From contig JBHLME010000077.1 of NCBI GenBank assembly GCA_048938445.1, positions 1-21,440 of the forward strand: DNA of 21,440 nt. Reading direction: 5' to 3'. Numbering within the stretch: the first letter of the stretch is position 1; each line of letters starts with the position of its first letter. The translations under genes were made by a program, and so were the position numbers. Of this stretch, positions 1 through 21,440 are shown piece by piece. Source of the DNA: Promethearchaeota archaeon (GTDB lineage Archaea; Asgardarchaeota; Lokiarchaeia; Sigyniarchaeales; SOKP01). The notes beneath the pieces were generated by a model, which saw only the letters and a list, made by a program, of their open reading frames with translations, was not told the origin of the DNA and ran no database searches.

Positions 1-786
1 ACAGTTCCTTTCCATAAATATGTCTTGTCTGGTTTTTTTATCATCGGTGCTTCATTTATCTTACCAGGATTTCTCTTCATTCTATATTTTTATGGATTTT
101 TAGTTCCAAATGTATTTTCATTAAATTTTTCATTTGAGCTTATCCTAACGTATGAGATATTATTTTATATTCTACTAACACCAATAATTTTTATAGGAAT
201 CTATTTATTGCATTTATTTTTTGTAGCATTATTTACTCGATGGTTTTATAGATATGTTGATAAAAGAGGACCTAGCCAGGGAGTATTTGATAGGAATTTA
301 GATGTCACGACCACTGCTTTAGATTATTATCATTTTCGTTCTTTTCTCCTTAAATATCCCGTATTTGCGGTTATACGCTCGCCATTTCCATGGTTGATTA
401 ATTGGGAATTAAGATTTATTGGTTCCAACAAAATTGGAAAAGGTACTGTAATAGAAGAATGCTATCTTCACGGGCATATAGATTATGGTAAGAATTGCTA
501 CGTGGGTACATTTTCTCACATTTCAAATCATTTGGTTGATGGTGTTTATGGAAGTGAAAATTTAACATATTGGGGAGCAAAAACAGGAGATAATACTGTT
601 TATAATGCTTTAATTGGAGGCATGCCCGGTTTAGAAGTTGGTAAAAATACTACCTTATTACCGTTATGCACGACAATCAAGTTTGATAAATTAGGTGACA
701 ATGGAATTTATGCTGGATTTCCAGCAAAGAATCTTAAAGAAGAAGAAATAAAGAAAATAACAGGAGGAGTATACCATGAAGAATGA
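1..786 (+). CDS. Membrane-anchored left-handed beta-helix (hexapeptide-repeat) acyltransferase-like protein, probably 5'-truncated by the window edge
   Basis: Frame +1 is open from base 1 (TVPFHKYVLSGFF...), so the true start is probably upstream. Hydrophobic N-terminal helices are followed by hexapeptide repeats (KIGKGTVI, DYGKNCYV, KTGDNTVY, EVGKNTTL) and a terminal YAGFPAK motif typical of LbetaH proteins. Confidence 0.7.
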   Translation, partial: TVPFHKYVLSGFFIIGASFILPGFLFILYFYGFLVPNVFSLNFSFELILTYEILFYILLTPIIFIGIYLLHLFFVALFTRWFYRYVDKRGPSQGVFDRNLDVTTTALDYYHFRSFLLKYPVFAVIRSPFPWLINWELRFIGSNKIGKGTVIEECYLHGHIDYGKNCYVGTFSHISNHLVDGVYGSENLTYWGAKTGDNTVYNALIGGMPGLEVGKNTTLLPLCTTIKFDKLGDNGIYAGFPAKNLKEEEIKKITGGVYHEE

Positions 787-1732
787 GGAGAATGGAGATG
801 AAAAAATAAATTTAGAATCTATTGATCTAAGCAAAATTCCAATTACAACAAATGCATTCAGATGGTCCCTTTCAGCTAGTTTTTTATTTATAATCTTAAA
901 TATAATGTCGCTCATCATGCCTACTATCATGATCTTAACATTCTTTTCAACAGCAATGAAATCTTCTTTCCTTAACTGGAGAATTTTATTGATTATAATT
1001 GATATTTTTGTATGGTGGGGTCTATATCTAATAGTTACTTTAGCACTGGGAAAATCCTTTCTCATCCTTTTAGAGTTAATCCATAAACCCAAAGAAGGAT
1101 TATTCGAAATTGATAAGAAAGATCGAGACTATCGTTATTATTGTCTTAGAATTGCCATAAAAAAATATATTTTTTGGGTATGGAATAATTTCTCATTTCC
1201 TTGGGCAAGTAATTTCGCATTTAAAATATGTAGCATGAGAACAATGAGTGCTGATTTTAAATCGACGATGTTTGATGGATGGTCAGATACAGAATTTATT
1301 AAATATGGAAAAAATATAATGATTGGTCAAGGTGCTGTAGTTCTTTCAAGTATCATTCTTAGGATTAAAAATAAAGATTATTTATTAATAAAAGAAGTAA
1401 TTATTGGAGATCATGTGGTCCTAGGAGGAAATGCGATAATTGCTCCTGGTACAATTATTGGTCATAGTACAACAGTTGGAGTATGGGCAACTACAAGTAT
1501 TGGACAAATACTTGAGCCCAACTGGATTTATTATGGAAAACCCGCACAAAAATACAAGAGACCACAATGGTACATAAATTTACAGATCCTTGAGGAAGCA
1601 AGAAGACAAGCACAAAAAATCATCGATGAAAGTAAAAAACCAACTCTTCGAAGGATCGTGGAAACTAACGATAGAATACCTTTCGATGTTTATAAATATA
1701 ATAAAGCTAACTTAAGTGAAAAAGAGAAATAG
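776..1732 (+). CDS. Second membrane-anchored LbetaH (hexapeptide-repeat) acyltransferase-like protein
   Basis: Two N-terminal TM segments, hexapeptide repeats (KYGKNIMIGQGAVV, IIGDHVVLGGNAIIAPGTIIGHSTTVG) and a YYGKPAQ motif. Overlaps the upstream paralog by 11 nt. Confidence 0.75.
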   Translation: MKNEENGDEKINLESIDLSKIPITTNAFRWSLSASFLFIILNIMSLIMPTIMILTFFSTAMKSSFLNWRILLIIIDIFVWWGLYLIVTLALGKSFLILLELIHKPKEGLFEIDKKDRDYRYYCLRIAIKKYIFWVWNNFSFPWASNFAFKICSMRTMSADFKSTMFDGWSDTEFIKYGKNIMIGQGAVVLSSIILRIKNKDYLLIKEVIIGDHVVLGGNAIIAPGTIIGHSTTVGVWATTSIGQILEPNWIYYGKPAQKYKRPQWYINLQILEEARRQAQKIIDESKKPTLRRIVETNDRIPFDVYKYNKANLSEKEK

Positions 1733-1738
1733 AATACA

Positions 1739-1747
1739 TCTTTTTTT
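1739..1747 (+). terminator. Possible archaeal oligo-T terminator
   Basis: T7 run (1741-1747) a few nt after the stop at 1732. Weak evidence in such AT-rich DNA. Confidence 0.3.
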
Positions 1748-1919
1748 AAAATATTCATAAATTTTTAAAAATTATTGGAATTGTAAGATAAAGTTGCAAT
1801 TTATAGATGTTAAGATTAATATTATATAAATTTATTATGAAATTGATTGTTCAAATTATCCAAAAATGATAAATTGAAAAATTACAGGACTACTGAAAAA
1901 TAAAAGTTCAATAGATTTA

Positions 1920-3218
1920 GTGAAATCTTATAATATTAAATTATTAGAGAAATTAAATATGAATAATGATCAAAGAGAATCTGAAAAAGGGTATATCTCA
2001 AAAATAATTAAGTTGATAAATAATAATATTATAGGTGAGACTTCTGCCAGAGCAATCTCTTTACTCATGGGTTTGAATCGTAATTATCTCTCTGATAAAC
2101 AACTAAAAGAAGGTAAATATGAGCAATATACTAAATTTTTTACTTTAGCTACTAATTTTCTCTTACTTAGTCCTAATAGTTTAAATTTCAAATCTAATTC
2201 ACATTATAAGAAGTTCATAGATGGATCTATAGAAATCATCTTTCAAGAAATGGTCAGAAAAGGGATATATTCTAAAAATGAAATTTTAGATATTCAAATG
2301 ACTCAATTTATAGCTTTAATTTATACTCTTTATGCTATCACTAAAGCTATGATAAATAAGTATTCTAAAATTAGACTTGATGAATTGAAAACAGGGAAAA
2401 CAAAAAAATTCTTATATACGTTAAATAAGCTTAGTTTGGAGATCGGAGGTGTTGAAACACTTTCTCAAACTCTTAAATATGAAATGGTTATCACACCTGA
2501 AAAAATTGCCCTAATCAAATCTATCCTAGATAATAATAAATCTTATGCATTTGAAGAATGCACGTATGCTATAGATTTAATCGGAGAGATCCCAAGATTA
2601 AGATATAGTAATCGAGCTGTATATATAGGTTCAATATCTCATCCAGTATTAGAAAATTATTTTAGAGAAATGTGGTTAAATAAGAATATTTTCTCTAAAC
2701 ATGAAGTTGAATTTAATAAACCTATTAGTAATCATAGAATAGATAGCATTTTAGATATTAAAACTAACTTAGATTTAAAAAAACTATTAGAAATATCCTT
2801 AAATATTAATCTAGGAGACTATAATAAAATTTTTATTGATTATACTTTACCATCATTAATCTCTCTAAAACAATCGGGGGGTGTTCTTGACAAACTAAGT
2901 CCAGATAAGTATTATCTTGAAAATAATCGCTTATTATTCATTGTTTTCTATGGATATTATAATAATAAAATTTTTGATACCCTTAATGATCTCCTTAATT
3001 ATTTAAATATTCCTCATAAAAGCAATGTTCGATTTATTGATCTCATTGATTTTGCTAAATTGTTTGGTTTTAATACGGAAGATATTCAGATGCTAGAATA
3101 CATCAACCAAATAATTCAAAATGCTTTTTTAGGGGATGAAGAATCATTAAAACATCTAGAAAAGCTTTCTAATTCTGCATTATATAAGTTAAGAAAATTA
3201 GATAAAAGAAAAAAATGA
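1920..3218 (+). CDS. Hypothetical protein with possible HTH-like N-terminal segments and a C-terminal PD-(D/E)xK-like nuclease fold
   Basis: 432-aa ORF; the start may be the ATG at 1959. C-terminal pattern GSISHPVLE...HEVE...RIDSIL...IFIDYT...K. HTH-like segments SARAISLLMGLNRNYLS and TLNKLSLEIGGVETLS. Confidence 0.5.
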   Translation: MKSYNIKLLEKLNMNNDQRESEKGYISKIIKLINNNIIGETSARAISLLMGLNRNYLSDKQLKEGKYEQYTKFFTLATNFLLLSPNSLNFKSNSHYKKFIDGSIEIIFQEMVRKGIYSKNEILDIQMTQFIALIYTLYAITKAMINKYSKIRLDELKTGKTKKFLYTLNKLSLEIGGVETLSQTLKYEMVITPEKIALIKSILDNNKSYAFEECTYAIDLIGEIPRLRYSNRAVYIGSISHPVLENYFREMWLNKNIFSKHEVEFNKPISNHRIDSILDIKTNLDLKKLLEISLNINLGDYNKIFIDYTLPSLISLKQSGGVLDKLSPDKYYLENNRLLFIVFYGYYNNKIFDTLNDLLNYLNIPHKSNVRFIDLIDFAKLFGFNTEDIQMLEYINQIIQNAFLGDEESLKHLEKLSNSALYKLRKLDKRKK

Positions 3219-3443
3219 TAATTGTTAATTAAATTTTATTTTTATTAAAGTAAGTTATATATTGAGTGGTATTTCTTCCGATTTTTTATAAATTTTCAAC
3301 CATTAAAATTAAAATAGATTAAATTAGATTTGAAATATTCTAAGCATTTATTAGAGCTAAATATTTAAGTGATAAAGTATTCTTGACGTGATAAGGAAAA
3401 ATATAATATTAATATATTATAAATTTAGCCAGCGCCAGCGTAT

Positions 3444-3473
3444 AAAATTTATTATAATAATAAGTTTGCGCAA
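3444..3473 (+). other. tRNA intron 1 (30 nt) at position 10/11, relaxed bulge-helix-bulge (BHB)
   Basis: Central helix GCGT (3438-3441)/GCGC (3468-3471), bulges AT|A and AA|C, and a ~10-bp intron hairpin 3445-3454/3458-3467. Splicing here restores the T10-A25 D-stem pair. Confidence 0.8.
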
Positions 3474-3522
3474 CCGAGTAGTTAAGGAGGCGGCCTGCAG
3501 AGCCGTTATTCATGGGTGCAAA

Positions 3523-3554
3523 ATATAATTGGAATTTTGACAATTAGATGCAAA
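3523..3554 (+). other. tRNA intron 2 (32 nt) at position 59/60, BHB motif
   Basis: Outer helix ATGGG/CCCAT, central helix TGCA/TGCA, bulges AA|A and AA|T, inner helix TAATTG/CAATTA. Removal yields a 7-nt T loop. Confidence 0.88.
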
Positions 3555-3605
3555 TCCCATCGCTGGCTTCTTTATATTTACTAATTCATTCAAATACTAA
3601 CCATA

Positions 3606-5042
3606 GTGTTGCCATTGCTGAAAATATACAATAGTCTCACGTTCAAAAAGGAACCTTTCAAACCAATTACACCAAATGAGGTGTTAATGTATGTTTGCGG
3701 ACCGACTGTGTATGATAGTCCGCATCTAGGGCACGCAAAATCAGCAGTCACTTTTGACATAATTCGACGATACCTAAAATTCAAGGGCTTCAATGTTAAA
3801 ATGATAAAAAATTATACAGATATTGATGATAAAATAATTAATAGAGCAAATGAAAAAGGTATTGATTTCAAGGAGTTAGGAGAGAAATACATCAAAGAAT
3901 ATGAATCTATCATGGAATTGTTAAATATTGAAAAAGATGATAAAAATCCTCGAGCAACAGAAACGATAGATTTCATAATTACTTTAATTCTAGAATTAAT
4001 TAAAAAGAGTAATGCCTATGAAGAAAATGGTTCTGTTTATTTTTCAGTGAAATCATTTCCAGGATATAAAAAATTACTTCAAAATATTAAGGAAGAGGCA
4101 GAAGAGGAAGAATTAGATGATGAAAATAATGAATTAACTCAAGATAAGCATGATCGAAGGGATTTTGCACTTTGGAAAAAAGCAAAAGAAGGAGAGCCTT
4201 ATTGGGAGAGTCCTTGGGGAAATGGGCGACCTGGTTGGCATATTGAATGTTCTGCGATGGTTATTAATTATCTCGGAGAAACCATCGATATTCATGGAGG
4301 AGGACAAGACTTGAAATTCCCCCATCATAGGAATGAAATTTCTCAATCTGAAGCGTATACTGGCAAGAAATTTGCCAATTTTTTCATTCATAATGGATTC
4401 GTGAATGTTGATAATGAAAAAATGTCAAAGAGCCTTGGAAACTTTTTTCTAGTATCTGATGTAGCCAAAAAATATGATCCGATGGTTATAAGGTTCTTCC
4501 TATTATCTAGTCATTATAGAAAATCAATCAATTACTCATTGGATACAATGAATCAAGCTCAAAAAAACTATGAAAAAGTAATTAATACAATCCAGAGTAT
4601 TAAAGATCAAAAAGTAGAAGATGTAAAATTGGATGCGATTAAAGATTTAATTAATAGGATAGATGAGGCTCAGGAAAACATTATCCACGCAATGGATGAT
4701 GATTTTAATATGCCTGTTTCCATTGCTGAAATCATGACCTTATTAAAGGATTTAAATCGTGCCATTTTTGAAGAAAAAAGGTCAATTAATGAAACATTTA
4801 AGTCCAAGTTTTTTAATTTTATTGATAATATTGACCTTATATTTGGTTTATTCCCAAAAGCAGGAACTCTGAATAATAAAGAGTTTGGAAAGACTATTGA
4901 TGAGAAAGATAATGTAATCAATTCTTTACTAGATATTTTAAAAAATATCAGATCTAAACTGAGAGAAAGAAAAATTTATGACATAAGTGATGAGATTAGA
5001 GATAATTTAAGAGATTTAGGATTTAAAATAGATGATAAATGA
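3606..5042 (+). CDS. cysS: Cysteine--tRNA ligase (class I CysRS)
   Basis: YVCGPTVY, HLGH (HIGH motif), NYTDIDDKII, DFALWK, GRPGWHIECSAM, DIHGGGQDLKFPHH, KMSKSLGN and DDFN motifs. GTG start; a nearby TTG is also possible. Confidence 0.97.
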   Translation: MLPLLKIYNSLTFKKEPFKPITPNEVLMYVCGPTVYDSPHLGHAKSAVTFDIIRRYLKFKGFNVKMIKNYTDIDDKIINRANEKGIDFKELGEKYIKEYESIMELLNIEKDDKNPRATETIDFIITLILELIKKSNAYEENGSVYFSVKSFPGYKKLLQNIKEEAEEEELDDENNELTQDKHDRRDFALWKKAKEGEPYWESPWGNGRPGWHIECSAMVINYLGETIDIHGGGQDLKFPHHRNEISQSEAYTGKKFANFFIHNGFVNVDNEKMSKSLGNFFLVSDVAKKYDPMVIRFFLLSSHYRKSINYSLDTMNQAQKNYEKVINTIQSIKDQKVEDVKLDAIKDLINRIDEAQENIIHAMDDDFNMPVSIAEIMTLLKDLNRAIFEEKRSINETFKSKFFNFIDNIDLIFGLFPKAGTLNNKEFGKTIDEKDNVINSLLDILKNIRSKLRERKIYDISDEIRDNLRDLGFKIDDK

Positions 5043-5110
5043 GTAAATCAAGAAATTTAAATGTTCACGAGAATAAAAAAAAAAAATCATTTTTGTAAAA
5101 TTAAAGATTA

Positions 5111-5130
5111 GAAAACGATAGATTTAAATA
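5111..5130 (+). promoter_or_regulatory. Putative BRE/TATA promoter of the first radical SAM gene
   Basis: Purine-rich GAAAACGATAGA followed by TTTAAATA (5123-5130), ~130 nt upstream of the ATG at 5263. Confidence 0.4.
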
Positions 5131-5145
5131 TAAAGACTTGTTTAT

Positions 5146-5180
5146 TCTACATAGTAAGTTGATTGTTGAATCTACATAGA
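5146..5180. repeat. 9-bp direct repeat TCTACATAG (5146-5154, 5171-5179), possible operator
   Basis: Two exact copies with starts 25 bp apart. The second extends to the dyad TCTA-CA-TAGA. Both lie just downstream of the putative TATA box. Confidence 0.45.
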
Positions 5181-5262
5181 TAGGTTCTTTGAAATCCTCA
5201 CGAGGACTGGAGGAATATTAAGCAAATTTAATTAGGATAATTCAAATAAGGTAAAAAAAAAA

Positions 5263-6846
5263 ATGAAGATATTATACGTGAATCCTTCGCGACTGGAATC
5301 TGGACTTGATGCAATAATCAAAGCACAACCATTAAGTCTAATGTCTATAGCTGCGATGGTTCCAGACCATGATGCAAAATTAGTTGATTTCAAGATTAAA
5401 AACTATTCTGAGAAAAATTTTAATCGAATATTAAATAAATATGATGTCGTTGCCATTTCAAGCTTGACACCACAAATTCAGAGCGCTTTTGAGGTTGCAG
5501 AAATGGCTAAGAAAGCTGGGTCAACTACAATCCTCGGAGGATATCATCCAACTTTAGCACCAGAGTATGTTGCATCACATCCTGCCGTGGATTTTACAGT
5601 TCGCGGAGAAGGAGAACATACATTTAAAGAGATCATTGATTATATTGATCAAGATACTATTAAACTTGAAACCCTAAAGAAGATTAAGGGTATTTCATAT
5701 AAGAGAAAGGATGGGAATATCATTCACAACGCAGATAGACCTTTAGAATGCAATCTTGATAATTTCCCCATTCCTCGACGAGATTTAATTAATTATAAAG
5801 AATATCTATACTTAGGTAAACGCATAGTCCCCCTTGAATCTTCTCGAGGCTGCCCCCATTCCTGTAAATTCTGTTGTATAACAAAGATGTGGAAAGATCC
5901 ATCTCAAAATATCGTATATCGAACTAAAAGTGTCAATAAAGTAATGGAAGAAATCTACAATATTAATTTGAACAATGATTTTATCTTCTTTTGTGAAGAT
6001 AATTTTACTATCCAATTAAAACGTACCAAGAATATTTTAGAAACAATTATAAAATCAGGAATACCGAATAAAATCTATTTAAGTTGCCAATCTCGAATTG
6101 ACACCTTATATCGAAATCCATGGTTAATAGATCTCATGCACCAAGCAGGGATGAAACAGATTTTTCTGGGTATCGAATCCGTACATCAGCAGAGTCTTGA
6201 TGCAATGAATAAAAGAAATACAACTCCAGAAATGACACGAAAAGTTGTAAACATGTTGCATGATAGAGGCATGACAATATTTGGAGGAGTAATAATCGGA
6301 TATCCTGGTGAAAATAAAACAATGGTACGTCAGACCATTAACTTCGCTAAATCATTAGAATTAACCATAGTTCAATTCACGCCTATCACGGCTTTTCCTG
6401 GAACACCATTTTATGATGAGATGAAGATGGAAGGTAAGATTACAAGTTTTAATCCTAAGCATTACAATTTATTTAATACAATGATGGGAACAGATGATTT
6501 AACAAATAAAGAAATCTATCGATTAGTCGTTGAAGCTTATGGTGCTTTTTACTTGTACAATTTCGATTGGCTTAAAATGGTCATGAAACGTTTCTTAAAC
6601 CCATTTAGTAATTTCTTTTGGATGTCGCATAAAGCCACACGATTAGCCAGACAGGTTGTAAGAGGAGGCCTTCGGATGCTTCGCTCCCAAGGAATTACTG
6701 GTACAAATCTCTCTGAAGAATTAAAGCAAATCATTGCTAATGAAAAATTTGATTCATTCAACAAGGAAATTGAAGATCAAATAAAAAATGAACCTATTCC
6801 AATGCCTCAAAATGTAAAACCTGTTCCGGTTTTAGAGAATAAGTAA
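5263..6846 (+). CDS. Cobalamin-binding (class B) radical SAM enzyme, paralog 1
   Basis: B12-binding domain (DVVAISS, ILGGYHPT, RGEGE), SRGCPHSCKFC (CxxxCxxC), EDNF, LGIES, IIGYPGE and TAFPGTPFY. Confidence 0.9.
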   Translation: MKILYVNPSRLESGLDAIIKAQPLSLMSIAAMVPDHDAKLVDFKIKNYSEKNFNRILNKYDVVAISSLTPQIQSAFEVAEMAKKAGSTTILGGYHPTLAPEYVASHPAVDFTVRGEGEHTFKEIIDYIDQDTIKLETLKKIKGISYKRKDGNIIHNADRPLECNLDNFPIPRRDLINYKEYLYLGKRIVPLESSRGCPHSCKFCCITKMWKDPSQNIVYRTKSVNKVMEEIYNINLNNDFIFFCEDNFTIQLKRTKNILETIIKSGIPNKIYLSCQSRIDTLYRNPWLIDLMHQAGMKQIFLGIESVHQQSLDAMNKRNTTPEMTRKVVNMLHDRGMTIFGGVIIGYPGENKTMVRQTINFAKSLELTIVQFTPITAFPGTPFYDEMKMEGKITSFNPKHYNLFNTMMGTDDLTNKEIYRLVVEAYGAFYLYNFDWLKMVMKRFLNPFSNFFWMSHKATRLARQVVRGGLRMLRSQGITGTNLSEELKQIIANEKFDSFNKEIEDQIKNEPIPMPQNVKPVPVLENK

Positions 6847-6920
6847 TAAATAGTTCAATATTATATCATAACAAAAAATACAAAAAAAAATAAAATTAAA
6901 TATATCGATGTGTTAAAATA

Positions 6921-7448
6921 ATGAGTGAAGATAAAGGTTTTAGTGAAGAATCATTAAGAAAAATTGCCGCTCAGAAAATATCGTTCAGATATTCCGTGAG
7001 AATTCATCTTGCTGTATATATATTAGTGAATATCTTATTATTTGCTATCAATTTCATTACAGCTCCATCCATGATTACTTTTTATACTTCATGGTTTGTT
7101 TATCCATTACTTGGATGGTTTGTAGGTTTATCAATCCATGCTGTTTCATACATCATGTTTGCTAGAGGAGTCTATCCCATAGCTAAAAGAGGGGTCATAT
7201 ATCATTTTACTGCTTATTTAACAGGCATGATCTTATTGGTTGTGACTAACCTACAAACATTGCCTATTTATTTATGGGTGCTCTGGCCAGGTATTTTCTG
7301 GAGTGCTGCTATCATTGTTCATGTAGTGATATATTTATTATACTTCAAAGCAAAAATCATGGAAACTGGAGATGTAAAATCTCGAAAAGAACAAGCTATA
7401 GAAAAAGAAATGGAAAAAATGAGAAAAAAGATGAATAGAGAAATATAA
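6921..7448 (+). CDS. Tandem 2TM-domain membrane protein
   Basis: Two repeats of the 2TM pattern (IHLAVYILVN..LFAIN...WFVYPLLGW..GL.IH; YHFTAY...N...WVLWP..FW...IIVH) and a C-terminal EQAIEKEMEK helix. Confidence 0.75.
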   Translation: MSEDKGFSEESLRKIAAQKISFRYSVRIHLAVYILVNILLFAINFITAPSMITFYTSWFVYPLLGWFVGLSIHAVSYIMFARGVYPIAKRGVIYHFTAYLTGMILLVVTNLQTLPIYLWVLWPGIFWSAAIIVHVVIYLLYFKAKIMETGDVKSRKEQAIEKEMEKMRKKMNREI

Positions 7449-7486
7449 TATGGGAGATTTATTAAAAAACGGAGGTTAATATTGAA

Positions 7487-8113
7487 ATGTGGTTGAGCAA
7501 ATTTTTAGATCTTAAAGAAGATTTAGAAACCTTGCCCCCAGAAATAAGAAATAAAATTTTACATACCATCAAAAAGAAGAAACTCACACCTCTTGAATTT
7601 ACCATCCTTGAATACATTATAAAATATCCTAATGGAATATCTGGATATGATTTAATAGATGCATTGAATGAACATTTTGCTGGAACTTGGGAAGCTCAAT
7701 CAGGTACTATTTATCCTTTATTATCAAAATTAAAGCATGATGGATTTCTAATGGCAAAAAATGTCAAGAGTCCAATCGGTCCCATAAAAAAAGTTTATTC
7801 CTTGACTGAAGTAGGGAAAACCATTATAGAAACTAAAATTAACGTAAAATTTGTTGAACAAATAAAATTCACTGAAAATTTTATTAAAGAATTATTGAGC
7901 GTATATATTGATACAATTCAAGAGGAAGAAAAAGAGGACAGAATCAGTGAAATATATAAATTGATAGAGGAGATGTTCAATAGAATTTTTGAAAGATTAA
8001 TCCAGGGAAATGGTTTTAAAAAAGTCTGTCCAAAATGTAATACAGAAATTCATAGAAGAGGATCAGTTTATTGTTTTTATTGTGGAGCTGATTTGCGAAA
8101 TAATAATGAATAA
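7487..8113 (+). CDS. PadR-family transcriptional regulator with C-terminal zinc ribbon
   Basis: SGYDLI...SGTIYPLLSKLKHDGFL...KKVYSLTEVG winged helix, then CPKC-x10-CFYCG at the C-terminus. Confidence 0.88.
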   Translation: MWLSKFLDLKEDLETLPPEIRNKILHTIKKKKLTPLEFTILEYIIKYPNGISGYDLIDALNEHFAGTWEAQSGTIYPLLSKLKHDGFLMAKNVKSPIGPIKKVYSLTEVGKTIIETKINVKFVEQIKFTENFIKELLSVYIDTIQEEEKEDRISEIYKLIEEMFNRIFERLIQGNGFKKVCPKCNTEIHRRGSVYCFYCGADLRNNNE

Positions 8114-8286
8114 TTTTATAATATCATTTTTTAATTTTTAAATAATAAATGTGAAGAAAATGCAAGAATACAATAACGATCAAACATTTTTTTTTTTAAT
8201 TAAAAGAATGTTTATAAGTTTTACTTTATTTTTAATAAAAAACTGTCAACTTATATTAAAAAAAAATTAAATACCTTTCCTTTATC

Positions 8287-9936
8287 ATGAAAATTTTATA
8301 CGTGAATCCCAGCAGGATTGCTTCTGGATTAGATGCGGTTATAAAAGGACCACCGTTAAATTTAATTTCACTTGCTGCTATGGTTCCTGAGCATGATGCA
8401 AAATTAACTGATTTTAAAGTAGAAAAATTTCAAGAAAAGAAATTCAGAAGTGATTTGAATCACCATGATGTCGTAGCAATTACCTCTATGACCCCTCAAA
8501 TTGATTCTGCTTTAGAAGTTGCACGAATTGCTAAAGATCAGGGTTGCAAAACAATTGTTGGAGGATATCATCCAACACTGGATCCTAATTATGTAGCAAA
8601 AGATCTTGGAGTAGATTATGCGGTTAGAGGTGAAGGAGAAAATACATTCCGCGAACTCATTGACTTTATTGATGGAAATAAATATAATATTCAAGAAAAA
8701 GACATTGATGGAATATCCTACATGAAGAATGGTGAGATTATTCATAATAAAGACCGTGCTTTGGAATGTAATTTAGATAATTTTCCCATACCTCGTCATG
8801 ATCTCATAAGGCGGAAGAATTATCTTTATCTTGGAACAAGGCTCGACCAGATGGAATCCTCTCGAGGATGCCCACACAATTGTACCTTTTGTTGTATTAA
8901 AAAGATGTGGTCAGATCCTAACAATAAACGAATGGCTTATCGAACAAAAAGCATAAAAAGAATAATGCAAGAGATATATTCAGTTGATTGGAAATTTAAT
9001 TTTCTCTTTTTCTGTGAGGATAATTTCACGATCAACGTTAAACGCACAAAAAAAATATTAGACACCATAATCCACTCAGGCGTAAATAGTGAATTATACT
9101 TTAGTTGCCAATCCCGTGTTGACACGCTTTATAGGAATCCTTGGTTAATAGATCTCATGGAAAAAGCAGGATTCAGACAAATATTTTTAGGAATTGAGAC
9201 AGTACACCAACAAAGTTTAGATGCCATGAATAAACAAAATACAACTCCCAAGATGACCCAAAAAGTTGTAGAGATGGTAAAAGATCGTGGAATTTCAATT
9301 TTTGGTGGTGTTATAATCGGATATCCTGGTGAAACAAGAGAGATGGTGCATCAAACCATTCAATTTGTCAAATCACTTAAATTAACTTGCGTACAATTCA
9401 CGCCAATAACGGCATTTCCTGGAACGCCATTTTTCGAAGAAATGAAGGAAAAAGGGAGGATCACCAGCTATAACTATAAGCATTATAACTTATTTCATCC
9501 CATGATGGGTACAGACAGGTTAACGAATATTGAAATGTATCGACTAGTTGCTGAAGCTTATGCTTCATATTATCTTGGTTCAGATTATATAAAAGATGTG
9601 GCAAAGCGATATTGCAATCCTTTCAGTAAATGGAGATGGATGGGATCCTCAGTCCCACGTTATGGTAAAACAGTAATTGGGGAGGCATATGGAATGTTTA
9701 TGACTCAAGGCATAACAAGAAGGGCCATCTCTGAGGATTTGCAAGATTTGAGAAGAAGAGCGGACGAAGCTGGCACCTTCAATTATTTAATTACCAAAAC
9801 TCCTCATTATGACCCGGAAAAAATAAGAGAAAAAGTCAAGGCTTTAAATAAAAAAAAGAAAAAAAAAGATTATAAAGAAAAGAGAGAAAAGAAAACAATA
9901 CCTCAAAAGAAAGAAATCGATGTCTTAGTAGGTTAA
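8287..9936 (+). CDS. Cobalamin-binding (class B) radical SAM enzyme, paralog 2
   Basis: Same architecture as 5263-6846 (GGYHPT, RGEGE, SRGCPHNCTFC, EDNF, LGIET, TAFPGTPFF), plus a Lys-rich C-terminal tail. Confidence 0.9.
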   Translation: MKILYVNPSRIASGLDAVIKGPPLNLISLAAMVPEHDAKLTDFKVEKFQEKKFRSDLNHHDVVAITSMTPQIDSALEVARIAKDQGCKTIVGGYHPTLDPNYVAKDLGVDYAVRGEGENTFRELIDFIDGNKYNIQEKDIDGISYMKNGEIIHNKDRALECNLDNFPIPRHDLIRRKNYLYLGTRLDQMESSRGCPHNCTFCCIKKMWSDPNNKRMAYRTKSIKRIMQEIYSVDWKFNFLFFCEDNFTINVKRTKKILDTIIHSGVNSELYFSCQSRVDTLYRNPWLIDLMEKAGFRQIFLGIETVHQQSLDAMNKQNTTPKMTQKVVEMVKDRGISIFGGVIIGYPGETREMVHQTIQFVKSLKLTCVQFTPITAFPGTPFFEEMKEKGRITSYNYKHYNLFHPMMGTDRLTNIEMYRLVAEAYASYYLGSDYIKDVAKRYCNPFSKWRWMGSSVPRYGKTVIGEAYGMFMTQGITRRAISEDLQDLRRRADEAGTFNYLITKTPHYDPEKIREKVKALNKKKKKKDYKEKREKKTIPQKKEIDVLVG

Positions 9937-9955
9937 TTTGAAAAAGAATATATCA

Positions 9956-10624
9956 TTAAAAATCTGCTAACTTTATTTTACCATTAAAATAAATTGTTTT
10001 TCCATCAAAACTTAATTGAACAGCGATAATATTAACACCTTTCTTTCGAGCTTCGCTTAACTTACTCGCAAACTTTGGATCCATTTCTTCATTAGGTGCA
10101 AATTTTTGAGCACTCCGTAATACTAAAAATAAAATCATCCCATCATGTTCAATAATTTCACCAACATGCCGCGTTCCACGTTCAGTAGGAGCGTCTGGAA
10201 ACAAAGCAAGATCTTCTTTTACTAGTGATACTCCTTTAACTTCTAAGGGAATCCCGTCAAGGGTGAAATCAATCCTACTCTTTCCAATTTTAACTTCACT
10301 TTTGATTTCCTTGATATTAGTAAATTCAGGTAAAATTTTAATAACCTTTAAAGCAAGCTTAGAATGTAAAGAAGTGTCTAAAATAACCCATTCTTTATCG
10401 GTCTTCACAGCTTTTAAGTAATATTTTAACTTTCCATTTGAACGTGTAAACAGAACTTCTGCATCTTTTGTCAAAAGTTCTTTTAATCTTCCGGGATCAT
10501 GAATATGAGCTAGTTCAGTATTTCCTTTATAATTGATTTCAGCGACGAACCTATTTGGCCTAGATATAAACGTGCCTTGTTTGAGATTTGGTAATTTATA
10601 AATTGGAATTTTAACAGAATTCAT
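9956..10624 (-). CDS. sfsA: SfsA family DNA/RNA nuclease (sugar fermentation stimulation protein)
   Basis: RPNRF, AHIHDPGRLKELL, SRIDF, EVKGVSL, FPDAPTERG.RH and F.PNEEMDPKF motifs. Confidence 0.92.
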   Translation of the reverse strand: MNSVKIPIYKLPNLKQGTFISRPNRFVAEINYKGNTELAHIHDPGRLKELLTKDAEVLFTRSNGKLKYYLKAVKTDKEWVILDTSLHSKLALKVIKILPEFTNIKEIKSEVKIGKSRIDFTLDGIPLEVKGVSLVKEDLALFPDAPTERGTRHVGEIIEHDGMILFLVLRSAQKFAPNEEMDPKFASKLSEARKKGVNIIAVQLSFDGKTIYFNGKIKLADF

Positions 10625-10741
10625 AAAAAATAAAAAATCAATAAAATTATTCTATTTAGACTAATTTAATAATATAAAATAAAAAATTGTTTTATAAAAT
10701 ATAATCAGAACGCATAAAAGGATTATATATTTCTCTATATA

Positions 10742-10984
10742 ATGATGAGTGGTGCATATAACGAAAGTTCTATAGAAAGCTATAAATTCCATCACATTGA
10801 TACACACAAGTGCCTTAAATGTAAGGAATTTCCGTGTGAAGGGGCTTGTTTTAAAGGAATATATGAGGTTATTAACAAGGACTCTGAGCCAAAATGCGTC
10901 GTGATTGAGGGGAGGGAAGAAATGTGCGCAAAATGCCATATTTGCACTACAGTGTGTAAATTGAAAGCAATTACGATAGATTAA
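10742..10984 (+). CDS. Small dicluster-type 4Fe-4S ferredoxin
   Basis: CLKCKEFPCEGAC (CxxCx4CxxxC) and CAKCHICTTVC (CxxCxxCxxxC) followed by KAITI. Divergent from sfsA. Confidence 0.85.
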   Translation: MMSGAYNESSIESYKFHHIDTHKCLKCKEFPCEGACFKGIYEVINKDSEPKCVVIEGREEMCAKCHICTTVCKLKAITID

Positions 10985-11170
10985 ATTAAATATATTTAGT
11001 TAAGAAATTTTACACAATGGTTTAATCTTACGGAAATTATATTAAAACCATTATCTAATTATCTTTTTCTCTTTATATAAAACTAAACCTCATACTCTTA
11101 AGCATTGATATTAGAGGTTTGAAAATTAATATGGAAAAAAATATAAATATGAAAATCAATCTAATTTATT

Positions 11171-11923
11171 ATGCCTCCTCAACCACTAGAAATGTTTGTA
11201 GGAATGATTATAGAAATTGTTGTTATGATTATTGCTATTGTAATTTTATATAAAATTTATCAAAAATATTTACAAAAACGACATCGTTTTACCATATTAT
11301 TATTTTATATATTTACCTGTTTCTTAATAACAATATTTTTAACATGGTTTAGTAAATTAATTCAATTATTTTGGGGACTTGATTATGTTAATCCTAATAT
11401 AGGACCTGATCCTATGACTTTGGAATCTTTTTTCATATTAAGAATAGTTGAATACAGATTTACTTTTGCTATATTTACAGTAGGAGTGGCACTTACTTAT
11501 ATATTAAGAGTTAATCTTTTTGATGATAATTATAAGTTTAAAGAAAAAATATTCATCTATTCCTTTGGAGCTTTTTCAATCTTTTTTGATATTTTTATCT
11601 ATATTAAAGATATAGAAATATTAGGTGTAATTGCTTATATTCTACTCTTATTTTATGTGTTAATAATATACGTACCTTTTACTTTAAGATGTATCGAGAG
11701 TTATAAAGGTGTTAAGGAGCAAGTCTATAAAAAAGGATTCTTATCTTTAATTATAATGAGTATAGCTGTATGTTCAATTTTAATTTTTAACATGATAGAT
11801 GTAATATATATAGTAAGAACTGATACGAGTTTTACTATTTTTTATTATATTCATTTAGCATCAATTATAATAGGATATTTAGGAGCATACTATGGGTATA
11901 TTATACCGAGAACCTCAACTTGA
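11171..11923 (+). CDS. Hypothetical polytopic membrane protein (~7 TM)
   Basis: About seven hydrophobic segments separated by short basic loops; no soluble domain. Confidence 0.7.
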   Translation: MPPQPLEMFVGMIIEIVVMIIAIVILYKIYQKYLQKRHRFTILLFYIFTCFLITIFLTWFSKLIQLFWGLDYVNPNIGPDPMTLESFFILRIVEYRFTFAIFTVGVALTYILRVNLFDDNYKFKEKIFIYSFGAFSIFFDIFIYIKDIEILGVIAYILLLFYVLIIYVPFTLRCIESYKGVKEQVYKKGFLSLIIMSIAVCSILIFNMIDVIYIVRTDTSFTIFYYIHLASIIIGYLGAYYGYIIPRTST

Positions 11924-12081
11924 AAAGTCTTTATCTTCATGTTTTATTCCAAATCTGATATCATAGTATTTATCAATCATTCCTCTTGTTTTCCATGGAA
12001 TAATGATTCCAAAAGTAATTAATAATATTCAATACATATCTTTATAAATACAATGCTTTTACTTAGTAGTGATTTTAAATA

Positions 12082-12780
12082 ATGCAAAGATCTGAAGAGC
12101 ATGTGACTGGAGGAGGGAAGATCAGATCAGTGATTTTAGGTTTAAATGATGGGTTAATTTCTACCTTTACTTTACTCATTGGAGTTGCTGCGGCGACAAT
12201 TTCAGAAGGAAACACGATAGTTATTCTTACAGGGTTAGCCGCAATGGTCTCTGGAGCATTTAGTATGGGTTTAGGTGAATATATCTCGTCAAAATCCGAA
12301 TTTAATTATATAAGAAACGAAATGAAACGTGAGAAAGCTGAAATTGAACTCTTTCCTGAAGAAGAAAAAGATGAAGTAAAAGAAATCTTTGAAAAGATGG
12401 GATTTCAAGGAGAGAATCTTGACGCTTGTGTTGAAACTATCACTTCAAACAAGCAAGTATGGCTTGATTTCTTAACTAAAAGTGAATTAAGATTAGAAGA
12501 GCCAGAAAATCCAACGATAGGGGCAATTTTAACATTTCTAGCATTCTTGGTTGGATCATTCATCCCCCAATTTCCATATTTTTTGAATTTAGGATTAATT
12601 TCGCTTATAGTTTCATCAACTTTATCTTTTGGAATGCTATTTGTTGCAGGAGCATTGAAGAGTAAAATTACAGGTGAAACTCCATTAAAGAGTGGAATCG
12701 AAATGATAATTGTTGGGACTATTGCTTTTATTATTTCATACATGATCGGTCTCTTGTTAAATCTAGTGCTGATTGCTTAA
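12082..12780 (+). CDS. VIT1/CCC1 family Fe2+/Mn2+ transporter
   Basis: ILGLNDGLIS, GAFSMGLGEYISSKSE, Glu-rich cytosolic metal-binding region (EMKREKAEIELFPEEEKDE), P..GAILTFLAF..G..IP..PY. Confidence 0.93.
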   Translation: MQRSEEHVTGGGKIRSVILGLNDGLISTFTLLIGVAAATISEGNTIVILTGLAAMVSGAFSMGLGEYISSKSEFNYIRNEMKREKAEIELFPEEEKDEVKEIFEKMGFQGENLDACVETITSNKQVWLDFLTKSELRLEEPENPTIGAILTFLAFLVGSFIPQFPYFLNLGLISLIVSSTLSFGMLFVAGALKSKITGETPLKSGIEMIIVGTIAFIISYMIGLLLNLVLIA

Positions 12781-12873
12781 TTGCTAAATTTTTATTAAAG
12801 AAAGATATATATAATGTTGAATTTATATAGCCTTAATCCTAAAAAATTAATATTTTATTAGATTAAAGAAATC

Positions 12874-13395
12874 ATGGTGCAATTTAAAAAAGTAAAATTA
12901 GATGCTATAGATAGGCAGATTATAAGCTTAATTCAAAAAAATCCAAACATGACACACAGTGAAATAGCAGAGAAAGTAAACAGGTCACAACCTACAATTG
13001 GAGGTCGCTTGAAAAAATTATTGGATTCTGGGATTTTAAAAATACAAGCGGGGGTTAATTTCCAGACAGCTGATATTTTCTTAGCTTTTGTATATCTTAA
13101 GACAGATTCTCCAGATGAAATCATGAACATGGCAAGTCATTGTCCTTTCATGATGAACGCATATAAAAGTTCAGGTGAATTTAATATTATTTTATTATTA
13201 GCAAGTCCAAAATTAGAAAAACTTGATGGTTTAGTAAATTCTCACTTTAGAAATAAATCTGAAATATATAGTGTGAAAATGGAAATAATTTTGGATATAG
13301 CAAAAGAATTTATTCTCCCGATTAATTTAGAATTGCAGGAGGAATTAGATCCTGGTAGTGGAGAATGTGCATATTGTAAAAAATTCATAGTTTGA
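12874..13395 (+). CDS. Lrp/AsnC family regulator, Cys-bearing (1)
   Basis: LDAIDRQIISLIQ...THSEIAEKVNRSQPTIGGRLKKL HTH; RAM domain with CPF and SGEFN; C-terminal CAYC. Confidence 0.88.
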   Translation: MVQFKKVKLDAIDRQIISLIQKNPNMTHSEIAEKVNRSQPTIGGRLKKLLDSGILKIQAGVNFQTADIFLAFVYLKTDSPDEIMNMASHCPFMMNAYKSSGEFNIILLLASPKLEKLDGLVNSHFRNKSEIYSVKMEIILDIAKEFILPINLELQEELDPGSGECAYCKKFIV

Positions 13396-13457
13396 AAAAT
13401 TTTAATACTTATAAATTATAAATTTTAATCAAGAATTATCACTTTTTACAAAATTTC

Positions 13458-14015
13458 GTGATTATAATGATTAGTAATAAGTTAAAACTAGATGAAATAG
13501 ACAGGCAAATAATATCAATAGTTCAAGAAGAGCCTAATATGACCCATACCGAGATAGCAGAGAGAATAAATCGTTCTCAACCCACCGTAGGTCATCGCAT
13601 TAAGAAACTTGAGAAATCAGGAATATTGCAATTCCAACCAGGTATTAATTTCAGGATGGTTGATTTATATTTAGCGACAGTAGAAATAAATACAAAGGAA
13701 CCTGATAGACTCATGGAGATGGCTCAATATTGCCCTTTCATGGTGAATGCCTTCCGCGTGAGTGGAGATCATAACGTTTGCATAATGTTAACTAGCTCAA
13801 AAATAAATAAACTCGATGCAATTATTAATTATCATTTTCGGAACAAACCAGAAGTTCAAGAGGTTTCAATGGAAATTGTTACTGATATCGCGAAAGATTT
13901 GATATTGCCTATTGATTTTGATTCAGAACACCACGAGCCTAATGAAGAACATGGTTGCGGAGAGAAATGTAAATATCTTAGGGCACATAAGGAAGGAAAA
14001 ACACAATTTTATTAA
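13458..14015 (+). CDS. Lrp/AsnC family regulator, Cys-bearing (2)
   Basis: LDEIDRQII...THTEIAERINRSQPTVGHRIKKL; CPF; SGDHNVC; C-terminal HHE...HGCGEKC. The start may be the ATG at 13467. Confidence 0.88.
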   Translation: MIIMISNKLKLDEIDRQIISIVQEEPNMTHTEIAERINRSQPTVGHRIKKLEKSGILQFQPGINFRMVDLYLATVEINTKEPDRLMEMAQYCPFMVNAFRVSGDHNVCIMLTSSKINKLDAIINYHFRNKPEVQEVSMEIVTDIAKDLILPIDFDSEHHEPNEEHGCGEKCKYLRAHKEGKTQFY

Positions 14016-14087
14016 TTTATTTTTGTTTAAATATAAATTTGTTATGGATATCACATATAATATAAGTAATGACGCATTCTTTTAAGA

Positions 14088-15005
14088 ATGCCATTTTTCA
14101 ATTCATGTGTTATCTTAATTCCACTTTTACTCTTCATAATCATACTAGTAATAAGTATTAATTCTCATCTTTTACATGGAAGTTATATATGGAAATTTAA
14201 TAGACCTCATTTCTATCTACTTCAAAGGCTTTATATGCGGTATGAATATATGTTAATGAGATTTTTATTAACTCTTAGCAAGACTTGGATTATAAGAAAA
14301 TCTAAAATTTTGCGATTATTTATTACGCGAATTTTAGCATTATTGGTCAATGCGGAGATATATACACTTGATGAATGTTTAAAAATTATTGGTTCCCTAT
14401 ATAAATATTTTCCTAATGTATATGTGGGTATAAGAATATGCCCATGCCGACAAGCCAGAAGAGAATATGATGATAATCTTTCAAACATTACAGATTTAAC
14501 TTTTATTTATTCAAAAACACCTGGGATAAAAAAACATGTTCAATTCACGAAATTTATAAGCCTGACACAAGCAAAAGAACTTTTAAAGAAGTTTGACGAT
14601 GAGGGGTACGTCCATACGATGTTTGGAAACTGTGCACAGCTTATTGATGGTGGATTTAGCGTGACGATATGTAATTGCCGGCGGAATGTGTGCATCCCAT
14701 TAGATGTTGGTTTAGACTTAAATTTACAAGACCTGATCTATACTAAACCTCATAATCTTGCAATAATAAATCAGGAAAAATGTAAAGGTGCTGAAGAATG
14801 TGGTAAATGTCTTGATATGTGTAATTTTGAAGCTCGAATTATTGATATTAATAATGGTAAGATTAAAATAGTTAATAAAAAATGTTATGGTTGTGCTATA
14901 TGTGCACGTTTTTGCCCTGAAGGAGCTAATCAGATAAAATTCCTTCCCGAAAATAAAATATATTTTTACCAGAATCTTTTTAAAAAAATATTTTCTAAAA
15001 ATTAA
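14088..15005 (+). CDS. Fe-S protein with N-terminal hydrophobic anchor, Cys-rich core and C-terminal 2x4Fe-4S domain
   Basis: ICPCR, VHT..NC and ICNCRRNVC motifs; ferredoxin motifs CKGAEECGKCLDMC and CYGCAICARFCP. Confidence 0.8.
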   Translation: MPFFNSCVILIPLLLFIIILVISINSHLLHGSYIWKFNRPHFYLLQRLYMRYEYMLMRFLLTLSKTWIIRKSKILRLFITRILALLVNAEIYTLDECLKIIGSLYKYFPNVYVGIRICPCRQARREYDDNLSNITDLTFIYSKTPGIKKHVQFTKFISLTQAKELLKKFDDEGYVHTMFGNCAQLIDGGFSVTICNCRRNVCIPLDVGLDLNLQDLIYTKPHNLAIINQEKCKGAEECGKCLDMCNFEARIIDINNGKIKIVNKKCYGCAICARFCPEGANQIKFLPENKIYFYQNLFKKIFSKN

Positions 15006-15015
15006 TAAAAATTAA

Positions 15016-15588
15016 TTATTGTTCTTCAGAGATTATCTCGTCGAATTTATATTTGGGAATGTCTTTCTTAAGATTACACCCTGGACCACAATGCCTTCCA
15101 TCGAACCTTTCTATAGCAAAATCCATAGGAACAACAAAATCGTGTATAGATTCTATGAGGATGTTCATTTTTATGTTTATCACGTTAGGATCCTTCCTGA
15201 AACATAGATCTACGAGCTTTTCGATTGTTTGTAAATCTGCGGCAGAAATAAAGCATAATAGGTTGAACTCTCCAGAGATCTTGAACGCATGATTGATAAA
15301 TGGACAGGTTTCGATTTTTTCAACAATGTCATCCACATCTTTAGTTGAGATGTATACTATTGCTACTTTAAGATCAACATGCTTTATATTAAATCCTACC
15401 TGTTTTGTCAATAAGTGTTTTCTCTCCAGCTTTATAATTCTTGCTCCTACTGCAGGTTGCGATTTATCAATCGCTTCAGCGATTTTGGAGTGTGTAATGT
15501 CTGGATCCTGCTCTATCATCTCAATAATTTGTTTATCATCGGAATCAATGCCCAAGAGCTCATCAAATAATTTTTTCTTCATGTCCAC
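15016..15588 (-). CDS. Lrp/AsnC family regulator, Cys-bearing (3)
   Basis: IDSDDKQII...THSKIAEAIDKSQPAVGARIIKL; CPF; SGEFNLLC; C-terminal HCGPGC. Confidence 0.88.
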   Translation of the reverse strand: MDMKKKLFDELLGIDSDDKQIIEMIEQDPDITHSKIAEAIDKSQPAVGARIIKLERKHLLTKQVGFNIKHVDLKVAIVYISTKDVDDIVEKIETCPFINHAFKISGEFNLLCFISAADLQTIEKLVDLCFRKDPNVINIKMNILIESIHDFVVPMDFAIERFDGRHCGPGCNLKKDIPKYKFDEIISEEQ

Positions 15589-15637
15589 TTTAATCGTACC
15601 TTTTAAATTATAAAATATTATGGGTTAGTAAACCAAA

Positions 15638-15885
15638 ATTTTTTAAAGTACATAATAGTTGGTAATAAGTAAATTTAATTAATATGTTATAATTTATAAA
15701 AGACGCCAATTTTTAGAATAGTATTGCATTCAAGATTTCTGATATCTTTTCAGTGTATTCTTTAATATCTCATACTTTAAACTCACTTATCTTGAGAAAT
15801 TATTCTTCCAATACGTCTTTAATTTGTAAATTTTTAAAATAATTTATCTTTGGAGCAATTGCAACTAATATTTATTGTTTTAACC
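15638..15885. repeat. Diverged ~250-bp direct repeat, copy A (of 16671-16919)
   Basis: Colinear at an offset of ~1033 nt. Shared blocks include ATAATAGTTG, CGCCAATTTTTAGAATAGT, TTGCATTCAAGATTT, ACTCACTTATC and ATCTTTGGAGC. Confidence 0.92.
15713..15880 (-). pseudogene. Degenerate copy of the 3' end of the REC-longin response regulator
   Basis: Manual translation gives KQ*ILVAIAPKINYFKNLQIKDVLEE*FLKISEFKV*DIKEYTEKISEILNAILF*, against KQYMLAVIAPKINYFKSLQIKEVLQEAFLMISESNEWSIKEYTEKISKILNAKLF* in the intact gene. Three internal stops and no 5' part. Confidence 0.88.
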
Positions 15886-15998
15886 TTAATCGATGAAGCT
15901 TTTAGTTTCTTTCATTTGTAAAAATAAGTGATTATGAAAAAAACATATTTTAAAATATTATCCTTTATGTGGAAGATTAATTTAACAAAAAAAAATGA

Positions 15999-16556
15999 TT
16001 AAGAACTCCAGGAAAGATTTATTATTGTTTTTTCATCACCTTCCCAGGATTTCTTTAAAAATTTCGTACGGACCGTTTGATTTAGATAGGCTTCGATAAA
16101 ACTTTGAATCCATCCCGATGCTAAATAATATATTAAATCAAAATTGCTATCAAAATCTTCAAAGATAAAATTTATTTCATTTTCAGATACCAATTCACCG
16201 TACTGCTTTCCAAAGTTAAACCACAATTTAAAAAGACGGTTATATGTCTTAAGAGCTAGACTTATCCCTCGCTTTTTTATATTATCTTTATGTAAATGCT
16301 TTAAAAACTTTTTAGCATGTGTATATCCCCAATTTTTAAGATTATCTTTATTTCCCTCTGCTTCAGCTTTGGCTGTTGCGATACATATCATTTTAAATTG
16401 ATCATATGGATACCATATAGCATCAAGAATCTGCTGATCAACGATTTTTTTCTCTTCTTCTGATAGTATTTTATCATAAATCCCACTTTTATTTGCTCTA
16501 ATATTTATTATAAAATGCTTGAATAAAGCCCCTTTTATTTGTCTCATTCTAATCAA
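15999..16556 (-). CDS. Hypothetical protein, probable V4R/H-NOX-like (DUF2378-like) ligand-binding fold
   Basis: IKG.LF...I, ILDAIWYPYD, W.F.FG, ..SGWI..FIE and terminal IINLSW resemble DUF2378/V4R-type proteins. Pattern recall only. Confidence 0.5.
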   Translation of the reverse strand: MIRMRQIKGALFKHFIINIRANKSGIYDKILSEEEKKIVDQQILDAIWYPYDQFKMICIATAKAEAEGNKDNLKNWGYTHAKKFLKHLHKDNIKKRGISLALKTYNRLFKLWFNFGKQYGELVSENEINFIFEDFDSNFDLIYYLASGWIQSFIEAYLNQTVRTKFLKKSWEGDEKTIINLSWSS

Positions 16557-16670
16557 TATTTTGTTTTTTTAATTACTTTGATCAGATTTTTATTTAAAAA
16601 CAGTATTGCAAAAAGATTTTTTTCATAATATTGACACGAAATAACATTTATAGAGTGAATAGTAGCTGAG

Positions 16671-16919
16671 ATTTTGTAAAGTATATAATAGTTGATAATA
16701 AGTGGATTTAATCAATATGTTATAAATTATAAAAGTCGCCAATTTTTAGAATAGTTTTGCATTCAAGATTTTTGATATCTTTTCAGTATATTCTTTGATA
16801 CTCCATTCATTAGACTCACTTATCATAAGAAATGCTTCTTGCAATACTTCTTTAATTTGTAATGATTTAAAATAATTAATCTTTGGAGCGATCACAGCTA
16901 ACATGTATTGTTTTTGACC
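16671..16919. repeat. Diverged ~250-bp direct repeat, copy B (functional RR 3' end plus downstream intergenic)
   Basis: Aligns with 15638-15885. Confidence 0.92.
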
Positions 16920-17633
16920 AGATCTTTGATTCTCATCAGGATTCGAATCAAAATATAAAAATGCTTGCATATCAATATATTTAATGTTCAATAAGATACC
17001 CTCTGCTTTTAGAACATTTTCTTGCCCATAAATCAACACGGCAGCATTAAATAATTGAACTCCCGTTTTTTGTAAAGAGTAAGGAATTTTTTCTTTAATT
17101 GAATAAAAATCTTTCAACCTAGGACCATAAATATCATCCCAAACCATGTAGAATAAAGTGACATTTTCTTTTTCTCCATTCATTATTGACAAATCTGGAA
17201 TGATCTCATATTTTTTTAATAATTCAGAAATTTTAGCATTTATTGAATTGATATTATTACTCCTGTTAATTTTACCTTTTATACTTGCGATTAAATCATC
17301 CTCTATTATGGGTTTGGTGAGATAATCGTCAGCACCCAACATTTTACCAAAGCGAACATCCTCTATAGATGATTTTGCGGATAAGAATAAAAAGGGGATT
17401 TCAGCCCATCTGGGATCACTTGAAATTTGTTTAAAGAACTCGAAACCATTCATTTTAGGCATCATTATATCACTTATAATTATATTAGGACTAGTTTCGA
17501 GATTTACTAACAACTTAATTGCATGTTCTCCACTTTTTGCCGTTATTACTTCATATTCAAAATTCTCTAAAGTCAATTTTAAATTAAATAAAATATCTTC
17601 ATTATCATCCACGACAAGTATTAAGGGCTTCAC
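16746..17633 (-). CDS. Response regulator: REC domain plus C-terminal uDENN/longin-like domain
   Basis: Intact REC: D9-D10, phospho-acceptor D55 (ISDIMMP), S85, K107-P108. C-terminal aa ~157-295 carry FYMVWDDIYGPRL and DENQRSGQKQYMLAVI in an apparent bb-a-bbb-aa order. The REC call is near certain; the longin call is moderate. Confidence 0.85.
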   Translation of the reverse strand: MKPLILVVDDNEDILFNLKLTLENFEYEVITAKSGEHAIKLLVNLETSPNIIISDIMMPKMNGFEFFKQISSDPRWAEIPFLFLSAKSSIEDVRFGKMLGADDYLTKPIIEDDLIASIKGKINRSNNINSINAKISELLKKYEIIPDLSIMNGEKENVTLFYMVWDDIYGPRLKDFYSIKEKIPYSLQKTGVQLFNAAVLIYGQENVLKAEGILLNIKYIDMQAFLYFDSNPDENQRSGQKQYMLAVIAPKINYFKSLQIKEVLQEAFLMISESNEWSIKEYTEKISKILNAKLF

Positions 17634-17687
17634 TTTTTATAAAATCCTTTTATTTTGATATTATATATATTAATTATAGTTTTAAGT

Positions 17688-20600
17688 TTACGATCGCAAC
17701 TTTCTTGGAAGGAAAAATGAAAATGTAGAACCTTTTCCGAATTCACTATCTACAAAAATTTCTCCTTCGTGCAAATCTACTAAACTTTTTGCAATAGCTA
17801 ATCCTAAACCCGTTCCAGGAATGTCAATTACATCTTCTGTTCTAAAGAACCTTTCAAATAGCAGAGGTATATCTTTTTCGCGTATGCCTATTCCTTCATC
17901 TATAATTTGGAACAAAACTCCCTCAGTATTATCATTATTGTATTTTCCCCTATAATTATCTTTAGCTTGAATTTTAATTATTGTATTTTCTTTTGAATAT
18001 TTTATCGCATTATCAATGAAAATTCGAAAAACTTGATCAATTCTCTTCAAATCACCATAAAGAGTGATATTTTTTCCGATTTTAGTTTCAATTGTCAAAT
18101 TTTTATTTTTTATACTTTTTTGCATCATTTCCAAATTTTCTTGTACAAGTTGTGATGGATTATATTGTTTCCACTCTATTTGTAGTTTCTTCTCATCAAT
18201 TTGAGAGATCAATAATATATCTTCTACTAAATCATTAAGAAGTAATATATTGCGCGATATTCCTTCAATTAATCGATTTTCAATTTCGGGAGTAATATTT
18301 TTGTTTGATTTCTTTAAATATTCGATTGACATCATTAAAACCGTGATGGGGGTGCGAAGTTCATGAGATACAGTAGAAACAAATTTTTCTAACTTCTGTT
18401 CTGCTTTTTTTCTTTCAGTCTCATCAGTTATAAAGGCCATTGCTCCCTCGTATTGACCATTTTTATCAAAAATAGGAGTTGTTCTAATCATAGTATGGAC
18501 TTTTCTTCCTGATTTGTGGAGAAATTCAAATTCATGCTCTTCGCCGATTCCTTTCTTTCGATCTTCAATTTTTTCTTTTGTAATATCAAAATATTCATCA
18601 TCCATGAATTCAAACAGTGTTCTACCCATCATTTCTTCCACTTTATATCCTAACATTCTTGCCATACTTGGATTAACCAGTGAACTTTTTCCTTCTGAGT
18701 CAATTACCCATACCCCTTCAAGTGAATCTTCAATTAATGAACGATATTTCTCTTCAGATTCTTTCAATCTTTTTTCAGCTAATCTGATATTTGTGATATC
18801 ATGAAAGATTCCTTGTATGAGGGGGATTCCACCTATTTCAATATTTGAGGCATTTATTAGAACAGGAATAATCTTACCCGATTTAGTTATTACTTCACCC
18901 TCATCTACAACACCTTCTCCCTCTTCTACATGTTTTTTAAACATTTCTTTATGATATTGCACTCTTTCAGGGGGATGTAATTCCTTCTGATGCCTTCCAA
19001 TTATTTCATCCTTTGTACACTCTAAAAGTAATTCGGCTTGACGATTACAATTAATAATTTTTCCATTTGTCGGATCTGCCCAAAATATTGCATCTGGAGC
19101 ATTTTCAAAAGTGAGTCGAAATTTTTGCTCAGATTCTTTTAATTTTTTTTCAGCTAATTTACTTTCAGTTATATCACGTGAAATTGTGGAAATGCCAATA
19201 ATATTGTTTTCCTCATCCCTAATTGGAGATAATGCTAAAGAGACGGAAAGTCTGTTACCACCTTTAGTTACACGTATAGTTTCAAAATTTGCGATCTTTT
19301 CCCCATTTTTTACTATTTCCATTATATCTTGTAATTCAGGATATAATTCAACAGGAATAATCATTTCTATAGAGCATCCAATTGCTTCTTCTTTGGAATA
19401 CCCATACATTAATTCAGCACTCTTATTCCAGCTAGTGATGATTCCATCTAAAGTTTTTCCGATGATTGCATCGCTAGAAGAATCCACAATAGAAGCGAGT
19501 TGATTAGAAATAATTTCAGTTATTTTGCGCTCTGAGATATCAATATAGTTCTGTATGATACCAAAAAACTCACCAGAAGGAGTTTTATATGGAACGGAAT
19601 TTACTAATAATGTTAATACTTTACCATCTTTTTTCTTTAATTCAATTTCATATTCAACCATTTTTTTATTTTCTTGAATTATTTGATTCATACAACATAT
19701 ATTTGTATGGCAATATTCATGAAACATCACGTCATAGCACTTTTTTCCAATGATTTCTTCTGGTTCAACCTGAAAAAGTTGACAAAAAGTATCGTTGACT
19801 TTAACAATATCATGTTTCTCATTTATTATACGTAAAGCTAGAGATGCATCAAAAATTTGTTCAGTTTCTGAGTATGCTAATTCTAAATCCGATGCTTTTT
19901 TTTTGAGAGCTAATTCACTCTGTTTTAATTTTCTAAACATTAATTTGAAAGGTTTTTCAATACCGATTTCTATAATTGCCTTATAGGCGATAAAGAAAGC
20001 AAGGACCTTAAAAATGTGTCCAATTAAATTTTGAATATCAAATACACCAATGTATAAGGTAAACATTAATTCTGAAGCAATGGTAAAAATAATAGATAAA
20101 ATCATCAACCAAAATATAGTTAAATCAAAATTTTTCTTTAATTTAAACATTAGAAAAACAGAAACCAAAAGTATCCCATTGATGATATATTCACTGAATA
20201 TTTTAAATGGAGTTAATCCTGGAATAGGAGAATCAACATAACATTTTGGAAATAATCCTGAAAAAATTAAAAAAAGTAATATAATAGTAATTACCAAATA
20301 AATTACAAGGATTAAATTATGATTAATTTTTTTGTTAATAAAAAATAATGCAACCACAAGCGAAATTGCTTGGAGGTATCTTGCAGCGATCCAAAGAGAA
20401 GCTGGTAGATTATTCCCAAACTCAGGAAAAACACCCATCCCTGAATAAGCTAATGTATGAAGTATATCAATCACTCCAACATAAAGATATGAAACACCTA
20501 TAATGAAAAAAAATGAGCTTTCCGTATATTTACGAGATGTCCATCCAATAATGAAAATCCCCCCCGCTATAATAATGCTAAAAATTTCTGCTATTGAATG

Positions 20601-20747
20601 AAAGAGCAAGTAATTTTCATTTCCACGGCTTTGGTCAATGTATCTTAATAATACAATAAGTAAAATACAAATAATTATAATAAAATAATCAAAATAACGA
20701 GAGATAAACTTTTTAATGCTTAATCTTTTTTTATATTCTTTAAGCAT
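17688..20747 (-). CDS. Sensor histidine kinase: MASE3 membrane domain, four PAS domains, HisKA and HATPase_c
   Basis: MASE3 signature YLLFHSIAEIFSI and DILHTLAY.GM; four PAS/PAC repeats; H-box VSHELRTP; N-box DNAIKYS; G1 DEGIGI; F-box FERFFR; G2 GTGLGL. Confidence 0.93.
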   Translation of the reverse strand: MLKEYKKRLSIKKFISRYFDYFIIIICILLIVLLRYIDQSRGNENYLLFHSIAEIFSIIIAGGIFIIGWTSRKYTESSFFFIIGVSYLYVGVIDILHTLAYSGMGVFPEFGNNLPASLWIAARYLQAISLVVALFFINKKINHNLILVIYLVITIILLFLIFSGLFPKCYVDSPIPGLTPFKIFSEYIINGILLVSVFLMFKLKKNFDLTIFWLMILSIIFTIASELMFTLYIGVFDIQNLIGHIFKVLAFFIAYKAIIEIGIEKPFKLMFRKLKQSELALKKKASDLELAYSETEQIFDASLALRIINEKHDIVKVNDTFCQLFQVEPEEIIGKKCYDVMFHEYCHTNICCMNQIIQENKKMVEYEIELKKKDGKVLTLLVNSVPYKTPSGEFFGIIQNYIDISERKITEIISNQLASIVDSSSDAIIGKTLDGIITSWNKSAELMYGYSKEEAIGCSIEMIIPVELYPELQDIMEIVKNGEKIANFETIRVTKGGNRLSVSLALSPIRDEENNIIGISTISRDITESKLAEKKLKESEQKFRLTFENAPDAIFWADPTNGKIINCNRQAELLLECTKDEIIGRHQKELHPPERVQYHKEMFKKHVEEGEGVVDEGEVITKSGKIIPVLINASNIEIGGIPLIQGIFHDITNIRLAEKRLKESEEKYRSLIEDSLEGVWVIDSEGKSSLVNPSMARMLGYKVEEMMGRTLFEFMDDEYFDITKEKIEDRKKGIGEEHEFEFLHKSGRKVHTMIRTTPIFDKNGQYEGAMAFITDETERKKAEQKLEKFVSTVSHELRTPITVLMMSIEYLKKSNKNITPEIENRLIEGISRNILLLNDLVEDILLISQIDEKKLQIEWKQYNPSQLVQENLEMMQKSIKNKNLTIETKIGKNITLYGDLKRIDQVFRIFIDNAIKYSKENTIIKIQAKDNYRGKYNNDNTEGVLFQIIDEGIGIREKDIPLLFERFFRTEDVIDIPGTGLGLAIAKSLVDLHEGEIFVDSEFGKGSTFSFFLPRKLRS

Positions 20748-20785
20748 AATATCTTCTATAAGAAGAATTAATTTAAATTATATGT

Positions 20786-21337
20786 TCAAAGAAGACTAGT
20801 TTTTTCAAAAACTGTATAAATTGAGGTTTTATGGATGGAGTAGCTTAGATTCGGAGGGAACAAACCCTTTATTTTTTCTAAAAGTTCTTTTAAAGTTTGT
20901 TTATTTATATTTTTTGAAAGTTGCTCAAGGTCGGGATCAAATTTATGCAAAAATACTGAAAACTCAATAACATTCTCATTGTCTACAGGCAATGAATTGA
21001 TTATTTTTTTTAAATAACTAACAGCAAGTTTATATCTTTTCTCATCTTGCACGTCAATTACGTAAATAAATTTATTTGTATCTCTAATATAACTATCAAA
21101 TTTCTCTAAATGATCATCTCGATATGCTTCTTGACCACCAAAATCTAAAATTACATATTCTGATCCTAATGCATGAAATGATATTGTATTATAAACCTTG
21201 GTTGGTTTTGATGAGGTAAAAGCAGTAAGATTCTTTATACCTTGTAAACTTTGAACTATACAAGTTTTACCAGCTTGATCTAATCCCATGATGAGAATTT
21301 TTTTTTTTGCAGAAGTATTATTTAATTCTTCTTTCAT
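20786..21337 (-). CDS. Small GTPase, Rag/Gtr-Arf-like, G domain only
   Basis: G1 GLDQAGKT, G2 PT, G3 DFGGQE, G4 HKFD, G5 TSIY. Confidence 0.92.
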   Translation of the reverse strand: MKEELNNTSAKKKILIMGLDQAGKTCIVQSLQGIKNLTAFTSSKPTKVYNTISFHALGSEYVILDFGGQEAYRDDHLEKFDSYIRDTNKFIYVIDVQDEKRYKLAVSYLKKIINSLPVDNENVIEFSVFLHKFDPDLEQLSKNINKQTLKELLEKIKGLFPPNLSYSIHKTSIYTVFEKTSLL

Positions 21338-21440
21338 ATGTATGATAACTCGGGTTAAGTATATTTTAAATTAATGTGTCATAAACATCCAAATCTCTTA
21401 AGTCTTTAACTTTTTGATTATTTATTTTTGCTACATAAGA

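Follow-up and report, generated by a model that had tools for sequence, protein, structure and literature searches.

An intron is believed to persist in an archaeal tRNA gene only if the precursor is able to fold into a splice motif. In the canonical form of that motif, the bulge-helix-bulge (BHB), two 3-nt bulges on opposite strands flank a 4-bp helix, and each strand is cut behind the second nucleotide of its bulge. Non-canonically placed BHB introns of archaeal tRNA genes are known, as passages of two earlier accounts set out (PMC4090602, PMC4033280), and the main text of a preprint describes the tRNA genes of Asgard archaea as heavily, and often unannotatedly, interrupted (10.64898/2026.10.13.758758). 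A broad-specificity (alpha-beta)2 form of EndA, the archaeal splicing endonuclease, is reported for Asgard archaea in part of a further paper (PMC5829648). Introns of this class, found in Thermoproteales, DPANN and Asgard archaea together with a broad-specificity EndA, have their motif in common with both introns of the locus that we describe here. In the passages cited, that literature treats the intron and its exon flanks and does not mention a leader element that frees an exon strand. The word 'leader' has 0 occurrences in the main text of the preprint, whose Supplementary Note 3 deals with acceptor-stem and junction introns.

Where PMC4090602 and PMC4033280 speak of leaders, the passages cited concern split and permuted tRNAs only. 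According to the same passages, leader and trailer pair with each other and build the BHB in the split tRNAs of Nanoarchaeum equitans and the permuted tRNAs of Cyanidioschyzon merolae. Our locus, as we propose it to work, would resemble these cases in that sequence outside the mature tRNA builds the fold in which EndA cuts. Unlike the cases in those passages, the leader here copies one exon strand and would pair with the other, so that the BHB would lose a competitor; the gene is neither split nor permuted, its exons lying in order at a single locus, and the copy is complementary to the 3' acceptor strand, not to a trailer, and in the predicted fold does not itself form the BHB. Attenuators and riboswitches work through mutually exclusive helices and an anti-terminator logic. 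By analogy with them, two identical or similar strands would compete here for one partner, and the choice would set the outcome of processing; unlike them, the locus would involve no ligand or ribosome, and the outcome would be tRNA splicing rather than control of transcription or translation. Full-text literature searches, confined to main texts, returned no leader that copies one acceptor strand and sequesters the other, in keeping with the original prediction, whose author knew of no such description.

The window, as we call the whole stretch of 21,440 nucleotides analysed here, comes from an Asgard archaeal genome of 4.6 Mb in 256 contigs with 29.6% G+C. It holds a tRNA-Cys(GCA) gene in three exons with two BHB introns, preceded by a second copy of the 5' strand of its acceptor stem. 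We hold it to be probable, if well short of assured, that this leader copy is a cis-acting decoy in pre-tRNA-Cys, which resolves a conflict between the acceptor stem and a splice helix.

An interrupted tRNA-Cys gene and its leader

GCCAGCG stands twice in tandem on the plus strand, at 3428-3434 and 3434-3440, with G3434 common to both, and CGCTGGC at 3561-3567 is a perfect complement of either copy. The window contains three matches to GCCAGCG (3428+, 3434+ and 3561-), against 0.10 expected, and 0 of 100 dinucleotide-preserving shuffles reached three. The duplication and its complement, from which the original prediction had started, were thus confirmed by the sequence itself, by the motif count and by a repeat listing of the window, in which the tandem repeat of 6 nt appears along with the two inverted repeats that involve the 3' acceptor strand. 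In the leader, the complementarity reaches 8 nt: 3427-3434 can pair with 3561-3568, with A3427 opposite U3568. The T at 3568, right after the 3' acceptor strand, is the discriminator, U73. U73 is an identity element for CysRS.

Table 1. Features of the tRNA-Cys locus, with positions in the window.
Feature	Position	Strand	Basis or remark
Leader copy (probable decoy) GCCAGCG	3428..3434	+	last G = tRNA nt 1
Exon 1, tRNA nt 1-10 (GCCAGCG U8 A9 U10)	3434..3443	+	intron-less orthologs; ARAGORN on spliced sequence
Intron-1 helix H, 5' strand GCGU, tRNA nt 5-8	3438..3441	+	H 4/4 pairs
Intron 1, 30 nt, nt 10/11	3444..3473	+	BHB geometry
Exon 2, tRNA nt 11-59; anticodon GCA 3497-3499	3474..3522	+	
Intron 2, 32 nt, T-loop nt 59/60	3523..3554	+	fold; geometry read from sequence
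Exon 3, tRNA nt 60-73, ends with discriminator U73; CCA not encoded	3555..3568	+	
3' acceptor strand CGCTGGC, partner of true 5' strand and leader copy	3561..3567	+	
cysS (cysteinyl-tRNA synthetase)	3606..5042	+	PF01406, E 4e-125

We built the gene model through comparison with relatives (Table 1). In the raw window neither ARAGORN nor Rfam, at its gathering threshold, gives a tRNA, and ARAGORN makes no call when either intron alone stays in. The in-silico join of 3434-3443, 3474-3522 and 3555-3568 is 73 nt long, and ARAGORN calls it tRNA-Cys(gca), which bears out the earlier model of a tRNA-Cys gene with introns. Intron-less orthologs read GCCAGCGTATCCGAG across the exon 1 region and ATGGGTGCAAATCCCAT at the T-loop site of intron 2.

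The tRNA gene lies directly upstream of cysS, and this synteny is kept in the family. Orthologs of cysS begin ATG AAA AT; the window has CTG at that codon, and the possible start codons of its open frame, GTG 3606, TTG 3609 and TTG 3615, lie a few codons further upstream. On the other side of the tRNA gene, an upstream ORF of 432 aa (1920-3218) has no Pfam match at E <= 0.001. The sequence upstream of the tRNA gene is AT-rich, and by eye no confident TATA box or start site could be placed in it.

Both introns fit the BHB motif, with two 3-nt bulges, a 4-bp helix and a flanking helix. For intron 1, the central helix H pairs GCGU (3438-3441, nt 5-8) with GCGC (3468-3471) in 4/4 positions, the bulges are AUA (3442-3444) and AAC (3472-3474), and the inner helix h' joins 3445-3448 to 3464-3467 (AAAU/GUUU, 4/4). 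The outer helix is absent (1/4 pairs), which gives the form HBh'. Cutting after nt 10 yields the mature sequence seen in intron-less orthologs. Three of the bases in H, nt 5-7 (G5, C6 and G7), are acceptor stem bases in the cloverleaf, and on this overlap the original prediction was right. In relatives ACGC replaces GCGC, turning the U8-G pair into U8-A. For intron 2, the T-stem serves as outer helix, H joins the palindromic UGCA at 3517-3520 to UGCA at 3549-3552, and the bulges are AAA and AAU. The genome carries two genes of the EndA family (PF01974, 107 and 70 bits), a number consistent with an (alpha-beta)2 enzyme as judged from the gene complement. A separate stretch of the leader just before the copy, 3415-3426, could pair with the 5' half of intron 1 (3445-3456), the complementarity being 92% over 12 nt; this pairing is not clearly kept in relatives.

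The copy and the early intron in relatives and in this genome

We searched 41 relatives in a first stage and then all 135 genomes of the family, of which 87 gave a match at E <= 1e-5. The 105 loci recovered include 89 complete genes of this type, or 84 distinct genes once five duplicate loci had been merged. Among the 16 loci dropped, three end at a contig edge (L018, L032, L039), one has a 5' strand not fully paired with the 3' strand picked by the filter (L056), and twelve lack either a gene of this acceptor type or an anchor.

An early intron, at nt 9/10 or 10/11, is present in 12 of the 84 orthologs, and all 12 carry an exact 7/7 copy of their own 5' strand at a distance of 6 to 12 nt upstream. 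A D-loop intron (after nt 15) is found in nine orthologs, and 63 have no intron in the 5' part; the exact copy occurs in 0/9 and 0/63 of these, respectively. These 72 genes without an early intron, some of which have D-loop, anticodon, variable-region or T-loop introns, thus contain no exact copy, with 0.01 expected from shuffled leaders. Copy and intron are also found together in a 13th early-intron gene, whose sequence is divided between two contigs. Scanning metagenome contigs with a pattern that starts at tRNA nt 1, and so ignores the leader, gave at least 119 stretches, from which 80 loci were kept; among the matches listed there are five genuine early-intron genes, and the copy is present in 5/5. 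The homologs therefore bear out what the original prediction had supposed, that genes with this intron keep the duplication and genes without it lack it. As judged by these sequences, the link between copy and early intron across relatives is strict: an exact copy is present if and only if the central helix of an intron uses acceptor bases, which is the pattern expected of the proposed leader decoy. An assembly artefact, which the original prediction had named as a possible refutation, is excluded by the same arrangement in 12 other genome assemblies and five metagenome contigs.

Near-copies in the remaining genes without an early intron are distributed as expected by chance. We considered one of them, a 6/7 match at offset 13 in L019, as a relic copy and rejected it, shuffles giving 0.14 such cases. 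An order-wide search with a double-motif pattern in 154 genomes returned 22 places, of which 13 are tRNA-Cys leaders (in 13 genomes) and one is the L019 near-copy. Of the other eight, the four inspected (L106, L107, L119 and L124) are not tRNA-like, and the four in G029 were left out.

The early-intron genes fall into four layouts. In the tandem layout (offset 6, last G shared) we find eight genome genes, the split gene and four metagenome genes; the spacers TTC and AATT occur in one gene each; and a YCTTT spacer (CCTTT or TCTTT) occurs in two genome genes and one metagenome gene. The intron sequences differ between layouts. The intron position and helix originally predicted are exact for the tandem form, and this part stands; the spaced forms depart from it, with the intron at 9/10 and H on nt 4-7. 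In the AATT gene H has 2-3 of 4 pairs, depending on the cut chosen. The acceptor strands of that gene are GCCAGTG and CACTGGC, with U-A as pair 6:67, and its copy likewise reads GCCAGTG; this variant could be a fresh duplication rather than a compensatory change. When nine tandem-type loci are aligned, the six leader-copy columns are invariant, and 11 of the 18 columns just upstream vary. At that upstream rate, the chance of six invariant columns in a row is roughly 0.004, a figure to be read with the relatedness of the rows in mind.

A maximum likelihood tree of the neighboring CysRS, with 40 rows, shows the early-intron state dispersed among its branches; seven changes are needed, at least four of which are forced by well-supported branches, and the copy changes alongside every time. 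The four layouts, the acceptor variant, the invariant columns and this joint change may be read as signs that selection maintains the copy. Sister lineages on this tree have different layouts together with different upstream flanks. This pattern in the sequences points to the exchange of a cassette of promoter, leader, exon 1 and intron by recombination, as we infer. The association of copy and intron alone cannot separate function from a common mutational origin, since only 10 nt separate the two and they pass through inheritance and recombination together.

The orthologs have introns at up to five places (nt 9-11, the D-loop, the anticodon loop, the variable region and the T-loop at 59/60), with up to three introns in a single gene, in a set that includes L026, L011 and L094. 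The T-loop intron of the window is common to several relatives without the early intron. A U at position 55 is near-universal in tRNAs, and GG is usual in the D-loop. Most of the tRNA-Cys orthologs (L001-L105) have UGC, with G55, in the T-loop and AG in the D-loop (3517-3523 and 3477-3484 in the window). A rough regex count gave 50 orthologs with AG and UGC, three with GG and UUC, and some unclear; from the sequences, this looks like covariation of the 18:55 tertiary pair.

Within its own genome, the tRNA-Cys of the window is the only tRNA found with an intron this early and with such a copy. The intron-containing tRNAs of the genome listed by Rfam have the D-arm right after the acceptor strand and no early intron. 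A genome scan for an exact 7-mer with its copy and its reverse complement gave eight hits, with 0 in the control; seven lie outside tRNA genes, most of them in coding-looking repeats, and the tRNA-Cys is the only hit among tRNA-like loci. Of the 103 candidates from a second scan, which took the T-arm as its anchor, 21 allow more than one 5' strand. We considered tRNA-Ile(GAU) at C192:5538-5654 as a second decoy case and rejected it, because its predicted fold keeps the true stem and it shows no canonical BHB by the rule used. Its D-arm has a 43-nt insert that holds an acceptor-like GCGAGAG able to pair with the 3' strand.

Two further tRNA-Cys(GCA) genes were seen in the genome. One (6678-6749) belongs to a dense array at C215:6484-15106, where about 30 intron-less tRNA genes lie on both strands, unlike the interrupted tRNA genes elsewhere; the array may belong to a mobile element or a virus, or may stem from contamination, for which the genome has a rating of 8%. 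The other, at C111:27514-27622, has the acceptor strand GCCAAGG and one intron near the anticodon loop, and may mean that tRNA-Cys in this genome has more than one source. At the end of a contig, C108:40440-40558 combines an anticodon UCA with a long variable arm, a possible 9-bp acceptor and a 4-bp T-stem; about 30 nt of intervening sequence follow the acceptor. By its sequence it looks like an interrupted tRNA-Sec gene.

Predicted folds and explanations of the copy

With the leader, the minimum free energy fold of the window gene (-42.4 kcal/mol) contains the intron-1 helix as well as a pairing of 3428-3434 with 3561-3567; without it, the ordinary acceptor stem forms and the intron-1 helix does not (-37.6 kcal/mol). 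This is the difference that had been expected of folds with and without the leader. The effect is the same in 12/12 genome genes and in 5/5 metagenome genes among the matches listed, and nt 4-8 pair with the intron in the predicted fold with the leader. In ensembles for the 12 genes, the true acceptor stem has a mean probability of 0.98 when the leader is absent and of 0.01 when it is present, and the helix of copy and 3' strand has a probability of 0.91-1.00 with the leader. For the eight tandem genes and the TTC gene, H has a probability of about 0.01 (0.33 in one of the nine) without the leader and reaches 0.95-1.00 with it; the values for the window gene are 0.01 and 0.99. Adding 15 bases of native leader left the predicted fold unchanged. 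Shuffling the copy largely abolished the effect, with probabilities of 0.18 for H and 0.77 for the acceptor stem. In the YCTTT and AATT forms the ensembles do not predict the canonical H (probability 0.00-0.10), and the freed 5' strand pairs elsewhere in the intron instead.

We also removed intron 1 in silico and kept the leader. A clean return to the true stem is not predicted, and the copy still competes: the probability of the true stem is 0.11-0.58 in the tandem genes and 0.00-0.01 in the spaced genes. The switch proposed in the original prediction is therefore upheld in one half, the predicted freeing of nt 5-8 in the precursor, and not in the other, the predicted return of the true stem after splicing. 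Since the decoy still competes once the intron is gone, the switch back needs a factor beyond secondary-structure folding, and must rely on tertiary structure, RNase P capture or trimming.

The reading of the copy as a decoy, which we favor, draws on the gene anatomy, the link between copy and intron, the conservation of the copy and the predicted thermodynamics, the first three observed and the last computed. The BHB would need nt 4/5 to 7/8, in the acceptor strand, paired with a GCGC-like stretch at the 3' end of the intron, and in the cloverleaf the same acceptor bases would be occupied by the 3' acceptor strand. In the precursor, the leader copy would claim the 3' strand, and the two would make a stand-in for the acceptor helix that stacks on the T-arm, leaving the true 5' strand free to make the splice helix for EndA. 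After excision, the true stem would replace the decoy, and RNase P would then remove the leader. We infer, along with this order of steps and the switch back, that the leader is transcribed and that EndA needs the fold. Archaeal EndA recognises the BHB on its own, and the precursor might reach the BHB fold without help from the copy.

We think it unlikely that the copy is functional in another way, with the stand-in helix setting processing order or quality control rather than allowing BHB formation. It might, for example, block RNase P, CCA addition or CysRS on the unspliced precursor, or keep nucleases away from the free 3' strand for as long as the 5' strand is paired with the intron. Such a role can draw on the same evidence of conservation and association, the predicted stack of decoy helix and T-arm resembles an acceptor/T minihelix, and a decoy that competes after intron removal suits a timer better than a simple helper. 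However, such a role would not account for the restriction of the copy to genes in which the intron helix overlaps the acceptor strand. Introns at other positions also need ordered processing, yet the copy is found in 0/72 genes without an early intron, and the predicted rise of H from about 0.01 to about 0.99 is a more direct link.

More doubtful is the idea that the copy is a functionless by-product, in which one DNA event, for example a cassette transfer or a duplication or insertion where nt 7 and 8 meet, made both intron and copy, and the copy persists because it is young and tightly linked. Copy and intron are only 10 nt apart and always co-occur, the differing layouts and flanks of sister lineages on the CysRS tree suggest cassette replacement by recombination, and the difference between intron-less and spaced alleles could be a single indel of about 45 nt. 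But all 18 genes have kept the copy exact (7/7) despite divergence in their flanks, spacers and intron loops, four spacer layouts would require four similar accidents, and the other introns of these genes lack target-site-like flanking repeats. A neutral relic should also linger, yet no intron-less gene has an exact copy.

There is very little chance that the copy works as DNA, for example as an initiator or a promoter-proximal element outside the transcript. It does lie where promoter-proximal elements would lie, given a short leader, but it is absent from intron-less orthologs with the same gene order, its sequence follows that of the acceptor strand down to the GCCAGTG variant, its distance from the gene varies from 6 to 12 nt, and the region is otherwise AT-rich, with no other sign of a GC-rich promoter box. 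Finally, a chance repeat, a private replication-slippage duplicate or an assembly artefact, which the perfect, simple 6-nt tandem repeat of the window might suggest, is refuted by the comparative data and deserves practically no credence: none of the 100 shuffles reaches three matches, the arrangement recurs in the other assemblies and metagenome contigs, and, unlike a slippage duplicate, the copy in relatives can be separated by spacers of 3-5 nt, is conserved and occurs only with the early intron.

Introns beside the acceptor stem

That relatives keep the copy only with an intron near base 10 suggests, from sequence comparison, that the copy helps the splicing of that intron. If it acts as the decoy that we favor, the locus would be a simple sequence answer to a structural conflict, with a spare stem strand placed in the leader.

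A wider reading, which we offer tentatively and would stop short of calling probable, is that leader decoys are a general licensing device for acceptor-adjacent BHB introns, with a fixed maturation order, a mobile cassette and mutual dependence. Decoys would let BHB introns settle beside the acceptor stem, a place otherwise closed to them. RNase P would trim the precursor to the decoy helix, EndA and ligase would excise the intron, the true stem would displace the decoy, and a second RNase P cut would follow. The decoy would pass from lineage to lineage together with exon 1, the intron and the promoter, in a single cassette that recombines. If this reading is true, an intron without a decoy would be unspliceable and a decoy without an intron would poison the acceptor stem, and intron and decoy would always be gained and lost together because each depends on the other.

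The locus would provide a concrete, testable example of an RNA switch that exists only in the precursor during tRNA maturation. Its arrangement accounts for the failure of standard tRNA finders to detect the gene, and it offers a rule for annotation, in that an exact copy of the acceptor strand upstream flags a hidden early intron. It would also bear on how introns are gained and retained in the closest archaeal relatives of eukaryotes.

Follow-up and report, generated by a model that had tools for sequence, protein, structure and literature searches.

An Asgard cassette of four co-oriented genes

The locus described here raises the question whether an Asgard archaeon connects a membrane-bound sensor kinase, via a response regulator, to a small GTPase encoded beside it, and whether this regulator would act on the GTPase as a GAP. 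The window, which is the whole stretch of DNA that was analyzed (21,440 nt of contig JBHLME010000077.1), contains ORFs for a GTPase, a histidine kinase, and a REC-longin protein, all on the minus strand and in the same orientation. The features of the locus are as follows:

21366..21440, minus strand: terminal 24 codons and stop codon of a winged-helix gene of the ArsR family, the first gene of the cassette, truncated by the contig end at 21440
20786..21337, minus strand: small GTPase, Rag/Arf-like, 183 aa, G domain only (ORF and Pfam)
17688..20747, minus strand: MASE3-4xPAS membrane sensor histidine kinase, 1019 aa (ORF and Pfam)
16746..17633, minus strand: REC-longin response regulator, 295 aa (ORF, Pfam, and AF2 fold)
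17280..17621, minus strand: REC domain of the regulator, residues 5-118 (Pfam Response_reg, 1.2e-24)
16761..17159, minus strand: longin domain of the regulator, residues 159-291 (AF2 models, Foldseek, and VIA-align)

The gaps between the GTPase and kinase genes (38 nt; 20748-20785) and between the kinase and regulator genes (54 nt; 17634-17687) are exactly those given by the first-pass annotation of this DNA. Its assignment of the three products as a small GTPase, a MASE3-4xPAS kinase, and a REC-longin protein was also right, as judged from Pfam and, for the longin part, from the AF2 fold. The same is true for its statement that the kinase His, the receiver Asp55, and the G3 Gln of the GTPase are intact: neither D55 nor Q69 varies among 30 cassette orthologues, and all 60 complete MASE3 kinases keep an intact H-box.

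A further minus-strand frame runs into the contig end; its 24-residue C-terminus matches the tail of an ArsR-like ORF of ∼112 aa found in related loci, and its stop codon is followed by a gap of 28 nt to the GTPase start. The locus is a copy of a four-gene cassette conserved in Asgard archaea, which encodes an ArsR-type winged-helix protein, a Rag-like GTPase, a MASE3/PAS kinase, and a REC-longin regulator. The earlier view that there is no DNA-binding output holds for the three proteins then named, none of which has a DNA-binding domain, but not for the cassette, which is headed by a winged-helix gene. The ORF at 15999-16556, located 3′ of the regulator gene, was considered as an extra member and rejected; it has no Pfam or NCBIfam match and no homologue in 80 related loci.

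The kinase and the receiver domain carry the boxes and residues of a HisKA two-component system

In Pfam, the kinase matches MASE3 (4.3e-77), four PAS stretches, HisKA (1.3e-12), and HATPase_c (6.1e-25); its match to the NCBIfam family NF047874 (MASE3_PAS_HK; 1.6e-133) lies below the family cut-off. Eight hydrophobic segments are present, all within residues 19-259. The H-box contains His795 (SHELRTP) and is followed by the N box (DNAIKY) and the G1 (DEGIGI) and G2 (GTGLGL) boxes. On the side of the regulator, the acidic pocket (D9/D10), the phospho-acceptor D55, S85, and K107 are found, K107 being as invariant among the 30 orthologues as D55. The H, N, G1, and G2 boxes as well as the Asp pocket, Ser, and Lys of a HisKA two-component system are all present. 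That the kinase transfers its phosphoryl group to D55 is a putative pairing, suggested by the adjacency of the two genes, as 71 of 80 related loci have a kinase gene immediately before that of the regulator. In the AF2 model, the REC domain is followed by a long helix (approximately residues 111-141) and a low-confidence linker.

The output domain of the regulator has a longin fold like that of GAP-complex chains

Only the REC part of the regulator is recognized by Pfam, and neither Pfam nor NCBIfam yielded a family for the C-terminal domain. A PDB sequence search with the whole regulator returned receivers only, as did a fold search with the full-length model, after which the C-terminal domain was searched alone. 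Its AF2 model (∼140 residues; pLDDT 85.5, pTM 0.80) shows the order b-b-a-b-b-b-a-a. The best Foldseek matches, spanning 2.6e-5 to 1.8e-3, were chains of the GATOR1, SEA, and FLCN complexes and a Loki longin, headed by a GATOR1 chain (2.6e-5), the Loki Roadblock-Longin structure 8yqg (5.7e-5), and the SEA complex (7.2e-5). VIA-align matched the domain to 6nzd_H (Z 12.0; rmsd 2.7, 130 aligned) and 8yqg_B (Z 11.1), as well as to Lst4 (Z 10.2) and C9orf72-SMCR8 (7o2w_A; Z 10.1). The C-terminal domain of the regulator has a longin fold of the FLCN/NPRL2/C9orf72 type. A roadblock domain was considered and ruled out: roadblock structures scored Z ∼7.4-8.3 as opposed to 9-12 for longins (the MglB structures, with Z 8.3 and 7.4, being among those below the longin scores), and the model includes both C-terminal helices. 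The Loki longin domain of 8yqg is able to dimerize, according to its PDB title.

Longins of the GAP type carry a GP motif beside the arginine finger, with W33-D34 and G38-P39 in C9orf72, and the motif is specific to this type, being missing from TRAPP, adaptin, and DENND longins (Traffic 2025, PMC12290439). In the AF2 model of the regulator, the stretch W165-D-D-x-Y-G170-P171 is located in the b1-b2 hairpin, with G170-P171 between strands 159-166 and 170-178, where the second strand begins, and W165-D166 precede G170-P171 at the C9orf72 spacing. R237 is located in the b4-b5 loop. Residues W165, D167, G170, P171, and R237 are invariant in the 30 cassette orthologues, and G170-P171 is invariant in alignments A1, A2, and A4. 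When a profile of the domain was compared with PDB sequences, the C9orf72 longin alone was retrieved, at an E value that is not significant (0.064); in this alignment, WDxxxGP is matched to WDNILGP and R237 lies opposite an Asn, C9orf72 being the non-finger subunit of its complex.

The GTPase is Rag-like in its G domain

The GTPase matches Arf (2.8e-18) slightly better than Gtr1_RagA (5.7e-17) in Pfam, and its nearest solved relatives are 8yl2 (3e-19) and then 8zla/9m28 (4.7e-18), which are Loki RagA-like or Rag-like GTPases according to their PDB titles. The motifs G1 (GLDQAGKT), switch I (P45-T46), G3 (DFGGQ69), G4 (HKFD, 131-134), and G5 (KTSIY) are all readable, and H131-K132-x-D134, like Q69, is invariant in the 30 cassette orthologues. 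An HKxD G4 box is a mark of Rag proteins, and it is present in both Loki Rag sequences aligned to the GTPase. The likeness to LokiRagO (8yl2) and LokiRagM (9m28) comprises the HK(F/I)D G4 box and a YVIDxQD stretch; in contrast, these proteins have 342 and 385 residues, respectively, and a roadblock-type C-terminal domain (matched at Z 7.8-8.1 in the VIA-align comparison), whereas the cassette GTPase stops at residue 183, ∼10 residues past G5, without roadblock domain or hydrophobic segment. Its orthologues have 178-199 aa. The first-pass description as Rag/Arf-like agrees with the matches of the G domain, but the protein is a bare G domain, and because it ends there, lacking the C-terminal roadblock domain, it is called Rag-like in the G domain only and is not classed as a member of Rag/Gtr. 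Rag-like GTPases are treated as a class by Tran et al (2024; PMC10933270), as far as the accessible text goes.

A predicted contact between the longin domain and the GTPase

The first-pass annotation had proposed modeling the regulator together with the GTP-bound GTPase. This was carried out on the longin domain (residues 150-295, two copies) with the GTPase, GTP, and Mg, and a contact was predicted, with a score of 0.63 (runs 0.63, 0.60, and 0.63) compared with 0.00 for the best control. The score passes a mark that 58 of 80 solved complexes, but also 2 of 110 mismatched pairs, attain, counts that are rough in the present case because of the custom alignments and the riding ligand. At least 53% of the contacts agreed between runs, and partner pLDDT was at least 74. 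The predicted interface, which holds one of the two longin copies and for which only the GTPase partner was scored, joins longin residues 165-172, 192-207, and 237-238 with GTPase residues 20-21, 43-50, and 69-75, so that in the model the GP loop and R237 face the P-loop and both switch regions. R237 would come to lie next to switch I residue 45 and is a candidate counterpart of the eukaryotic arginine fingers, which are R147 in SMCR8 (Traffic 2025), R164 in FLCN, and R78 in NPRL2. The score may reflect the model's memory of the solved complexes GATOR1-Rag, FLCN-Rag, and C9orf72-SMCR8-Arf1.

From the genes, their catalytic residues, the longin fold, and this predicted contact, we infer a pathway that has, in our estimate, an even chance of being correct. 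A signal sensed at the membrane or by the PAS domains would set the autophosphorylation of His795, from where the phosphoryl group would be passed to Asp55 of the receiver. Phosphorylation of Asp55 would alter the availability or the dimer state of the longin domain, whose WDxxxGP loop and Arg237 would dock on the co-encoded GTPase at its P-loop and at switches I and II. The longin domain would then stimulate GTP hydrolysis, that is, act as a GAP like FLCN, NPRL2, and SMCR8, and a downstream component, possibly the upstream-encoded winged-helix protein, would respond to the nucleotide state of the GTPase.

The GAP direction is the step on which another reading of the same contact bears. The longin domain could bind the GTPase as an exchange factor, as an effector specific for one nucleotide state, or as a scaffold, with phosphorylation controlling recruitment instead of hydrolysis. 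Longin domains act more often as platforms for GEFs, and those of Mon1-Ccz1, TRAPP, and DENN proteins work in such a way; VIA-align retrieved such longins as well (DENND1A, Z 9.3; TRAPP, Z ∼9-9.8; Mon1-Ccz1, Z 7.7-7.9). Gene linkage and a predicted contact at the switch regions would suit any protein binding there. The action of RomR-RomX on MglA is at present debated in similar terms, and RomRX is reported, in the accessible part of the study, to be an effector of MglA-GTP and not a GEF (Nat Commun 2026). However, the GP motif that is reported as specific to GAP-type longins is invariant here, an Arg is part of the predicted interface, and the top fold matches are chains of GAP complexes, which makes a role other than that of a GAP unlikely.

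Linkage of the GTPase to the two-component pair is conserved

A search for recurring synteny had been suggested by the first-pass annotation, with lack of conservation taken as a refutation of its proposal; the synteny proved to be conserved. Two sets of 80 loci each were evaluated, one centered on the regulator and one, from metagenomes, on the GTPase. REC was fused to the longin domain in 79 of the 80 regulator-centered loci. Where at least 700 nt were available upstream of the kinase (59 loci), the GTPase was encoded upstream and co-oriented in 53 and divergent in 2, downstream and convergent in 2, and absent in 2; considering only those with a MASE3 kinase, it was adjacent in all 57, although these numbers, as all linkage counts given here, stand for non-independent events, the genomes being related and the two sets overlapping. 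In the GTPase-centered set, a kinase was found next to the GTPase in 41 of 64 loci with room and was not adjacent in the other 23, and the gene after the kinase encoded REC plus longin in 19 of 19 cases. In a tree of 141 GTPases, the clade of the window's GTPase comprises 101 rows, of which 94 are located beside a two-component pair, 7 could not be judged, and none is unlinked; in two sister clades, linked rows stand beside unlinked ones.

These sister clades, and the wider genome, bring up the question whether the cassette is one functional unit. It could instead consist of two modules of two genes each that often adjoin, with the GTPase working mainly with the winged-helix protein, and the longin domain acting on another Rag-like GTPase or on a target that is not a GTPase. 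Both halves occur separately: the genome from which the window stems has two more ArsR-GTPase pairs for which no two-component gene lies closer than ∼5 kb, and two more REC-longin genes without a neighboring GTPase, and kinase-REC-longin pairs lacking the GTPase are found at loci L059 and L073 and on its own contig C247. The same genome holds 15 matches to Rag-like GTPases, any of which might be served; two other short Rag-like paralogues are encoded on its contigs C104 and C115. ArsR and GTPase genes are tightly spaced (median gap 38 nt), the coordinates of the two ORFs even adjoining on its contig C104. Against such a division stand the retention of the GTPase at every MASE3-kinase locus, which persists at ∼45% orthologue identity and even where the gene has been moved to a divergent or convergent position, the lack of unlinked rows in the window's own GTPase clade, and the complex prediction, which passes while its controls score zero. 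We therefore consider two independent modules quite unlikely.

The pathway from kinase via longin to GTPase also implies a direction, which gene order and linkage leave unfixed. The GTPase, perhaps together with the winged-helix protein, might be an upstream co-sensor modulating the kinase, and the REC-longin protein a phosphorylation-dependent feedback brake. A phosphorelay, however, usually ends in a receiver fused to an output domain, and it is the output domain of the regulator that is predicted to contact the GTPase, so that a reversed flow of information appears very improbable. Finally, because the arrangement is found again in metagenome contigs and in genomes that have diverged, dozens in all, it is far beyond chance, and fortuitous adjacency of three functionally unrelated genes deserves practically no credence.

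The winged-helix protein as a candidate output

Among the 58 related loci that extend far enough, 54 have an ArsR-like ORF 5′ of the GTPase gene. Such an ORF is also located upstream of the GTPase in 53 of 65 loci of the GTPase-centered metagenome set, and it matches HTH_5 in Pfam (2.1e-13 at locus L047 and 1.1e-13 at L087). A metal-sensing role, as its ArsR relationship might suggest, is unlikely because 48 of 53 orthologues are free of cysteine.

The preferred reading, in which the longin domain acts as a GAP on the co-encoded GTPase, can tentatively be extended to this gene. The cassette might then encode a self-contained chain from the kinase via a receiver-gated longin GAP and a Rag-like GTPase to a cysteine-free transcription factor of the ArsR type, and the genome's ArsR-GTPase pairs and REC-longin regulators, three of each, might be matched sets, some of them acting in trans. 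As a whole, this longer chain seems to us rather doubtful. If true, a two-component system would here reach transcription by way of a small GTPase, and the cassette could serve as a living model of a pre-eukaryotic Rag/GATOR/folliculin switch.

Comparison with known systems

The polarity module of Myxococcus xanthus is under the control of the Frz chemosensory phosphorelay. As far as the available accounts of MglA-MglB-RomR/RomX go, the cassette shares with this module a prokaryotic GTPase switch, a GAP of the roadblock/longin superfamily (a predicted one in the cassette), and receiver-domain regulators under His-Asp signaling. In M. xanthus, by these accounts, the GTPase is MglA, the GAP is a roadblock protein, receiver and GAP are separate proteins, the system is bacterial with cell polarity as its output, and the MASE3 kinase and the ArsR-like gene are absent. 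The GTPase of the cassette has no MglA entry among its listed Pfam and PDB matches, which are Arf, Rag, SRPRB, and Ras. The cassette resembles an MglA/MglB-type system in outline and is not filed as a member.

Closer in composition are NPRL2-like longins of Asgard archaea fused to two-component domains, which the accessible text of Liu et al (bioRxiv 10.1101/2020.10.19.343400) presents with reference to its Fig 5c and suggests to replace regulation of the mTORC1 type. These fusions, from Loki- and Thor-type Asgard archaea, are of the same class as the regulator described here, a GAP-type longin with a two-component domain; in that text, whose figure and tables may show more, a linked GTPase, a MASE3 kinase, an ArsR-like gene, and the GP/Arg motif go unmentioned. 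For Asgard longins with the GP motif, in addition, a possible GAP role toward Rag or ArfR GTPases of Asgard archaea has been put forward (Traffic 2025, PMC12290439). In view of these two reports, the first-pass designation as a candidate new system was overstated. A literature search for the cassette as a whole, with subscription-only papers and supplements outside its range, found no description.

With the eukaryotic complexes GATOR1 (NPRL2-NPRL3), FLCN-FNIP, and C9orf72-SMCR8, the cassette has in common the longin fold, a conserved Arg, and a likely client of the Rag/Arf type, and with C9orf72 also the W-D-x-x-x-G-P spacing. In contrast to these complexes, its longin is single and fused to a receiver, without a DENN or an NPRL2-specific C-terminal domain, and the cassette does not encode a second longin subunit. 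Control would be exerted by His-Asp phosphotransfer; a roadblock domain is missing from the client, and the GAP role is a predicted one.

Asgard genomes encode small GTPases, and likewise longin or roadblock proteins, by the dozen, and which regulator belongs to which GTPase can rarely be read from genome layout; in strain MK-D1, GTPase genes generally do not share an operon with genes for roadblock or longin proteins (Tran et al, 2024; PMC10933270, accessible text). Unlike in that layout, the pairing of a GTPase gene with a longin gene is conserved in the cassette. Which Asgard GTPases are served by GP-motif longins was asked in Traffic 2025, and the conserved one-to-one pairing of such a longin with a Rag-like G domain would answer this question for one family. 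The cassette would further supply a chemically controllable input, the phosphorylation of Asp55, and a candidate winged-helix output, and its three soluble proteins are small. With these, it becomes testable whether the way in which GATOR1, folliculin, and C9orf72-SMCR8 act as GAPs is older than eukaryotes, and how it was controlled.

Gene content of the cassette

The first-pass annotation had described three co-oriented ORFs, and their coordinates, with spacers of 38 and 54 nt, were reproduced by ORF listing. At the window's edge, the remainder of a fourth gene precedes them:

21366-21440 (last 75 nt of the window), minus: 3' end of an ArsR-like gene, stopping 28 nt short of the GTPase gene; encodes a C-terminus that matches, with its stop codon
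20786-21337, minus: GTPase gene, 183 aa; Pfam Arf (2.8e-18) and Gtr1_RagA (5.7e-17)
17688-20747, minus: histidine kinase gene, 1019 aa; Pfam MASE3 (4.3e-77), four PAS stretches, HisKA, and HATPase_c
16746-17633, minus: regulator gene, 295 aa; Pfam receiver domain only (residues 5-118, 1.2e-24)

Direct reading of the proteins located His795 of the kinase within SHELRTP, together with the N, G1, and G2 boxes, the receiver residues D9, D10, D55, S85, and K107, and the GTPase motifs GLDQAGKT, DFGGQ69, HKFD, and KTSIY. Eight hydrophobic segments lie in kinase residues 19-259. The G+C content of the window is ∼30%, and the records of proteins closely related to those it encodes are labeled Promethearchaeota (Loki-type Asgard). 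Among 60 complete kinase orthologues (594-1019 aa, median ∼750), that of the window is the longest; the number of PAS domains varies, and MASE3 and the kinase core are constant.

A co-oriented ORF of ∼112 codons was found directly 5' of the GTPase gene in 54 of the 58 related loci with room for it (median gap 38 nt); a 55th, in locus L116, was masked by an over-long ORF call. It was also present in 53 of 65 GTPase-centered metagenome loci. Its product belongs to the ArsR family of winged helices (HTH_5, 2.1e-13 and 1.1e-13), and 48 of 53 copies are free of cysteine. In the window, this gene is cut by the contig end at 21440. The absence of a DNA-binding component, as initially proposed, is thus an artifact of that end. 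The tight coupling of the ArsR-like and GTPase genes suggests that the ArsR-like protein might autoregulate the cassette or read out the state of the GTPase.

The output domain of the regulator

Pfam and NCBIfam searches assigned no family to the C-terminal 170 residues of the regulator. An AF2 model of this domain, built on 19 relatives (pLDDT 85.5, pTM 0.80), starts with two linker helices and then runs b-b-a-b-b-b-a-a, the order of a longin domain. The top Foldseek match in the PDB was a GATOR1 chain (9o5d_D, 2.6e-5). Next came 8yqg_B, a longin domain from a Lokiarchaeal Roadblock-Longin protein (5.7e-5), then 8adl_S from a SEA complex (7.2e-5) and DENND10 (3.7e-4); further down were 7t3b_B from the GATOR1-Rag complex and 8dhb_J from the active FLCN complex. 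VIA-align, searched against a library of 48,161 representative chains, gave a folliculin-complex chain (6nzd_H, Z 12.0, rmsd 2.7, 130 aligned), 8yqg_B (Z 11.1), the Lst4 longin (Z 10.2), and C9orf72-SMCR8 (Z 10.1); roadblock proteins (MglB, LAMTOR, and Loki roadblocks) scored Z 7.4-8.3, which by the tool's own note is close to the background best score. The initial longin call is therefore borne out by strand and helix order and by both rankings, and the modeled domain can be assigned to the class of longins found in GTPase-activating complexes.

The GTPase and its predicted contact with the longin domain

By sequence, the best solved relatives of the GTPase are 8yl2 (3e-19) and 8zla/9m28 (4.7e-18), whose titles name them as RagA-like and Rag-like GTPases from Lokiarchaeota; the eukaryotic proteins RagC and Arl3 come after these, at ∼1e-8. 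Columns invariant in 30 orthologues include the P-loop, P45-T46, D65, G68-Q69, H131-K132-x-D134, and T171. The chain stops about ten residues past G5 and so is without the roadblock domain by which Rag/Gtr proteins are defined; unlike these, the GTPase is Rag-like in its G domain only.

For the complex prediction, two copies of the longin domain (residues 150-295) were modeled together with the GTPase, GTP, and Mg, each protein being supplied as a 30-row alignment. The score was 0.63 (runs 0.63, 0.60, and 0.63) versus 0.00 for the best control. Of 80 solved complexes, 58 attain this mark, as do 2 of 110 mismatched pairs, a rough yardstick here given our own alignments and the riding ligand. 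The runs shared at least 53% of contacts, and partner pLDDT was at least 74. On the longin side, the confidently predicted interface takes in residues 165-172, which form the WD...GP hairpin, as well as 192-207 and 237-238; on the GTPase side, it takes in the P-loop (residues 20-21), switch I (43-50), and switch II with Q69 (69-75). The contact as predicted has the geometry expected of a longin GAP. As the GATOR1-Rag, FLCN-Rag, and C9orf72-SMCR8-Arf1 complexes have already been solved, the passing score may reflect likeness to these rather than binding.

W165, D167, G170, P171, and R237 are invariant across 30 cassette-linked regulator orthologues. In C9orf72, W33-D34 is essential, and a "GP motif" opens the second strand (G38-P39; G68-P69 in SMCR8; also in FLCN and NPRL2), adjoining the arginine finger (SMCR8 R147); non-GAP longins lack this motif (Traffic 2025, PMC12290439). 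The W-D-D-I-Y-G-P spacing of the window is identical to that of C9orf72; the domain profile aligned with C9orf72 over 134 residues, although its E of 0.064 is not significant. In the AF2 model, R237 is in the loop joining the fourth and fifth strands and is a candidate equivalent of the eukaryotic arginine fingers. That the longin domain is a non-GAP partner of the switch, either GEF or effector, is a serious but unlikely alternative. The same paper states that some Asgard longins carry the same motifs, proposes these as possible GAPs, and poses their client Asgard GTPases as a question (PMC12290439).

Conservation and separability of the gene pairs

The longin domain was matched by 154 proteins at E ≤ 0.001 among 1.84 billion representatives. 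Of 400 genomes in the phylum, 143 contain it, mostly in one family (117 of 134) and nearly always within frames of about 300 codons. Of 80 regulator-centered loci with 10-kb flanks, 79 have the domain fused to a receiver and 71 have a kinase gene directly 5' of the regulator gene; 60 of 62 uncut kinases contain MASE3. The exception to the fusion is a 560-aa PAS-longin protein without receiver (L096, 8816-10498). In the 59 loci that extend 700 nt or more beyond the 5' end of the kinase gene, the GTPase gene was co-oriented upstream in 53, divergent in two, convergent after the regulator in two, and absent in two (L059 and L073). As the kinases of these last two are non-MASE3, the GTPase adjoins in 57 of 57 MASE3-kinase loci, despite orthologues being only about 45-54% identical. 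Larger GTPases are near in L059; this locus and L095 pair non-MASE3 hybrid kinases with REC-longin, the Rag-like GTPases nearby having 318-386 aa.

Viewed from the GTPase (80 metagenome loci), the kinase is the next gene in 41 of the 64 that have 500 nt or more of downstream sequence, followed, where visible, by REC+longin in 19 of 19. The remaining 23 encode lower-similarity GTPases; in some, the kinase-regulator pair is divergent (L175, L185, and L189), and others have no two-component genes in view. In a FastTree phylogeny of 141 GTPases (one ORF of <150 codons left out), the clade of the window GTPase (101 rows, SH-like support 96) contains 94 rows adjoining a two-component pair, seven that cannot be judged, and none unlinked; two sister clades (15 and 16 rows) are mixed. 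All these counts are of loci, not independent events, because some identical contigs occur in both locus sets and the genomes are related.

The window's own genome encodes, in total, three ArsR-GTPase pairs and three REC-longin genes. No two-component genes were found within about 5 kb of the two further pairs (contig C104, L205 8614-9539; C115, L206 2408-3316), and no GTPase gene adjoins the further REC-longin genes (C247, L006 8276-10803, with a PAS-only kinase; C46, L007 1845-2735, a short contig). These copy numbers fit two tight pairs, ArsR-GTPase and kinase-regulator, usually joined and able to work apart; in this genome they may form matched sets that act in trans. That two independent modules merely lie side by side is, with separate copies in this genome on one side and no unlinked member in the window's clade on the other, less probable still than a non-GAP partner.

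Several loci vary the arrangement. In L102 (1504-4337), the GTPase gene precedes two tandem REC-longin genes, and there is no kinase. L083, titled Candidatus Nanopelagicaceae bacterium (labeled as an actinobacterial MAG), has the full cassette with the kinase in two pieces, one ORF for MASE3 and another for the PAS-kinase part; mis-binning likely explains its label. In many loci, a second PAS histidine kinase (about 546-551 or ∼954 aa) lies 2-6 kb 3' of the regulator gene (e.g., L047, 14926-16575; L087, 14580-17444); it is missing at the equivalent position in the window. Downstream of the regulator gene, the window contains:

15999-16556, minus: 185-aa ORF, 189 nt downstream of the regulator gene
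15716-15910, minus: decayed duplicate of the regulator 3' end, 62% identical to the last ∼65 longin residues, interrupted by one TGA and three TAA stop codons
12874-13395 (plus), 13458-14015 (plus), and 15016-15588 (minus): three Lrp/AsnC-family paralogues

The 185-aa ORF, with no Pfam or NCBIfam match and no homologue in 80 related loci, is lineage-specific or not a gene. The decayed duplicate is located some 840 nt 3' of the intact gene, suggesting that a duplication or rearrangement once took place at this junction. Lrp/AsnC homologues occur in 55 related loci; their place is upstream of the ArsR-like gene in L047 and L087 and downstream of the regulator gene in the window, and the conserved neighborhood has therefore been rearranged in the window genome.

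Proposed mechanism and relation to known systems

In the best-supported reading, to which we would give an even chance, a signal at the MASE3 or PAS domains would set autophosphorylation of His795, the phosphoryl group would pass to Asp55, phosphorylation there would change how far the longin domain is exposed, or its dimer state, and this domain would act as GAP for the co-encoded GTPase. The fold, the motifs, the intact residues, and the linkage behind this reading are shown here, and the contact is predicted; we infer the sign of regulation, its phospho-dependence, and the output of the cassette. A reversed flow of information is improbable, and adjacency by chance can practically be dismissed beside the linkage counts.

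Liu et al (bioRxiv 10.1101/2020.10.19.343400) describe Asgard proteins in which an NPRL2-like longin domain is joined to two-component domains and propose that growth regulation in Asgard archaea centers on systems of this kind. GTPases of MK-D1 lie generally outside operons with roadblock or longin genes, according to Tran et al (2024, PMC10933270), and the available text of Vargova et al (bioRxiv 2024), which classifies Asgard GTPases, does not mention neighborhoods. A full-text literature search found no published description of an ArsR-GTPase-MASE3 kinase-REC-longin cassette. The cassette is real, conserved, and intact, and its parts are of kinds already known. It is valuable less for any new principle than for singling out a putative cognate pair of longin domain and GTPase whose input can be controlled. 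Its nearest functional analogue in prokaryotes is the MglA/MglB/RomR module of Myxococcus, which is under Frz control.
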